A DNA stretch of 64,000 nt, taken from positions 32,001 to 96,000 of IMG/VR virus record IMGVR_UViG_3300044701_002547. The stretch is one strand, 5' to 3'. Under the pieces are notes generated by a model. That model had not been told where the DNA came from and made no database searches. It was given only the letters and a program-made list of their open reading frames with translations. Source of the DNA: a virus. The position numbers and the translations under genes were made by a program. Of the stretch, positions 1 to 64,000 are shown in pieces (position 1 is the first letter of the stretch; each line of letters starts with the position of its first letter).

Positions 1-608
1 AAGCAAGAAGTTCTTTAGCAGCAACCTCAAGTAGTTCTTATGGTTACTTTGTTGGTGGTTATGGTTCTTTTACCTATGTTTGCACCATTGACCGTCTAGA
101 TTTCTCCACAGAAACCGTAACAACACCAGGACCTAAATTATCTCAAGCAAGAGGTGCTTTAGCAGCAGTCTCAAATAGTTCTTATGGTTATTTTGGTGGT
201 GGTGCTTTTCTTCCCGCTTATGTTTGTACCATTGACCGTCTAGATTTTTCCACAGAAACCGTCACAGTCCCAACACCTAAGTTATCTCAAGCAAGAACTA
301 CTTCAGCAACCTCAAGTAGTTCTTATGGTTACTTTGGTGGTGGTAATACTGGTATTGCTATTTCCACCATAGACCGTTTAGATTTTTCTACCGAAACCGT
401 AACAGTACCAACACCTAAGTTATCTCAGGCAAGAGATGCTTTAGCAGCAACCTCAAGTAGTTCTTATGGTTACTTTGGTGGTGGTTTTGCTCCTCCTTCT
501 GTTTGTACCATTGACCGTCTAGATTTCTCCACAGAAACCGTAACAACATCAATACCTCAATTACCTCAATCAAGAAGTTTTTTAGCAGCAACCTCAAACT
601 CAAACTAA
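1..608 (+). CDS. 3' end of a Kelch-like/beta-propeller tandem-repeat protein (5' end outside window)
   Basis: Frame 3 is open from the window edge to TAA at 606-608. About four 47-48 aa repeats, SSSYGYFGGG-(variable)-TIDRLDFSTETVT..P.LSQAR..LAA. Not in the ORF track. Confidence 0.8.
   Translation, partial: ARSSLAATSSSSYGYFVGGYGSFTYVCTIDRLDFSTETVTTPGPKLSQARGALAAVSNSSYGYFGGGAFLPAYVCTIDRLDFSTETVTVPTPKLSQARTTSATSSSSYGYFGGGNTGIAISTIDRLDFSTETVTVPTPKLSQARDALAATSSSSYGYFGGGFAPPSVCTIDRLDFSTETVTTSIPQLPQSRSFLAATSNSN
27..600 (+). repeat. Intragenic direct repeats of 141-144 nt
   Basis: tcaa(g/a)tagttcttatggtta recurs at 27, 171, 312 and 453; gaccgt(c/t)tagattt recurs in each unit. Confidence 0.9.
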
Positions 609-632
609 ATAAGATACTTACATCATTTTGAT

Positions 633-1295
633 ATGAATGATTTACTTTCTAATGTTCTAATTCAACCAAAGGTTCTTACACCAGAGGCAATTGAGTTTCT
701 TATTCATCACGCAAAGAATTCTCATCAGGAACAGATGGGAGTTTTTGACCCAGACAAAGCAAATCAAACTGGAGAAGATCATCCGGGAAAAATTGATTTA
801 AAATCAAGAAATGTAAAGGCAGCAGATATTGAAACTATCATTCCTCAAATCAAAGAACTCTATGATAATATAGTTCATCACGTAATCAATCCTTTTTATG
901 GATTCAAAATCAAAGATAGTGAAATGCCGCAACTATTGGTCTATAATCCAGGAGGACACTACCAGGCACACTATGATGCCGTAGCAAAATGGAAGTGTCC
1001 TGATGGAAATATCATCTGGAAGAAGTCTATAGACCGTGATGTATCTACAGTTCTTTTTCTCAACGATGACTTTGAGGGTGGAAACTTTGTATTCCCAGAT
1101 CTCCGAGTAACCATTCGTCCAGAACCAGGACTTCTAGTTGCCTTTCCATCTTCTCAGTTCTTTGCTCATAAAGTAGAACCAGTCATCTCAGGAACTCGTT
1201 ATACGATGGTCAATTGGATGACCGTTCAAGGATTTAAGACGAAAGCAGAGCAAGACAAAGAATTACAAGATAAATATGGAGTAAAGGTATCTTAG
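633..1295 (+). CDS. 2OG-Fe(II) oxygenase, prolyl 4-hydroxylase-like
   Basis: HYD (HxD), FLNDDFEGG, FPS...HKVEPV.SGTRY motifs; late-type ctaaata at 605-611. Confidence 0.9.
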   Translation: MNDLLSNVLIQPKVLTPEAIEFLIHHAKNSHQEQMGVFDPDKANQTGEDHPGKIDLKSRNVKAADIETIIPQIKELYDNIVHHVINPFYGFKIKDSEMPQLLVYNPGGHYQAHYDAVAKWKCPDGNIIWKKSIDRDVSTVLFLNDDFEGGNFVFPDLRVTIRPEPGLLVAFPSSQFFAHKVEPVISGTRYTMVNWMTVQGFKTKAEQDKELQDKYGVKVS

Positions 1296-1870
1296 TTGGT
1301 AAGTAAGGTATAGCACTTATCATTTCGGTCATAAGCATAGTCAGCATACTGACCATTTTTTCTAACAAAGTGTAGGAACAACTGCATAAAGCGGTCATTC
1401 TCGTGAGTTCTCAAAGGACTTCTCCAGTGAGGTACAATCGTTCCAAGATAAGCAAGACCATCTCCAACTGGTGTGACGACTTCTCTTCTTTTACCAGTCA
1501 GGTCTTTGAGTTTGATAGGCCACGCAGCATCACCACAAATATTCATCGTGACTGAAATTTCACAAGATGGGCGGTCAGTATGACAGTTCATCCATCCACC
1601 TTTATGATAAGTTGTAGAGAACCAATAAGATGGGATGAGTTCTTCTCCAAGTAGTTCTTCTAGAATTGGTTGAACTCTTTTCATTACAAAAGCACAAGAA
1701 GGTGGAGCATAACAAGTCAATACTCTACCTCTCTCTGGATCCCAGTGTCCTTCAAGAGAACCTAAGTCACTCATCGCACCACAGAGATTTTGATACTTGA
1801 TACTAATTGCTTCTTCTGGTGTAATAATTTTAGGAAGATAATACCAACCTTTTCTTACAAACTCACTCAT
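1292..1870 (-). CDS. 2OG-Fe(II) oxygenase
   Basis: HTDRPSCEISVT, PVGDGLAYLG..VPHWR, QLFLHFV motifs. Confidence 0.85.
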   Translation of the reverse strand: MSEFVRKGWYYLPKIITPEEAISIKYQNLCGAMSDLGSLEGHWDPERGRVLTCYAPPSCAFVMKRVQPILEELLGEELIPSYWFSTTYHKGGWMNCHTDRPSCEISVTMNICGDAAWPIKLKDLTGKRREVVTPVGDGLAYLGTIVPHWRSPLRTHENDRFMQLFLHFVRKNGQYADYAYDRNDKCYTLLTN

Positions 1871-1948
1871 ACTTATAATTACTTTATAGTATGTATTCTA
1901 CCATAAATACATAAAAGTTTGTTGTAGTATAATTTTTGGAATTATAAA

Positions 1949-2830
1949 ATGCCAACCAATCTTTCTACATTTTTAAGTTCTAATTTTGATGGTGCTCAAG
2001 GTACTCAAGGTATTCAGGGAACACAAGGCACGCAAGGAATTCAAGGAACTCAAGGTATTACTGGTTCTCAAGGTACTCAAGGAATCCAGGGCATTCAAGG
2101 AATCCAGGGCATTCAAGGTACTCAAGGAATCCAGGGCATTCAAGGTCTTGGTCCAACAGTAAATGTTGTTGTTTATGATACAGGTTCCAACGCAACTTAT
2201 ACTGCTCCCGCAGGATTGATACAGGCTTTGGTTCATGTAACTGGAGGCGGTGGAGGAGGTGGTGGTGCTGACGGGGCTGATACTGCCTCTGGTTCTGGTG
2301 GCGGTGGTGGTGGAGCAGGAGGAACTGCAATCAAATTATACACTGCCGCAGAAGTAGGGGCAACTGCAACTTATACTGTAGGCGCTGCTGGTGGTGCTGG
2401 TGCTGCAGCAGGCGGAACATCAGGAACCGCAGGAGGAAACAGTTTCTTTATTCCTGTTGGTGCTGGTTCTTCAATTACAGGACTTGGTGGTGCGTTAGGA
2501 TCTGGTGGAGGTGCTCCTGGTGTTGGTGCCGCTGGTCTTGGAGGACTTGGAGGTAGTGCTACGGGTGGAGATATAAATATTCCTGGTGGTGGTGGTGGTT
2601 CTGGGGCGGGTGATGATGTTGCCGAAATTGCTGTTGGTGGAGTTGGGGGGGGATCTTATTGGGGAGGAGGTGGTAGAGGAGGAGCAGCTCAAGGTGGTGC
2701 AGTTTCTGCAGGCACTGCATCTGTAACTTATGGTGCTGGTGGAGGAGGTGCTGCGAATATAGATAGTACAACTGGTGCTGCTGGAGGTGTTGGAGATACT
2801 GGTGTCATTTATATTGTAGAATATACATAA
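1949..2830 (+). CDS. Collagen-like (G-X-Q) plus glycine-rich domain protein, probable fibre
   Basis: (QGT/QGI)n triplets, then a GGGGGG-rich domain ending GVIYIVEY; ataaata at ~1903. Confidence 0.8.
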
Positions 2831-2831
2831 A

Positions 2832-3719
2832 ATGCCGACAAATCTTTCTAATTTTTTAAGTTCTAATTTTCAGGGAACTCAAGGTGTTCAAGGTATTCAA
2901 GGTACTTTGGGAACTCAAGGTATTATGGGTATTCAGGGGATTTCTGTAGTAACTCAAGGTATTCAAGGTATTCAAGGTATTCAAGGTATTCAAGGTATTC
3001 AAGGTATTCAAGGTATTCAAGGAATCAAAGGGGATCATTTATTAGGACTTCAAGTTTATACCACAGGATCTGGTGCAACCTATACTGCGCCGACAGGATT
3101 GAAGAAAGCAATAGTTTATGTAACAGGCGGTGGAGCAGGTGGAGGTGGCGCTGATGGTGCTGCTGCAGACACATCCAATGGAACTGGAGGTGGTGGCGGT
3201 GGTGCTGGTGGAACTGTAATTAAAGTTTATACCGCAGCAGAAATGGGAGCAACTGCCACTTATACTGTAGGATCAAATGGTACTGGCGGATCTGAAACAG
3301 GAGGTACTGATGGAACTGCAGGAGGAAATACTACCTTTGATCCCGCCGGAACAGGTGCAACTCTAACTGCAAATGGTGGTGCGTTAGGATCTGGTGGGGG
3401 AGCACCGTCAACTGGTGGTACTGGTCTTGGAGGACTTGGAGGTAGTGCTACGGGTGGAGATATAAACATTCCGGGTGGTGACGGTGGTTCGGGAGTAGGT
3501 AATGATGTTGCCGAAATTGCTATAGGAGGTATGGGAGGTTCATCATATTGGGGAGGAGGTGGTAGAGGAGGAGCAGCTCAAGGTGGTGCAGTTTCTGCAG
3601 GCACTGCATCTGTAACTTATGGTGCTGGTGGAGGAGGTGCTGCTAATATAGATACTAGTGCAGGATCTGCCGGTGGTGATGGAATTGGTGGTGTTATTTA
3701 CATACTAGAATACTTATAG
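2832..3719 (+). CDS. Paralogous collagen-like plus glycine-rich domain protein
   Basis: Same MPTNLS.FLSSNF start and architecture as the preceding gene. Confidence 0.8.
   Translation: MPTNLSNFLSSNFQGTQGVQGIQGTLGTQGIMGIQGISVVTQGIQGIQGIQGIQGIQGIQGIQGIKGDHLLGLQVYTTGSGATYTAPTGLKKAIVYVTGGGAGGGGADGAAADTSNGTGGGGGGAGGTVIKVYTAAEMGATATYTVGSNGTGGSETGGTDGTAGGNTTFDPAGTGATLTANGGALGSGGGAPSTGGTGLGGLGGSATGGDINIPGGDGGSGVGNDVAEIAIGGMGGSSYWGGGGRGGAAQGGAVSAGTASVTYGAGGGGAANIDTSAGSAGGDGIGGVIYILEYL
2955..3017 (+). repeat. Perfect 9-nt tandem repeat (caaggtatt)x7 encoding (QGI)7
   Basis: Read directly from the sequence. Confidence 0.95.
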
Positions 3720-3723
3720 AAAA

Positions 3724-4104
3724 ATGAGAGTTTGTCTTTTAGATACAGTTACAAAAAAAGTTATCAATGTTGTTTCTCTGAATAGTCCAGAGGAACATAA
3801 TCCAACACCAGGAATTGAAGTTGCTCCACAGCACGATGGAGATATTGGTTGGACTTGGACTGAATCTGGATGGGTTTATCCACAACCACCAGAACCAACA
3901 TTAGAAGAACTTGCAGAAAAACAGAGAGAACTTAGAGATAAGTGGTTAAGAATTTATGTGGATAAAATTAATGCAATACGATGGGAAGCATTTACTCAAC
4001 AACAAAAAAATGATTGGATTGCTTATCGCCAAGCACTCTTAGATGTTCCACAACAGGAAGAGTTCCCCAATACTATTAATTGGCCTATTCCACCTGAACT
4101 ATAA
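3724..4104 (+). CDS. Tail fibre assembly chaperone-like protein
   Basis: C-terminal W.AYRQALLDVPQQ..FP..INWP.PP motif; follows the fibre genes. Confidence 0.75.
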   Translation: MRVCLLDTVTKKVINVVSLNSPEEHNPTPGIEVAPQHDGDIGWTWTESGWVYPQPPEPTLEELAEKQRELRDKWLRIYVDKINAIRWEAFTQQQKNDWIAYRQALLDVPQQEEFPNTINWPIPPEL

Positions 4105-4123
4105 ATATTAAAAAAACACGAGA

Positions 4124-5749
4124 ATGAATAACTATTCTAAAATTCTACATCATACTAGTCCATCCAAAAAGAAAACAACTCCTAAAAGTTCTTCAAGTAA
4201 GAAAAGAACTTTTGAGGAGTATGAAGCAGATCAGAAAAAAACAGAAGTAGATAAATTACAGGAAAAAACAGAAGAACTTCAAAGAAATGTTCAGTTTCTT
4301 GAAAATTATATTGTAAATCATCACGACGAAGTTTATGAACTTCGCCAAGAACTCAAAAATCAAGTAATACCTATACCAAAACAACAATTAAATGAAGGTT
4401 TGCTCAATGAACCTCCAGAAATAAAAAACAGTGATCCACTTACACCCCTAGATCAACAATTTGTAACTGTTCAACAACTTAACGATCATTATCAACTTTT
4501 CATTAATCGTATCCAACAGCAGATGGCAACGATTGGTGGAGGTGGTGAAACTCAGTTCAAGTTTCTTGATGACGTTGTAAATTTTATTTTCGTCGGGACT
4601 ATAAATGATCTCCCAAGTCCAGTAAATGGTGTAATCAATCTTAAAGATAACTACACTTATTTCTTCACAACAACTGTAGATTTAAATGGTAATCGTTTAG
4701 TTGCTGGAGATAACACAACTATTCTTGGTGGATCATCTGAGAACTGTAGAATTAAATCTACTGGTATTGCTACTGATGTCGCTTTGTTGAGTAGTGTTTA
4801 TTCTCTTCCAATCAGAAACATTACTCTTGAAGCACCTTATGCAATCAATCTTCAAGCATCTATTCCTTCAGTTCATGCACTTGATTGGTTCGGAGTTAAT
4901 TTTACCAACTGTGCAAAGGTAGGTATTATTTCTTCCTATAACAACTTCATTATGCTTGATGGTGCATTTCTTAACTCTCAAGACTTAACTTTTGATGGGA
5001 CAACTGGTACAGTAGGATTTAATCAGTGTCTTTTCACTGGAAACTTTGGATTAGGTGGTTCAAAATCTATTCTCAATTTTCCAAATACTTTTAGTTGCAC
5101 TCGTCGTATTCGCGCAACAACTTGCTCTTTTGTTGTTCCATCTGGATATACTGGCATTACAGTTCAAGATGGAGTAAATTTTGCTATTGCAGAAAGTTTT
5201 ATTCTTCAAACTTGTAACTTCTCAGGTCCAGGAACAAAACTTGGAATTAGTACTCATACCAACATAGATGGTAGAGATGCCTTTTTTGATTCGAACAGAG
5301 GTATTGATAATAGTTTTGTAATCGGGCAGTATTATATGAAGGATAATGCCACTCAAACTTCTTTTGCATCTACAGATACCTATACTAAGATTGCTGGTAT
5401 TACAACAACTGCAGGTGCAAGAAACTCAAAATTTACTCATACAGATAATCGTTTAACTTGCATTGCTGGAGTTGAAAGAGAATATCTTACTCAGGTCACT
5501 TTAACATTAGTTCCAAGCGAATATACGAATTTTAAAGTTGCTATCTATGATAGTTCTAATGGTGGGGAATATTTGACAGCATCGGAAGTTACAATGGAAG
5601 GAACACAAGGAGATACAAGATCTGTTACTCTTACTGATGTCCATAAACATAATCTAAATGATTATGTTGAGATTCATATATCAAATCTTGAGGATACGAA
5701 CCCAATCACAGTAACAGATTTAAATGTTTTAGTCACTCAGTTAGGATAA
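4124..5749 (+). CDS. Hypothetical structural protein (coiled-coil N-terminus, GGGGE linker, beta-rich C-terminus)
   Basis: 541-aa ORF; TATAAATA late promoter at ~4100. Confidence 0.6.
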   Translation: MNNYSKILHHTSPSKKKTTPKSSSSKKRTFEEYEADQKKTEVDKLQEKTEELQRNVQFLENYIVNHHDEVYELRQELKNQVIPIPKQQLNEGLLNEPPEIKNSDPLTPLDQQFVTVQQLNDHYQLFINRIQQQMATIGGGGETQFKFLDDVVNFIFVGTINDLPSPVNGVINLKDNYTYFFTTTVDLNGNRLVAGDNTTILGGSSENCRIKSTGIATDVALLSSVYSLPIRNITLEAPYAINLQASIPSVHALDWFGVNFTNCAKVGIISSYNNFIMLDGAFLNSQDLTFDGTTGTVGFNQCLFTGNFGLGGSKSILNFPNTFSCTRRIRATTCSFVVPSGYTGITVQDGVNFAIAESFILQTCNFSGPGTKLGISTHTNIDGRDAFFDSNRGIDNSFVIGQYYMKDNATQTSFASTDTYTKIAGITTTAGARNSKFTHTDNRLTCIAGVEREYLTQVTLTLVPSEYTNFKVAIYDSSNGGEYLTASEVTMEGTQGDTRSVTLTDVHKHNLNDYVEIHISNLEDTNPITVTDLNVLVTQLG

Positions 5750-5779
5750 TAAATACTCTCAAGAACTCATTATGTTTTT

Positions 5780-6757
5780 ATGAACTTCGTAAAACTTGCC
5801 TTAGATAATGGTGGTTCAATTCACCCACTCATAATTCCAGCAGAATATACTAATGGAACTGGAATTATGAATCCTTCCATCTTTGTAGATGGAGATAAGA
5901 TAAGAGTAATCATTCGCCACGTTAATTATACCTTCTATCATTCTGAAAAAAAATTATTTCAACATCAATGGGGTCCTTTGACTTATGTGCATCCTGAGAA
6001 TGATATGCACTTAAGAACTCATAATTATTATTGCGAACTGGATGATAATTACTCTATCACTAGGTTCAATAAAATTGATACCTCAAAATTTCCTGATAAA
6101 GAACTTTGGGATTTTGTTGGTTTAGAGGATGCAAGAATTTTTAAATGGAACGAGAAACTTTATATCTCAGGTGTGAGGAGAGACTTAGATACAATTGGAA
6201 CGGGGAGAATGGAACTCTGTGAAATTGTTGTCTCTGAAAATACTGTGGAGGAAGTAGATAGATTCCGCATTCCACCACCAAATGATCCGAATTCTTACTG
6301 TGAAAAGAATTGGATGCCAATTCTTGATATGCCATTTCATTATGTGAAGTGGTCCAATCCAACAGAAGTGGTTAAAGTGGATCCTGAAACACAAACTTCG
6401 ACTACAGTTCATATGGCAGATATGATTCCTCTTCCTAGAGATTTGCGTGGGGGATCACAGGTTCTTACTGTTGGAGACCATTATATAACTTGTACTCATG
6501 AAGTTGATTTATTCAATAGTGAGGTTGGAAGAAAGGATGCAAGATACTATCATCGTTTTATAGTCTGGGACAAGAATTGGAATATTACTCTTCATACTAA
6601 AGAATTTAATTTTATGGATGGTGATGTTGAGTTCTGTGTAGGAATGGCAAAACATAATGGAAATTTTTTAATGACCTTTGGATTTCAGGATAACGCTGCT
6701 TATCTACTTAAAGTTCCTGAAGATTTTATGGAGAAGTTTATAAATGAGAATAGTTGA
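5780..6757 (+). CDS. Five-bladed beta-propeller glycoside hydrolase-like protein (GH43/GH130 clan)
   Basis: NPSI, GLEDARI, EKNWMP, LRGGSQ, EFCVG motifs. Confidence 0.6.
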   Translation: MNFVKLALDNGGSIHPLIIPAEYTNGTGIMNPSIFVDGDKIRVIIRHVNYTFYHSEKKLFQHQWGPLTYVHPENDMHLRTHNYYCELDDNYSITRFNKIDTSKFPDKELWDFVGLEDARIFKWNEKLYISGVRRDLDTIGTGRMELCEIVVSENTVEEVDRFRIPPPNDPNSYCEKNWMPILDMPFHYVKWSNPTEVVKVDPETQTSTTVHMADMIPLPRDLRGGSQVLTVGDHYITCTHEVDLFNSEVGRKDARYYHRFIVWDKNWNITLHTKEFNFMDGDVEFCVGMAKHNGNFLMTFGFQDNAAYLLKVPEDFMEKFINENS

Positions 6758-7610
6758 TTGTTTTCCTTATTTCAACGAGAAAGAATTATTAGAACTTCGA
6801 ATTAATCTACTTTATGATAAGGTAGATCAGTTTATTATTTGTGATGCGAATAAAACTCATAAAGGAGATTCGAAATCTTTTACTTGTAAAGAGACTCTTG
6901 AAAACCTTGGCCTATTATCGGATAAAATTCAAGTCCTGGAATTGGATTTACCTTCTTATGAGAAGGAACCAAATGCTTGGGTAAGAGAAAGAATGCAGAG
7001 AAATGTTGCAGCAAACCTTATACAAGATGATGATATTTTTATCGTAGGGGACTGTGATGAAATCATCAATCCAGATTTTGTTGAGTATTACGCAAATGTG
7101 GCAAAACAAAATCCAAATAATATTTTAAGAATTCCTATGATATTCTTAAATGGTAGAGCAGACCTAAGAGTTTATGGACCTAATAATCAACCTGTTCCCT
7201 GGGGAGCTGCTTTTTTGTGTATGAAACATCATTTGCAAAGATATACTCTCTCTGATATTCGTGAGTCTTATGCTCTGTGTAAAAATGATATTGTGTATTC
7301 TGATGTCTTTACATATGATAATGGAATCGTAGAAGATGCTGGTTGGCATTTTAGTTGGATGGGAGATTTAAATAGATTAAAAATCAAACAGGAATCTTTC
7401 CTTCACTGGGATGAAGTATCGCTCCAAAATAATTTTGAAGCAAAAGAAAACTCTACAGATTGTTTGGGGAGAAAAGATCATATCTTAAAAAAATATTCAG
7501 TTAATCTCTTGCCTCAAAAAATATTTGAACTTAAGACAGTTCAAGAGTTTTTATTTCAGTCAAGTTCAAATCAAGTAAAGGAAAAGTATTCGCATTTGTT
7601 TATATCATGA
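6744..7610 (+). CDS. Glycosyltransferase family 17 (GlcNAc transferase-like)
   Basis: IVDCFPYFNEKELLELR, WVRE..QRN, GDCDEI, GWHFSWMG. Confidence 0.85.
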   Translation: MRIVDCFPYFNEKELLELRINLLYDKVDQFIICDANKTHKGDSKSFTCKETLENLGLLSDKIQVLELDLPSYEKEPNAWVRERMQRNVAANLIQDDDIFIVGDCDEIINPDFVEYYANVAKQNPNNILRIPMIFLNGRADLRVYGPNNQPVPWGAAFLCMKHHLQRYTLSDIRESYALCKNDIVYSDVFTYDNGIVEDAGWHFSWMGDLNRLKIKQESFLHWDEVSLQNNFEAKENSTDCLGRKDHILKKYSVNLLPQKIFELKTVQEFLFQSSSNQVKEKYSHLFIS

Positions 7611-8596
7611 GAGTAGGATTTCATAGTTTTCAAATGGGTCAACGGGGGACAGAGATATGTCTTCATAAGTATGCGAAGTACAATAGAGAAATCTTAGGAA
7701 ATGAATCTGTAATCATTTCTTCAATCGCACATCCAACATATTGTTTAGATAGATTCAAAGACTTTGATGTTATTTTATATCCAGAGTATTGGATCAACGA
7801 CGGAAGAAATGATGCTCTTCGACAAAAGTTAGAATTGATTTGTGATCGAAATAAGATTGATGCATTTTATGCCATTAAGATGGGAGAGAATGATGGAATT
7901 ATGCCAACGAACGTGAAGACTTTAACTCATTGTGTCTTCAGAATGGATGATCCACACGGTACAGTTTATGCTGGAGTTTGTAAGTATATGTCAGATAAAC
8001 ACGGTGGAGTACATCCATACGTTCATCATATTTTGGAAAAAGATGCCCCACATATTGAAGATGATTTGAGAGAAGAACTTGGAATTCCAAAGGGAGATTT
8101 AGTTCTCGGAAGACACGGTGGATATGAAACTTTTAATCTTGACTTTACTTATGGTGCTATTTCCAGAGCACTCAGTTCTAGAAAAGATCTTTGGTTTGTT
8201 TTTCTGAATACCAAAGAGTTCATTCAGCACGAAAGAGTCATCTATCTTCCTTGGACTATGGATGTAGAATACAAGTCTAGATTTGTGAATACTTGCGATG
8301 CTATGATGCACGGAAGACTTGATGGTGAAGTTTTTAGTTTGTCTCTTGCCGAATTTTCATTTCGGAATAAACCGATTATCACTTGGAATCCTGTAGAAGT
8401 TCCTTGGTATTATGATGTCGGACACATATATTTGATGAAAGATAGCGCAATATATTACCAGGATGAGAACGAACTATATACAATACTTACTAACTTAGAT
8501 CAGAACAAAATTAAAGATTACGATTGGGGTGAGTATTGTTATTCTTATACTAAGGAAAGTGTTATGGAAGAATTTAATGAGGTATTTTTAAAATGA
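7607..8596 (+). CDS. GT-B fold glycosyltransferase (GT4-like)
   Basis: RGTE near the N-terminus, LREELGIP, CDAMMHGR.DGEVFSLSLAEF...KPII. Confidence 0.75.
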   Translation: MRVGFHSFQMGQRGTEICLHKYAKYNREILGNESVIISSIAHPTYCLDRFKDFDVILYPEYWINDGRNDALRQKLELICDRNKIDAFYAIKMGENDGIMPTNVKTLTHCVFRMDDPHGTVYAGVCKYMSDKHGGVHPYVHHILEKDAPHIEDDLREELGIPKGDLVLGRHGGYETFNLDFTYGAISRALSSRKDLWFVFLNTKEFIQHERVIYLPWTMDVEYKSRFVNTCDAMMHGRLDGEVFSLSLAEFSFRNKPIITWNPVEVPWYYDVGHIYLMKDSAIYYQDENELYTILTNLDQNKIKDYDWGEYCYSYTKESVMEEFNEVFLK

Positions 8597-9288
8597 TTTT
8601 GGCAAAAAACTTATCACACATCAATACAAATCATAATTTAGCATTTAATTATCTTCAATCTCTCTTTGATATTAATGATCATAAACATAGAGTTCTTGAT
8701 ATTGGGGCAGGAGCAAATCCTTGGGCAATTGAATGGATTACTCACGTTGTAGATAATTTTTTAGAACCTAAAGATATTAGTAATGTATCTAAAAATGAGA
8801 TTAAAATTTTCAAAGTAGATATTGATGATCCAAGAGAATGGAATGTTGTATTAGAAGATGTTGAAAAGAACGGTAAGTTTGATTTTGTAATCTGTAGTCA
8901 TACTCTTGAGGATGTTAATAATCCAAAAATAACTTGTGAAATGATTAATCATATTGGCAAGGCTGGATTTATTAGTATGCCTTCAAAATATACTGAACTA
9001 GTTACATTTGAATATAAATCAAATTGTGGATTACCTTACAAAGGATACCATCATCATAGATGGATATATCAACTTAATAATGACACCTTGATTGGATTTC
9101 CTAAAATGAATTTTCATGATTATATTCAATTTGATTTTGATAAACAGAAGGCAATTGCTTCTGAAATTGCTTTTTTGTGGAAAGATAGTTTCAATTATGA
9201 ATTCGTAATTCCACATCAAATGCTTGATAATAGAATAGGACCAAACAAACTTTTAGATCTTTTTGAAGACGACGATCTTGTACTTTGA
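8593..9288 (+). CDS. Class I SAM-dependent methyltransferase
   Basis: VLDIGAG and FDFVICSHTLED motifs. Confidence 0.8.
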   Translation: MILAKNLSHINTNHNLAFNYLQSLFDINDHKHRVLDIGAGANPWAIEWITHVVDNFLEPKDISNVSKNEIKIFKVDIDDPREWNVVLEDVEKNGKFDFVICSHTLEDVNNPKITCEMINHIGKAGFISMPSKYTELVTFEYKSNCGLPYKGYHHHRWIYQLNNDTLIGFPKMNFHDYIQFDFDKQKAIASEIAFLWKDSFNYEFVIPHQMLDNRIGPNKLLDLFEDDDLVL

Positions 9289-9297
9289 GGTATTGAA

Positions 9298-12123
9298 ATG
9301 ACTTTTAAATTAGATGCAAAAAAAGAAGTAGCATTAGATTCTCCAGATCATCTTTGTCCCGTTGGGTGTGTGAATGATAATTTTAGTTCGATTGGATTAA
9401 TATCTGAAGTTATACAATATTTTGGTGGAAAAAAAATTTCTGTTCTTGATTTGGGTTGTTCTGGTGGAAAGTTTGTAGTTGATTTTATTGAAAGAGGGCA
9501 TGATGCAATCGGATTGGAGGGAAGTTCTAATTGTTTAACTGGAAGCGGAAAATACAACTGGGACAAATACCACAATACCAATTTGTTTCTTTGTGACATT
9601 ACAGAAGAATATCAGTTGTATGAGAACGATGAGCCTTTAAAATTTGATTACATTCATTCGGAGGAAGTTTTCGAACATATCTCTGTGGATAAGATTGATA
9701 ATATGCTGAAACAGATTAAAAAGCATCTAAAAGAAGATGGAATCTGTTCCTTTGGTATATCTAAAATTCCTCATGAAGTTGTAATTGATGACCAATTATA
9801 CATTCTTCATCAATCAGTTTTTCCTCCAATCTGGTGGAAGAATAAACTTATTCAAAATGGATTTGAAATTTTAGATAATGGGCGCAATGATGAAAATTAT
9901 TTTGGTTATATTTTTAATAATGTAATTAGAACAGATTGTCAGGAAAGTTCTTGTTATTTTTGTTGTAGAATACAAAAAACTCAACAAAAATATAATTCTT
10001 CTGATTTGACTGAACTTCTTCATAATTACATTAATCAACCAGAGAACGCAGAACACAACTTTGATTTAGCAGTTTATTATCATGACATCGGACAGACTGC
10101 TACAGCAGTTTCTTATTATCTCCGTGCGGCAGAAAGAACAGATGATGACCTTCTTAAGTATGAGTGTCTGATTCGTGGTGCTATGTGCTTTGATTCGCAG
10201 GGTACTCGCAACTTTACTGTGAAAGGTTTTCTTCTACACGCTCTTGCGATTTGTCCCAAAAGACCAGAAGCTTATTATCTGATGAGTAAGTTTTATGAAA
10301 AGGAAAATAAAGATGGAAGTTGGAATGAATCTTTCACAATTTCTTCTATAGGATTGAAAGTTGCTGATTTAAATCCATCACCACTGAGAACAGTCGTGAA
10401 TTATCCTGGGGAATATGCGCTTCTTTTTCAGAAAGCAATCAGCAGTTGGTGGTGTGGGTTGTGTGAAGAATCAAGAGATTTACTTTTAGATCTTCTTAAG
10501 AATTATCAGATGGCAGATACTTTCCAACAAAAAGCTATTGATAATCTTAAAAAAATGAATGTTGAAATAGATTTAAATCAGTTATTTAAAAACAAACTTC
10601 CTATGAACATCAATAATAAAAAAATCTCAACTGAAGATTTTGATTGGGGAGTATTATCTGATGAGGAAAAAAATATCATTGGGAAAGAAATATTTCAAGA
10701 TCATATCTATGATAGATTTTTTTCAGTAAAAGAAAATGACATTGTAATGGACATTGGTGCAAATGTTGGAGCATTTTCTTATTCAGTATTAAATAAAAAT
10801 CCAAAACATATTTACTGTATAGAACCTTCTGTCAATTTAATTGACACTATCAAAAATAATTTAAGTGGATTTCCCGTAACTATTATTGATTCTTCAGTTT
10901 CTAGTGAAACTTGTGATTTCAAAGAACCTACTGAAAATGATTACATTCATTTTCATCAAGGATTTTATAAATCAAAAACCTTTAAAGACATTCTTAGGGA
11001 AAATAATATTAATCACATAGATTTTCTAAAAATTGACTGTGAAGGTGGAGAATATGATGTATTTACTGAAGAAAATAAAAATTTTCTCTTGAATAATGTT
11101 AAGTACATCGCAGGTGAGTGGCATTTTACCAGTAATGGTAATTCTATGGAAAAATTTAGAAATTTTATAAATCTTTATTTAAAGGATCATAATAATTATA
11201 AAGTGTTTGAACTGAGTGGTAGAGAAATAACTGATATAATCTTCAATGAAGACTTTCTTGTACCATTTGAACAATGGTATAATGAATATGGTCATGCACA
11301 GTTTATGATTTATATTGAAAATAATATCGAAGATAAAAAAAAAAGTATTCCGGTGATTGGAACGGCGGTTGTAAATAATTGTTATTGGATAAAACGTCTT
11401 TTAGAAAGCGTTGATTATCCAGTTGATAATTTTGTTATTATTAATAATAATGGAAGAGGTCAGCTTGATGAAGAATTAAATAACTTAACCAAGATCACCC
11501 ACAAATATATTAAAAATATTAAAGTTTGTCATATGCCAGCAAACATTGGATGTGGTGGTGCTTGGAATTTAATTATTAAATCTTATATGATGGCACCTTA
11601 TTGGATTATTGTGAGTGATGATGTTGCTTTTTGCCCTGGATTCTTAGAGGAAATGGTTTCCGTTGCCGAATCTGATTCTGAGATTGGAATAATTCACGGA
11701 CACGCTGGAGACTTTGGTGTGGGTAGTTGGGATGTATTCTTAATGAGGGATCATGTCGTTCAAAAGTTTGGATTGTTTGATGAGAATTTATATCCTGCTT
11801 ATTGTGAAGACTCTGATTACATAATGAGATTTCAACATCATTCCATTAAAAAAGTAATGTCCCTGAACTCAAATTATTATCACGGGCACGGGGATAAGAC
11901 TGAATATTATAAAGAGGGATGTCAAACACAAAAAAGTGAACCAGAACTTAAAGAAAAATTAGATCATTCAAATAATTTAAATATAGAATATCTGACAGAA
12001 AAATGGGGACCTGGTTGGAGAATGTGTAGCCCTGAAGATTTACCATTTAAAGGAAAGGAACATTCAATTTCAGAAACAACATATGATTTAAGTTTTGTAA
12101 GAAGAAAACATCTAGGATTTTAA
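9298..12123 (+). CDS. Multidomain protein: SAM methyltransferase, TPR-like region, FkbM methyltransferase, GT2-like domain
   Basis: VLDLGCSGG/EVFEHI; helical PKRPEAYY region; DIGANVGAFS..EP..LKIDCEGGEY; NIGCGGAWN..SDDV..GLFDENLYPAYCEDSDY. Confidence 0.8.
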   Translation: MTFKLDAKKEVALDSPDHLCPVGCVNDNFSSIGLISEVIQYFGGKKISVLDLGCSGGKFVVDFIERGHDAIGLEGSSNCLTGSGKYNWDKYHNTNLFLCDITEEYQLYENDEPLKFDYIHSEEVFEHISVDKIDNMLKQIKKHLKEDGICSFGISKIPHEVVIDDQLYILHQSVFPPIWWKNKLIQNGFEILDNGRNDENYFGYIFNNVIRTDCQESSCYFCCRIQKTQQKYNSSDLTELLHNYINQPENAEHNFDLAVYYHDIGQTATAVSYYLRAAERTDDDLLKYECLIRGAMCFDSQGTRNFTVKGFLLHALAICPKRPEAYYLMSKFYEKENKDGSWNESFTISSIGLKVADLNPSPLRTVVNYPGEYALLFQKAISSWWCGLCEESRDLLLDLLKNYQMADTFQQKAIDNLKKMNVEIDLNQLFKNKLPMNINNKKISTEDFDWGVLSDEEKNIIGKEIFQDHIYDRFFSVKENDIVMDIGANVGAFSYSVLNKNPKHIYCIEPSVNLIDTIKNNLSGFPVTIIDSSVSSETCDFKEPTENDYIHFHQGFYKSKTFKDILRENNINHIDFLKIDCEGGEYDVFTEENKNFLLNNVKYIAGEWHFTSNGNSMEKFRNFINLYLKDHNNYKVFELSGREITDIIFNEDFLVPFEQWYNEYGHAQFMIYIENNIEDKKKSIPVIGTAVVNNCYWIKRLLESVDYPVDNFVIINNNGRGQLDEELNNLTKITHKYIKNIKVCHMPANIGCGGAWNLIIKSYMMAPYWIIVSDDVAFCPGFLEEMVSVAESDSEIGIIHGHAGDFGVGSWDVFLMRDHVVQKFGLFDENLYPAYCEDSDYIMRFQHHSIKKVMSLNSNYYHGHGDKTEYYKEGCQTQKSEPELKEKLDHSNNLNIEYLTEKWGPGWRMCSPEDLPFKGKEHSISETTYDLSFVRRKHLGF

Positions 12124-12124
12124 A

Positions 12125-13543
12125 ATGAATAATTTAATTAATTTTCCTGTCATAAATTGTGTGACACTAGAACAATCTAGTCATAGGCATCAAATTATTT
12201 CACAACAAGTTGAAAAATATAATTTAAATATTAAATTTTGCTATGCTTATGATGGTGTAAATAATTCTTTAAGTGATATCTCTGATGTTTCTAGTCCTTT
12301 TTTGGGTGAGATGAATCGAGGTGAAATCTGTGCGGTTATATCTCACCTTAGGGCTATATCTGAATGGTATACAAATACGGATGAGGAGTATGGATTTTTT
12401 TGTGAGGATGATGTTTTACTAGAACTAAATGAAAAATGGAATTTCACATGGGATGATTTTATTAATCATTTACCTTCTAATTGGGGAATCATACAACTTT
12501 CTTTAATCAGAAACTTTGAAACCGAAACTTCTGATAGTGCAGATAGGTTTATGAAGTTTCATTCGTATGTATGGGATAATTGGTCAGCTTGTTCTTACAT
12601 TGTTTCAAGAAGATATGCAAAACAACTTATTGATTTTCACTGTAAAGGGGAAAATATATTTGATTTAAATCTACCATATTATCCTAATACAGTTCCTTTT
12701 ATTGAAAATGTTTTGTTTAATGCAGACAATAAAGAAACAGTATATACTCTTCCATTGTTTGTAGAAAATACGGAGATTGCGTCCTCTTTTTATCCTAAGT
12801 TTATTGAATCAAATCTTAAGGATAATCAGAAATATTCTTCACATTTAGTTCGTGATTGGTGGGAAAAATATGGAAAATCTAAATCGGTAGAATGGTTTTT
12901 CAGTGAAGATTCGGAAGATCAAGAAGAAACAAACTTTTTATTAGTCAATCCTGGATATGTAAAAACCAGAGGGACTTGTTGGATTGTTGATAATTTTTAT
13001 GAGAATCCAGATCAGATGAGAGAATTTGCTTTAAAACAAGACTATCTTGAAGGTGGTCTTGGAAGAGGATTCATTGGTAGAAGAACTCACCAGCAATTTT
13101 TATTTCCAGGTTTAAAGGAAAGATTTGAAGAAATAATGGGTAAAAAAGTTACGGGATGGGAAGGATATGATATGAATGGTAGATTCCAGGTTGCTTGGGC
13201 TGGAGAACCTTTAGTATGGCATTGTGATAATCAACAATGGGGTGGAATGTTATATCTAACTCCAAATGCTCCTTATCAATGTGGAACAACTTTATATGCT
13301 CATAAACAAACTAGAGCAAGAACTTTTCATGATGAAGGATGGGATGCTGCTTGGAAAGATATTCCTGGAGATCCACATTTAGATGGAACTCCTTGGGAAC
13401 CTGTAGATGTTCTTGGAAATGTCTATAATCGTCTTGTTATTTTTGATGCTAGTGCCATTCATTCTGCTTCAGAGTATTTTGGTACGGTGATGGAGAATGC
13501 GAGATTGTGGCAGATGTTCTTTTTTGATGCTGAACCCGATTGA
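12125..13543 (+). CDS. GT25 glycosyltransferase fused to a C-terminal 2OG-Fe(II) oxygenase (DUF6445-like)
   Basis: GEICAVISHL..I, FCEDDV, IIQLS; then IVDNFYENPD..R, WHCD (HxD), YNRLVIFD...IHSA, RLWQMFFF. Confidence 0.75.
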   Translation: MNNLINFPVINCVTLEQSSHRHQIISQQVEKYNLNIKFCYAYDGVNNSLSDISDVSSPFLGEMNRGEICAVISHLRAISEWYTNTDEEYGFFCEDDVLLELNEKWNFTWDDFINHLPSNWGIIQLSLIRNFETETSDSADRFMKFHSYVWDNWSACSYIVSRRYAKQLIDFHCKGENIFDLNLPYYPNTVPFIENVLFNADNKETVYTLPLFVENTEIASSFYPKFIESNLKDNQKYSSHLVRDWWEKYGKSKSVEWFFSEDSEDQEETNFLLVNPGYVKTRGTCWIVDNFYENPDQMREFALKQDYLEGGLGRGFIGRRTHQQFLFPGLKERFEEIMGKKVTGWEGYDMNGRFQVAWAGEPLVWHCDNQQWGGMLYLTPNAPYQCGTTLYAHKQTRARTFHDEGWDAAWKDIPGDPHLDGTPWEPVDVLGNVYNRLVIFDASAIHSASEYFGTVMENARLWQMFFFDAEPD

Positions 13544-13568
13544 CAGAATCATATAATTCTCTTATAAT
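13540..13568 (+). promoter_or_regulatory. Sigma70-type promoter
   Basis: TTGACA (13540-45), 17-nt spacer, TATAAT (13563-68). Confidence 0.8.
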
Positions 13569-13646
13569 ATCAAAGTCTTCAACTTCTTTGTATCTTTGAG
13601 AATGAAGACCTTCTCTGTGGTGGGAGAAGTGAAATGGTGGTATAAT

Positions 13647-13672
13647 AAGGGGAGAGAAATCTCCTCTTTTTT
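13647..13672 (+). terminator. Rho-independent terminator
   Basis: aaggggaga-gaaa-tctcctctt followed by a T run. Confidence 0.75.
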
Positions 13673-13704
13673 CTTATATAAATTAATATAAAATAACATA
13701 AACT

Positions 13705-13941
13705 ATGAACTTTACTGTATATTCAAAATCAGAGTGCCCTTATTGCTATAAAGTCAAACAAGTATTGGAATTGACAGGAAGCAACTTTGTGGTGTATAAT
13801 TTAGGAGAAGATTTTACTAGAGAAGAATTCACAACAGAATTCGGACCTAACGCAACATTTCCTCAAGTTCTTTGTGAAGACAAGAAACTTGGGGGTTGTA
13901 TAGATACAATTAAATTTTTGAAAGAAAAACAAATTGTCTAA
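13705..13941 (+). CDS. nrdC: Glutaredoxin
   Basis: CPYC active site, TFPQV, LGG. Confidence 0.9.
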   Translation: MNFTVYSKSECPYCYKVKQVLELTGSNFVVYNLGEDFTREEFTTEFGPNATFPQVLCEDKKLGGCIDTIKFLKEKQIV

Positions 13942-15406
13942 AGTAAAGATAAATAATAATGACCACAGAAATCGTGGCATTGAAGTTCTATTATATGGAG
14001 GAAACAGAAAGCAAACCTATCCTTTCCATATCATTTTTGAGAAGATGGTATGCTTTCTAAATCGGGAAGTTACCATTTATTTTGAATTTTCTTTTTCATT
14101 AAGGAAAAAAATAGTTTCCCGGAGAAAAAAAGATGTTAGCAGTTAGTTTAGTTTTCGGTTCATTTTTAATTGTTTTATTTTTTATTCTTGGGATTGTGCT
14201 TGGATGGGTTTCTAGAGAATATATGATGGAGCATCAAGACAAACCAAAACTACACCCAGAGTTTTTTGATCAACATGGTAATGTAATTCCTGATGAAGTG
14301 GTTGCCGTAACCTTTCAAGAAGGATTGTTTGACGATTATGATGATGAAGATGAAGAAGAATAATATTATAAATTAACTTATAGAAAACTTTATTTTTAAT
14401 TTTTATGACTACAAAACCGACTGTGACTAAAAAATCACCAACTACGAAGATTTTAAAAACAACTACACCAAAAACAAAGGCAGCAGTTGAAACAATTCCA
14501 GATCTCCCCACAAATCCTTTTGTGTTTGAAATTTTGAACGCTGTCTGTAAGCAAAGAAGCAATGCTAAAAAAGTAGAGGCTCTCAGAAAATATGACCATC
14601 CTTGTCTAAAAACACTTTTTATTTGGAATTTTGATGAAAGTATTATTTCTATGCTTCCAGTAGGGGATGTTCCTTATGCAAGCGTTGGGGAACAAAATTC
14701 TTTCAGTGGAACTGTTAGTGAGAAGATTACTGATGCCGTTTCTAAAATGGAAGAAATAGGTAGCAATTCTCTTGGATCTCAGGATCAGGGACGTTCTTCA
14801 ATTCGTAAAGAGTATCAAAAATTTTATAATTTTGTAAAAGGTGGCAATGATGGTCTGAGTTCTCTTCGTAGAGAAACAATGTTCATTAATATTCTACAAG
14901 GACTTCATCCACTTGAAGCAGAAATTCTAATTCTTGTTAAAGACAAGAAACTGCAAACAAAATATAAGATTACAAAAGAAATTATTGTTGAAGCATACCC
15001 TGACGTTCAGTGGGGGGGACGATCATAACTATAGTTTGGAGTTTAGATAATGAGAAATAAAACACAAGAAACGTCTGAAAAGACTTTAAAAGAAGAAAAC
15101 CATATGGAATTTTGGACACCAGCGGAAAAAGAATCCTGTAAGTCACGCTACGGTTGTGAAATAATGGTTGAAAATGGTTCTTATGCTGAAGTCTGTACCA
15201 AAGAAGCTCCAAATGATGCTTACATTATCAAATACATGGTAGATGATAAGATTTGTTTTGATCTTACAAGAGGAACAAGAACTCGTTTGTTTGATATGTA
15301 CTGGGATAAGTTTCGTGATAATCTGAAGAGTATTAGTTGGGGTTATGGTAAGCATAATCCTAAGACTTGGGGATATAAATCTCCCGAAAAGAAAAAGCGA
15401 AAGTGA
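13934..15406 (+). CDS. Four hypothetical genes (13934-14146, 14133-14363, 14405-15028, 15050-15406)
   Basis: Closely packed co-oriented ORFs; 14133 has an N-terminal TM helix and acidic tail. Function not recognised. Confidence 0.65.
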
Positions 15407-15488
15407 TTTCCCATATGGGGTAAAAAATTTTCGGGGTAAAAATTCCCTATTAAGATTTTTCAAAAAAGTAGCGAGATGATACAATTTA

Positions 15489-15524
15489 GTATCTATTGCT
15501 ACTTTTTTTATGTTGTGATAGAAT
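15489..15524 (+). promoter_or_regulatory. NtcA-type box overlapping the -35 element of a sigma70 promoter
   Basis: GTA-tctattgc-TAC (15489-15502) fits GTA-N8-TAC. TTGCTA (15496-501), 17 nt, then TG-extended TAGAAT (15519-24). Confidence 0.6.
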
Positions 15525-15533
15525 ATATACTAT

Positions 15534-15630
15534 AACGTTCATCCTACGGGACGGAAGTAAGCCGACGCGGAACGGATCGTTCATTCGCTATTCGCAAATA
15601 GCGAACGCAAACGCCGACTGAAGGAACGCT
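15534..15630 (+). ncRNA. Tandem glutamine riboswitch (glnA / Downstream-peptide family)
   Basis: Two units closed by CGTTC/GAACG (15536-74, 15578-628), P2 hairpins tcc-tacg-gga and ttcgctatt-cgca-aatagcgaa, GGAAGTAAG and CTGAAGGAACGC signature strands; directly upstream of a YRG-motif ORF. Confidence 0.85.
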
Positions 15631-15659
15631 CTTTAACCTAAAAACTAAGGAGAACCCTA

Positions 15660-15791
15660 ATGTCACAAGTCGTATATCGTGGTGTTTCTTATGACACCGA
15701 AGTTCGTCGCCAGCAACAGCAGGCACAACAGCAACCCCAACAGTATAATGAGACTTATCGTGGGGTTAAGTTTGTAAAGGAGGTGAAGTGA
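15660..15791 (+). CDS. DUF4278-like YRG peptide (43 aa), putative glutamine synthetase inactivating factor
   Basis: MSQVVYRGVSYDTEVRRQQQQAQQQPQQYNETYRGVKFVKEVK; two YRGV motifs; AAGGAG RBS at 15647. Below the ORF-track cutoff. Confidence 0.8.
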   Translation: MSQVVYRGVSYDTEVRRQQQQAQQQPQQYNETYRGVKFVKEVK

Positions 15792-15889
15792 TGAAAAAAC
15801 TCAACTTCCTGCAACTTATCAAAGAACAAAAACAAAAAGAAGAGCGTCGTCATTTAGCACAATTAGCACAACTAATCGGAGCAAAATAA
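15791..15889 (+). CDS. Small basic helical peptide (32 aa)
   Basis: MKKLNFLQLIKEQKQKEERRHLAQLAQLIGAK; TGATG coupling to the upstream ORF. Confidence 0.6.
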   Translation: MKKLNFLQLIKEQKQKEERRHLAQLAQLIGAK

Positions 15890-15975
15890 TGGCAAATCTC
15901 ATAGTCTCAATGAGTGCTGGAATCGCTCTTTTGACTATTATTTTATCAATGTATATTCAGTGGCTTTATAAGTGA
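15889..15975 (+). CDS. Small single-TM peptide (28 aa)
   Basis: MANLIVSMSAGIALLTIILSMYIQWLYK; TAATG coupling. Confidence 0.5.
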   Translation: MANLIVSMSAGIALLTIILSMYIQWLYK

Positions 15976-15986
15976 TATTTTTTCCA

Positions 15987-16024
15987 AAGAGAGGATTGAC
16001 AAGTCCTCTCTTTTTTTGTATAAT
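15987..16024 (+). terminator. Terminator hairpin with an embedded sigma70 promoter
   Basis: aaagagagga-ttgacaag-tcctctcttt plus T run; TTGACA (15996) and TATAAT (16019) are 17 nt apart. Confidence 0.75.
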
Positions 16025-16045
16025 CAAAACAGAATATTAATCTAA

Positions 16046-16359
16046 ATGGATAAGGACAAACTTAAATTAATTATTCGGAATATGGAACTGCTCTTGGACG
16101 CACTCAAGGCAGAAGTATATCCAGATACTCAGCAATATAAGTATGATGATATTCGTCCAGAAGAAGTTGATTATGATGAGGTTTTTAACTAATGTCGGTA
16201 AGAGCAAAAAAACTTATAAAATTGCTTGGAAGATTAATTAAGCAAGATCACTTATATTCCGATGAACAATTAAAGGAAATGAAATCACAGTTGCGAATTA
16301 TTAAGGAAGAATTTGCAGAACTAGAAGTAAAAACATCAAAAGGATTTGGTAAAAAATGA
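16046..16359 (+). CDS. Two small hypothetical genes (16046-16192, 48 aa; 16192-16359, 55 aa)
   Basis: Translated by hand: MDKDKLKLIIRNMELLLDALKAEVY... and MSVRAKKLIKLL...SKGFGKK; translationally coupled into thyX. Confidence 0.65.
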
Positions 16360-17111
16360 AACCAATTAAAGCAAAAGACCTTCTTGAACTGGATCGTCAT
16401 ATGAAAGTTGTAATGATTCGTCAGACACAACTTCCTCAGACTCTTGTTTATCAGGCGGGTAAGAACGATTATTCGGAAGATCCCATTCACACCAAAATGA
16501 CTCCTGGTGAAAAAGATTGTGGTAAATGGGTAATTGAACAACTTCTCGCAAATGAAAGAGGTCATTGGGGACCGCTGGAGCATCCTGCCATCTCTCTGGA
16601 CTGTGTTGGATTCGTTCATAATGTGATTGTTCAGGCAAGAACTCACCGTGTTGGAGTATCCTTTGATGTTCAGTCTCAGCGTTATACTGGTCGTCGCGTA
16701 TTGAAGGTTGCTAAGGGAGAACTGAAACCAGAAGAGGTTTATTATGTGCGCCCAGAAGGTCTCTACCTGGACCGTAAAGGGCACAAGTACGAATGGACAA
16801 GGGAAGATTATGAAAGGCAGTTAAAGTTCTGTCTGGCGGCATCTGAGAGGTATGCTGAGGGTTACGAACAGCGTGGTATGGCAGAGGAACATCTTCGTGA
16901 CTACCTTCCTCAGAACATTCGTCAAAACTTTGTGGTCTCATTCTCTCTTCGTGCCGCACTGCACTTCTTAGACCTGAGAGCAAAACTGGATGCTCAAGTA
17001 GAGATTCAGGCACTTTGCGAAGGTATGGTCCCTGTAATGAAAGAATGGGTTCCTGAAATCTTCAGTTACTATGAAGAAAAGCGTCTGCACAAGGCACGTC
17101 TGAGTCCCTGA
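16356..17111 (+). CDS. thyX: FAD-dependent thymidylate synthase
   Basis: GHWGPLEH, QARTHRVGVSFDVQSQRY, LRAALHFLDLR..LDAQ.EI. Confidence 0.95.
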   Translation: MKPIKAKDLLELDRHMKVVMIRQTQLPQTLVYQAGKNDYSEDPIHTKMTPGEKDCGKWVIEQLLANERGHWGPLEHPAISLDCVGFVHNVIVQARTHRVGVSFDVQSQRYTGRRVLKVAKGELKPEEVYYVRPEGLYLDRKGHKYEWTREDYERQLKFCLAASERYAEGYEQRGMAEEHLRDYLPQNIRQNFVVSFSLRAALHFLDLRAKLDAQVEIQALCEGMVPVMKEWVPEIFSYYEEKRLHKARLSP

Positions 17112-17141
17112 TCTAAATAATCTTACATATTATTAAAACTT

Positions 17142-17384
17142 ATGGCAATATATCCAATTATTCATAAAGAAACTGGCGAAAAGAAAGTCGTTGAAATGAG
17201 TGTTAACGACATTATGCAGTGGTATAAAGACAATCCTGAATGGAAAAGAGATTGGTCTGAGGGGTGTGCTACTCCCGGTGAAGTGGGAGATTGGCGCAAT
17301 AAATTAATTTCTAAGCATCCTTCATGGAATCAGGTATTGGACAATGCAAGTAAAGCACCAAAATCAACTGTAAAAAAACTCTAA
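17142..17384 (+). CDS. Hypothetical protein
   Basis: 80-aa ORF after ctaaata, upstream of phoH. Confidence 0.7.
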   Translation: MAIYPIIHKETGEKKVVEMSVNDIMQWYKDNPEWKRDWSEGCATPGEVGDWRNKLISKHPSWNQVLDNASKAPKSTVKKL

Positions 17385-17385
17385 T

Positions 17386-18138
17386 ATGGCAAGAAGAAAA
17401 AGAGCAGAGCAACCAATCGGGGTTGGTCTTACAACTCGTCAAATGAAGCGTAAAAAACCGTTAAGTGCTGAATATCTAGTAGATATTGACCCACTTACCG
17501 AAAATCAAAAGAAACTTTTTAATTCTTATGCCGCCCAAAAGCACTTGGTTGCCTATGGGTGTGCCGGTACGGGTAAAACTTTTATCACTCTTTATAATGC
17601 TCTTCGTGAGGTTTTGGATGAAAGAACACCCTACGAAAAAATCTATCTTGTTCGTTCTTTAGTTGCCACAAGAGAAATTGGATTTCTTCCCGGTTCTTAT
17701 GATGATAAGTCGGACATTTACCAGATTCCTTATAAGAATATGGTGAAGTATATGTTCCAACTTTCAAGTGATGCCGAATTTGAGATGCTTTATGGCAATC
17801 TCAAGGCACAGGAAACCATTAAGTTCTGGAGCACTTCATTCCTCAGAGGAACCACTCTCGATAATTCTATTATTATTGTGGATGAGTTTCAAAATATGTC
17901 ATATCACGAACTAGATTCTATTATCACTCGTGTTGGTGAGAACTCAAAGATTATGTTCTGTGGAGATGCGTCTCAGAGCGACCTTCAGAAAACAAATGAG
18001 CGTAATGGAATCGTTGATTTTATGACCGTATTGCGTAAAATGCCATCATTTGATATAATCGAATTTGGTGTAGATGATATTGTTCGTTCTGGACTTGTCA
18101 AAGAATACATTATTGCAAAACTAGAAGCAGGTTTTTAA
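17386..18138 (+). CDS. phoH: PhoH family ATPase
   Basis: GCAGTGKT Walker A, IGFLPG, FLRGTTL, DEFQN, TRVG, GDASQSDL, DIVRS. Confidence 0.95.
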   Translation: MARRKRAEQPIGVGLTTRQMKRKKPLSAEYLVDIDPLTENQKKLFNSYAAQKHLVAYGCAGTGKTFITLYNALREVLDERTPYEKIYLVRSLVATREIGFLPGSYDDKSDIYQIPYKNMVKYMFQLSSDAEFEMLYGNLKAQETIKFWSTSFLRGTTLDNSIIIVDEFQNMSYHELDSIITRVGENSKIMFCGDASQSDLQKTNERNGIVDFMTVLRKMPSFDIIEFGVDDIVRSGLVKEYIIAKLEAGF

Positions 18139-18815
18139 TGTTTAATCATCTTGATAATGTACTTCCTCAACTTGAAAGAGAAACAATTGATGGAGTCCGA
18201 TATTATTCCGTACCCGATGAAGACCAACTACTCAAGTTGGTCTCTATCACTTCCGTAACCAGTCATTTTAATAAGGAAATCTTTGTTAAGTGGAGAAAAA
18301 AGGTCGGCACAGAAGAGGCTGACCGTATCACCAAAGCAGCAACAAGTCGTGGAACAGACCTACATACTTTAGTTGAGAACTATCTTTATAATAGGGACCT
18401 TCCTCCTGTTCAACCCATATCAGATTTTCTTTTTAAGATTGCTAAATCTAATCTGAATAGGATTGATAATATCTACTGTCTGGAAGGAGCTCTATATAGT
18501 AAACAACTTGGTGTTGCCGGTACTACTGACTGTATTGCCGAGTTTGATGGAGAACTTGCCATCATAGACTTTAAGACTTCTAAAAAACCAAAACCAAGAG
18601 ATTGGATTGAGAATTATTTCGTTCAGGCTATGTTCTATGGAATGGCACTTTACGAGATGACAGATATTAAAGTTAAAAAACTTGTAATTATTATGGCGTG
18701 TGAAAATGGTGAATGTGTTGTTTATGAAGAAAGAGACCTGAACAAATATATGAAGCTTGTTGTGGAATATATTAAAAAGTTTGTGAATGATAAACTTGAA
18801 CTAATGTCTGCTTGA
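18138..18815 (+). CDS. PD-(D/E)XK exonuclease (Cas4/lambda-exo-like)
   Basis: SITSV, RGTDLH, GVAGTTDC, IIDFKTS, YFVQ...Y. Confidence 0.9.
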   Translation: MFNHLDNVLPQLERETIDGVRYYSVPDEDQLLKLVSITSVTSHFNKEIFVKWRKKVGTEEADRITKAATSRGTDLHTLVENYLYNRDLPPVQPISDFLFKIAKSNLNRIDNIYCLEGALYSKQLGVAGTTDCIAEFDGELAIIDFKTSKKPKPRDWIENYFVQAMFYGMALYEMTDIKVKKLVIIMACENGECVVYEERDLNKYMKLVVEYIKKFVNDKLELMSA

Positions 18816-18861
18816 CTAAACTATTATTTTATCTTATAATACATATTATTAATGTTAAATT

Positions 18862-19176
18862 ATGGCAAATATATTAGAGACATTTCTAGAAATTAATATA
18901 GAATCTATGGAACAAACGGAAACGAACAAAGAATTAGAAAAAGCAATAGAAGATAAGTTTCTTACTCCTTCCAAGTTTGCTTTAGAAATTGAAAAAATAG
19001 TTGCGGAAGAAAACTGCAATTATATTGATGCTATTTGTCATTATTGTGAAATCAACGGTATTGATGTAGAATCGGTTACTAAACTAGTCTCCAAACCTCT
19101 CAAAGAAAGATTAAAGTATGATGCGATTAGTCTTAACTTTATGAAGAAAACTTCCCGTGCTCGTTTGCCTATCTGA
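18862..19176 (+). CDS. gp33: Late transcription coactivator gp33
   Basis: FALEIEKIV, YIDAI.HYCE, LKERLKYDA..LNF; TTGACT-N17-TATAAT at 18812-40. Confidence 0.85.
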   Translation: MANILETFLEINIESMEQTETNKELEKAIEDKFLTPSKFALEIEKIVAEENCNYIDAICHYCEINGIDVESVTKLVSKPLKERLKYDAISLNFMKKTSRARLPI

Positions 19177-19763
19177 TGTCACCTTTTGAAACTTATCAAG
19201 CATATTTGGGAATTAAGAATCATTTCACCAATCCCAAATATGATTACTTTAAATATAAAAAAACAAGAGCAACACTTACATCATTTAACAAACGCAAAGA
19301 CCGATATTTTTTCGAGAAAACCAGTCGTAAGTATTCCGATAAAGAAATAGTAGATTTTTTAGTATCAAACTTTATAGTAGCAGATAATCCCCAAAGCATA
19401 TGGATTGGCGAAATTATCAATTCTGGAGAAAGAAACTACCAGGAATGGATGAAAAGACAGCAGAGTTTGAGTTACTTGTTCAAGGAGCAATCAACCGAAT
19501 TGTTCTCGGAAGTAAAATTAGAAGATGCTCTGAACTGCTCCAAAGGGCATCCACCAATTCTAAAAAAATTCCTGAGCGGGAAGATTTGTATTGAAACTTT
19601 GGTAATTTATGATATAATATTCCTGTTCGGGAATAAGTTTGACAGGAAACTTCTGGACCCGGTGTGGGAAACCGTAAGTTTAAAAATTAAAAAGTATATG
19701 CCGTTTCTAAATATTGATGTGTTTCAGTACAAGCGAATTTTGAGGGATATTGTAAATGAGTAG
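19176..19763 (+). CDS. gp59: Helicase loader gp59
   Basis: YLGIKNHFT..KYDYFKY, RKDRYFFEK, HPPILK. Confidence 0.9.
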   Translation: MSPFETYQAYLGIKNHFTNPKYDYFKYKKTRATLTSFNKRKDRYFFEKTSRKYSDKEIVDFLVSNFIVADNPQSIWIGEIINSGERNYQEWMKRQQSLSYLFKEQSTELFSEVKLEDALNCSKGHPPILKKFLSGKICIETLVIYDIIFLFGNKFDRKLLDPVWETVSLKIKKYMPFLNIDVFQYKRILRDIVNE

Positions 19764-20085
19764 TTTTTTTGATTCTGAACTTATTCAGGAAGAACTAAAA
19801 GAAATTCACGAACTTCAGGAGTTTATATACAAAAGTATTTTAACTTTTGGTATGATGCCCCGAGAAGACAAACTGGAACACATTGAAAAAATGACACGAC
19901 TGCTTGAAAAGCAGCGAATTATGTACACCAGACTTTCTCTTTCTGACGACCCAGAAGCGGTAGAAATGAAAGAAAACCTAAGAAAGTCAGTTGCTCTGAT
20001 GGGATTTCCACCAGAGACTGATATGAGCATTCTTTTTGGTAGTATGACAAAAACTATTGAATCACTTAAAAAGTATCTTGACTGA
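19756..20085 (+). CDS. DUF1825-like cyanobacterial-type protein
   Basis: FFDSELIQEEL, LLEKQRIMYTRLSLSDDP.A. Confidence 0.7.
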   Translation: MSSFFDSELIQEELKEIHELQEFIYKSILTFGMMPREDKLEHIEKMTRLLEKQRIMYTRLSLSDDPEAVEMKENLRKSVALMGFPPETDMSILFGSMTKTIESLKKYLD

Positions 20086-20150
20086 TAAGTGATTTTTTGT
20101 TATAATATCTAAGTAAATCTCCCGAATCCAAACTATCCGAGGTATCTAAA

Positions 20151-21068
20151 ATGGGTTTTGCCGACCTTAAAAAACAATCTAAACTTGGTTCTCTCACCGA
20201 AAAACTGGTGAAAGAAGTTGAAAAAATGAATAATAATACATCATCTGGCGATGATCGTGTGTGGAAACTTGATTGCGACAAATCTGGTAATGGTTACGCA
20301 GTCATTCGCTTTCTGCCTGCTCCCGATGGTGAAGATCTGCCCTTTGTGAAACTTTATAGCCACGCCTTTCAAGGTCCTGGCGGTTGGTATATTGAAAATT
20401 CTTTGACCACTATGGGGCAAAAAGATCCCGTTTCGGAAATGAATACCGAACTGTGGAACAATGGAACTGATGCAGGTAAAGAACTGGCACGTAAGCAGAA
20501 GCGCAAACTGACTTACATTAGCAATATTTACGTTGTGAAGGATCCTGCTAATCCTGAGAACGAAGGTAAAGTCTTCTTGTTCAAGTTTGGTAAAAAAATC
20601 TTTGATAAACTCACTGCTGCAATGCAACCTGAGTTTGAAGATGAGGAAGCAATTGACCCCTTTGACTTCTGGAAGGGTGCTAACTTCAAACTGAAGGCAA
20701 AGAATGTTGCTGGTTATCGTAACTATGATTCCAGCGAGTTTGCGAATCCTTCTGCTCTCCTAGACAACGATGATGAACTGGAATCAGTCTGGAAAAAGCA
20801 ATATTCTCTTGCTGAACTCGTCGCTGCCGATCAGTTCAAAACCTATGACGAACTGAAAAAGCGTCTTGGTTATGTTCTGGGTTCTAAAGGTTCTTCCCGT
20901 GTGGATGAAGAAGTTGAGAGTGAGGACAACACCCGTGGTTCTGCTCCCGACCTTGATGACGAACTCCGCAGCGAACTTAATAATTTGAAACCGACTCGTC
21001 GTGCTCCCGTTGAGGATGATGATGACGATGCGCTTTCATACTTCGCAAAGTTGGCATCTGACGACTGA
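20151..21068 (+). CDS. gp32: Single-stranded DNA-binding protein gp32
   Basis: GNGYAVIRFLPAP, WYIENSLTT, FGKKIFDK, GANFKLK, NYDSSEF, acidic tail; promoter TTGACT-N17-TATAAT at 20078-106. Confidence 0.97.
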   Translation: MGFADLKKQSKLGSLTEKLVKEVEKMNNNTSSGDDRVWKLDCDKSGNGYAVIRFLPAPDGEDLPFVKLYSHAFQGPGGWYIENSLTTMGQKDPVSEMNTELWNNGTDAGKELARKQKRKLTYISNIYVVKDPANPENEGKVFLFKFGKKIFDKLTAAMQPEFEDEEAIDPFDFWKGANFKLKAKNVAGYRNYDSSEFANPSALLDNDDELESVWKKQYSLAELVAADQFKTYDELKKRLGYVLGSKGSSRVDEEVESEDNTRGSAPDLDDELRSELNNLKPTRRAPVEDDDDDALSYFAKLASDD

Positions 21069-21113
21069 TTCTGTGCTATAATACGGGGGAGGTCAAGGGT
21101 CTCCCCTTTTTTT

Positions 21114-21701
21114 ATGAAATCTGATTACTACATTGACCGAATTACAAAAAAACAGGCAGAAGAACTTCTACTGACCTATCACTATCTCAAAGATATTTCA
21201 AAGGATTTTAAGTCTGGGTATAATTATGGACTTTTTAAGAAGAATGATTTCTCTCCTTTAAATATTGGACAATTGCTTGGGGCAATAATTTTCACGGGTC
21301 TCCCTGTTCCAGAAATTGCCAAAGGCGCTTTTGGTCTAGAACGAAATGAACAACAAGGACTTTTTGAACTTTCGCGTCTCTGCATCCACCCAGACATACA
21401 ATCTGGTGAGCATAATATCACTTCTTGGTTTGTTTCAAGAGCGATTAGACAGTTACGGAAGGATACTGAAGTTAAAGCAATTATCTCTTACGCTGATAGT
21501 GATTTTCATTCTGGCACAATCTATCGCGCTTGTAATTTCCAATATTGCGGACTCTCAGACCCAAAAAAAGACTTCTACTTTGCAGACGGAACTAAACACT
21601 CTAGAGGCAAAGTTAAAGGTGCTGCAGGAGAATGGAAAGAACGCTCCCGCAAACACCGATATGTAATGGTCTTTGATAAGTCTTTAAATCTCTTATGGTG
21701 A
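21114..21701 (+). CDS. Mom-like DNA adenine-modification protein (GNAT fold)
   Basis: HYL, ELSRLC, N..SWFVSRAIRQL, IISYADS..HSGTIYRACNF.Y.G match the Mu Mom family pattern. Confidence 0.75.
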   Translation: MKSDYYIDRITKKQAEELLLTYHYLKDISKDFKSGYNYGLFKKNDFSPLNIGQLLGAIIFTGLPVPEIAKGAFGLERNEQQGLFELSRLCIHPDIQSGEHNITSWFVSRAIRQLRKDTEVKAIISYADSDFHSGTIYRACNFQYCGLSDPKKDFYFADGTKHSRGKVKGAAGEWKERSRKHRYVMVFDKSLNLLW

Positions 21702-22340
21702 GGTAACTCTGGTATTCTCGGTCTTAATAGTCTTATTATCTACATATTGCGATGACTTACCATAAGTCATTTCTCTTCTAGTATCAAGAAGAACTTGTTG
21801 TAAATATCTTGGTTTTAGGACGTAAATACCTCTTTTTTCATTGTTCTTACGAACTTCATATTCGTAATTAGTTATTCCATTAACAGGATTGAGTGTAGTA
21901 ATAATATTATCTGGATTTGGAATTGTAAAATCAGAATCCACAACTTTACCAGCGGGAAGAATTAAACGATCTTGCGAATCTTTGACTTCTGTAGTTTCAT
22001 AATGGTGAATTGCATTCAAATCTTCACCATAAATTTCTTCCGCATAATCATAAATTTGTCTATCAGAAAGGGGCCATTGATCTCTTACATTTGTAATTCC
22101 AGCAGTTACTAATACAACCCAATCATACTGAACACTTCCGTAAAGTTCTTCTGCAACAAGTTCTGGACGTGATCCATCGGGAATTTGATACTTATCAAAG
22201 ATAGTGAATACATTTTGTAAGTCATCACGAAGTTTAACTCTACGAAATAGATTTTTTACAAGTAAATAATCACTTGAAGACTTTCTATTCGATAAGAATG
22301 ATTGATACTCTAAGTTTGGAAGTTCTCTGAAATAGCTCAT
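21693..22340 (-). CDS. gp53: Baseplate wedge subunit gp53
   Basis: MSYFRELP, RPELVA..LYG...YDWVVL, QWPLS, IHHYET, NYEYE. Confidence 0.9.
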   Translation of the reverse strand: MSYFRELPNLEYQSFLSNRKSSSDYLLVKNLFRRVKLRDDLQNVFTIFDKYQIPDGSRPELVAEELYGSVQYDWVVLVTAGITNVRDQWPLSDRQIYDYAEEIYGEDLNAIHHYETTEVKDSQDRLILPAGKVVDSDFTIPNPDNIITTLNPVNGITNYEYEVRKNNEKRGIYVLKPRYLQQVLLDTRREMTYGKSSQYVDNKTIKTENTRVTSP

Positions 22341-23221
22341 TAGAATCCTGTTCCCTCTGCGCCTATTCCTGTATCGTAATCCTCAGCATATATTGGGCTG
22401 AGTTCTTTAAAAGTAAGACTTAAAACTATATTTACTGGTGCTCCATCAGAATAAGTTGCGTAAGTTCCAGAACCAGTATAATTAACTCCTACTCCAGTAA
22501 GAGCACAAATTTTAAATCTATTTAGATATGGATGACGATTTCCTCCACTCATATATTCAAGTCGGAATACATCAGGTGCCTTTAAGAATAATCCACTACC
22601 AGTTCCTACTCCTTGTCTTTTTGCAGCACTATATTTTTTAAATTTTCTAATGATTTGTTTGACTACTTGTGCTTCTTTTTGTGAGCGAGGGACCATATCA
22701 AATGCAAATGAAAATGGCTGTCTTAAAGAAACACCTGAAAAAATTAATTCAATATTCGAGTTAGTGACTGCTCCTGCGTATCTTGAAAGAGTTTTATCAA
22801 TAGATGTATTTCCTCCAAATAATATGTTAGTTCCTAGTTTTATTCCTAAAGCAGTATAAAATTTTTGAGCTGATCCACCAGTAAGTTCATCAAGTGCTGT
22901 GTTTGCAGTGTTTTTTATTGCGTTTATATCTAAACTTCCTAAATTTTGTAATAAACCTGCTGTTCCTGCTTCTAATGGATTTAAAGAACTTTCTCCCCAT
23001 CCAGTAGCATTCGTATCCTTTATGTCTTCAGGAATAGGAAGTATAAAATAATCCAATTCTTTCTTTACATCTCTAGGATCTCCTGCTGTTGGTGCTGCAA
23101 GAGGAGTGGGACTATTTTGGACAGGTGAAAATCCTGGAGCTTTATATTCAAGCGCAGTAATCTTTAAATAATCATCAGAAGAATCAAGCTTAGTAAGTGG
23201 ATATCTTAACAGTTCTGCCAT
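22340..23221 (-). CDS. gp48: Baseplate tail-tube cap gp48
   Basis: LRYP, N.ELIFSG..LR.FSF.F.M.PRS..EA, P.VFRLEY, CALT.V.VNY. Confidence 0.85.
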   Translation of the reverse strand: MAELLRYPLTKLDSSDDYLKITALEYKAPGFSPVQNSPTPLAAPTAGDPRDVKKELDYFILPIPEDIKDTNATGWGESSLNPLEAGTAGLLQNLGSLDINAIKNTANTALDELTGGSAQKFYTALGIKLGTNILFGGNTSIDKTLSRYAGAVTNSNIELIFSGVSLRQPFSFAFDMVPRSQKEAQVVKQIIRKFKKYSAAKRQGVGTGSGLFLKAPDVFRLEYMSGGNRHPYLNRFKICALTGVGVNYTGSGTYATYSDGAPVNIVLSLTFKELSPIYAEDYDTGIGAEGTGF

Positions 23222-23229
23222 TTACTTTT

Positions 23230-23610
23230 TTAACTATTTAGACGAATATTTCCAAAAGGTAGTTTTCTTAAATCGCTGAGCTCTTCTTGATAAACCTCAT
23301 ACATTCCTCCAGCAACTTCATCCCAAGTATATTGCCTTTCTTCTCCCCAATGATAATTAAATCCTCTAAATCCCCACTTATATACATTCGTAACGGCAAC
23401 TAGGGGGTTTTGATCGTATCTTGTATTTGGAGTCTTAGCATTATAAACAAAAATGTAAAATGCTCCTGCTCTTGGGGGGTCTTTAGTTTCTCTAAGAATG
23501 CCCATTAGTTCAAGCATTATATCATCCGCTCTTTCAGTTCCATTCAGTTCTTTTACGAGTCTTGCTACTCGATTTCTTTTTGATTTTTGTTGAAGAGTCT
23601 TTCTTGGCAT
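23230..23610 (-). CDS. gp2-like (DNA end protector-related) protein
   Basis: FYIFVYNAKT...YDQNPLV....WGFRGFNYHW; position between gp4 and gp48. Confidence 0.55.
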   Translation of the reverse strand: MPRKTLQQKSKRNRVARLVKELNGTERADDIMLELMGILRETKDPPRAGAFYIFVYNAKTPNTRYDQNPLVAVTNVYKWGFRGFNYHWGEERQYTWDEVAGGMYEVYQEELSDLRKLPFGNIRLNS

Positions 23611-24053
23611 TACTTGATACCGAGTTCGTTTTCCGTAATTACCTTAAATTCGTATCCACGATCAGCACACCACTCTCTTGCTGCTTCCCACTTGGATTGA
23701 TTTTTGGCATATTCATAGACCTCACTGATATATTGCTTAGTTTGTCTCTTTGGTTTTGGTGGAGGAATTGTTTGTCTTTTTGGTTTAATCTCAATCATAT
23801 ACTTTTTAATTGCTCCACTACTTTCTTTCACCTTAATTAGAAAGTCGGGAAAATAACGATGAGGTTTTCCGTCTAGTGGAGATTTATACCAAACAAACAT
23901 TTCTTCATTGGACCATTCTAAAATGTTTTCATTTGTATCACAATATTTCATAAATTTACGTTCCCAACTTGATCTATAGTATATTTCACAGGGATTTCCT
24001 TTATATTTTTTTGGAAATTTTGGTGAGTATTTCCCTTGCAAAAATTTTTTCAT
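23610..24053 (-). CDS. gp4: Head completion nuclease gp4
   Basis: KYKG.P..IYYRSSWERKFM, HRYFPDF, IEIKP, NQSKWEAA. Confidence 0.92.
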   Translation of the reverse strand: MKKFLQGKYSPKFPKKYKGNPCEIYYRSSWERKFMKYCDTNENILEWSNEEMFVWYKSPLDGKPHRYFPDFLIKVKESSGAIKKYMIEIKPKRQTIPPPKPKRQTKQYISEVYEYAKNQSKWEAAREWCADRGYEFKVITENELGIK

Positions 24054-24709
24054 TTATTTTTATCCCATTTCCATTGCCCCTTTATTCTTCCAAGCACAAA
24101 ATCTTGTCCCGGACTTTCAATAGATCTTTTATTAATTTTTCCATTATTCCACCACTTTGTTCCTTTTGATAAACCCAATTTATCATTTGGGGGCCTTATT
24201 CCTTTTTCTTTTAAAGTTTGTGATATTTGTTTGCGTTGTTTTTGTCCTTCTTCTGTTTGATAGTAATTTAATCTATCTATTGATTTTAATTTTTTATATT
24301 CTTCTGTATGTTTTTTTCCAGTCCAAAAATTTCCGTATAATTTTTTATACTCTTTTAATCTTTCACCTTTTGGATCAGGTGCAGATTTTCCTTTATTTTT
24401 TAAACTTATTTTATTTTTAGTTTCTTCCGTATGATTAAATCCCAGTAAGCCTTCTCCACCTAATGTTTGATTATATTCTGGGTTAATTTTGCTAATCCAA
24501 AATTTTTCTCTTTCTAATAAATTATCCCAATCTTTACATTCTTCTATTTTTTCAATATAAAAATTTTCTTCTCCATATTTTACTATTGCTTTTGCTATTC
24601 CACAATTTAAATGTTTTTTATGTTCATTAAATCTTTTATTTAATGATCTAGATGTTATTCCTATATATTTTTTATTATTGATTTTATTAATTATTTGATA
24701 TACAAACAT
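24050..24709 (-). mobile_element. Free-standing GIY-YIG homing endonuclease (Seg-like, NUMOD3 repeats)
   Basis: FVY.I.NKINNKKYIG.T....KRF.EH, LERE..WI, YN...GGEG, HTEETK.KIS and GKKHTEE; markedly AT-rich. Confidence 0.9.
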
Positions 24710-24714
24710 TATTT

Positions 24715-24768
24715 TTATGTTAGGTCTCCCTTATATTTATAATTTAACTTTCCGTTGTAAGAAGACAT
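24715..24768 (-). pseudogene. Remnant 5' end of gp4 (MSSYNGKLNYKYKGDLT*)
   Basis: Hand translation of the minus strand resembles the gp4 N-terminus (compare GKY...KYKGNP in the intact copy); contains TATAAATA at 24734-41. Confidence 0.6.
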
Positions 24769-24808
24769 CTAAATAACTGTAGCATAATACTCATATAAGG
24801 TATTTAGA

Positions 24809-25624
24809 GTGTCGACAATAAGACCCAGAAAAATATCTACTTTCAGATCACTCTTTGGAAATCTAGCACAAACATCTCATTATCAAGTAATTTTTGGAGG
24901 ACTACCTGTTCCCTTGACAAATTATTTGATACGCAGGTCAGTAACTTTACCATTTGTTGCTGAAAATGCGGGTCTGCTTTGTTTCAATGCATCTCTTCCA
25001 ACAGCATCCTTTGCCACTAAAAATGTTGATGGAAACTTCACTGGAGTTAGTGAAAAATTTGCTACTGCCAGAATGTATGATGAAATTGGATTGGATTTTT
25101 ATGTTGATAGTAATTATCAACAAATGAAGTTTTTAGAATCTTGGATGGAATTCATTGCAAGTGGTTCTCATAATCCACTTGGAAGTAGTTTGCCGCCAGT
25201 CAATCAGGCAAATGCAAACTACTTTATGAGAATGCAATATCCAGAAACTTATAAGTGTAGTTTCACTAGAATTTTAAAATTTGATAGAGATTATAATCAA
25301 GAAATAGAATACAGGTTTATAGGTCTTTGGCCTTATGCTATGAGCGCACCTACAATTTCTTATCAATCATCTGAGATTATGAAAGTTTCTGCGACATTTA
25401 AATTTGATCGTTACATTGCAGGAAGAGCACTCAGCATCAACACTTTTATAGGTGATGATAATAACAAGCAATCAACTCAAACTGGAGATGTAACAACATC
25501 TAGACTGATTCCAGTTCGTGGTAACAGTGGTGTTGTTTTTTATGACGCTAATATAGATACGAGAACAACTGCTGAAGTTAATAGAAGATTCTTTGATGCT
25601 CAAGGACGCCCAGTTATCAACTAA
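24809..25624 (+). CDS. Tail tube / baseplate tube initiator (gp54/gp19-like)
   Basis: LAQTSHYQV, LLC..ASLP, FYVD..Y...KFLESW; upstream of gp26; ctaaata at 24769. Confidence 0.7.
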   Translation: MSTIRPRKISTFRSLFGNLAQTSHYQVIFGGLPVPLTNYLIRRSVTLPFVAENAGLLCFNASLPTASFATKNVDGNFTGVSEKFATARMYDEIGLDFYVDSNYQQMKFLESWMEFIASGSHNPLGSSLPPVNQANANYFMRMQYPETYKCSFTRILKFDRDYNQEIEYRFIGLWPYAMSAPTISYQSSEIMKVSATFKFDRYIAGRALSINTFIGDDNNKQSTQTGDVTTSRLIPVRGNSGVVFYDANIDTRTTAEVNRRFFDAQGRPVIN

Positions 25625-25652
25625 ATAAATTTACTGAAGTTTTTAGGTTATT

Positions 25653-26372
25653 ATGCCTTTACCAACAATTGCAACACCAACTTATGAGTTGGAAATTCCT
25701 TCATTAAAGAAGAAAATTAAATACAGACCTTTTCTAGTTAAAGAAGAAAAGATTCTGATTATTGCGATGGAGAGTGAAGATCCAAAGCAAATTGCAGACG
25801 CATTAAAAACTGTAATTGGAAATTGCATTCTAACTCGCGGAATTAAAGTTGATCAATTATCAATCTTTGATATTGAATATCTCTTTCTAAACATTCGTGG
25901 AAAATCAGTCGGTGAAGATGTTGATGTTCTTTTAACTTGTCCAGACGATGGAACAACACAAGTTCCTGCAACAATTAATCTAGATGAGATTAAAGTAGTT
26001 GTAAAATCAGAACATTCGAGAGATATTAAACTTGATGAAAGTTTAACTTTAAGAATGAAATATCCTTCAATGCAAGAATTCGTTAAGAATAATTTCTCAA
26101 ACGAAGATAATAGTGGAATTCAAGATACTTTTAATATGATTGCTTCTTGTATTGAACAAATTTATAGTGAAGAAGAATCTTGGGCGGCGGCAGATTCTAC
26201 CAAAAAAGAATTAAATGAGTTTCTAGAACAACTGACTTCTCAACAATTTAAAGAAGTTGAAAAGTTCTTTGAAACGATGCCTAAACTTTCTCATACTGTT
26301 AAAGTTAAGAATCCAAATACTGGCGTCGAAAGTGAAGTTGTACTTGAGGGTTTAACATCTTTTTTCGCCTAG
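25653..26372 (+). CDS. gp26: Baseplate hub assembly protein gp26
   Basis: MPLP.I.TPTYEL, YRPFLVKEEKIL, FDIEYLFLNIRGKSVGE, FFETMPKL, LEGL.SFF. Confidence 0.92.
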   Translation: MPLPTIATPTYELEIPSLKKKIKYRPFLVKEEKILIIAMESEDPKQIADALKTVIGNCILTRGIKVDQLSIFDIEYLFLNIRGKSVGEDVDVLLTCPDDGTTQVPATINLDEIKVVVKSEHSRDIKLDESLTLRMKYPSMQEFVKNNFSNEDNSGIQDTFNMIASCIEQIYSEEESWAAADSTKKELNEFLEQLTSQQFKEVEKFFETMPKLSHTVKVKNPNTGVESEVVLEGLTSFFA

Positions 26373-26374
26373 GA

Positions 26375-26548
26375 ATGGCGCACGAAGATCTTGCGTCATA
26401 TTATAAAACTAACTTTGCTCTCATTCAGCATCATAAATATTCATTAACAGAGTTAGAAAATATGATCCCTTGGGAGCGCGAAATTTATATTACTTTACTC
26501 CAACAGTATATCGAAGAAGAAAACCTGAAGAATTCACCGAATGGCTAA
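26375..26548 (+). CDS. gp51: Baseplate hub assembly catalyst gp51 (57 aa)
   Basis: Hand translation YYKTNFALIQHHKYSLTELENMIPWEREIY; lies in the -1 frame relative to gp26. Confidence 0.85.
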   Translation: MAHEDLASYYKTNFALIQHHKYSLTELENMIPWEREIYITLLQQYIEEENLKNSPNG

Positions 26549-27818
26549 CGGAACTCCTACAAGTAGTATTGAACTGATAGGTCTTCAAAGTCAGGTAGAA
26601 GGAGTTCGTTCGGAACTTGTTTCAACTAATAACGGTCTTATAGGAATTGCAAATTTAATTCGCACTGACGGTGCCCAAGATCAGCAAAGACTTTTAGATG
26701 AAAGAAGAGATCAACAACTTTTATCTGAAAGAAAAATTAGAATGGGTCAAGAAGAAGCACTTGAAAGGCAAGTATCTGCTTCTTTTGTAGAACCTGTAAA
26801 TAAATTAGAAAGAAATTTAAGTTCTACTTTTGGTAATATTCAAAAAGCTTTAAATTTTTTGTTTGTTGGTGCTGTTAGTGGAGTATTCTTAAAAGGTTTA
26901 GGTAAAGCAGTTGATTTAGGTAAAAGTACTCTTGCTGGAGTTGGAAGTCTTTTAACAAATATTTTTGGTGCGATAGGATCTGGACTAGGAACTATTAAAA
27001 ATGGTTTTGGGTCAGTTTTAAAGTCTATTGGTGGGGTTGTGGATGATATATCAAAGGGAATATTATCTCTTGCTAAATCTCCATTTAAAGCTATTGCTGA
27101 TGCTTTTAGTAAATTATTAGGAAAAGGAACCCCAACGCCAACACCTACTCCAACTCCGAGACCAACAACTACTTCACCTGGAGGTGGTGGTGCTTTAAGG
27201 TCTCTACAAAGATTTTTGGGACCAATAACACGACTTGCTTCTGGATTTGGTGCAGTTTCTTCTGCTATGGAGGGGGATTATGTTGGTGCTGGAGTATATG
27301 GCGCTGCTGCATTATTACCAAATCCACTTACAGGTTCGGCAGCTTTAGCATATAGTTTTTTTGGAGATCAAATAAAAGAAGGGTTGTCTAATATTACAAA
27401 TCAATTTGGAAATTTTGATTTTCAAGGTTTATCTATTCCAAATCTTTTTGGAATGAATGATGGAGAAACTAATTTAGATGCCTCAAGTGCTTCTGCAGGT
27501 TCTGCAGGAGAAGTGGCAGCTCCTGTTACAAGCACAACAACTTCTGCAGCACAACCAGCAGGACCACAACGACTTCAAGTAATTCCATTTAGATCCGACC
27601 AATCTCAAGTTCAAACTCCACCAGCACAGCAAAGGAACTTACAACCTCCCGCAGAACCTGCTCCAGATGTTGTCTATCTTCAAAGTGGCAATCAACAAGA
27701 ATCTACAGTTGCTTCTAGTGGAGGTGGAACTTTAACTGATGTTCCATTAATTCCTTCTGCAAATCCTGATAATTTTTACACATTATATGCTCAACTAAAT
27801 TATAATGTGGTGATATAA
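26541..27818 (+). CDS. Baseplate hub / tape-measure-like protein
   Basis: Gly/Ala-rich amphipathic helices and a PT linker; follows gp26/gp51. Confidence 0.5.
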   Translation: MANGTPTSSIELIGLQSQVEGVRSELVSTNNGLIGIANLIRTDGAQDQQRLLDERRDQQLLSERKIRMGQEEALERQVSASFVEPVNKLERNLSSTFGNIQKALNFLFVGAVSGVFLKGLGKAVDLGKSTLAGVGSLLTNIFGAIGSGLGTIKNGFGSVLKSIGGVVDDISKGILSLAKSPFKAIADAFSKLLGKGTPTPTPTPTPRPTTTSPGGGGALRSLQRFLGPITRLASGFGAVSSAMEGDYVGAGVYGAAALLPNPLTGSAALAYSFFGDQIKEGLSNITNQFGNFDFQGLSIPNLFGMNDGETNLDASSASAGSAGEVAAPVTSTTTSAAQPAGPQRLQVIPFRSDQSQVQTPPAQQRNLQPPAEPAPDVVYLQSGNQQESTVASSGGGTLTDVPLIPSANPDNFYTLYAQLNYNVVI

Positions 27819-27819
27819 A

Positions 27820-29844
27820 ATGGCAATAAAACCTACAATTTCTCTCAAAGGTTTAAGATCTTCAGCAGCACAGACAGGGAAAACTGCTAAATCAATACAG
27901 TCTTCTTTAACTTCCAATATAAAGCAAAAAACAAATTTATATTCAAGTATTAAAACTATTAAAAAAAGAAGAGAAGAGAGAGATCGAAGAAATATTTTAC
28001 AAACTCAATTACTAGCACCCACTCTTGTCAGAGCAAGAAGGGGTCCAAAATCTTTAGCGACAACAACTCAACAAGGATTGAGTATTGGTGATAGATTGAT
28101 GGGATTTTTAAAGTATGCAACTGCAGGATGGCTTTTGAGTAATATACCAACCTGGTCTGCACTAGGAAATCAACTTGTTAGAAGACTTAAAACTGCTGGA
28201 AGTATTTTAAGTAATTATGGTGATGAGACTCTAAAAGTATTAACGGGAATTACCAATGTTTTTGGCGCAGCTCTTACTAATATTTCGAGTTTTGATTTCT
28301 TAGATAGTTCTTCAAGATTAAAAAATTCATTTGAAAATTTAATGACAAATGTTGATGATTTGGGAAAAGGAATTATAGATGCATTTAATGTAATTCTTCA
28401 ACCTTTTACTGATATTCCTCCACTTGGTTCAGATCAATTAGAAAGAGAAAGACAACAACAAGAACAGGATAGTGGAACAGGACAACCCCAACCACCATCT
28501 GGAACTCGTGGAGGAAATTCTGATTTTTGGACTTTGGTTGCAGTTGTCTCTAGGGAAGATAGTGATCCTCAAGGGCAAGCAGACGTAGCACAATCAATTT
28601 ATAATCGTGTAGCATCTGGTGCTTATGGATCTAAAAATATTCGACAACTTATTTTAAGAGAAAGTCAATATCAACCAACTTGGGAACGTCCAAAACCAAG
28701 AAGTGATAGAAAACAAATACCAAATCCAGAATGGTATGAAATTACTGACGCAGAATCTGCAGCAAAAGCAACTGGATTTTCTGTCTCAACTATAAAGGGA
28801 GTTGCTAACAATATTACAAATCCAACATTACAAAAAGAAGCAGTAAAATTTGTTGGTGGAAGGACAGATTTTAAAGCTTCAAATAATCGATTTTCTGGAT
28901 CAATTCAAAGAAAAGCAGGTGATAATAATTTTGGATGGCAGTATGGATATAGTGGAACAACAGTTGGGCAAATTCCAAATTTAGGTTTAACACCGCCATC
29001 AACATCTCCACCTCCAGCAAGACCTGTCCCATCATCTAATTTTGCTCCAGTTTCTGGAGATAGCGGTTCTTCTATGGGAAGAAGACCTGCAAGAGTTCCT
29101 TTTAGTCCATTTAAACCTAATTCAGGTGCTGTTATAACTTCTGTTATGGGATTGAGGAAGGGAAAGCCTCACACCGGATATGATTTAGCATCCCCTTCAG
29201 GAACTCCACTTTATGCATATTTTTCTGGTATTGTTACACATGAAAATCGTGCTCCTGGAAGAGGTCCCGATCACGGAGCTGGGTATGGGTATTGGATTAT
29301 ATGGAAAGATGATGTTTATGGATCATATCATTTCTTTGGTCACATGTTAAAGCCTGCTGAAGTTAAAAAAGGTCAAAGATTTAATCAGGGAGCATTGTTA
29401 GGATATGTTGGAAGTACTGGAAGATCTACTGGACCTCATTTACACTGGGAGATCTCAAAAGATGCTCCAGATTCAATGGGAAATTTTAAAACTCGTGAAG
29501 ATATTCCAACCTGGTTAAAAAATCACCCAATTAAGAAAACTCCAACCCAAGTAACACCTCAATCAAGACCATCAGTTCCATTAGTTCCTACTCCAGCAGC
29601 AACTACTACTCAAGAAGAACAGCAAGCACAAATAGATAGTTCTTATAGAGAAGGTCTTGCGGAAGGAATAACGCAAGAAAGACAAGGAAGAAAAGTAGTT
29701 GTAATTGATGATAGAAGTTCTCCCATCATACAACAAGTTGTGTCAGGTGGCGGTGGTGATGGCATTACATTTTCAATTAATGAATCTGCCTTGTTAAATA
29801 ATTTTATAAAAAATAAACTTCTCTTAGATTTAAATTACGTCTAA
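27820..29844 (+). CDS. Tail-associated protein with SleB/Hydrolase_2-like and M23 peptidase domains
   Basis: LVAVVSRE....GQADVAQSIYNRV..QYQP; H.G.D (HTGYD), GHM, VGSTGRSTGPHLHWE. Confidence 0.85.
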   Translation: MAIKPTISLKGLRSSAAQTGKTAKSIQSSLTSNIKQKTNLYSSIKTIKKRREERDRRNILQTQLLAPTLVRARRGPKSLATTTQQGLSIGDRLMGFLKYATAGWLLSNIPTWSALGNQLVRRLKTAGSILSNYGDETLKVLTGITNVFGAALTNISSFDFLDSSSRLKNSFENLMTNVDDLGKGIIDAFNVILQPFTDIPPLGSDQLERERQQQEQDSGTGQPQPPSGTRGGNSDFWTLVAVVSREDSDPQGQADVAQSIYNRVASGAYGSKNIRQLILRESQYQPTWERPKPRSDRKQIPNPEWYEITDAESAAKATGFSVSTIKGVANNITNPTLQKEAVKFVGGRTDFKASNNRFSGSIQRKAGDNNFGWQYGYSGTTVGQIPNLGLTPPSTSPPPARPVPSSNFAPVSGDSGSSMGRRPARVPFSPFKPNSGAVITSVMGLRKGKPHTGYDLASPSGTPLYAYFSGIVTHENRAPGRGPDHGAGYGYWIIWKDDVYGSYHFFGHMLKPAEVKKGQRFNQGALLGYVGSTGRSTGPHLHWEISKDAPDSMGNFKTREDIPTWLKNHPIKKTPTQVTPQSRPSVPLVPTPAATTTQEEQQAQIDSSYREGLAEGITQERQGRKVVVIDDRSSPIIQQVVSGGGGDGITFSINESALLNNFIKNKLLLDLNYV

Positions 29845-31169
29845 TGTCAATTAAACAGTCAATATTTGAAGAAATTACGATTGAATCAAATGATCAGTCA
29901 AGAACTGTAGATATTACATCAGGTTCTGTGATGATTGATTATTATGAGGATATATTCTCACCAACCATCACTGCAAAAATCAGAGTTATTAATACGGGTA
30001 ATACAGTTGTCGGTGCAGATAGTAAAGATAATCAATTACAAGCAATTTACACTGGTCTTCCTTTAAGAGGAGGAGAGAGAGTTGGAATGAAAATTGCTGG
30101 AAATAGAGAGGGAAATCCAGGACTAGATTTTTCATTTGATCCTAAGACTTATTTGTATGTTTCTAGCATAAGTGATGTAATTGCCGAGAACAACAAAGAA
30201 AGTTTTACTCTTCATTTAGTGTCTAGGGAAGCAATCACAAATGAGACAACTAGAGTTGCTAAAAAATATGCAAACTTACCAATTAATGAATCCGTAAATA
30301 AAATTCTTACAGATGTATTGAGAGCAAATAAAATTGGTACATTAGATCAAACATCAAATAATTATTCTTTCATTGGTAATCTTAGAAAACCATTTACTGT
30401 TCTAACTTGGTTAGCTTCAAAAGGTGTTCCAGAAAAATCGGGAAGTGGCACGGCGGGGTTTTTCTTTTATCAGACAGTTGATGGATTTCAATTTAGATCA
30501 ATTGATTTATTAACTCAACAACCAAAAAAAGAGACCTTTACATATAGTGAAGCAACTGAAACTTATGATGCTGAAGGTCAGAGAACGAATAATGACTTTA
30601 AAATTTTAAATTATACGATACAAAAAAATCAAAATTTAATTGAAAAACTAAGATTAGGAACATATTCAAATGTCAGATATTTTTTCAATCCATTAACAGG
30701 ATCTATTACTGAACCAGGCAAAGTTACATTCAAGTATAGTGATTATGCAGACAATACAAACAATCTTGGAAAAGAATTAATTAATTTACCTAAAATTTCT
30801 GATAATGCTGGGAAAACTTTAGGAGATTGTCCGACGAGAATTATTACAGGAGTTCTTGATGTTGGAACAATGCAACCGGGAATTTCTACAAGCACAAATG
30901 CAGATCCAACAGAATACCAATCGCAAGTATTGATGAGATACAATAATATGTTTATGCAAACTTTGAATGTGATGGTTCCTTCAAATACAAATCTGAGAGC
31001 TGGTGATGTAATTGAATGTCTATTTCCTAAGATTTCAAGAGCATCTGCTAGAGAATATGATGAGGATCAAAGTGGTCTATATATGATTAAAGAGTTATGT
31101 CATCATTTTGATGCTACTCGTTCTTATACCTCTTTAAAATTAATTAGAGATACTTTTGGTAGAAAATAA
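29844..31169 (+). CDS. Baseplate hub subunit (gp27-like)
   Basis: YYEDIFSPT, LPLRGGE, FFYQT.DGFQFRSID, LRAGDVI, SGLYMIKELCH. Confidence 0.7.
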   Translation: MSIKQSIFEEITIESNDQSRTVDITSGSVMIDYYEDIFSPTITAKIRVINTGNTVVGADSKDNQLQAIYTGLPLRGGERVGMKIAGNREGNPGLDFSFDPKTYLYVSSISDVIAENNKESFTLHLVSREAITNETTRVAKKYANLPINESVNKILTDVLRANKIGTLDQTSNNYSFIGNLRKPFTVLTWLASKGVPEKSGSGTAGFFFYQTVDGFQFRSIDLLTQQPKKETFTYSEATETYDAEGQRTNNDFKILNYTIQKNQNLIEKLRLGTYSNVRYFFNPLTGSITEPGKVTFKYSDYADNTNNLGKELINLPKISDNAGKTLGDCPTRIITGVLDVGTMQPGISTSTNADPTEYQSQVLMRYNNMFMQTLNVMVPSNTNLRAGDVIECLFPKISRASAREYDEDQSGLYMIKELCHHFDATRSYTSLKLIRDTFGRK

Positions 31170-31175
31170 ACAAAT

Positions 31176-33197
31176 ATGTTAGACCAATCATTACTTCAAA
31201 GTCATTTTATAGGTAGGGATGGTTTCCGTTGGTGGTTGGGGCAAATTCCTCCTGTTGAAGTGTGGCAAGAACAAGCAGATAAAAATGGTTGGGGTCTTAG
31301 AGTTAAGGTTAGAATTCTTGGTTATCATTCTCTTGACCCTAATGATTTGAGTGATGAAGAATTACCTTGGGCTCAGGTAATGTTGCCAACAACTGCTGGA
31401 TCTGGTGGTGCTTTTTATGGCACAAATCCAAAAGTAAGACAAGGTGATATGGTAATTGGGTTCTTTATGGATGGTGATAATGCCCAAATTCCTGTCATTA
31501 TGGGTGTATTGGGAAAGACGGATACTTGGGGAGATTTAAATTATCAAAATCCATTTACACCTTTTACTGGATATACTAAAAATATACCAAAACCAGATTT
31601 ATCTATGAGAGGATTACCTACAGGGACTCCTACAAATGAAGGTACTATCACTTCAGGAGGAGTACCTCCGGCAATTGATCCTAATAAAGGACAAACAGCA
31701 TCGAGTGCAGTAGGAACAAAAGTTGTATTGGCAAATACTTGTGAGAACACAACTCAACCAGTAATTAAATCGGAAATTGATAATTTACTTAAATGGATTC
31801 AAGATAAACAGGCAAAAATTGGCGAATATAATTTAAAAGTTAGAAATACTGCTGAAGTTATTAAAGGTGCTTTGGGTTGGGTAATCAATGAGATGTTTAA
31901 AAGGTTAGAATTATTTCTAGTGGGTGATGAAAAAAAACCTGGAATCATACCAAGAGGAATACAAGCTTTATATATTGCAGTTTATGGAGCAACATACGCT
32001 GCTACTCAAAATCCAGCAATTGCACACGAAGCAGGATGTAGGGCAGAAAATGCCTGTATTGTTCCAGTCCAAATACTTGAAAAGGCGATTATTTGCATTA
32101 AAAATGCAGTTGTGGATGGGTTAGCAGGATTTATAGTAGAAATTCTAAACTCACTTATTCAAAATGTAAAATCTTTTGTAACATGTGCCGCAGAACAATT
32201 TATTGGTGTAATGTTAAACGCAGTTGTAGATCAAGTTTCTGCTGGTTTAACTTCTGCCCTAGATGGAATTCTTAGTATTTTGGGAGTTGCTTTTAATGTT
32301 GCTAGTTTCTTACGAGGAGGATTAACTGGTTTATTCGGATCTCTTGATTGTGGGCAAAGTAATACAAAATGTGACGGAACAAAAGAATGGATTATTGGTG
32401 TTGGCCCAAAAAATCCTCAAAGTACTAATCTTCAAAATATTATGGATGCAGTTAATAATGTATCATCTCTTGTGGAATCAACGGTTCAAGGAGTATCTGG
32501 AGTATCACAAAGTTTTCAAAATTCTGTAGATTCAATCAATTCGGCTGTGGATATTTTGAATGGAAATTCTTCTCTAGAATTTGGGGGAGACATTAATTCT
32601 TGCTATACTGGAACTCCAACAAGTTGTGGTCCTCCAACTCTTAAGATTTTTGGTGGGGGTGGTATAAATGGCGCTGCTGCTCCAATTTTTGGATCTATAA
32701 TTCAAAGTACATCTTTATATCAGAACGTTTTCCAAACAACTAGTATTATTGGAGCTACTATTACAAATGCAGGTTCAGGTTATCGTTTCCCACCATTTGT
32801 TGAAATCACAGACAATTGTGGATTAGGATACGGAGCAAAGGCAAGATCTGTAATTAATGATAAGGGAGAACTTGAGGCGATTTATATTGTATCTCCTGGA
32901 ATTGGTTATCCAATTGGAGATCAAGAACCTAGTGGAGTTACGGATACTGTAATTCAATCTTCTGGTCTTAATTACTCTGAAGGTGATACGGCAACTGATG
33001 ATTTTGGAAATGAATATGATTTAACTATTGAAGATGGGCGTATTATATCTGCTAGACCAATAAATAGTGTTGAAATTACAGATCTTCCTAGAATTACTGT
33101 AAATTCTGAAACAGGATTCGGTGCTGTTATAAGTCCAGTGTTTGGTCCTATTTTCCTAGGAACTAAAATTCAAACACAAATAGATTGTCCAATATAA
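31176..33197 (+). CDS. gp5: Baseplate hub/spike gp5 (N-terminal OB domain; no lysozyme domain seen)
   Basis: GRDGFRWW.GQ, RVKVRILGYH, LPWAQV, VIGFFMDGDNAQIPVIMG. Confidence 0.85.
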   Translation: MLDQSLLQSHFIGRDGFRWWLGQIPPVEVWQEQADKNGWGLRVKVRILGYHSLDPNDLSDEELPWAQVMLPTTAGSGGAFYGTNPKVRQGDMVIGFFMDGDNAQIPVIMGVLGKTDTWGDLNYQNPFTPFTGYTKNIPKPDLSMRGLPTGTPTNEGTITSGGVPPAIDPNKGQTASSAVGTKVVLANTCENTTQPVIKSEIDNLLKWIQDKQAKIGEYNLKVRNTAEVIKGALGWVINEMFKRLELFLVGDEKKPGIIPRGIQALYIAVYGATYAATQNPAIAHEAGCRAENACIVPVQILEKAIICIKNAVVDGLAGFIVEILNSLIQNVKSFVTCAAEQFIGVMLNAVVDQVSAGLTSALDGILSILGVAFNVASFLRGGLTGLFGSLDCGQSNTKCDGTKEWIIGVGPKNPQSTNLQNIMDAVNNVSSLVESTVQGVSGVSQSFQNSVDSINSAVDILNGNSSLEFGGDINSCYTGTPTSCGPPTLKIFGGGGINGAAAPIFGSIIQSTSLYQNVFQTTSIIGATITNAGSGYRFPPFVEITDNCGLGYGAKARSVINDKGELEAIYIVSPGIGYPIGDQEPSGVTDTVIQSSGLNYSEGDTATDDFGNEYDLTIEDGRIISARPINSVEITDLPRITVNSETGFGAVISPVFGPIFLGTKIQTQIDCPI

Positions 33198-33203
33198 TTT
33201 AAA

Positions 33204-33776
33204 ATGGCAGATATCGCACTAAAATTAAATTATGAAGCTAAGGACTTTATTAGCGTTGGTCCAAATTTCGTAATTACAACTAATGATCCTCGACCAAACG
33301 CAGATTCATCATCAATTTTTAACATATATTCTTTTACCAAAGAAAATAATCAACATCTTCAAACTTTTAATGAGTCTGGATCTTATAAGATTTTAAATGA
33401 CAGAGGTATTGAAATTTCTGCGGGTAAAAAAGGATCTGAAGGTGATGTAGATATTTGTATTACGGGTCAGGGTGGAGATATTACAATTACAGCAACAAGT
33501 ACTGGTGCAGTCAAGATAAGAGCACATACTGTAATGATAGAAGCTGGAGAAGATTTAGATCTAAAAGCAGGTAGAAATGTTAATATAAATGCGGGATCTG
33601 GAAGAATTAAATTAGAGGCTGACAAAATAGATGAAATTGCGATAAATGGTAATGCAGTTACTAATAATTTCCTTGTGAGGGCATTTTCTTTGGCACATAA
33701 TTATGATGCAGTATCTCAAATAGCACAAGGTCAAGATTTACTTTCATCAATACTAGGATCTGTAGGAGTAATCTAA
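33204..33776 (+). CDS. gp5 C-terminal beta-helix-like spike protein
   Basis: Repeated short beta strands (GDITITA..GAVKIRA..VMIEAGEDLDLKAGRNVNI). Confidence 0.55.
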   Translation: MADIALKLNYEAKDFISVGPNFVITTNDPRPNADSSSIFNIYSFTKENNQHLQTFNESGSYKILNDRGIEISAGKKGSEGDVDICITGQGGDITITATSTGAVKIRAHTVMIEAGEDLDLKAGRNVNINAGSGRIKLEADKIDEIAINGNAVTNNFLVRAFSLAHNYDAVSQIAQGQDLLSSILGSVGVI

Positions 33777-34648
33777 TGGGACTTATTTCACTTGTATTAA
33801 AATTTTTAGGGTTCCCAGATTTTCCCGAAAAAGGAAAAAAAACCTTTAATTCCACTGAAACTACTTTTGGTAGTAATGTAATTATTTCAGGAGAAACCGT
33901 TCAGCAAAGTAATTCTGTAACATTAAGAGAAAAATTACTTTGTGGTAACTTATGGATGCTTAAAAATCCATTTGATCTAAAACCAGTAATTCCAAATATT
34001 TTTGGTTCTTTTGGAATTATTGCTGGATGGTCTGGAGTCTTTGTAACTGGAATCACACAAACTCTTGGAACAGTTTTTGAAATTGGATCATCTATAAAAA
34101 CAGGTGCCTTAGATGTGGATTATTCTGCAATAACTAATAATTTTGCAGGATTAAAGGCTGACGTAGTTCCAGAGCATTTTACTGTTACTCCATCGGATGA
34201 TTTAACCTCTCCAAAGGGGAATTTAAATGGGTTTTGGTCATTTAATGGATTTAAAATATCAACAGATCCAGATGCAACATCAGATATTCGTTTAAAAAAG
34301 AATATTGAGAGATTTGAAAATGGTCTGGATATTGTTTTGGATTTAAAACCAGTTCGTTTTGATTGGAGAGAAGATAAGTGCCCTTCTTCATTTTTACAAG
34401 AATTCAGAGAACCTGATGATGAATATGGTTATCCTGGAAAAGTTAAAAGACAATATGGACTTATCGCACAAGAAGTTGAGGAAATCGCTCCTGATCTTGT
34501 CGGTGAAAGAAAGATGTATGATGAAAATTATAAGTTAATTCGCTATGAAAAACTTGTTCCTATTTTAATCTCAGCAGTTCAGGAACAACAAAAACAAATT
34601 GAAGAACTCCAAAAACAGATTAATGATCTAAATCAACAAAATAAATAA
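33776..34648 (+). CDS. Tail protein with peptidase S74 intramolecular chaperone domain
   Basis: SDIRLKKNI, LKPVRFDW, YGLIAQEVE...PDLV, YEKLVPILI.A.QE. Confidence 0.85.
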   Translation: MGLISLVLKFLGFPDFPEKGKKTFNSTETTFGSNVIISGETVQQSNSVTLREKLLCGNLWMLKNPFDLKPVIPNIFGSFGIIAGWSGVFVTGITQTLGTVFEIGSSIKTGALDVDYSAITNNFAGLKADVVPEHFTVTPSDDLTSPKGNLNGFWSFNGFKISTDPDATSDIRLKKNIERFENGLDIVLDLKPVRFDWREDKCPSSFLQEFREPDDEYGYPGKVKRQYGLIAQEVEEIAPDLVGERKMYDENYKLIRYEKLVPILISAVQEQQKQIEELQKQINDLNQQNK

Positions 34649-34672
34649 AGAACAAAGAGAGATTGAATAAAA

Positions 34673-36592
34673 ATGATTGATGAAAATTTGAGAAGTGATG
34701 TTCTTAAAATTCTTGAAGACGAACAGAATCAACTAATTGGGGCCTTAGAATCTCAAACTAATTTAACTGTTCCCGAAACAATTACAGTTGTTGAAACAGA
34801 ACAAAATTCTGATGGAACTTTAACTGAAAAGGTTACGGAACAACCTAGTAATTATATCAACGAAGGAGTTGATTCAGAACTTAGATCTAAGTTCGCTAAT
34901 GAAGCAGAAACTCTTCAAGCATTCTGTAAAATCATAGATGATGAAATTATTTCTTTGAATAATCAAATTAATGTAAAAAAAGAACAAATTGTTATTTTAT
35001 CTGACGAAGCAGCAACTGGTAATTGTTGGCCAGGAATTGCCTACAGTGGTGGTATTTTTAGTTTTCTGGGAACATTTTATGGAACTAATGTTACTGTAAA
35101 GGAAGAGGTTGAAAATCTTCGTATATATCCAAATGTCGCAGGACCTACAGCAAGATATGATATACTTAATCCCTTTGAACCAGACTCTGTAAATAATCTT
35201 ACTCCTGAATATTCTGGATATGGATATCGAAATTTGCAAGATCCTAATTTCTATAAAAATAAAGATAGGACATTAACTGGAAATAAAGTTGATGGTAGTG
35301 GAGATAATATAGGAAATGGTAGATTTGATATATCAGAAACTCAATCTGATCATAATGCAAGAGTTATAAGTGTATTTCGTACTTATAGTGGCGCTACTAA
35401 TCCTGCCAGATGCGTTGGAATTGGAACTAGTATTCGAGTTTTATACAACGAAATTATTGATCTAAGAAAGCAAAGAGATTCTTTAAGAGAAGATTTAAAC
35501 ACAATCAAAGAAAATAAAAGCGAAAAAGAACTTGCTGCTTGGGGATCTAAAAGAATTGATAATCAAATTGTAGCAAGAGAAACAAAGAATCTAGGAGCAA
35601 TTGCCTCAGTTAAAAATTATAATACTGATGTAACAATAAATGCTGATGCTACTGTTTTATATCTAGATGTTGGAGATCCTGATTCATATTCGGGTATTGG
35701 AACAATTTGGTATGATAGAAGTGGATATGGAAATAATGCAACGATATATCCAATAGGTACTTCTATTTCTTATAGTATTTCTGATGGCAATTACTTTACA
35801 TTTAATGCAATTGATCAATATGTACAAACTGGAATTAAAACAACAAATCAAGCTAATGTTTTGGGTGTAGGAACAACCTGGACAATGGAAACCTGGTTTA
35901 AGGTTAATGGAGGTCCATCCAGTATCTTTAATTCAGTTGTATCTGCTGCTGGCACAGTTAGACCTATTTCTGGCATTATTACTGGTATTACAACCACAAG
36001 TATTGCTGTAGGTCAAAATGTTGTGGGATTATCGACTATTGTTTCTGTTGGAACAACGGTAACTGCAATTGGAATCGGAAGTGTTTATATCAGCCCCAAA
36101 TCTCTCAATAATGATACAGTTTCATCAACTTTTAGTTTTGGAAATTACTTGAATTATGCAAACACAATTGTAGATGTAAATTCAACTTCTACAAGCACTA
36201 ATATGCTGGGAGTTTCTTATGGACAAAGTGGAATATTCTCTGGGATTTCTAAAAACAGATTAATCTATACTGTTTCTTCTGGAGCTGCAACTACAACTCT
36301 TGTTGGATCTGCAATTACAAATGGTGCTTGGTATCACGGTGTTGTTGTAAGAAACGGAACAAATAATACCAAACTCTATGTCAATGGTGTTGGAGTTGCT
36401 ACTTATTCTGGGGATGTTGCTTTGGGAACCGCAAGTACAACTACAACTAAGATTGCTGCCTGGACTGATGAAAACATTTACTCTAATATATCAGTATCGG
36501 TCGTAAAAGTGTATCAGAGATCTTATACGGATGATGAGGTCAAGAACAAATTTGACGCTTCCAGAGGCAGATATGGGATCATTGGGACTTGA
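34673..36592 (+). CDS. Virion protein with C-terminal LamG/concanavalin-like domain
   Basis: LYLDVG.PDSYSG.GT.W.D.SG, WTMETWFK, WYHGVVVR, LYVNG, VYQR. Confidence 0.75.
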   Translation: MIDENLRSDVLKILEDEQNQLIGALESQTNLTVPETITVVETEQNSDGTLTEKVTEQPSNYINEGVDSELRSKFANEAETLQAFCKIIDDEIISLNNQINVKKEQIVILSDEAATGNCWPGIAYSGGIFSFLGTFYGTNVTVKEEVENLRIYPNVAGPTARYDILNPFEPDSVNNLTPEYSGYGYRNLQDPNFYKNKDRTLTGNKVDGSGDNIGNGRFDISETQSDHNARVISVFRTYSGATNPARCVGIGTSIRVLYNEIIDLRKQRDSLREDLNTIKENKSEKELAAWGSKRIDNQIVARETKNLGAIASVKNYNTDVTINADATVLYLDVGDPDSYSGIGTIWYDRSGYGNNATIYPIGTSISYSISDGNYFTFNAIDQYVQTGIKTTNQANVLGVGTTWTMETWFKVNGGPSSIFNSVVSAAGTVRPISGIITGITTTSIAVGQNVVGLSTIVSVGTTVTAIGIGSVYISPKSLNNDTVSSTFSFGNYLNYANTIVDVNSTSTSTNMLGVSYGQSGIFSGISKNRLIYTVSSGAATTTLVGSAITNGAWYHGVVVRNGTNNTKLYVNGVGVATYSGDVALGTASTTTTKIAAWTDENIYSNISVSVVKVYQRSYTDDEVKNKFDASRGRYGIIGT

Positions 36593-36643
36593 CACCCGCC
36601 CCGGGGTGCTCTATAATACGTGGGTAATCAACAAAACCACCTA

Positions 36644-36844
36644 ATGAGTATCACACAAGAAACTGTACAAGGCATTGTAATTGACGTATGCACTAAGTCC
36701 TTCTTGCTTCTCAGCGATCAAGGAAGTACCAAAGAGGTCAATTGTGAAACCACCGAGCAGTTTATGAATGTGTTGGAAGTTGTGACTGCCAATCTTGAAC
36801 CTGACCAAATCCAATATGCAGACCTTGCAGTTTATGGGCAGTGA
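36644..36844 (+). CDS. Hypothetical protein
   Basis: Follows TTGACA-N17-TATAAT (36589-36617); ATG at 36644. Confidence 0.65.
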   Translation: MSITQETVQGIVIDVCTKSFLLLSDQGSTKEVNCETTEQFMNVLEVVTANLEPDQIQYADLAVYGQ

Positions 36845-36868
36845 TGCTATACTATAAATAACGAAAAA

Positions 36869-37042
36869 ATGGAAGTTTTCACCGTGGAAGAATTTCAAGA
36901 ACGTTTTGACGAACTGATTGAGAGAGTTGAAAACGGAGAGAGTTTAGGTATAATTGGTGAAGATGGGCGGACAGCAGTTATGATGCCTGCGGATGAGCAA
37001 CTCATACGAATATACACTGAGTTGAACAACGAAGCACCCTGA
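36869..37042 (+). CDS. Phd/YefM-like antitoxin-fold protein (57 aa), orphan
   Basis: MEVFTVEEFQERFDELIERVENGESLGIIGEDGRTAVMMP; TATAAATA at 36853-60. Not in the ORF track. Confidence 0.6.
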   Translation: MEVFTVEEFQERFDELIERVENGESLGIIGEDGRTAVMMPADEQLIRIYTELNNEAP

Positions 37043-37057
37043 TTCTCGGGGTTTTAT

Positions 37058-37129
37058 GGGACTGTCGCCTATTGGTTAAGGCCCACTGCTTATAACGGTG
37101 TGAACTGTGTTCAATTCACAGCAGTCCTA
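37058..37129 (+). tRNA. tRNA-Ile(UAU)
   Basis: Acceptor GGGACTG/CAGTCCT, anticodon arm cactg-cTTATAA-cggtg, T arm ctgtg-TTCAATT-cacag; no complete encoded CCA. Confidence 0.88.
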
Positions 37130-37133
37130 CCTT

Positions 37134-37206
37134 GCTGGTTTAGCAATCTGGCGAATGCAATCGACTCATAATCGATGGGAGGCGAGTTCGATCCTCGCAA
37201 CCAGCA
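37134..37206 (+). tRNA. tRNA with CAU anticodon (elongator Met or Ile2)
   Basis: Acceptor GCTGGTT/AACCAGC, atcga-CTCATAA-tcgat, gcgag-TTCGATC-ctcgc. Confidence 0.88.
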
Positions 37207-37207
37207 C

Positions 37208-37236
37208 TTGACCACTACAACTCTATGAGTTATAAT
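37208..37236 (+). promoter_or_regulatory. Sigma70 promoter for the intron-containing tRNA
   Basis: TTGACC-N17-TATAAT ending 10 nt upstream of the tRNA. Confidence 0.7.
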
Positions 37237-37246
37237 GGTCTCACAA

Positions 37247-37527
37247 GCGAGTATGGTGGAATCGGTAGACACACCAGACTTATGAAAATTGAGCCTCATT
37301 TAGGAAACTTTATGAGTGTAATTCCTCAAATTCGGTGAAACCTGTAAAATGGCAATACCGAGCCAAGCATCGTAAGATGAAGGTGTAGAGACTAGACGGG
37401 GAACACCTAAACCGAAAGGTATGGTGAAGGTATAGTCCAGACCACAAACCGAAAGGGTAGTGAAAACTATAGTGGTAAGAAAATCTGTTGGGCATTGCCC
37501 GTGGGAGTTCAAGTCTCCCTACTCGCA
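37247..37527 (+). tRNA. trnL: tRNA-Leu(UAA), split; exons 37247-37281 and 37480-37527
   Basis: Acceptor GCGAGTA/TACTCGC; joined exons give caga-CTTAAAA-tctg, a long variable arm and gggag-TTCAAGT-ctccc. Confidence 0.92.
37282..37479 (+). ncRNA. Group I intron (IC3, cyanobacterial/plastid trnL type), 198 nt, no ORF
   Basis: Inserted after U34 and ends in G. AATTGAGCC start, P4/P5 TTCGGTGAAACC..GGCAATACCGAGCC, P7 AGAGACTA/TAGTCC, GNRA-capped P8/P9. Confidence 0.92.
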
Positions 37528-37562
37528 TTAAAATAAATATAAGATGTCGGGCACAAAACCCT

Positions 37563-37874
37563 ATGTCTTTTAAGTACAGAATCAGTCACGCATACTGTTG
37601 GTACAATAATGGTAGTATGATTGTGAAAATGTACTTCATCAACGAGATTCCCTTTACCTTTGATGAGCTCCCAGACGGGCACTTATACGACCAAGAACTC
37701 TGTAGAACAGCAGACAAATATAGAGCTTTTGAACCAGAAGACTTATATAAAAACTCGTTCTATCTTATAGACGAAGAGGCACATCCTTGCTTGTTCCCAA
37801 TGGACCTAGAAAACCCAGAGGATATGCCACCAGATGTAGAATATCTTTTTGATGAGGAAGATTTGACCAGCTAA
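37563..37874 (+). CDS. Hypothetical protein
   Basis: ATG at 37563; the ORF-track start at 37488 lies inside the tRNA exon. Confidence 0.65.
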   Translation: MSFKYRISHAYCWYNNGSMIVKMYFINEIPFTFDELPDGHLYDQELCRTADKYRAFEPEDLYKNSFYLIDEEAHPCLFPMDLENPEDMPPDVEYLFDEEDLTS

Positions 37875-37909
37875 ATAAAAGATAGCAATAATTTAGAAGT
37901 CATAATACG

Positions 37910-40900
37910 ATGCCTCTGAATAAATTAGACAATTTTATTAAGAATACCGAAGGTCGTATTCTTTATGTAAATCCAAACGACCTTGATTCTACTGATGGTA
38001 TTGAAAATCAAGGCAATTCTCTTGCTCGTCCATTTAAAACGATTCAGAGAGCACTTTTAGAAGCGGCAAGATTTTCATATGTACGGGGAAATAATAACGA
38101 CCTCGTAGAAAAGACGACAATTCTTCTTTTTCCTGGAGAACATCTAGTAGATAACCGCCCAGGATGGGCAATTTACGATAATTCTGGAGCAAAAGCAGTT
38201 AGTAGATCGGGGTCAGAATCTGTTGCGTCTTCAGTATTTTCTCTTGGTTTAGAATCTAATTTTGATTTAAACCAAGAAGATAACATTCTTTATAAGTTCA
38301 ATAGTTACTATGGTGGTGTTGTAGTACCAAGAGGAACTTCAATTGTTGGTCTAGATCTTAGAAAAACAAAAATTCGTCCAAAATATATTCCAAATCCAAC
38401 TGATGATAATGTAGATAATTCTGCAATTTTTAGAATTACTGGTGCTTGTTATTTCTGGCAATTCTCCATGTTTGATGGGGACTCAAGTGGATTGGTTTAT
38501 ACAAACCCCGATAATTTTGGTGGAGTTTATTTATCAACACCTAACTTTTCTCACCACAAACTAACTTGCTTTGAGTTTTGTGATGGTGTAAATGAAGTAA
38601 GTTCTTATGGTCTCACAGACCTTGATATGTATTATAGTAAGGTCTCTAATGCTTATAATGCATATCGTGAAATTCGTGAAAAATTTCCATCTGATTCTGA
38701 TGGATTTGCAAAGAGAAATCCAGAATGGGAAATTGTAGGAGCTTTTGCTTCAGATCCACTCGAAATTTCTAACATTATTTCTGGAAATGGTTTTGTAGCA
38801 AGTGCTGTTGTGACCGTGACAACTACACAAGAGCACGGTTTAAATGAAGGAACTCCGATCAAAATTAAAGGAGTTGGTGATGGCACTGGTCTAACGGACA
38901 ACTATAATATTTCAACTACTGTTCAAAATATTCTGAGTCCAACTTCATTCACTTATCTTTTACCTGCACTAGAATCATATGTAACAATTTCAGCAAGTCC
39001 AAGTTTTTCTGGCGCAACAGTTACTGTAGAAACTGATACTGTATCAGGTGCTTCTCCGTATATCTTTAACTGCTCTCTTCGTTCAGTTTGGGGTATGAAT
39101 GGACTTCATGCTGATGGAAGTAAGGCATCTGGTTTTAGAAGTACCGTTGTAGCACAATTCACGGCAGTTTCTCTACAAAAAGATGATCGAGCATTTGCAA
39201 AATACGATAAACCATCGAGAACCTATCAGTCCGTAAATTATAGTACAGTTTATGGTGCTGCTTTATCGGAAGGATCCTCTCAAACAGATGAAAGTAAAGT
39301 CTATCATTTAGATTCCGATGCAATTTATCGACAAGGGTGGGAATCTTCGCATATTAAGATTTCAAATGATGCATTTATTCAGGTAGTTTCTGTATTTGCG
39401 ATTGGATTTAATAAGCATTTTGATGCTCAAACTGGTGGCGATGCTTCAATTACAAACTCTAACTCTAACTTTGGACAGATTTCTCTAAGTTCTTCTGGAT
39501 TTAAAAAAGAATCATTTGAAAAAGATAATAGAGCATTTATTACATCTATTATTCCCCCAAGAGCAATTACTGGAGTAGAAGAAGAAATTGATTGGGTATC
39601 TTTAGATGTTGGATTAACAACTTCAATAGGAGTTACGAAAGGAATTTCAAATCATTTATATCTTTTTGGATTTACTTCTCCAGATAATCCACCATCATCA
39701 ATTACACAAGGATATAGAATTGGTGCGAAATTAAATGATAAATTGCATTTGATTGGACTAGGAGTAACTTACTCAGCTTCCATCTATATGTGTGATAATG
39801 AAATCAGTATATCTGGTTTTACCACCGCTCTTGGAAGTACAAGTTCTGTTAAAACATATACTGTAATTTCTGGTCCTACTGCAAATTCTTTTAATGTTGG
39901 ATCTAACAGTGGTATTTTAACTGGAGAAAAAGTTAAAATCATAAGTGATGATGGTGATTTGCCCGAGAATATTGAAGCACATCAAACATACTATGCAATT
40001 AAAGATAGTAGTAATGCAATTAAATTAGCATCTTCATATACAAACGCACTTCAAAATCAAGAAATTGATGTTTATGGTGGAACAAATCTAAAAATCTTGA
40101 GTCGTGTTTCCGATAAAGATGTTAGAGAACTTGGATCTCCAATTCAATATGATGCTGAATATGGTAATTGGTTTATTCACGTCAATTCTGGAAATGAAAT
40201 TTATAATGCATTTGCTGCTGGTGGCGTTGAAACTTATGGAGAAACAACTGACGTTGCTTTTGTAAAGAGAATTTCTGACGAAAGAAGTCTAGATGAAAAA
40301 CTCTATAAGTTTAGAGTTGTAATTCCGAAAGAACTATCAAACTCAAAAGATCCAGAATCTGGATTTATTCTTCAAGAAAGCAGCACTACTGGATCTAGAA
40401 GTAGTGTAGATTTTACGAGAACAAGTATTGGAAGAACTGATTATGATTACAATAAAAATCCAAGATTCATTTCAACTTGCACTGAAAGTTCTGGTACAGT
40501 TACAGTAATTTCTGAGCTCCCTCATAATATCCAAGTGGGTGAAACTGTTATTATTAGAAATGTTAAGAGCTCTACAAATTCAACTGGAACTTTCAATTCT
40601 GGATATAATGGTTCATTTGAAGTCACTGGAGTTACAGATGTAAATACCTTCAGTTACTCGACCAATAACTTAGTTACAGGCGCTACTCAAACGACAGGAA
40701 CTTTTACGAGTAATACAAGCGTAAGAGATGAAAATCTTCCAAGATTTGAACGAAATGATTGGAAAGCAAATCTATTTGTTTATCGTAATGAAGTAATTTC
40801 TCCTTATATTCAAGATAAGCAAGATGGAATTTATCATCTGTATGTTTTAAATGCAAATAATCAGGTCACTGAAGAATTTACAAGTCTAAAATTTGGACAA

Positions 40901-43309
40901 CTTCCTGCTGATCTTTATCCTCAATTAGATCGTGATAATGTAAATGATAATCCAAGATCAGCAAAAACTTATGCAAAGCGTGCTCCAATTGGTGATGTTG
41001 TAACAAATGATCTGAAAAAAAGTATTACTAGAGAAACATCTGACTTAATACTCAAAGAAATTGGAATTGGACTCTCAATTTCTTCCTTTAATTCTGGAAC
41101 TAGTACAATAAATTTCTCAAGATTCCACGGATTATCTGGTATTGTAACTGGATCCGTAACACCAGGTTCTACATATAATCCAGGAACTTATTATGGGGTC
41201 AAACTTTTAAACGGTTCTCAAACTGGAACATGGAATGGAGCAACCGCAAATGTTGTTGTGTCTGGTGCTGGAAATTCCATCACTTCTGTAAATATTATGA
41301 GTCCTGGATCTGGATATAGTGCTACTGCATTATATTTTGATCAAAGTAGAATTGGTGTTGGGGATAGTGCTGCAAGATATACAATCACCACAGTGGGAAT
41401 TTCTACAAATATTGGTGATGTCGTACAAGTTACTGGAACTGGAACTACCTCTGATGGATATTATCGTATATCATCTGTTCCATCTTCAACTTCTGTTGCA
41501 ATTGCTAGAACAAGTGGAGATCCCACAATTCTTTCGGGACAGTATGCTTTTGTTGTAGGTCCCTCTATACAAATTACATCCTCAAATTATACTTCGGCAA
41601 CAGGAATCACAACATTTATAACTTCTTCTGCACATGGATTGTTAGTTGGAAATAAATTTAGAATCATAGATTCAAGTAATAACAATCTTGGTGACTATGT
41701 TGTAAAAGACAGACAAAGTGTAACCTCATTTACGGCAGTTACAAACCAATCAATTTCTGCAGTAAATGGTTATGTTCTTAAGCACGGTCTATCCTCAAAT
41801 GGTGGGGTTTCTGATGTAACAGGAGAAAATCTTGGTAGTCGCGGCGTTTCATTTTATGATGGAAGAGCATTTAAACTTAATGCTAGTGTGACATCTACCG
41901 CAACAACAATCTTTATCAGTAATATTGTTGGTATTGCAACGGCGCAAAGATTACCTCTTGGATCTTATATTCAGATTGATAATGAGATTATGAGAGTTAC
42001 CAGTGATAATAATTCCACTCAAGCAACTGTAGAACGTGGTATTTTTGGAACTGTTTCAGAGGCTCATGATAATGATTCCTTAGTTCGTAAAATTGATCCA
42101 GTCGCAATTGAATTCCGCAGACCTTCAATTATTCGCGCATCAGGTCATACTTTTGAATATCTTGGATATGGTCCTGGTAACTATTCAACTGGATTACCTC
42201 AAGTTCAAGTTAAGACATTATCAGAAGCAGAACAATTCTTCTCACAAGCTCAGGAAAGATCTGCTGGAGTTGTTGTCTATACTGGTATGAATAATAATGG
42301 CGATTTCTTTAATGGAAACACCAAAACTATTGCAGCAAGTGGAGAAGTTGTTTCTTATGATATTCCAACTCCAACTGTAACTGGTGAAAATTCTAAAAAA
42401 CTAAGTTCTGTATTTGATGAAGTTACTATTAAAGATAGACTTCTCGTTGAGGGTGGAGTATCTGGAACAGTTCTTTCTCAATTTGACGGACCAGTTACTT
42501 TCAATAAAGAAATTAAATTAAAAGCTGCTGGAGTTTTTAGTGCTGGATTAAAAGTTACAAATAATACTCCATCAACATCAACAACCACTGGTTCATTAAT
42601 TGTATCTGGTGGAGTTGGAATTGGTGGAAGATTAAATGTTGGTGGAGCAGTTGATTTTGATTCAACTCTAAATGTAGATGGTGCGGCAACTTTCCAAAAT
42701 AGTGTAACATTTAACAGTTCTATTGTAGTAGATTCAAACTTAAGATTCAATGATAATGATCATTTGTATCTTGGGAATGGAAATGATTTAGACATTTATC
42801 ACGATGGATCAAACAGTTATATTAAAGATTCTGGAACTGCTAGTTTAATTCTACAATCCAATCTCTTAGAAATTAGAAATGCTGCTGGAACAGAAACTCT
42901 TGCTACATTCACAGAAAATAGTGCCGTAAGTCTTTATTTTGATAATTCAGTTAAATTATCTACAAAATCTGCTGGTATTGATATAACAGGACAACTTGAT
43001 GTAACTGGAGATATCACTGCTTTCTATACTTCTGATCAAAGATTAAAGGATAACATCGCTCCTATTCCCAATGCACTAGATAAAGTATTATCCTTAAGTG
43101 GTAATACTTTTGATTGGAATGATAAATCTGGAAAAGAAGGAACAGAAGTTGGTGTCATTGCACAAGAAGTTCAAGCAGTTCTTCCTGAAGTGGTAATTGA
43201 AAGAGATAATGGATATCTTGCAGTCCAATATGAAAAACTTGTTCCCCTCTTAATTGAAGCGATTAAAGAACTTAAAGAAGAAATTAACGAACTTAAAGGA
43301 GTTAATTGA
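37910..43309 (+). CDS. Large virion/tail fibre protein with C-terminal S74 chaperone domain
   Basis: 1799 aa; RPFKTIQRAL N-terminal motif, repeated H.L..G beta modules, SDQRLKDNI..GVIAQEV..YEKLVPLLIEAIKEL; ctaaata at 37871. Confidence 0.85.
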   Translation: MPLNKLDNFIKNTEGRILYVNPNDLDSTDGIENQGNSLARPFKTIQRALLEAARFSYVRGNNNDLVEKTTILLFPGEHLVDNRPGWAIYDNSGAKAVSRSGSESVASSVFSLGLESNFDLNQEDNILYKFNSYYGGVVVPRGTSIVGLDLRKTKIRPKYIPNPTDDNVDNSAIFRITGACYFWQFSMFDGDSSGLVYTNPDNFGGVYLSTPNFSHHKLTCFEFCDGVNEVSSYGLTDLDMYYSKVSNAYNAYREIREKFPSDSDGFAKRNPEWEIVGAFASDPLEISNIISGNGFVASAVVTVTTTQEHGLNEGTPIKIKGVGDGTGLTDNYNISTTVQNILSPTSFTYLLPALESYVTISASPSFSGATVTVETDTVSGASPYIFNCSLRSVWGMNGLHADGSKASGFRSTVVAQFTAVSLQKDDRAFAKYDKPSRTYQSVNYSTVYGAALSEGSSQTDESKVYHLDSDAIYRQGWESSHIKISNDAFIQVVSVFAIGFNKHFDAQTGGDASITNSNSNFGQISLSSSGFKKESFEKDNRAFITSIIPPRAITGVEEEIDWVSLDVGLTTSIGVTKGISNHLYLFGFTSPDNPPSSITQGYRIGAKLNDKLHLIGLGVTYSASIYMCDNEISISGFTTALGSTSSVKTYTVISGPTANSFNVGSNSGILTGEKVKIISDDGDLPENIEAHQTYYAIKDSSNAIKLASSYTNALQNQEIDVYGGTNLKILSRVSDKDVRELGSPIQYDAEYGNWFIHVNSGNEIYNAFAAGGVETYGETTDVAFVKRISDERSLDEKLYKFRVVIPKELSNSKDPESGFILQESSTTGSRSSVDFTRTSIGRTDYDYNKNPRFISTCTESSGTVTVISELPHNIQVGETVIIRNVKSSTNSTGTFNSGYNGSFEVTGVTDVNTFSYSTNNLVTGATQTTGTFTSNTSVRDENLPRFERNDWKANLFVYRNEVISPYIQDKQDGIYHLYVLNANNQVTEEFTSLKFGQLPADLYPQLDRDNVNDNPRSAKTYAKRAPIGDVVTNDLKKSITRETSDLILKEIGIGLSISSFNSGTSTINFSRFHGLSGIVTGSVTPGSTYNPGTYYGVKLLNGSQTGTWNGATANVVVSGAGNSITSVNIMSPGSGYSATALYFDQSRIGVGDSAARYTITTVGISTNIGDVVQVTGTGTTSDGYYRISSVPSSTSVAIARTSGDPTILSGQYAFVVGPSIQITSSNYTSATGITTFITSSAHGLLVGNKFRIIDSSNNNLGDYVVKDRQSVTSFTAVTNQSISAVNGYVLKHGLSSNGGVSDVTGENLGSRGVSFYDGRAFKLNASVTSTATTIFISNIVGIATAQRLPLGSYIQIDNEIMRVTSDNNSTQATVERGIFGTVSEAHDNDSLVRKIDPVAIEFRRPSIIRASGHTFEYLGYGPGNYSTGLPQVQVKTLSEAEQFFSQAQERSAGVVVYTGMNNNGDFFNGNTKTIAASGEVVSYDIPTPTVTGENSKKLSSVFDEVTIKDRLLVEGGVSGTVLSQFDGPVTFNKEIKLKAAGVFSAGLKVTNNTPSTSTTTGSLIVSGGVGIGGRLNVGGAVDFDSTLNVDGAATFQNSVTFNSSIVVDSNLRFNDNDHLYLGNGNDLDIYHDGSNSYIKDSGTASLILQSNLLEIRNAAGTETLATFTENSAVSLYFDNSVKLSTKSAGIDITGQLDVTGDITAFYTSDQRLKDNIAPIPNALDKVLSLSGNTFDWNDKSGKEGTEVGVIAQEVQAVLPEVVIERDNGYLAVQYEKLVPLLIEAIKELKEEINELKGVN

Positions 43310-44346
43310 AGATGGCATTACAAGCATCTGGTCCGATTTCTTTTTCTCAAATTGCAAATGAATTTGGAACACCACCTGGAATAAATTTAGGTGCTTATAG
43401 AGTAAGTCAAAATGTGGGGTCTTTAAGTAATCTTGCATTAGATAACGCAGTAAATGCTTCTGGAATTGTTACTGCTTTAATACCCCAATCAGGTGCTATT
43501 AAGTTTAGTGATTTTTATAATAAAAAATTGAATGTTATTGTTGATTTGTTTTCAGTTCCAGATTATTCTCAAAGACTTGTTGCAAGATCTAGATATCCAA
43601 ATAATTCTATTCCTATAATTCCTTCGGGTGCAGTAAAAAGTAATCCATCTAGTACATCGGGGACTAGAATAATTATCAATGTCAATAAAATTATTGGATC
43701 CTCTAAAAATAATATTAATCAAGTTGCCGTAAGAACTGGATCTTGGGATACTAATACTCAATTAGAGATGCAAATTGGTCAAAATGCACAGATTTATGGT
43801 GCTGGTGGAAATGGTGGTGCAGGAGGATCTAACTCTCAAGCAGGACAACCTGGAGGTTCTGGAACTAGTGCATTGGGAATTGATTATCCAGTTACTGTAG
43901 TAAATAGAGGATATATTCAAGCAGGTGGTGGTGGAGGTGGTGGGGGTAGTTGGATTAATAGAACCACTAGAACTGGATCTTTCACTCGAAATAGAAGGGA
44001 AAGAAGATCTGGTGGTAATGGTGGTGGAGGAGGAGCTGGATTCCCTCTTGGAACTGGAGGACCTGGCGGATCTGGATCCGCTAATAACGGAAATCCTGGA
44101 TCTTCAGGAACACTTAGAACTGGCGGCCCCGGTGGGACAAACGGTGGAACTGGTGGTGCAGGTGGAGGAGGAGGAGCTGGTGGACGTTCAGGAACTGCAG
44201 GTGCTGCAGGCAATGCAGCAGGAGGTGCCGCTGGTGGTGGTGGAAGAGCAATTATCATTTATAATAATGGAACTGGTACAACTATTAGAAATGTTGGTGC
44301 CGGAACTATTATTGGAAGTACGATTATCAATACAATCCCACAATAA
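43306..44346 (+). CDS. Glycine-rich adhesin-like protein (gp38-like layout)
   Basis: [46 protein letters not shown]. Confidence 0.65.
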   Translation: MKMALQASGPISFSQIANEFGTPPGINLGAYRVSQNVGSLSNLALDNAVNASGIVTALIPQSGAIKFSDFYNKKLNVIVDLFSVPDYSQRLVARSRYPNNSIPIIPSGAVKSNPSSTSGTRIIINVNKIIGSSKNNINQVAVRTGSWDTNTQLEMQIGQNAQIYGAGGNGGAGGSNSQAGQPGGSGTSALGIDYPVTVVNRGYIQAGGGGGGGGSWINRTTRTGSFTRNRRERRSGGNGGGGGAGFPLGTGGPGGSGSANNGNPGSSGTLRTGGPGGTNGGTGGAGGGGGAGGRSGTAGAAGNAAGGAAGGGGRAIIIYNNGTGTTIRNVGAGTIIGSTIINTIPQ

Positions 44347-44371
44347 TAAATAACTAAAAATACTATAAGAA

Positions 44372-46108
44372 ATGGCAAATAATTATAGAAAGTCATTTAA
44401 TTTTAGAAGTGGCGTTCAGGTTGATAATGATAATTTTATTGTAGATCCAAATGGATTAGTCGGAATTGGTACTTCTATTCCGACTGAATTTTTTGATCTT
44501 CGTGGAAATGCAAAAATTGTTGGATTAGTTACGGCAAATAATCTAGCAGTATCTGGAGTCTCCACATTTTATAATGATGTAAAAGTAGGAACAGGAATTA
44601 CATTTAACCCTTCTACTGGGGCAGTTAATGCGACAACATTTTATGGAAGTGCTGGAGGTCTTACAGGATTTTATGCTGTTGCAATTGATGGATGGTACAT
44701 AGACATTCCCAACTCTGGAATTTTTACAACATTTAAAGTTGGTATAGGAACTACTTTTCCTCAGTATTCTTTGCAGATTGGAGAGGATCCTATAACTGGG
44801 ACTGGATTTTCTGTAGATGAATTGACAGGTAACGTATATACTACTGGAATTATTACTGCAAACTCTTTTGTTGGAGTTGGAACAGGATTAACTGACCTAA
44901 ATGCGTCGAATATTTCTTCGGGAACAATAAGTTCGGAAAGATTACCAGTTCTTCCTAATGCTAAAATTCCAGATAATTTCCAAGTTGCTGGAATTATTAC
45001 TGCCCTAGGTTCATTTAATGGAACTCTAGTTGGGATTGCATCTACAGCAAGAGATTTAACTTCTAATGCTACAATTAATATAGAAGCAGCAACTGTTGGA
45101 GTTTCTACAATTTCCACAAGACTTAGAACAAGTGGGTCAGTTGGAGTGAATACAGATGTACCTTATGCTGCTGTTCACGTTGTAGGATCATCGAGCACTA
45201 CATTACATCTTACTGCAGATACAACTAATATTACTTTAGGTAGAAGTTTAAGTCCGACGGGAAATACTGGAGGTCTTAGATTTGGTAATACGAATGGATT
45301 ATATCCTTCAAGCACAACTAGGTCTTTAGACATTATTAACTATGATACTGGAAATTTAAATTATTATTTACATTATGGAGTCTCTGGAGTTGGAACTGGC
45401 AATTTCAATTGGATATATGCTCCAGATTCAACAAATGCATTGATGACCTTGACCTATGGTGGAAGACTTGGTATAGGTATTACAAATCCAACACATAGTC
45501 TTGAAGTAAATGGATCTGCACAAGTTACATCTTTAAATGTTAGTGGAAGTGTTTATGCAACTGGTGTAGGAGCTACTGTAACTGTAAGAGATCTTTATAT
45601 TTTAGATGGTCAAAATGGTGTAGTAGATGCTGACGGATCTTCTTTGTTTGATTTACCATTAAACTTTACCTCTGGAATTTCAACATTCTATGATCTTAAA
45701 GTAACTAATTTGGGACTTTTTGAACAAAAAATTGGTATTGGAAATATAAATCCATTAGAACCTTTACACATTGGTGGTGATTATTTAATTGATCCAGAAG
45801 ATGCTGTAGTTATTAATTCTTCTGGAATTGGAATTGGAACAACGGCACTTAGATATGGAGCAGGAATTGAAGGAATTAGTGTAACAGCATTATTTGGTTC
45901 AGTTGGAGTAGGAACAACTAATCCAGATAATCCAAGTGATCCAGCTGGAACAAGAGTACGTGTAGATGGAGATGTGGCAATTAGAGCTGGAGATCTTTAT
46001 GTTGGTGTCAGTACGGCAAGGGGTGTAATATTAACATCTCCAAACGGAACAAAATATCGATTAACTGTCTCTAATACTGGAACTTTAAGTACTGTTTTAG
46101 TGCCATAA
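44372..46108 (+). CDS. Tail fibre-like protein
   Basis: Repeated VGIGT..P and GIITA motifs; LTSPNGTKYRL.V.N.G C-terminus. Confidence 0.75.
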   Translation: MANNYRKSFNFRSGVQVDNDNFIVDPNGLVGIGTSIPTEFFDLRGNAKIVGLVTANNLAVSGVSTFYNDVKVGTGITFNPSTGAVNATTFYGSAGGLTGFYAVAIDGWYIDIPNSGIFTTFKVGIGTTFPQYSLQIGEDPITGTGFSVDELTGNVYTTGIITANSFVGVGTGLTDLNASNISSGTISSERLPVLPNAKIPDNFQVAGIITALGSFNGTLVGIASTARDLTSNATINIEAATVGVSTISTRLRTSGSVGVNTDVPYAAVHVVGSSSTTLHLTADTTNITLGRSLSPTGNTGGLRFGNTNGLYPSSTTRSLDIINYDTGNLNYYLHYGVSGVGTGNFNWIYAPDSTNALMTLTYGGRLGIGITNPTHSLEVNGSAQVTSLNVSGSVYATGVGATVTVRDLYILDGQNGVVDADGSSLFDLPLNFTSGISTFYDLKVTNLGLFEQKIGIGNINPLEPLHIGGDYLIDPEDAVVINSSGIGIGTTALRYGAGIEGISVTALFGSVGVGTTNPDNPSDPAGTRVRVDGDVAIRAGDLYVGVSTARGVILTSPNGTKYRLTVSNTGTLSTVLVP

Positions 46109-46190
46109 CAACCACTTTCCAAACTGGCACACAGGGGGTCGCAAGACCCCTTTTTTGCTGCTATAATACTTTCATATTCAGCAGAGAACC

Positions 46191-47417
46191 GTGATTCAAC
46201 TCCGTCCTCACCAACAGACTGCTCTGGATGCCCTCGCTCAGCATTCTAAGGGTATCTGTGTGTTCCCGACTGGTGGTGGTAAGACCAACGTGGGAATCTT
46301 CGATGCTATGCGTGAGTTTCAGTCTGACGCCCCTAAGACCGTTGTAGTGGTTGCTCCTCGCATTCTGCTTGCCGAGCAACTCTCCAGTGAGTATCTGGAG
46401 TTCATCACTACCGTTGCTGTGCTTCACGTTCATTCGGGTGAGACGCACCACTATAGCACGACCAAACCCGCAGAGATTTACAACTGGTGCCGTCGTGCCT
46501 ACAAGCATCAACTGATTTTCACCACCTATAACTCTCTGCAGCGTCTGGTTGATGCAGATATTGAGGTGGATACGATCTACTTTGATGAGGCACATAATAG
46601 CGTTCAGCGTCACTTCTTCCCTGCCGTTGAGCACTTTGCTGCTGAGGCAAAGCGTTGTTATTTCTTCACCGCCACGCCCAAGTATTCTGTGACTGTGGGT
46701 AAGGCAGGTATGAACGACGCTGATGTGTATGGTCAAATCATCGCTAAGGTTCCTGCTCCTGAACTGGTGGAGGGTGGTTACATCATTCCCCCTAAGGTCA
46801 TCACCGCCCCGATGCGCCTCTCTGTGAAGGGTGAGGACATCGCCCAGCGTGACTGTGAGTATCTGCTCCAGATCATTCAGGAGAACCCTGTGGATAAGAT
46901 TCTGGTGTGTGCGAAGGCAACCAAGCACATCATCGGTCTGCTGTCTGAAACTGACTTTGCCCAGCAACTGGAAGAGGCAGGATACTCTGTGCTTCACATC
47001 ACCGCAAAGCACGGTGCTTTTATTGACGGTCAGAAAGTCAATCGTGAGGTGTTCTTTGATACGCTGAATGAGTGGGGCAAGGATGCCGACAAGAAGTTTG
47101 TGGTTCTTCATCACAGCATTCTTGCCGAAGGCATCAACATCTCTGCTCTGGAAGCGGTCGTGTTCCTGCGCTCTATGGACGTTGTGGGCATCGGGCAGAC
47201 GGTTGGGCGTACTCTGCGTCTTCACCCCGCTGACGCTGCTGGAATCCGCTCTGGTGCGCTTCAGGCGGGCGCTCTGGAGTCCTACACCAAGTCCTATGGT
47301 CTGGTGGTCTGCCCCGTGTTTGACCGTGCTTCTGCGGGCACTGCGAAGGCAGTCCAGAACGTCGTGGATATCATCTTTGAGCAGGGTGACGTTGCCGTCA
47401 GTGTTGTTAGGAGGTAA
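46191..47417 (+). CDS. SF2 DEAD/DEAH-box helicase
   Basis: LRPHQ, PTGGGKT, DEAH, FTATP, LAEGINI, QTVGRTLR. Confidence 0.92.
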   Translation: MIQLRPHQQTALDALAQHSKGICVFPTGGGKTNVGIFDAMREFQSDAPKTVVVVAPRILLAEQLSSEYLEFITTVAVLHVHSGETHHYSTTKPAEIYNWCRRAYKHQLIFTTYNSLQRLVDADIEVDTIYFDEAHNSVQRHFFPAVEHFAAEAKRCYFFTATPKYSVTVGKAGMNDADVYGQIIAKVPAPELVEGGYIIPPKVITAPMRLSVKGEDIAQRDCEYLLQIIQENPVDKILVCAKATKHIIGLLSETDFAQQLEEAGYSVLHITAKHGAFIDGQKVNREVFFDTLNEWGKDADKKFVVLHHSILAEGINISALEAVVFLRSMDVVGIGQTVGRTLRLHPADAAGIRSGALQAGALESYTKSYGLVVCPVFDRASAGTAKAVQNVVDIIFEQGDVAVSVVRR

Positions 47418-47418
47418 G

Positions 47419-48096
47419 ATGACTGAAGAATTAAAAATCTATGCTGAACCAATTACGTCTTTGTATTATGTAAAATCTAAAATTCCAAATAAAATATTGA
47501 ATCTAATAAACGAGGACATTGATTATCTTCTAAACAATAAAGATGAGTTTAAAAAATGGAATCAATATTTGGCTGGAAATATTTCTGAAGAATATAAATT
47601 TTCTGGGAAAAGTTATGAATTATTAGAAGAATTTGTTTTAAAAATCGCTGAAAATTATTTTTATGTTATTGAGGATGAAAAATTAAACCCATATAAAAAA
47701 TATGATCATTTTGATACATTTTTTAACAAAGAAAGGACATATATTCTTGAAAGTTTGTGGGTAAATTTTCAGAAAAAATATGAATTCAATCCCATTCACT
47801 CCCATAGCGGAGATTATTCTTTTGTGATTTGGGTTCGAATACCTTATGATCTTCAAAATGAATTGAATCAGGATAATTGTAAGAATTCAAATCAAGCATT
47901 CAATTCTTTGTTTTCCTTCTCCTTCACTTCTGCATCTGGAGATATTCAGTCTTTGACATTAGAAATAGATAAAACCTGGGAAGGTGTTATAGTAATGTTT
48001 CCATCTTGGCTTATGCACACAGTATATCCTTTTTATACTTCAGATGACTATAGAGTCTCTATTGCGGGAAATATATACCTAAGAGAAGAAATGTAA
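47419..48096 (+). CDS. 2OG-Fe(II) oxygenase (TIGR02466-like)
   Basis: WVNFQ..YEFNPIHSH, FPSWLMH.VYPF, RVSIAGN; likely start is ATG 47419, just after the helicase stop. Confidence 0.85.
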   Translation: MTEELKIYAEPITSLYYVKSKIPNKILNLINEDIDYLLNNKDEFKKWNQYLAGNISEEYKFSGKSYELLEEFVLKIAENYFYVIEDEKLNPYKKYDHFDTFFNKERTYILESLWVNFQKKYEFNPIHSHSGDYSFVIWVRIPYDLQNELNQDNCKNSNQAFNSLFSFSFTSASGDIQSLTLEIDKTWEGVIVMFPSWLMHTVYPFYTSDDYRVSIAGNIYLREEM

Positions 48097-48099
48097 CAA

Positions 48100-48765
48100 A
48101 TGAAAAAAACATATGATGATCAATCAAAAATCTCAATTTTTCCAATATCATTTTTCCAGACAAAAGTGGAAAATAATGATGAGATTAAAAAAGATTTGGT
48201 TTCTAAAATTCTTAAAGATTCCGAAGACCTTCAAATCCCAGAAGGGTGGTTTACTCATAAACTAAAAACTTCTTTTTCTGGAGAAAAACCAGGGAAAGAA
48301 GTTTTCTTTGGGGAAGATAATACATATCAATCAATTTTAGAACAGAAATACGCAAGATGTTTTGATAGGTTTTTTGATTATAATTATCAGATTATGATTG
48401 ATGAAATATGGTATAATTGTTATGCAAAAGATGAATATCAAGAGGAACACGATCACTTGGGGGGACCATTTAATAATGTACAGTTTTCCTGCATTCACTT
48501 TTTATCCTTTGACAAAACTTCTCATAATCCTCCAGTGTTTTCGGATCCATTGGAACAGGTAAGGAATCTTTCTTTGGAAATGGAAAGAAATATGTATGAT
48601 TCTAAATATTCACCACAAATTGAAGAAGGTGATTTTATTATGTTTCCCTCATATCTTCGTCATTCTGTTTTACCAAAAAATTATAATAGGAAGTATCCAA
48701 GAATTACAATAGCTATGAATATAAAAGTTTTACAGTATGGAGAGCAAGGACAAAATGACTATTAA
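48100..48765 (+). CDS. 2OG-Fe(II) oxygenase (TIGR02466-like)
   Basis: WYN.Y....YQE.HDH, EEGDFIMFPSYLRHSV, RITIAMN. Confidence 0.85.
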   Translation: MKKTYDDQSKISIFPISFFQTKVENNDEIKKDLVSKILKDSEDLQIPEGWFTHKLKTSFSGEKPGKEVFFGEDNTYQSILEQKYARCFDRFFDYNYQIMIDEIWYNCYAKDEYQEEHDHLGGPFNNVQFSCIHFLSFDKTSHNPPVFSDPLEQVRNLSLEMERNMYDSKYSPQIEEGDFIMFPSYLRHSVLPKNYNRKYPRITIAMNIKVLQYGEQGQNDY

Positions 48766-49378
48766 TGTTTATGATGAATTTTTTTCTGAGGAAGATCACC
48801 AGTTTATATTCAACTATTGTGAAAATGCCTCATATTTCTATGGAGAAAAGGATAAGGAATATGATGGCCCATACTATGAAAATTATGAAAAAGATCTTGC
48901 GAAATATTGTACTGGATTAGTTCATGAAGTTTATTTTTATAGGGATGAACTAAATGAACTTCCTTCATATGAAGAAGTGTATTTGCCTGGTGGTGGATGT
49001 AATAAATTCATAAATCAAAGAAAATTCTTTGATTTATTTACTTTGGCGATAGAAAATAGATTTCCAATCTATAAACAAAAAGATGTCACTCGTGTGTACA
49101 TTAATTGTTTTGCCCCCTTAGAGAACCCATATTTTCATACTGATGGTGATATAGGTACAACATTTTTATATTATCCAAACAAAAGATGGGAATTGGATGA
49201 GGGGGGAGAAACTCAATTTTTTATTGATAATAGCATTTATGGAGTACCACCTATTCCAAACCGCCTAATTTATTTTGACGCTAATTTACTTCATAGGGCA
49301 ACTTCTTTTCGTAGCTCTCATAGATTTTCAATTGCCGTCAAGTATCAAATGCATGAAAGTCCCAATTGGAAAGATTGA
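48755..49378 (+). CDS. 2OG-Fe(II) oxygenase
   Basis: RVYINCF, FHTD, TFLYYP..W...GGET, PNRLIYFD..LLHRA, RFSIAVK. Confidence 0.85.
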   Translation: MTINVYDEFFSEEDHQFIFNYCENASYFYGEKDKEYDGPYYENYEKDLAKYCTGLVHEVYFYRDELNELPSYEEVYLPGGGCNKFINQRKFFDLFTLAIENRFPIYKQKDVTRVYINCFAPLENPYFHTDGDIGTTFLYYPNKRWELDEGGETQFFIDNSIYGVPPIPNRLIYFDANLLHRATSFRSSHRFSIAVKYQMHESPNWKD

Positions 49379-49462
49379 CCAAGACACTTTTTAAACTGGC
49401 ACATAGGAGATTTACAGAACCCAAATATTTTACTATAATACTAAGGTAATCCACAGAAATCC

Positions 49463-49764
49463 ATGAAGTACAACGTCATCTTCGTCGCTGGTAATCATCG
49501 TCTGACTGAAGAAGTTTATGCTAACAATCCTCGTGAGGCACAGGATGTCGTCAAGGCACGAAATCCTAATGCTCGTATCGTGAATGTGACTGCTGGCAAC
49601 AGTCGGTAAGAGATTTTCAAATGCGTTGTAAAGTTCAACTCTATGTTGCGGGTAAAGTCTTTGACGAAATCGTTGAAGCAAAAGATTATCAGGACGCAAA
49701 ACAAACTGCTCTTGCCCGCAATCCAACAGCAAAAGTAATTAGTGTAACTGCAATTTTCGGATGA
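49463..49764 (+). CDS. Two paralogous microproteins (49463-49609, 48 aa; 49621-49764, 47 aa)
   Basis: MKYNVIFVAGNHRLTEEVYANNPREAQDVVKARNPNARIVNVTA versus MRCKVQLYVAGKVFDEIVEAKDYQDAKQTALARNPTAKVISVTA. Confidence 0.7.
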
Positions 49765-50790
49765 ATATTCAAAACGAAAGTCTCTTGAATCCTAAACCAG
49801 GAGACCCAAACGGTTATGTGACCAAAGATTTAAAGTGGGCAGCAGTTCCTTGGGGAACTCAGTTTATCGTGATTTGTAATGGGCAGCAGGTTCATACTGC
49901 TAAGACACTCACACTTGCTAAAGAGTACATTAAAAAGAAGGTTCAACAAACTCCAAGAAAAAGAAAGACCACTTCAAGTCTTGAGTCATATTTAACGGAT
50001 TCTAAACCTGATTAAATACTAATAGCATAAAAAAAATATGACAGAAGAAACTCAAATTGATAAGTGGAATCGCGGTCTTACACTCTTTGAAGAAAGTGTA
50101 TTGAAACCAGATCACGAACTTCGTAATTGCGCTCATAATCAAAAGTGCTATCACGAACTGATGTATATTCGTGAGAATGTGCTTCAATACCTTAAAACAC
50201 TGAGAAAATGACTTCCACTTATGTTTATCTGCTAATCTTTGTTTGTATAACGTACTTGATTGCAACGGACGAAAGTATTGCAAAGGCAGTTTATTTGAGT
50301 TCTCAACTTGCAAAATTTCAGTTTGAGAAGTTTAAGTGGTGGATTCGCTACTCTCCAGATAATCCTATTGTTCGTTATTTAATGTGGAGACGAGCATATA
50401 AACTTGCAAAAGAATTGAGAGACGAGTTAGAATCAAATGCTAAATAACCCAATATGGAGACTACATATGCTCTCTACTCAATACCGATTAAGACTTGAAG
50501 AAATCTGTAGTCGTATTGCCAAGCACGAAGCAGTCGGTCTGGAAGATATGATCTGGGCGGAAAAACTTGCAAAAGCAAATCAAACTGCAGCAAAGTTTCT
50601 TCGTCAGGCAAGAAGAAAAGCAGAAAATCCTGATATGCAAGAAGGAGATTTAGATGATTTCCTAAACCAACTTGATATTGGTGGATTGGGGCACGAAAGA
50701 TTTGGTAAAACTGGATTTGATAGTGTTGATGAGATTGTAGATTGGTTCAGCAGAGATGATGAGGATGGAGACTGGAGGAGAAGAGACTGA
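49761..50790 (+). CDS. Small hypothetical genes (49761-50015, 50038-50211, 50208-50447, ~50467-50790)
   Basis: Closely packed co-oriented ORFs. Confidence 0.6.
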
Positions 50791-51026
50791 TGCAAGCAGT
50801 ATTGTATTCTAAAGAAAAATGTCTGGAATGTGATAGAGCAAGATCACTTCTGGAAAGTTTAAATATTTCTCATTTAGAGTATAAACTTGGAAGAGATTAT
50901 AATGAGAAACAATTCTATGCTGAGTTTGGAGACCACGCAGAGTTTCCTCAGGTAGCGATTGACTATAAGCATATTGGAAGTCTTAAGGAGACGCTTCAGT
51001 ATCTTAAAGAAAAGCAACTTATATGA
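50790..51026 (+). CDS. Second glutaredoxin-like protein
   Basis: CLEC, EFPQV.I...HIG. Confidence 0.8.
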   Translation: MQAVLYSKEKCLECDRARSLLESLNISHLEYKLGRDYNEKQFYAEFGDHAEFPQVAIDYKHIGSLKETLQYLKEKQLI

Positions 51027-51071
51027 CTTGACGAATAGCAAAAAGCACTCTATAATATCCGCATATACATT

Positions 51072-54000
51072 TTGATTATGGAATACAAACCCTATAGTGT
51101 GGAATGGAATCGGCGGAGGTATCTTGCCGAAGCAATTCAACAATACTTTGATACTGATGCTTCTGTAGATATTGTCCTAGACGATATTGTGAGTGTTCTT
51201 GAAGAGAATGTAGAATATCATAAGAGTCGTGCAGAAAGATTTCAAGAAGTATTGGATGGTTTGAAATCTCTTCCATACTAATAAGATGTGTTAAGAATTC
51301 CACACAGAACTCCTACATAATGCTAGAATAATGAGGTCATAAAAATGAGCGAAAATTCTTTGTTATGATATTCTTTGTGCGTGGAGGTATTATGCACAAT
51401 TTAATTTCTTACAATCAACTTGCTTCTTGGAACCACTTAGATCAAACAATAGATAAATTCATTGAGGAAACTGAAATTATTAACGATTACTATCAGTGTT
51501 TAATTGAGTGTAGTGATAATCAAGCAGAGTGTAAACGAATTTGTAAAGCAATATTGTCCTCCTAGACCAGTTTAGAAACCGTCCATCGACCCTTGACTTT
51601 CCCAGTCAGGGGTCTTATAGTATGTTCATTGATCCCGCAAAACCTGCATTATGTATTCCGCAAAAGTTACATTGAAGTATGATTCCGTTTGGGAACATAA
51701 AGGTGGCATCTACGATGATGAGATTCTTCCAGAGGAACACTATACTTTTCAGGTTCCTGCCGAAGACCTCAATGCCATTCAACTCTTTCAACTCTTTGAG
51801 AAGTTCTGTTATGCTATGGGACATAATGCTGATGGTATTGCCAAGGGTGCCGCATATGTCGCATTCAACGAAATGCGTACTGTAGAAGCGATGCGTAAGA
51901 CTGCCGAAGAGTATGACCTGATTCTGGCAGAGGATTATCACAAAAAACTTGTAGAGTATGATGCTCAACAGGATAAAGATATTAAAGAACTGGAAGCAGA
52001 AGTTCGTGACCTTAAGGCAAAACTCTCCCGTCTTGAGAATCTTGATAATCCTCAATATACTGATGAGGAAATGGATGCGATGAGTGCTGAATATATTGCC
52101 TGGAATAGTCTTATTCCTGGTAGTTATGCTGCTGTTGAAAATGGATGTAAGTGTCCTGTGATGGATAATGAAGAAATGCCAGACGATAAAAAATGGGTAA
52201 ATGGTGATTGTCCTCTTCACGGTAAAGTAAAATGAAACCAAACACATATGTAATTCTTGAGCGAGCAGTAGAAGAAGGAGCACTTCTCGGATATCGCCGT
52301 GCTTTCAAACACGTTGAAAATCCATCCGAGGGTGCTATAGTAGATGCGATCACAGAGGCAGTAATGCTCTCAGTGAGTGAAGTGTTTATGTTCTCTGATG
52401 TTTCTACTGGAGATAGTTATCAATGAATGATATACATTATGGTTGGGTTGTGAATACTCATTATGACTGGATGAATATGCTCGTCAAAATGAAAGAAAAG
52501 AAACCACATCGTTTTGAGGAGTTTCAGTATTCCAACGGCACTATTTACCACTACATAGATAGAATTCAACAAGAACAGAACTTATATGACTGAGAGAGCA
52601 TCGGAATTTATGAAATGTATCTGGGATGCCCGACAGATGGGAGCAGATACTGAAGAGAAACTTGTTGCATTTATTCTACGTTTAGCATCAGGACAAATCA
52701 AAAATTATACAGCACAAAATGATTTGATTGTGTTGGACCAAAAAGATATGATTGAACTTGCAAACGAAATTGAGAGCCTAAAATGAAACTCATTACATTC
52801 AAACATCGTGAAGATTTTGGGAACGAATACTATGTTCAGATTCTTCACAATAAACGCTGGGCACTTCTTCAAGCATCTGTAAGTTGGAATGATTATCCAT
52901 CTTGGCCTTATATTCAAATCAAATCAGGAACTGGTAGTACCTTGAGTATTCTGTTCTGGGCATATAAGTTTGGATTTGATATTGGAGTGATTGAACGCAC
53001 TTGGAATTGGAACCGTGATGAAGAAGATGAAACCACTACCTGATAAACTACAACTTGATATTATGTGGGCAGTCGCCACAAGTACCAGTATTGAAACTGG
53101 CATAAGACCCCACTACGGGTTCGCAAAGATGCTGTATGATGAACTCAACGACATTCAACCACCAGTAGGACTTGGAAATGAGAAAGGTCACAGTCAAACC
53201 TAAAAGCAGCAAGGCAAAGAACCGCCTTTTCAACATTATGGAAAACAATCCTGTCTGTACTGTGGAACAGGAATGTGATGGTGATTTGTTCCTTGTTTCT
53301 GAAAATCGTAAGTACAGTTTCTGGGTCAGTATTCGTACTGGAAGTAATCGTTTCGGTGACAAAACCTGTAAAGATTGGGAGATTATTGAGGAGGCAAACT
53401 AATGAGATTTCGTAACATAGAGTTCCGTTGGAGCACCTGTAACAAAAAGTATGAACTTATCCGTTGGTATAAGGCAGAAGTAGATGGTTGTGAGGAGAGA
53501 GAGTATTGTTATGTCGTTGCTTTCTTTGATAAAGAAAAAGAATATTACTCTATGAGAACCATAAGTGATAGATTCTTTGAGGATAAAGATGCCTTTGTAG
53601 TAGGTAAGTATGGTCTGGAGTTTCTAAATGCAATCTTTGAGATTGAAAGAATTGAAGAGGAACTGAAATAGGACACTTGAGAAACCGTCACAAGGGCACT
53701 TGAAAACAGTTGCTTTTTCTGTTATGATACTTTTATAGATAAAAAACAAATGACGATTTTTAGATACAAAAAAGACCAAAACCTTTATCTTCTTTACGAA
53801 CAGATGAGACCCTGTTATAATCTTGTAGCAGTTCCTTATTTTCCAAATCAAGGAGTTCTTGCTAAAAGTAAGAGGAATATTTCTATGGAAGATTTTATTG
53901 TGGTTGCTGAACGATGACTGACGAAGAATGGGAAACCGCACTCAAAAGTATGAATGAGGGTGTGAAAAAGTGGGTGGATGAAGAAATTGATAAAATCAAG

Positions 54001-57000
54001 TATAATATCATCAAAGACATTATTAATGAGGAAGTGAAATGACCTATAAGTGCCCAAGATGTATTGAAAGAGGACAAACTTGGAGTGGTGATGCTCCCAA
54101 GTGTGGTTTTGACGAGGACGGAAACTTCCTTGAAAACAACTGGAACTGTGCTACACTAAATGCTCTTCGTGAGATGGGAGAGGAAGGTAGAGTGTGGTGT
54201 GACGAACAGAATGTGACGATTATAAAAAGAGATGATGTTGGGCACGGTATTCTGTCTTGGTATAAAAGTCGTGGAGCAACTGATGACTTTCGTAATGGAT
54301 GGTTTGAGAAAGGAACACTTAAGTATGCCCAAGAACTTCTTGGTGATATTGAACCTGATTTAGGAGATTGGTGATGACTAAAGAAATTGAACTGCTAAAA
54401 CAAGAAATCAAAATGCTTCAAAGTAAGTTGGAGTTTTTGGAAGAGATTGAAACACATAAATCTCAACCAAGAATGACCCTTGAAAATACTGTTGAGGGTG
54501 AGATTGTCTCTTATAATGATGAGATTTATTATCGTCTGGAATATCCAACTGCTGTTATTTGGTATAAGAGAAAAGGAAATATTGCTGTTAATGCTAGTGG
54601 TGTGAAGTTGGTATGTGTTACTGACTTGGAAACTCATCGTCTTCTTGAAGGACTTTGGTTTAATGAGGTAAAACACGGAAAGTATCCTGATGAAGTAGAA
54701 TGTCCTGATGAACCAGAGTATTATGATGAAGTAGAATGGGATGAGAAAGATAATCCAAAACCTATGGATGATGTTGTGAATAGATTGGTGAAAAAATACC
54801 AAGCACAAAAACTCTGGAATAGGGTAAGAGATGAACTTGGATATTCTATTGATTTGTGTGATGAGATTGTGGATTTGGTGGAGGACTGGTTGCCGAAAGA
54901 ACAATCTGCTGCTGGGTCACAAAATGTAGATACTGAATTACTTGTAGATGGTTTCAATCACGCAATACAAAAAATGAAGGAGATGCTACGATGACTAAAC
55001 AATATCCAATACAAGACTGGGAGTTTGTTGAAGACATAGAAAATGCCTTCAATGAATGGTTTTATGGAAATCATACTGAATGGACTTGGACTGTTGAATG
55101 GTTTGCGGGAGACTGTTCTATTGAAGACCCAAAGACCCGTGAAGACCTGATGAGAAAATGGGTGTATGCTGCGTTTTATGAGGGTTTTATGCGAGGAAAG
55201 TATGCTAAAATAGAAGACCAAGTAGGATTGACGAACAATGACTGAGAGAACCGACGACTGGCGCACAATCTTTGGAGACCTCACAGATGCTGGAGTTTAT
55301 GAGATGTGTGAAATCAACGCATATAAATTAGCATCACACCTTGAGGAACTCTACCTGAAAATTGCCGAACTGGAGGCAAAGGTAAATGAGAATTGAAATT
55401 ACTTATACACCACATCCAACAAAAGGATACACGGCAACAATCTGGGATGGTCCTGATGGAATTGATGAAGACAGTTTCGTTTGTCGTAGTCTTGGAGAAT
55501 GTTTTGAGCAGATTGTAATGTGGAGAACACTTAACGCACAACAATACAAAGATGACTGAAGAATACGGGCACATTCCAGATGGGTTTATACTCAATCCAG
55601 AAGAAATCCAAGAACTCCGCAAACAAAAACACGAACTGACTGAATACGGCAAAGAGAAACTGAGGAAACTTATGAACCACGAAGAAATGCTTGAAGAGGC
55701 AGCACGAAGAGAGAGAAGTAATCGTGTGCTTCAACGATATAATGACTTCTACAATCTGGAATGTGCTGGACTACCTCACGGAACACCAATCACCCCAGAA
55801 CAACAACAAGCAATCACATTAGATTGTATGATTGCTGCTCTGCGGTGTGAGAACCTCAACCGTGAATATAATGAGATTGCGATTGCTGATATTGAGGACT
55901 TGATTGAAGGACTTTATCAACAAGGTAAAGATTATCTCCAAAGAGTAAAAGAATTCAAAGATAGTGCGGAGGGTGTAGCATAATGTTATCACCCGCAGAT
56001 AGAATTGTAGAAGCAACTTTAGCATATACTCTCCGTCCAAAAGGAAATGATAGGGAGAAAGTAATTGCTGCTGCTCTGGAGTTTGTAATTCACGAGTACC
56101 AAGATTATCGTGAGTTTGGATGTGGTGAGAGGGTTATTTCCTGTGCTGATTTATGGGAACTAATTGATGAACTGAGGGACACGGAGACACTTGAAGAACT
56201 GGCACAAGACCCCTCCACAGGGGCACCAGATGCCTTATAATACATAAGAACACACAGAACTCCAATGACTTTTCAACCTTACAATGTAGTTCCTGGAACT
56301 CAAATTGTTCATAGTACCACTGATGTTTATGAACTCACCGATGAGGCAGAAGGAATGATTTATCGGGTAGAACTCCAAGCAGATAATGTAGGAGTTTATA
56401 TCAAATCTGGGGAGCGAGGAATTGAAGAAGGTTCTAAAAACATCAGCGAAGATATGTCTATCGCAAACAAAGAACTTGCGATTGTTGTTGCTCGTCGTAT
56501 TCTTGAACTTTATCAGGCAAACTGAAATGAACCTCACAACCCGACAACTGAATATTCTTTCCATTTCTCTTACTATGTTTTATGATGAGGTTGCGAAAGA
56601 CGGAAGTAGTGCTAAAATGAAACAGGACATTAAGGAACTTCACAAACTGGTGAATGATGAGTTTGCTAAATCTTTTGCTAATTCACAATGAACGAACTAC
56701 AAAATGTTGATGAACTCTTCTTGGATAATGTGAGCGTTCATTATGAAGTAATGGGAGATGATGCCGTTTGGTTCTCATTTACACATCCAAACGGTCAAAT
56801 AGATCATTTCAACATCGTTCGCAAAGGTAAGAAACTTTCAACACTTTATAGTTGTAATACTGGAAATGTGAATGGTATGAATGTAGAAGAACCTACGATT
56901 GTTCCAGAGCATCGTTATTGAGGACACCTGATGACCTACGACCAACTCTATGATTATGTGGTGAAGTATGTTGCTTCTCCTCATACTACCATCACAGAAC

Positions 57001-60000
57001 ACGACCATCGCCGCACTTGTCTAATTCTTAGTGCATTTATGGAGTTTATCCTTGACTGTCAAGAGGAAGGTGTGGATGCGAATACTATTGACATCACTGA
57101 CTTTATACACAAAAAACTTGATGTGATTGAAGGAAAATGAGATTACCAAAATGGGTTATATCAATTCTGAATGGATTTGATAGCATCTATATTGCCATTA
57201 TGTTCCGTTTGGATTATAATGACAACATAGACCGTTGTGCCTTCTTTGAGGAACTCAATTATGGTTGGTGTCAGATGCAAGATGAATACTCAATGTCTCA
57301 ACCAAACTTTGACCCATATAATCTGTCGGGTAGAGACCCTTATTATTCTTATGTGATGAGTAAGAAATGAACCTACCAACATTCATAAACAAGTGGATAA
57401 TCGGATTTAAACCGATTAAGTACTCAAGTTTCTGGTGGTGGTATCGTTTGATGTCTCACGAAGGATTTCGGTTTGATGATTATCATATCTGGGGAGAGTT
57501 TTGGCACTCTCTGAATGGTGGATGGTTGGATATGAACTATCAATGGGAGTTTGAAAAGTTCTGGGGTAAAGGTGCCAAACCTGAAAGAATTGTATTACCT
57601 GCAAAGGACTTTGATGCACTTGTAGAACGCTTGAATGAACCGCCAGATCCTGCTATAATGGAAAGGTTCAGAGAAATACTAAACAAAAAAGCACCTTGGG
57701 ATGTAGAAGAATGAAACAAACAATCAAAAACTTATGGGAAAGATTTGTAATTCATAAGTATGTCTTTGCTGGACTTCAATGGGGAAATAATACTTCTTTT
57801 GGGTATAATGAAAATTGGAAAAGAATGGAGTATTGGGAAACCAAATATAAAGAACTTGGATATGTTCCTGTAAGTTATGATGTTTGGGTTTCTTGTAGTC
57901 AATATCAATCAAAATTGAGGATGAAAAATGAGCAAAATTGATTATTACCGTACTGTACTGTCTGGTATTGTGATTGGTGTGGTGTTGATTAGTGGATTTT
58001 ATATCTTCACGACAGAAGATAAACCACCAACACCAGAATCAAACTTCACGGTGGTTGATAAGTATAAAGGATGTGATGTGATACGCTGGAATCATAATCA
58101 ATTTGCCGAATACAAATACTTTTTATACTGTGATAAAAAATGACCGAAGAACAAAAAGCACTATTGGAAATGGTCGCAGAAGAACTTGGTGGTAAGTTAG
58201 AATATTGGGTTTGTGCCGACAAGTTTAATAGTTCTCGAAAAATTATAATTGAATATGATTTCCAAAGAAAAGGCACAAATCTATCATAATATATGGTCTT
58301 GTGCATATCGAAGAAGGTACAACGCAAAAATGAAATGTGATTGGAACTCATATGATAGAGAACAAGAAACTATCCTAATGTGTTTGAACATGAAGAATGC
58401 CAAGTGGTGGAAATTTGAGAGTGAGAAATGACTGAGACCTTTACACAAACGTCAAATATGCCCTATAATAGGCATAGATACAAATTAGTCTATGAGAACC
58501 AAAAATCTATAATCTTTGAAGATTATGAAGACGTACAACTTGCGTGGTTTCAAACTGCTTCACAATTTCTAAGTCACATTGAAGTTTTAGACAAACCAAC
58601 AAAATCAAAAGGATTTAAGTAATGCTTAGCAGACCTCTTTTAGGAACCGATAAAAAGAAAACCAAATTAAGTTGGTTGGAGTATATCTGGTTTTCTTGTA
58701 TCATTCAAGGATGGTATAATTGCTGGTATGCTTTTAAGAATTGGGGCGACTTGATGGGCAATAACTATCAAGAATATGCACTTCTTATATCTGACGACCC
58801 ATTAGAGCAATGTGCTATTTATTTTTGGGATAGTTTGGAAGACGACATTTATCCTAAAGAGTTTCTTGAAAGTCTGATGCAAATGGCAGATGATGTGGAA
58901 ACTGGTAAAGTTAAGACATATCCAATGGACGAAGTTATGGATAGAGTGAAAAACCTTGTGGGTGATATGATTGATGATGTAAATTTGAATGAGGAATTAA
59001 ATGAAGATGACGACTGTTGAAGAGTTCCCTTACGACCAATTCCCCTGGAAGTTGGTTTATAAGGATGGGAAAGAAGTACGGAAGTGTTATTTTGAGTGTG
59101 AATCACACCGCAAAAAACACATTGAACGTTATGGATTAAAAAAGAAAGATATTAAACTCAGCTACAAATTTGAGGTAAAAGAATGACTGAAAGAACTTAC
59201 AAAGATAAAAACAACAATGATTGGTATTGGGAGGAAACTCCAGAAACTATCGAGGCACTCAAACAACTCCATCAAACTGTAAAGGAAGTAAATGAACGAA
59301 AGGAAACTAATTGACGACTGCTTTTTTATTGAACAAAAGAAATGGGGAACTTGGGACTCTTATGATAAAGAAGGAAAGTGTATTATCACATCTCTCACTG
59401 AAAACGAATGTATCAATGCTACCCGTTTTTATCTTAAAGGACGGCAGGAGGGTTTCACTGAATCCAGATCTTATGAAGGTGAAGTAGGTGGAAAACTCTG
59501 AGTTTCCTTATCATACTTTAGATCCTACTACTCCTTGGTATGAGTTTCTTCAGTATTGTGAAATCTGCCATCAGTTGAATGTTCCAAGACAACCATCTGT
59601 TGGTAGGTTTTATGCTTATCGTCGTTATTTAAAAGAAGTTGGAGTATTGTAATGACTAGTACTAATTGGTTTCAAAAAAAGTGGGGATATTCAGAAGTTC
59701 CTACTGATATTTTGTTCAGGAAAATAGAAGAACTTGAGCAAAAAATTGTAAAGTTGGAAGAAGAGAATATTGAAACCACTAATACTCTCTATGAGATTAT
59801 GAATTCGGTTGATGCTGTGGATGCTCGTATAGATATTCTTGCAGAGCACTGTAGGATTTCTGGAGATGTATGACGATTTAGATACCTTTGAAAAAGCATT
59901 ATCACACTTTGGAACAAGAGTAGATGTTATATGTGCTATGGAAATGGGAGGCAAAATAAATGCTGAAATTGCTTATCAAAATATTAAGCTTGAACTCAAA

Positions 60001-61721
60001 GAACTCAAAAAAGCAAGAAAAAAATATAAAAAGGATCTGTAGTAAGTGTGGTGAGGAAAAACCACTTGACAAAGAATACTATCAGGTTATAAAATCATTT
60101 AGAGAAGGATTTAGTTTTTATTGTAATGAGTGCAACAAACCAAAAGGAAGAGATTGATTCTCTTAGATTTACAAAGAACGAAGACGGTTCTTTTTCAGTG
60201 GAATGGGACCCACAAGACCCGAAATGGAGTTTCCTTAACAACTTGACTTCAAAGGAAATCCAGATTATAATGGCACAAGCAATTCAAGAATTTACCAATG
60301 GCATTTGATTACAAAGAATACTCTTTGAATAAATTGGAAGAATGGTTGCACGATTGCTTGAGTGCAGCAGAAGCATCGCCACAGGAAATTTACGATAAAA
60401 TCAAAGAAGTAGTCCGAGAAGAATACTATTACTACAAAAATGGTGCTTCTAGGACGAATGAACTTCTCCAACTTCTGAATGGAACCGTACAGTTTCATAT
60501 TGATCCAGCAGGAAATCAAGTTCAATGTTCTGTTGAAGATACCTCAGAATATTGTAAAGGTGCCTGGAATAGTTTTTGGGAGAATGAAGAAGTAAAAGAT
60601 GATGGTATGCGTCCTTGGGGACATAGTGATATGGAATATCTTATAGCAAATAACAAGGATAAAGTAGTCAAATGGCAACTTCCAGTAGAATTGGATGATA
60701 CGAATGATGAGTATTTTGTATGTTTCCCAGATGACTTGTTAGAAGCAGCAAATCTTAAGAAAGGTGATGCGGTAGAGTGGGTGGATCGAGGAGATGGAAG
60801 TTATTTACTTAAAAAGGTGGAAAATTAATTATGGCATTATCACAATCTGTTGAAGAATCACTGAAAGAAGCAGAGGCATCTTTGCGTAATGCACTGGCAT
60901 ATGCTGCACGTCAAGAACGTCCAATGGTGTGTAGTGTGATTGCGGATATTATCTCACGTATTGAATCATTACAAACAACTGACAGTCTCCTAGATAAATT
61001 GGAAAACCGCAAACCAGGAGATGCTGGTTTCTTTGGAACAATGTTTGGAGAATAAACAATGACTGAAGAAAAACCAGTAGTAAGTTCAGAAGAATTACAA
61101 AAACCAAATAATCTTGGCAAGGCACTACAAGAATGGTGGGATTCTGACGCTTGCAAACAACTTCAGAAAGAAAATGAAGAAGCAAAGCAACGAGCAGTAG
61201 GAAAGTATTTTATGCTTTCTGAATCTGACAAACTTGATATGGTTCAAGCAATCTGTTATATTATGTGCAAGGCAGAAAGTGAAGGAACTTCTCATAGGGG
61301 ACTTCAGGATGCTTTAGGAATCTATCCTGCAGGATTCTGGGTGGATCATCTTATGGAGGTTCATAATTCCCTTTGGTCTTACTATCACGACCAAAAGAAA
61401 GAAAAAGAACTAAAAGATGATTTGGATGCTTTAGAAAAATTTACAGAAAACAAAAGAGATTATTAAGTTTCTACATAATAGTAAAGGATTTGTGTTAGAA
61501 TCCTAACATTCTAATTAATAGCGATGACACTTTCTAAAACAAGCACAGACTATCTTACTAGAGAAGAATGGAACGAACTGAATGCTTTAAGAGAGGCAAT
61601 TAATTACGATCCAAGTCAGGTTTGTCCTCAAAAAATGGAAAAATTTACCGAACTGTTTGTAAGGTCACTATATGGTAAAGGTGACTCTGTATCCTCACAA
61701 ACAGAACCAACAAATTATTAA
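51072..61721 (+). CDS. Array of about 40 small co-oriented hypothetical genes (accessory region)
   Basis: Dense + strand ORFs of ~40-210 aa with ATGA/TAATG overlaps (e.g. 51651, 54039, 54368, 55552, 56265, 58622, 61059); most functions not recognisable. Confidence 0.65.
57367..57714 (+). CDS. Protein with DUF1778/TacA antitoxin-like C-terminus
   Basis: ERIVLPAKDFDALVERLNEPPDP....FREILNKKAPWD. Confidence 0.5.
   Translation: MNLPTFINKWIIGFKPIKYSSFWWWYRLMSHEGFRFDDYHIWGEFWHSLNGGWLDMNYQWEFEKFWGKGAKPERIVLPAKDFDALVERLNEPPDPAIMERFREILNKKAPWDVEE
60298..60828 (+). CDS. Protein with C-terminal AbrB/MazE-type DNA-binding domain
   Basis: YFVCFPDDLLEAANLKKGDAVEWVDRGDGSYLLKK. Confidence 0.65.
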   Translation: MAFDYKEYSLNKLEEWLHDCLSAAEASPQEIYDKIKEVVREEYYYYKNGASRTNELLQLLNGTVQFHIDPAGNQVQCSVEDTSEYCKGAWNSFWENEEVKDDGMRPWGHSDMEYLIANNKDKVVKWQLPVELDDTNDEYFVCFPDDLLEAANLKKGDAVEWVDRGDGSYLLKKVEN

Positions 61722-61752
61722 AATAAATACTACAACTAATTTTATAAGTCCT

Positions 61753-61965
61753 ATGGACAATATCGACCAACATATTGAAAAAGATAAGCAAGTTCTCGAT
61801 GATCCCACTATCTCTCCGCAGACACGTCGGCACACTGCAGAAGAATTAGAAGCACTCAAGGCATATAAAGAACATCATCCAGAAGATACACACGATCCAA
61901 CACCTCTTGAACTGTACTGTGATTCACATCCTGATGCATTGGAATGTAGATTTTACGAAGACTGA
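61753..61965 (+). CDS. cp12: CP12 Calvin-cycle inhibitor
   Basis: RRH..EELE.L..Y...HP...HDPTPLELYCD.HPDALECRFYED; ATG at 61753. Confidence 0.93.
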   Translation: MDNIDQHIEKDKQVLDDPTISPQTRRHTAEELEALKAYKEHHPEDTHDPTPLELYCDSHPDALECRFYED

Positions 61966-62044
61966 GGACACTTTAACAACTGGCACACAGGGGGTTCTCA
62001 GGGCACTGGGGACCCCTTATAATATGAATAATTCAATTCAAACC

Positions 62045-62644
62045 ATGTATCCCTCAATTCTTATTGAAGTTGTTAAGTATTTGAACTCAATCTCCATTGA
62101 TATTACCGAAAGTCATGAAGACGGACGAGTGAATAGTATTGGTGATGAGCAAACAATCATCAATCTTCTCATCAAAAAGTATGGTGATAATATTGAAATT
62201 CCCAAAGCAAGGAGTTGGTGGGATGTAAAAGTATTTGGATATCCTCTCAATATCAAATCTTCCAAGTATGGATCTGCTGCTGATAACTTCTCTTCAAAAG
62301 CAGCAGTTCTATATGCTCTTACCAATCTTCCAGAAGAAAAAGTAAAAGTAACTTCGTGGAAGAAGTTTCAAGACGCTCTTCTCAATCACAGTTCTGAAGA
62401 TAATCATCGGGATTATCATATCTTTTCCCTGAATAAGCAAACCAATCAGGTTCATCTTTCTTCATTGAAGACTCTCAGTAAGATTACTCCTAATGGCAAT
62501 AATCTCCCATTTCAAATCAAGTGGCGTGATAACATTCAACCCGTTCAACGTACTCATAGACAAGCATATGAATTTCTGGTAGAATGCTACAAGGAGTCTG
62601 TTCGACGTAAAATTAGTGCCCACGATGGTTTTGAAGAACTTTGA
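62045..62644 (+). CDS. Putative Type II restriction endonuclease
   Basis: DGRVNS..DE, WWD......NIKS (PD-(D/E)xK-like variant), NGNNLPFQ; overlaps the MTase start. Confidence 0.55.
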   Translation: MYPSILIEVVKYLNSISIDITESHEDGRVNSIGDEQTIINLLIKKYGDNIEIPKARSWWDVKVFGYPLNIKSSKYGSAADNFSSKAAVLYALTNLPEEKVKVTSWKKFQDALLNHSSEDNHRDYHIFSLNKQTNQVHLSSLKTLSKITPNGNNLPFQIKWRDNIQPVQRTHRQAYEFLVECYKESVRRKISAHDGFEEL

Positions 62645-63431
62645 TCTACATCTAGGAGATTGTCTAGAGATAATGGATGAGATTCCAGACGAATCCATTG
62701 ATTTTATTTGCTGTGATCCACCATACGGAACTACTTCTATCAAGTGGGATTCCGTGTTAGATTTCAATAAGATGTGGGAGCAGTATGGAAGAATCATCAA
62801 ACCTAAAGGTATGATCTGTTTGTTTGGTTCTCAACCATTCTCAGCACAACTTATTTGTTCTAAGATTGACTGGTTCAAGTATGAATTGGTCTGGAACAAA
62901 AACAAGTGTGGTTCTCCTGGTCTTGCAAAGTATAGACCTATGAAGACACACGAAAATATTCTTTTGTTTGCAAAGAATGCTGGTGGTACATATAATCCAC
63001 AGATGGAGAAAGGCGAACCATACTCCCGCACCAGTAAGAATCCAGAAGGATATGTTGGTCGCAAAAACGATCACGGATATGGTATGAAACCACGCAAATC
63101 GTTTAGTAATGAAGGAACGCGGTATCCAAAATCTATTTTGAATATTTCCCGCGATTTCAGCGCCCAACAGCAGGTTCATCCAACTCAGAAACCAGTTCCT
63201 CTGCTGGAATGGTTAGTGAAAACTTATTCCGATGAAGAAGAGATTATTCTTGACAATTGTATGGGATCGGGTTCTACTGGAGTTGCTGCTGTCAAGTTGA
63301 ATCGCAGATTTATTGGAATTGAATCTGATCCAGAGTATTATCAGATCGCAAAAGAAAGAATTGAGTCTGCTGTGCCAGTTGAAGAACTGGCACAGTTCCC
63401 CCAGAATCCCCTGCTGGATGCCCTATACTAA
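62625..63431 (+). CDS. N6-adenine/N4-cytosine DNA methyltransferase (beta class)
   Basis: GDCLEIM, DPPY before HPTQKPV.L and ILDNCMGSGSTG. Confidence 0.93.
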   Translation: MVLKNFDLHLGDCLEIMDEIPDESIDFICCDPPYGTTSIKWDSVLDFNKMWEQYGRIIKPKGMICLFGSQPFSAQLICSKIDWFKYELVWNKNKCGSPGLAKYRPMKTHENILLFAKNAGGTYNPQMEKGEPYSRTSKNPEGYVGRKNDHGYGMKPRKSFSNEGTRYPKSILNISRDFSAQQQVHPTQKPVPLLEWLVKTYSDEEEIILDNCMGSGSTGVAAVKLNRRFIGIESDPEYYQIAKERIESAVPVEELAQFPQNPLLDALY

Positions 63432-63454
63432 CAAGGTAATCAACGAAACGCCTC

Positions 63455-63883
63455 ATGGCAACCCGCTCTCGCATTGGTCTTGAACTCTCTGACGGTTCTG
63501 TGCTCTCCGCTTATCATCATTGGGATGGTTATCCCGAATGGTTGGGACGCATTCTGAACACTCATTACAACAGCAAAGATGCTGCTGCCGAACTGATTGA
63601 CGGTGGTGATATGTCTTGCTGCTGGACTGATGAAATTTGGGACGCAAAACGCGATGAGAATGATGATTGCATCGTGAAGAAGTACGGTCCAATGTATTAC
63701 TCCCAAAGGGGCGAAGAATGCCCTCCTCGCCTTGATAACAACATCGGTGAATACCTTTGTGATGGTGAAGAGTATGCCTATCTCTTCCGCAATGGTGAAT
63801 GGGTGTGCTACAATATGAATCAGTTTGAGGATAGCAAACTCCCCGAAATCGTTGAAATCCCCAAAGGAGCACTCGCAGTATGA
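63455..63883 (+). CDS. Hypothetical protein (YHHWDGYP motif)
   Basis: MATRSRIG...SAYHHWDGYPEWLG..L, EEYAYLF..GEW; first gene after palindrome copy 7. Confidence 0.75.
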   Translation: MATRSRIGLELSDGSVLSAYHHWDGYPEWLGRILNTHYNSKDAAAELIDGGDMSCCWTDEIWDAKRDENDDCIVKKYGPMYYSQRGEECPPRLDNNIGEYLCDGEEYAYLFRNGEWVCYNMNQFEDSKLPEIVEIPKGALAV

Positions 63884-64000
63884 TTAACTTCATTTCTGGA
63901 ACCATCTTTGGTATTATTGTTGCAACGATTGGATTCACTCCAGTTGCTGGTGCCCTAGATGGTATGATGCTCAACCTACAGAAAACTACTGTAGAAATGA

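Follow-up and report, generated by a model that had tools for sequence, protein, structure and literature searches.

Group I introns are textbook mobile elements of bacteriophages, where they have been described only in protein-coding genes such as td, nrdB and sunY of T4, psbA of cyanophages and the DNA polymerase gene of Pf-WMP3. Among tRNA introns, the textbook minimal group I ribozyme is that of the Azoarcus sp. BH72 tRNA-Ile(CAU) gene, which is ~205 nt long and belongs to subgroup IC3, and the cyanobacterial and plastid trnL introns are not known to contain an ORF. The Pf-WMP3 intron belongs to subgroup IA2 (PMC3428280), and a 2014 review placed all phage introns known by then in protein-coding genes despite the many tRNA genes that phages carry (PMC3984707), in agreement with the initial annotation of the locus described here, which had called protein genes the typical site of phage group I introns. 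Devoto et al. (2019) stated that introns in phage tRNAs were previously unreported; the introns found in Lak megaphage tRNAs, one of them predicted to be tRNA-like, were termed "enigmatic" and were not described as group I (PMC6784885). For bacteria, 21 classes of tRNA group I intron have been listed in a survey that did not extend to phages (Williams 2020, bioRxiv 10.1101/2020.01.27.920355), and the plastid trnL intron is described as immobile (PMC5733544). In the open-access literature, we found no report of a phage tRNA gene interrupted by a group I intron.

The locus analyzed here lies in a 64,000-nt stretch of viral DNA (the window), which corresponds to bases 32001 to 96000 of a 105,675-bp IMG/VR record (IMGVR_UViG_3300044701_002547) estimated to be 49% complete. 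The source virus is a T4-like cyanomyovirus, with a contig that is roughly half-complete. Genes on both sides of the locus encode T4-type tail and baseplate functions (a tail protein, a baseplate hub/lysozyme and a 1799-aa tail fiber), and the tail protein is closest, among cultured phages, to those of cyanomyoviruses, with S-SRM01 first (62% amino acid identity) and S-SKS1 and P-SSM2 next. The gene order is shared with S-PM2, in which the baseplate lysozyme gene is followed by tRNA-Ile, tRNA-Met and an uninterrupted, 85-nt tRNA-Leu(TAA). In the window, the corresponding array contains a split tRNA-Leu(UAA) gene, with the following features.

37058 to 37131, + strand: tRNA-Ile(UAU), first of the Ile-Met-Leu tRNA array (ARAGORN; Rfam tRNA model, 54.5 bits)
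37134 to 37207, + strand: tRNA-Met(CAU) (ARAGORN; Rfam tRNA model, 55.2 bits)
37208 to 37236, + strand: predicted sigma-70-like promoter of the split tRNA-Leu gene, TTGACC-17 nt-TATAAT (consensus scan, 11/12 matches)
37247 to 37281, + strand: tRNA-Leu(UAA) 5' exon, with acceptor strand, D arm and 5' anticodon stem, up to U34 (ARAGORN on the joined exons)
37282 to 37479, + strand: ORF-less group I intron (IC3-like), 198 nt, with the omega G as its last base, G37479 (RF00028, syntenic absence and covariation)
37480 to 37527, + strand: tRNA-Leu(UAA) 3' exon, from A35 through the long variable arm, T arm and acceptor strand to the discriminator A, with no encoded CCA

Two artifactual origins of this arrangement were considered and rejected: a cellular contig misfiled as viral, because T4-like baseplate and tail fiber genes flank the locus, and an assembly chimera, because the same arrangement recurs in more than 110 independent contigs.

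The 5' exon ends in ...GACTT and the 3' exon begins with AAAATC, with the intron inserted between U34 and A35, inside the anticodon, where it interrupts an 11-nt anticodon-loop sequence (GACTT/AAAATC) that is identical across all carriers. When the exons are joined at the junction ...CCAGACUU^AAAAUCUGU..., ARAGORN recognizes a tRNA-Leu(taa) of 83 nt, in which positions 27 and 43 form a single C.U mismatch. With default settings, ARAGORN did not call the split tRNA-Leu gene in the unspliced DNA; with introns allowed, it proposed a tRNA-Tyr(ata) and displaced the intron by 2 nt. We rejected this call in favor of the placement with U at -1 and G at omega, which is confirmed by intron-less alleles. 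In alignments with syntenic intron-less phage contigs (L264, L255, L357 and others), the match stops at 37282 and resumes at 37480 on the same subject base, so that exactly the 198 nt from 37282 to 37479 are absent, an independent confirmation of both boundaries. The uninterrupted alleles join precisely at CTT|AAAATC, and a scan with a 25-mer spanning the spliced junction detected an intron-less allele with an identical anticodon arm in at least 120 IMG/VR contigs. The Rfam Intron_gpI model (RF00028) matched 37272 to 37461 on the + strand over its full length (positions 1 to 253) with 63.1 bits (E = 1.2e-13), above its gathering score of 50 bits. These results uphold the initial annotation in its central points, a group I intron after U34 whose flanking exons rebuild a complete tRNA-Leu(UAA), and they identify the element as a genuine group I intron of a known structural kind. 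The claim that it has no ORF also stands, as the + strand of the intron contains no ORF of at least 50 aa; two antisense ORFs of 70 and 72 aa that overlap it are mechanical.

To describe the fold, we drew helices P1, P2, P3, P4, P5, P6/6a, P7 (a pseudoknot), P8, P9.0, P9 and P9.1 on the window sequence and evaluated them in an alignment of 54 introns with pairwise identities below 96%. The elements of this fold are as follows, with pairing and compensation values taken from the alignment.

37278 to 37294, + strand: P1, exon ACUU (37278 to 37281) paired with the internal guide GAGC (37291 to 37294)
37295 to 37316, + strand: P2 hairpin with a GAAA tetraloop; 9/9 pairs compensatory; also in the minimum free energy (MFE) fold
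37322 to 37327, + strand: P3 5' strand UUCCUC, pairing with 37398 to 37403; 99.4% paired, 4/6 pairs compensatory
37331 to 37362, + strand: P4 (37331 to 37336 with 37357 to 37362, TTCGGT/ACCGAG) around P5; P4 98.5% paired
37363 to 37383, + strand: P6/P6a hairpin with a GUAA loop; site of the HNH ORF in relatives L002 and L099
37390 to 37394, + strand: P7 5' strand GACUA, the guanosine-binding helix, pseudoknotted with P3; 99.6% paired
37398 to 37403, + strand: P3 3' strand GGGGAA, pairing with 37322 to 37327
37404 to 37426, + strand: P8 hairpin with a GAAA loop and a CCUAAA/UAUGG internal loop; 99.5% paired, 3/4 outer pairs compensatory
37433 to 37437, + strand: P7 3' strand UAGUC, pairing with 37390 to 37394
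37442 to 37475, + strand: 3' domain, P9.0 (37442 to 37445 with 37472 to 37475) around P9 and P9.1; also in the MFE fold

Across the alignment, 92.3% of pair cells form standard pairs, compared to 76.1% after shuffling, and the covariation score is 0.452 compared to 0.152 in shuffled alignments, with none of 500 shuffles reaching the observed value. The score falls to 0.107 or less when pairing partners are slid by 1 to 3 columns, a control that is somewhat flattering to the fold because the structure was derived from the window sequence; the count of pairs with compensatory (both-sided) changes, 35 of 55, is unaffected by that derivation. In addition, the MFE fold (-49.9 kcal/mol, z = -2.3) independently recovers P2 through P6, P8 and the P9 domain.

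The splice-site wobble in P1 is U37281.G37291, and the C-G, U-A and U.G pairs of this helix are invariant in 54/54 sequences, as is the terminal G of the intron among its homologues. That terminal G and the P4 and P7 pairings (the latter GACTA/TAGTC, 37390 to 37394 with 37433 to 37437) had been read from the letters of this one copy by the initial annotation, and all are kept across the 54 homologues. The last pair of P7 is A-U in 37 sequences and U-A in the other 17, and P5 (37340 to 37342 with 37351 to 37353) is 81.5% paired, with a G-C/C-G switch. In the 3' domain, P9.0 is 99.5% paired, and both P9 (37449 to 37456) and P9.1 (37458 to 37469) are capped by GAAA loops, with P9.1 100% paired and compensatory in 4/4 pairs. 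The imperfections of the window copy are an A.C mismatch in P1 and two U.U mismatches in P2.

This helix content (P2 present, no P5abc and no extensions), together with GAAA loops on P2, P8, P9 and P9.1, suggests an IC3-like label. We take the CCUAAA/UAUGG internal loop of P8 to resemble the 11-nt GAAA-tetraloop receptor, and the GAAA loops and this internal loop may form a tetraloop-receptor bracing like that of the Azoarcus IC3 intron. The two introns are alike in being compact and lacking P5abc, in their GAAA-capped P2 and P9 and receptor-like P8 loop, and in their location in an anticodon loop; they differ in the tRNA and in the insertion position, and the window intron is 7 nt shorter. 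The description of this intron as unusually small is not supported, however, since 198 nt is ordinary for its kind: ORF-less introns of the lineage range from 185 to 237 nt with a median of 200 nt, the shortest (L038, 185 nt) having a truncated P8, and tRNA introns of 193 to 204 nt were also recovered from bacteria.

Upstream of the split gene, the promoter-like sequence ends 10 nt 5' of tRNA-Leu. Five promoter-like sites were found in the region, compared to 3.8 expected, so that a single site is not above chance; at least 14 diverged relatives from the same clade nevertheless retain both hexamers 5' of the split tRNA, with a variable spacer. The intron had been credited with its own promoter, and the promoter-like site itself is upheld by this conservation, but it is the predicted promoter of the tRNA gene and not of the intron. 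Across eight neighboring structural genes, UUA is the commonest leucine codon (138/335, 41%), and with UUA so heavily used by the phage, a non-splicing intron would be costly. Strong covariation and this codon usage make ribozyme activity likely, as had been proposed from the window sequence, and we conclude that the intron is very probably active in self-splicing.

A scan of IMG/VR for the core GGTGYAGAGACTNGACGG followed 60 to 90 nt later by AAG|AAAATC returned at least 117 contigs, a sample biased to close relatives by its exact pattern, and a tRNA(UAA) split after U34 could be rebuilt by script and ARAGORN in at least 114 of them. Near-identical copies of the window intron (97 to 98.5%) are present in at least nine other contigs. 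In GenBank, two distinct huge-phage genomes are carriers, LR756501 (735 kb) and LR756511 (595 kb); a further record, LR756503, is as long as LR756501 and contains an identical match. A close relative of the window intron also splits the capsid gene of Pelagibacter phage HTVC120P. RF00028 gave no match to the homologues from the huge phages and the pelagiphage (L001 to L003) at the gathering threshold or at E ≤ 0.001, which we attribute to low sensitivity of the model because these sequences align column by column with the window intron. Most of these phage introns are missed by both ARAGORN and RF00028, an annotation blind spot that leaves phage tRNA-Leu genes uncalled or labeled as hypothetical proteins.

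The carriers in this lineage have two unrelated tRNA(UAA) bodies, a class II tRNA-Leu of 82 to 88 nt and a short tRNA of 73 to 75 nt without a long variable arm, and both types are interleaved throughout the intron tree described below. In two contigs (L049 and L069), introns 97.5 to 98% identical to that of the window lie within short tRNAs whose identity to the window tRNA is just 60%. We also built a tree of the adjacent tail fiber gene from 38 syntenic contigs, 21 with and 17 without the intron. On this tree, intron presence requires at least six changes, five of which are forced by well-supported branches, and tRNA body type requires at least five. The occurrence of 98% identical introns in 60% identical tRNAs, together with at least six changes in presence, shows that the element moves. 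Whole-tRNA-locus recombination, rather than strict homing, could yield the pattern of presence and absence, and alleles are exchanged among related phages in either case.

Four relatives, including the GenBank genome L002, have long introns of 596 to 700 nt. HNH endonucleases (Pfam PF01844/PF13392) are encoded by the long relatives L002, L066, L094 and L099, and those of L002, L066 and L099 are 47 to 57% identical to one another, yet they occupy different loops. The ORFs of the relatives lie in the P2 or P6 loop, with P6 as the site for both L002 and L099 and a position 5' of P3 for L066. Presence at the site of the window intron is patchy among close relatives, as is expected of a mobile intron, but no homing endonuclease gene was found within the window copy or among the flanking ORFs, which encode a DUF7294 protein, a protein with a weak, below-cutoff match to Phd/YefM-like proteins and a phrog_4134 protein of unknown function. 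The sole HNH gene on the 105.7-kb record is ~66 kb away, and its product shows no specific kinship with the HNH proteins encoded in the introns. The lineage resembles the introns of phage protein genes in being phage-borne and patchy, and the latter are often linked to HNH or GIY-YIG homing endonucleases; it differs from them in that they belong to other subgroups and interrupt protein-coding genes, whereas the window intron is in a tRNA gene. It shares that location with the Lak megaphage introns, from which the window intron differs in being a full predicted self-splicing ribozyme.

When bacterial genomes, one per species, were scanned with the core motif, at least 120 loci were found, and 61 of the loci listed are tRNA-Leu(UAA) genes split at the same site, in Alpha-, Beta- and Gammaproteobacteria, Acidobacteriota, Vulcanimicrobiota, Bacteroidota, Chloroflexota and Cyanobacteriota. 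The remaining listed loci are split tRNA-Met, -Arg, -Thr, -His, -Phe and other genes, a range of split bacterial tRNAs that agrees with Williams (2020). The Anabaena/Nostoc and plastid trnL introns are classic examples of the bacterial tRNA-Leu(UAA) introns classed as Leu.3Ug in that survey, and the phage intron shares with them the CUU/intron/AAAA site between U34 and A35, as had been stated for this locus from the start, as well as U at -1, G at omega and the P1-P9 core. The differences from cyanobacterial introns in P4 (TTCAGG/CCTGAG compared to TTCGGT/ACCGAG here) and P7 (GACTC/GAGTC compared to GACTA/TAGTC here) are compensatory, which bears out the comparison made in the initial annotation. 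We placed 135 tRNA-Leu(UAA) introns, the phage and bacterial ones chosen by exact patterns, in a quick, unrooted maximum-likelihood tree. In this tree, the window intron falls in a clade of 22 to 23 phage introns (support, 95 to 96), and phage and cyanobacterial introns lie together on one side of a branch that separates them from other bacteria (support, 97), while the cyanobacterial introns form a clade of their own (support, 100) on a long branch of 0.7.

These comparisons bear on whether the phage captured an intron-containing trnL(UAA) gene from a cyanobacterial host, in which case the intron would be the vertically inherited cyanobacterial one. The identical insertion site, an internal guide region (UUGAGCCU) like that of cyanobacterial introns and the shared side of the tree are what such a capture would leave. 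The exons, however, match uninterrupted phage tRNA-Leu genes (96.5% identity with S-TIM5 and 93% with S-CAM4), the same intron is also found in the quite different short tRNA(UAA), and the nine sampled cyanobacterial introns, besides their separate clade and long branch, are 220 to 312 nt long and end in ...GAGAATG. All nine have in common a core 18-mer, GGTGCAGAGACTCGACGG, for which an exact-match scan of 2.9 million IMG/VR contigs returned 0 matches, which argues against recent exchange between phages and cyanobacteria. Since this core is lacking in IMG/VR, and since P7 and the 3' end (..GGUAAG) of the phage introns are of the type found in Proteobacteria, the phage introns appear to be a sister or parallel lineage and not a recent copy of the cyanobacterial intron, and we regard host capture as very unlikely. 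The proposed match to the cyanobacterial intron is to this extent not supported. Proteobacteria, Acidobacteriota and other phyla commonly carry tRNA-Leu(UAA) introns as well. A phage route for intron transfer had been suggested as well; transfer from phage to phage is demonstrated by the discordance of intron and tRNA identities and by the tail fiber tree, but transfer between phages and cyanobacteria or plastids was not shown.

If the intron were instead a decayed, non-splicing relic and the tRNA-Leu a pseudogene, the few mismatches in P1 and P2 and the absence of an endonuclease ORF from the window copy would be accounted for. But all of the core helices are intact, family-invariant positions are present, the pattern of change across the family is compensatory, near-identical copies recur in other contigs and the phage makes heavy use of UUA; we find decay the least credible of the readings considered, slightly less so even than host capture. 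Less improbable, though still unlikely in our estimation, is that the intron is kept for a benefit to the phage, by gating or delaying maturation of tRNA-Leu(UAA), by shielding the precursor's anticodon loop against anticodon nucleases of the host, along the lines suggested in the initial annotation, or by immunizing the gene against competitors' endonucleases that cut intact anticodon-loop DNA. The intron breaks exactly the conserved anticodon-loop sequence, carriers are numerous, purifying selection acts on the fold, and the HNH endonucleases of related introns would, by analogy with other homing systems, cut intron-less alleles. Defenses that target tRNAs and phage countermeasures at the anticodon loop are documented (PMC10264068). 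On the other hand, alleles of this tRNA gene without the intron are no rarer than those with it, gain and loss among close relatives fit a near-neutral parasite, and the spliced tRNA-Leu would be as exposed to nucleases as any other tRNA.

We therefore favor, as the likely explanation, a functional, ORF-less, IC3-like group I ribozyme that resides in the phage's own tRNA-Leu(UAA) gene as a selfish mobile element of a phage-borne lineage. In this model, the split gene would be transcribed from the conserved sigma-70-like promoter just 5' of it, and in the pre-tRNA the exon sequence ACUU would pair with the internal guide GAGC to form P1, with the U.G wobble marking the splice site. A free guanosine in the P7 pocket would attack after U34, and the terminal G37479 would next occupy the same pocket, while the exons would be held by the anticodon stem and a 2-bp P10 until they are ligated. 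Host processing enzymes and CCA addition would then complete an 83-nt tRNA that reads UUA. Because the window intron has no endonuclease of its own, its spread or persistence would depend on recombination between phages that infect the same cell, possibly with an endonuclease acting in trans.

The ribozyme itself is of a known kind, and its location in a phage tRNA gene is one that published reviews considered unoccupied. Group I introns of tRNA genes have been discussed as belonging to bacteria and plastids, with the trnL(UAA) intron a frequent example of an ancient element that does not move. Our analysis shows that an intron of the trnL type is both widespread among phage tRNA genes and mobile, that some of its relatives encode endonucleases and that it moves between unrelated tRNA bodies; the phage lineage differs from the immobile plastid intron (PMC5733544) in its HNH-bearing versions and in its presence in short tRNA(UAA) genes, and the window intron differs from the cyanobacterial members of Leu.3Ug in being virus-borne, shorter and Proteobacteria-like in P7 and the 3' end. 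It offers a concrete system for how tRNA introns spread between lineages and a set of natural ribozymes of 185 to 213 nt that match or undercut the Azoarcus model in size and show abundant natural covariation. A broader and more doubtful possibility is that anticodon-loop group I introns are harbored and carried mainly by phages rather than by cells, with a lineage that hops, with or without its HNH gene, among any tRNA genes with a GACUU/AAAAUC anticodon loop, and even into capsid genes, and so seeds the sporadic tRNA-Leu(UAA) introns across bacterial phyla. If this were true, the "ancient, vertically inherited" trnL intron would be one frozen offshoot of a mobile viral element.

Carriers of the group I intron were also found in two 'huge phage' genomes in GenBank, both of which are records without any annotation, and in each the split gene is a tRNA-Leu(UAA).

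L001:1494-1790, tRNA-Leu(UAA) split by a 205-nt intron (LR756501.1, 735-kb genome)
L002:1494-2290, tRNA-Leu(UAA) split by a 700-nt intron (LR756511.1, 595-kb genome)

The longer of these introns contains an ORF for a 189-amino-acid HNH protein, placed in P6. At the other end of the size range, the intron of an IMG/VR locus (L038, IMGVR_UViG_3300010354_011742) is, at 185 nt, the smallest among the introns compared, and its P8 is shortened and lacks the receptor-like loop.

Among the matches listed, the split tRNA of five IMG/VR loci (L049, L069, L022, L007, and L017) and about 40 more is only 73 to 75 nt long, with a UAA anticodon and no long variable arm, and it occupies the same locus as the class II tRNA-Leu of the window. 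Uninterrupted short tRNAs(UAA) are labeled 'tRNA-Leu' in the records of the cultured phages S-CREM1, P-SSM7, and P-RSM6, and likewise in those of Bacillus phage P59, Rhodococcus phage Trina, and Lactobacillus phages.

The window's tRNA array directly follows a small ORF.

36869-37042, + strand, 57-amino-acid ORF

This ORF has a weak match to Phd/YefM antitoxins (23.4 bits, below the cutoff of 29.8), and the annotation of Synechococcus phage RB11-B places a 'Phd-like antitoxin' at the equivalent position, adjoining tRNA-Ile/Met. Elsewhere in the window, two 2-kb stretches are outliers in G+C content (0.467 at 2001-4000 and 0.442 at 46001-48000), both clearly above the remainder (~0.31 to 0.40), and the former also has a strong GC skew of 0.33.

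The same intron core was found in bacterial genomes (L123-L242, one genome per species, matches listed), where it also lies in the anticodon loops of non-Leu tRNAs across many phyla.

Non-Leu tRNAs split in these loci: tRNA-Met, Arg(CCU/UCU), Thr(GGU/CGU), His, Phe, Ile, Lys, Ser, Tyr, and Asn

Williams 2020 (bioRxiv 10.1101/2020.01.27.920355) lists 21 classes, and this spread fits that list. Several of these introns are 600 to 850 nt long and therefore may contain an ORF.

The Rfam model RF00028, which scored the window's copy at 63 bits, gave no match to L001, L002, or L003 (Pelagibacter phage HTVC120P), even at an E value of ≤0.001, though these are clear homologues, and the split tRNA was not found by ARAGORN with default settings. 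Thus, most genes with such introns will escape standard pipelines. In Synechococcus phage ACG-2014j/e/i records (GenBank KJ019069, KJ019089, NC_026926, and others), an uninterrupted tRNA-Leu(UAA) lies under a CDS for a 'hypothetical protein', with no tRNA feature at the match.

The homologue in HTVC120P (MH598807.1), unannotated in that record, lies in the capsid gene, for which the annotation gives two separate CDS, gp29 and gp30.

L003:1964-2154 (MH598807.1 ~19616-19806), intron homologue between gp29 and gp30

The ~190 nt that part the two CDS share 74.7% identity with the core of the intron in the window, and a phage protein-coding gene is thus likewise interrupted by this intron lineage.
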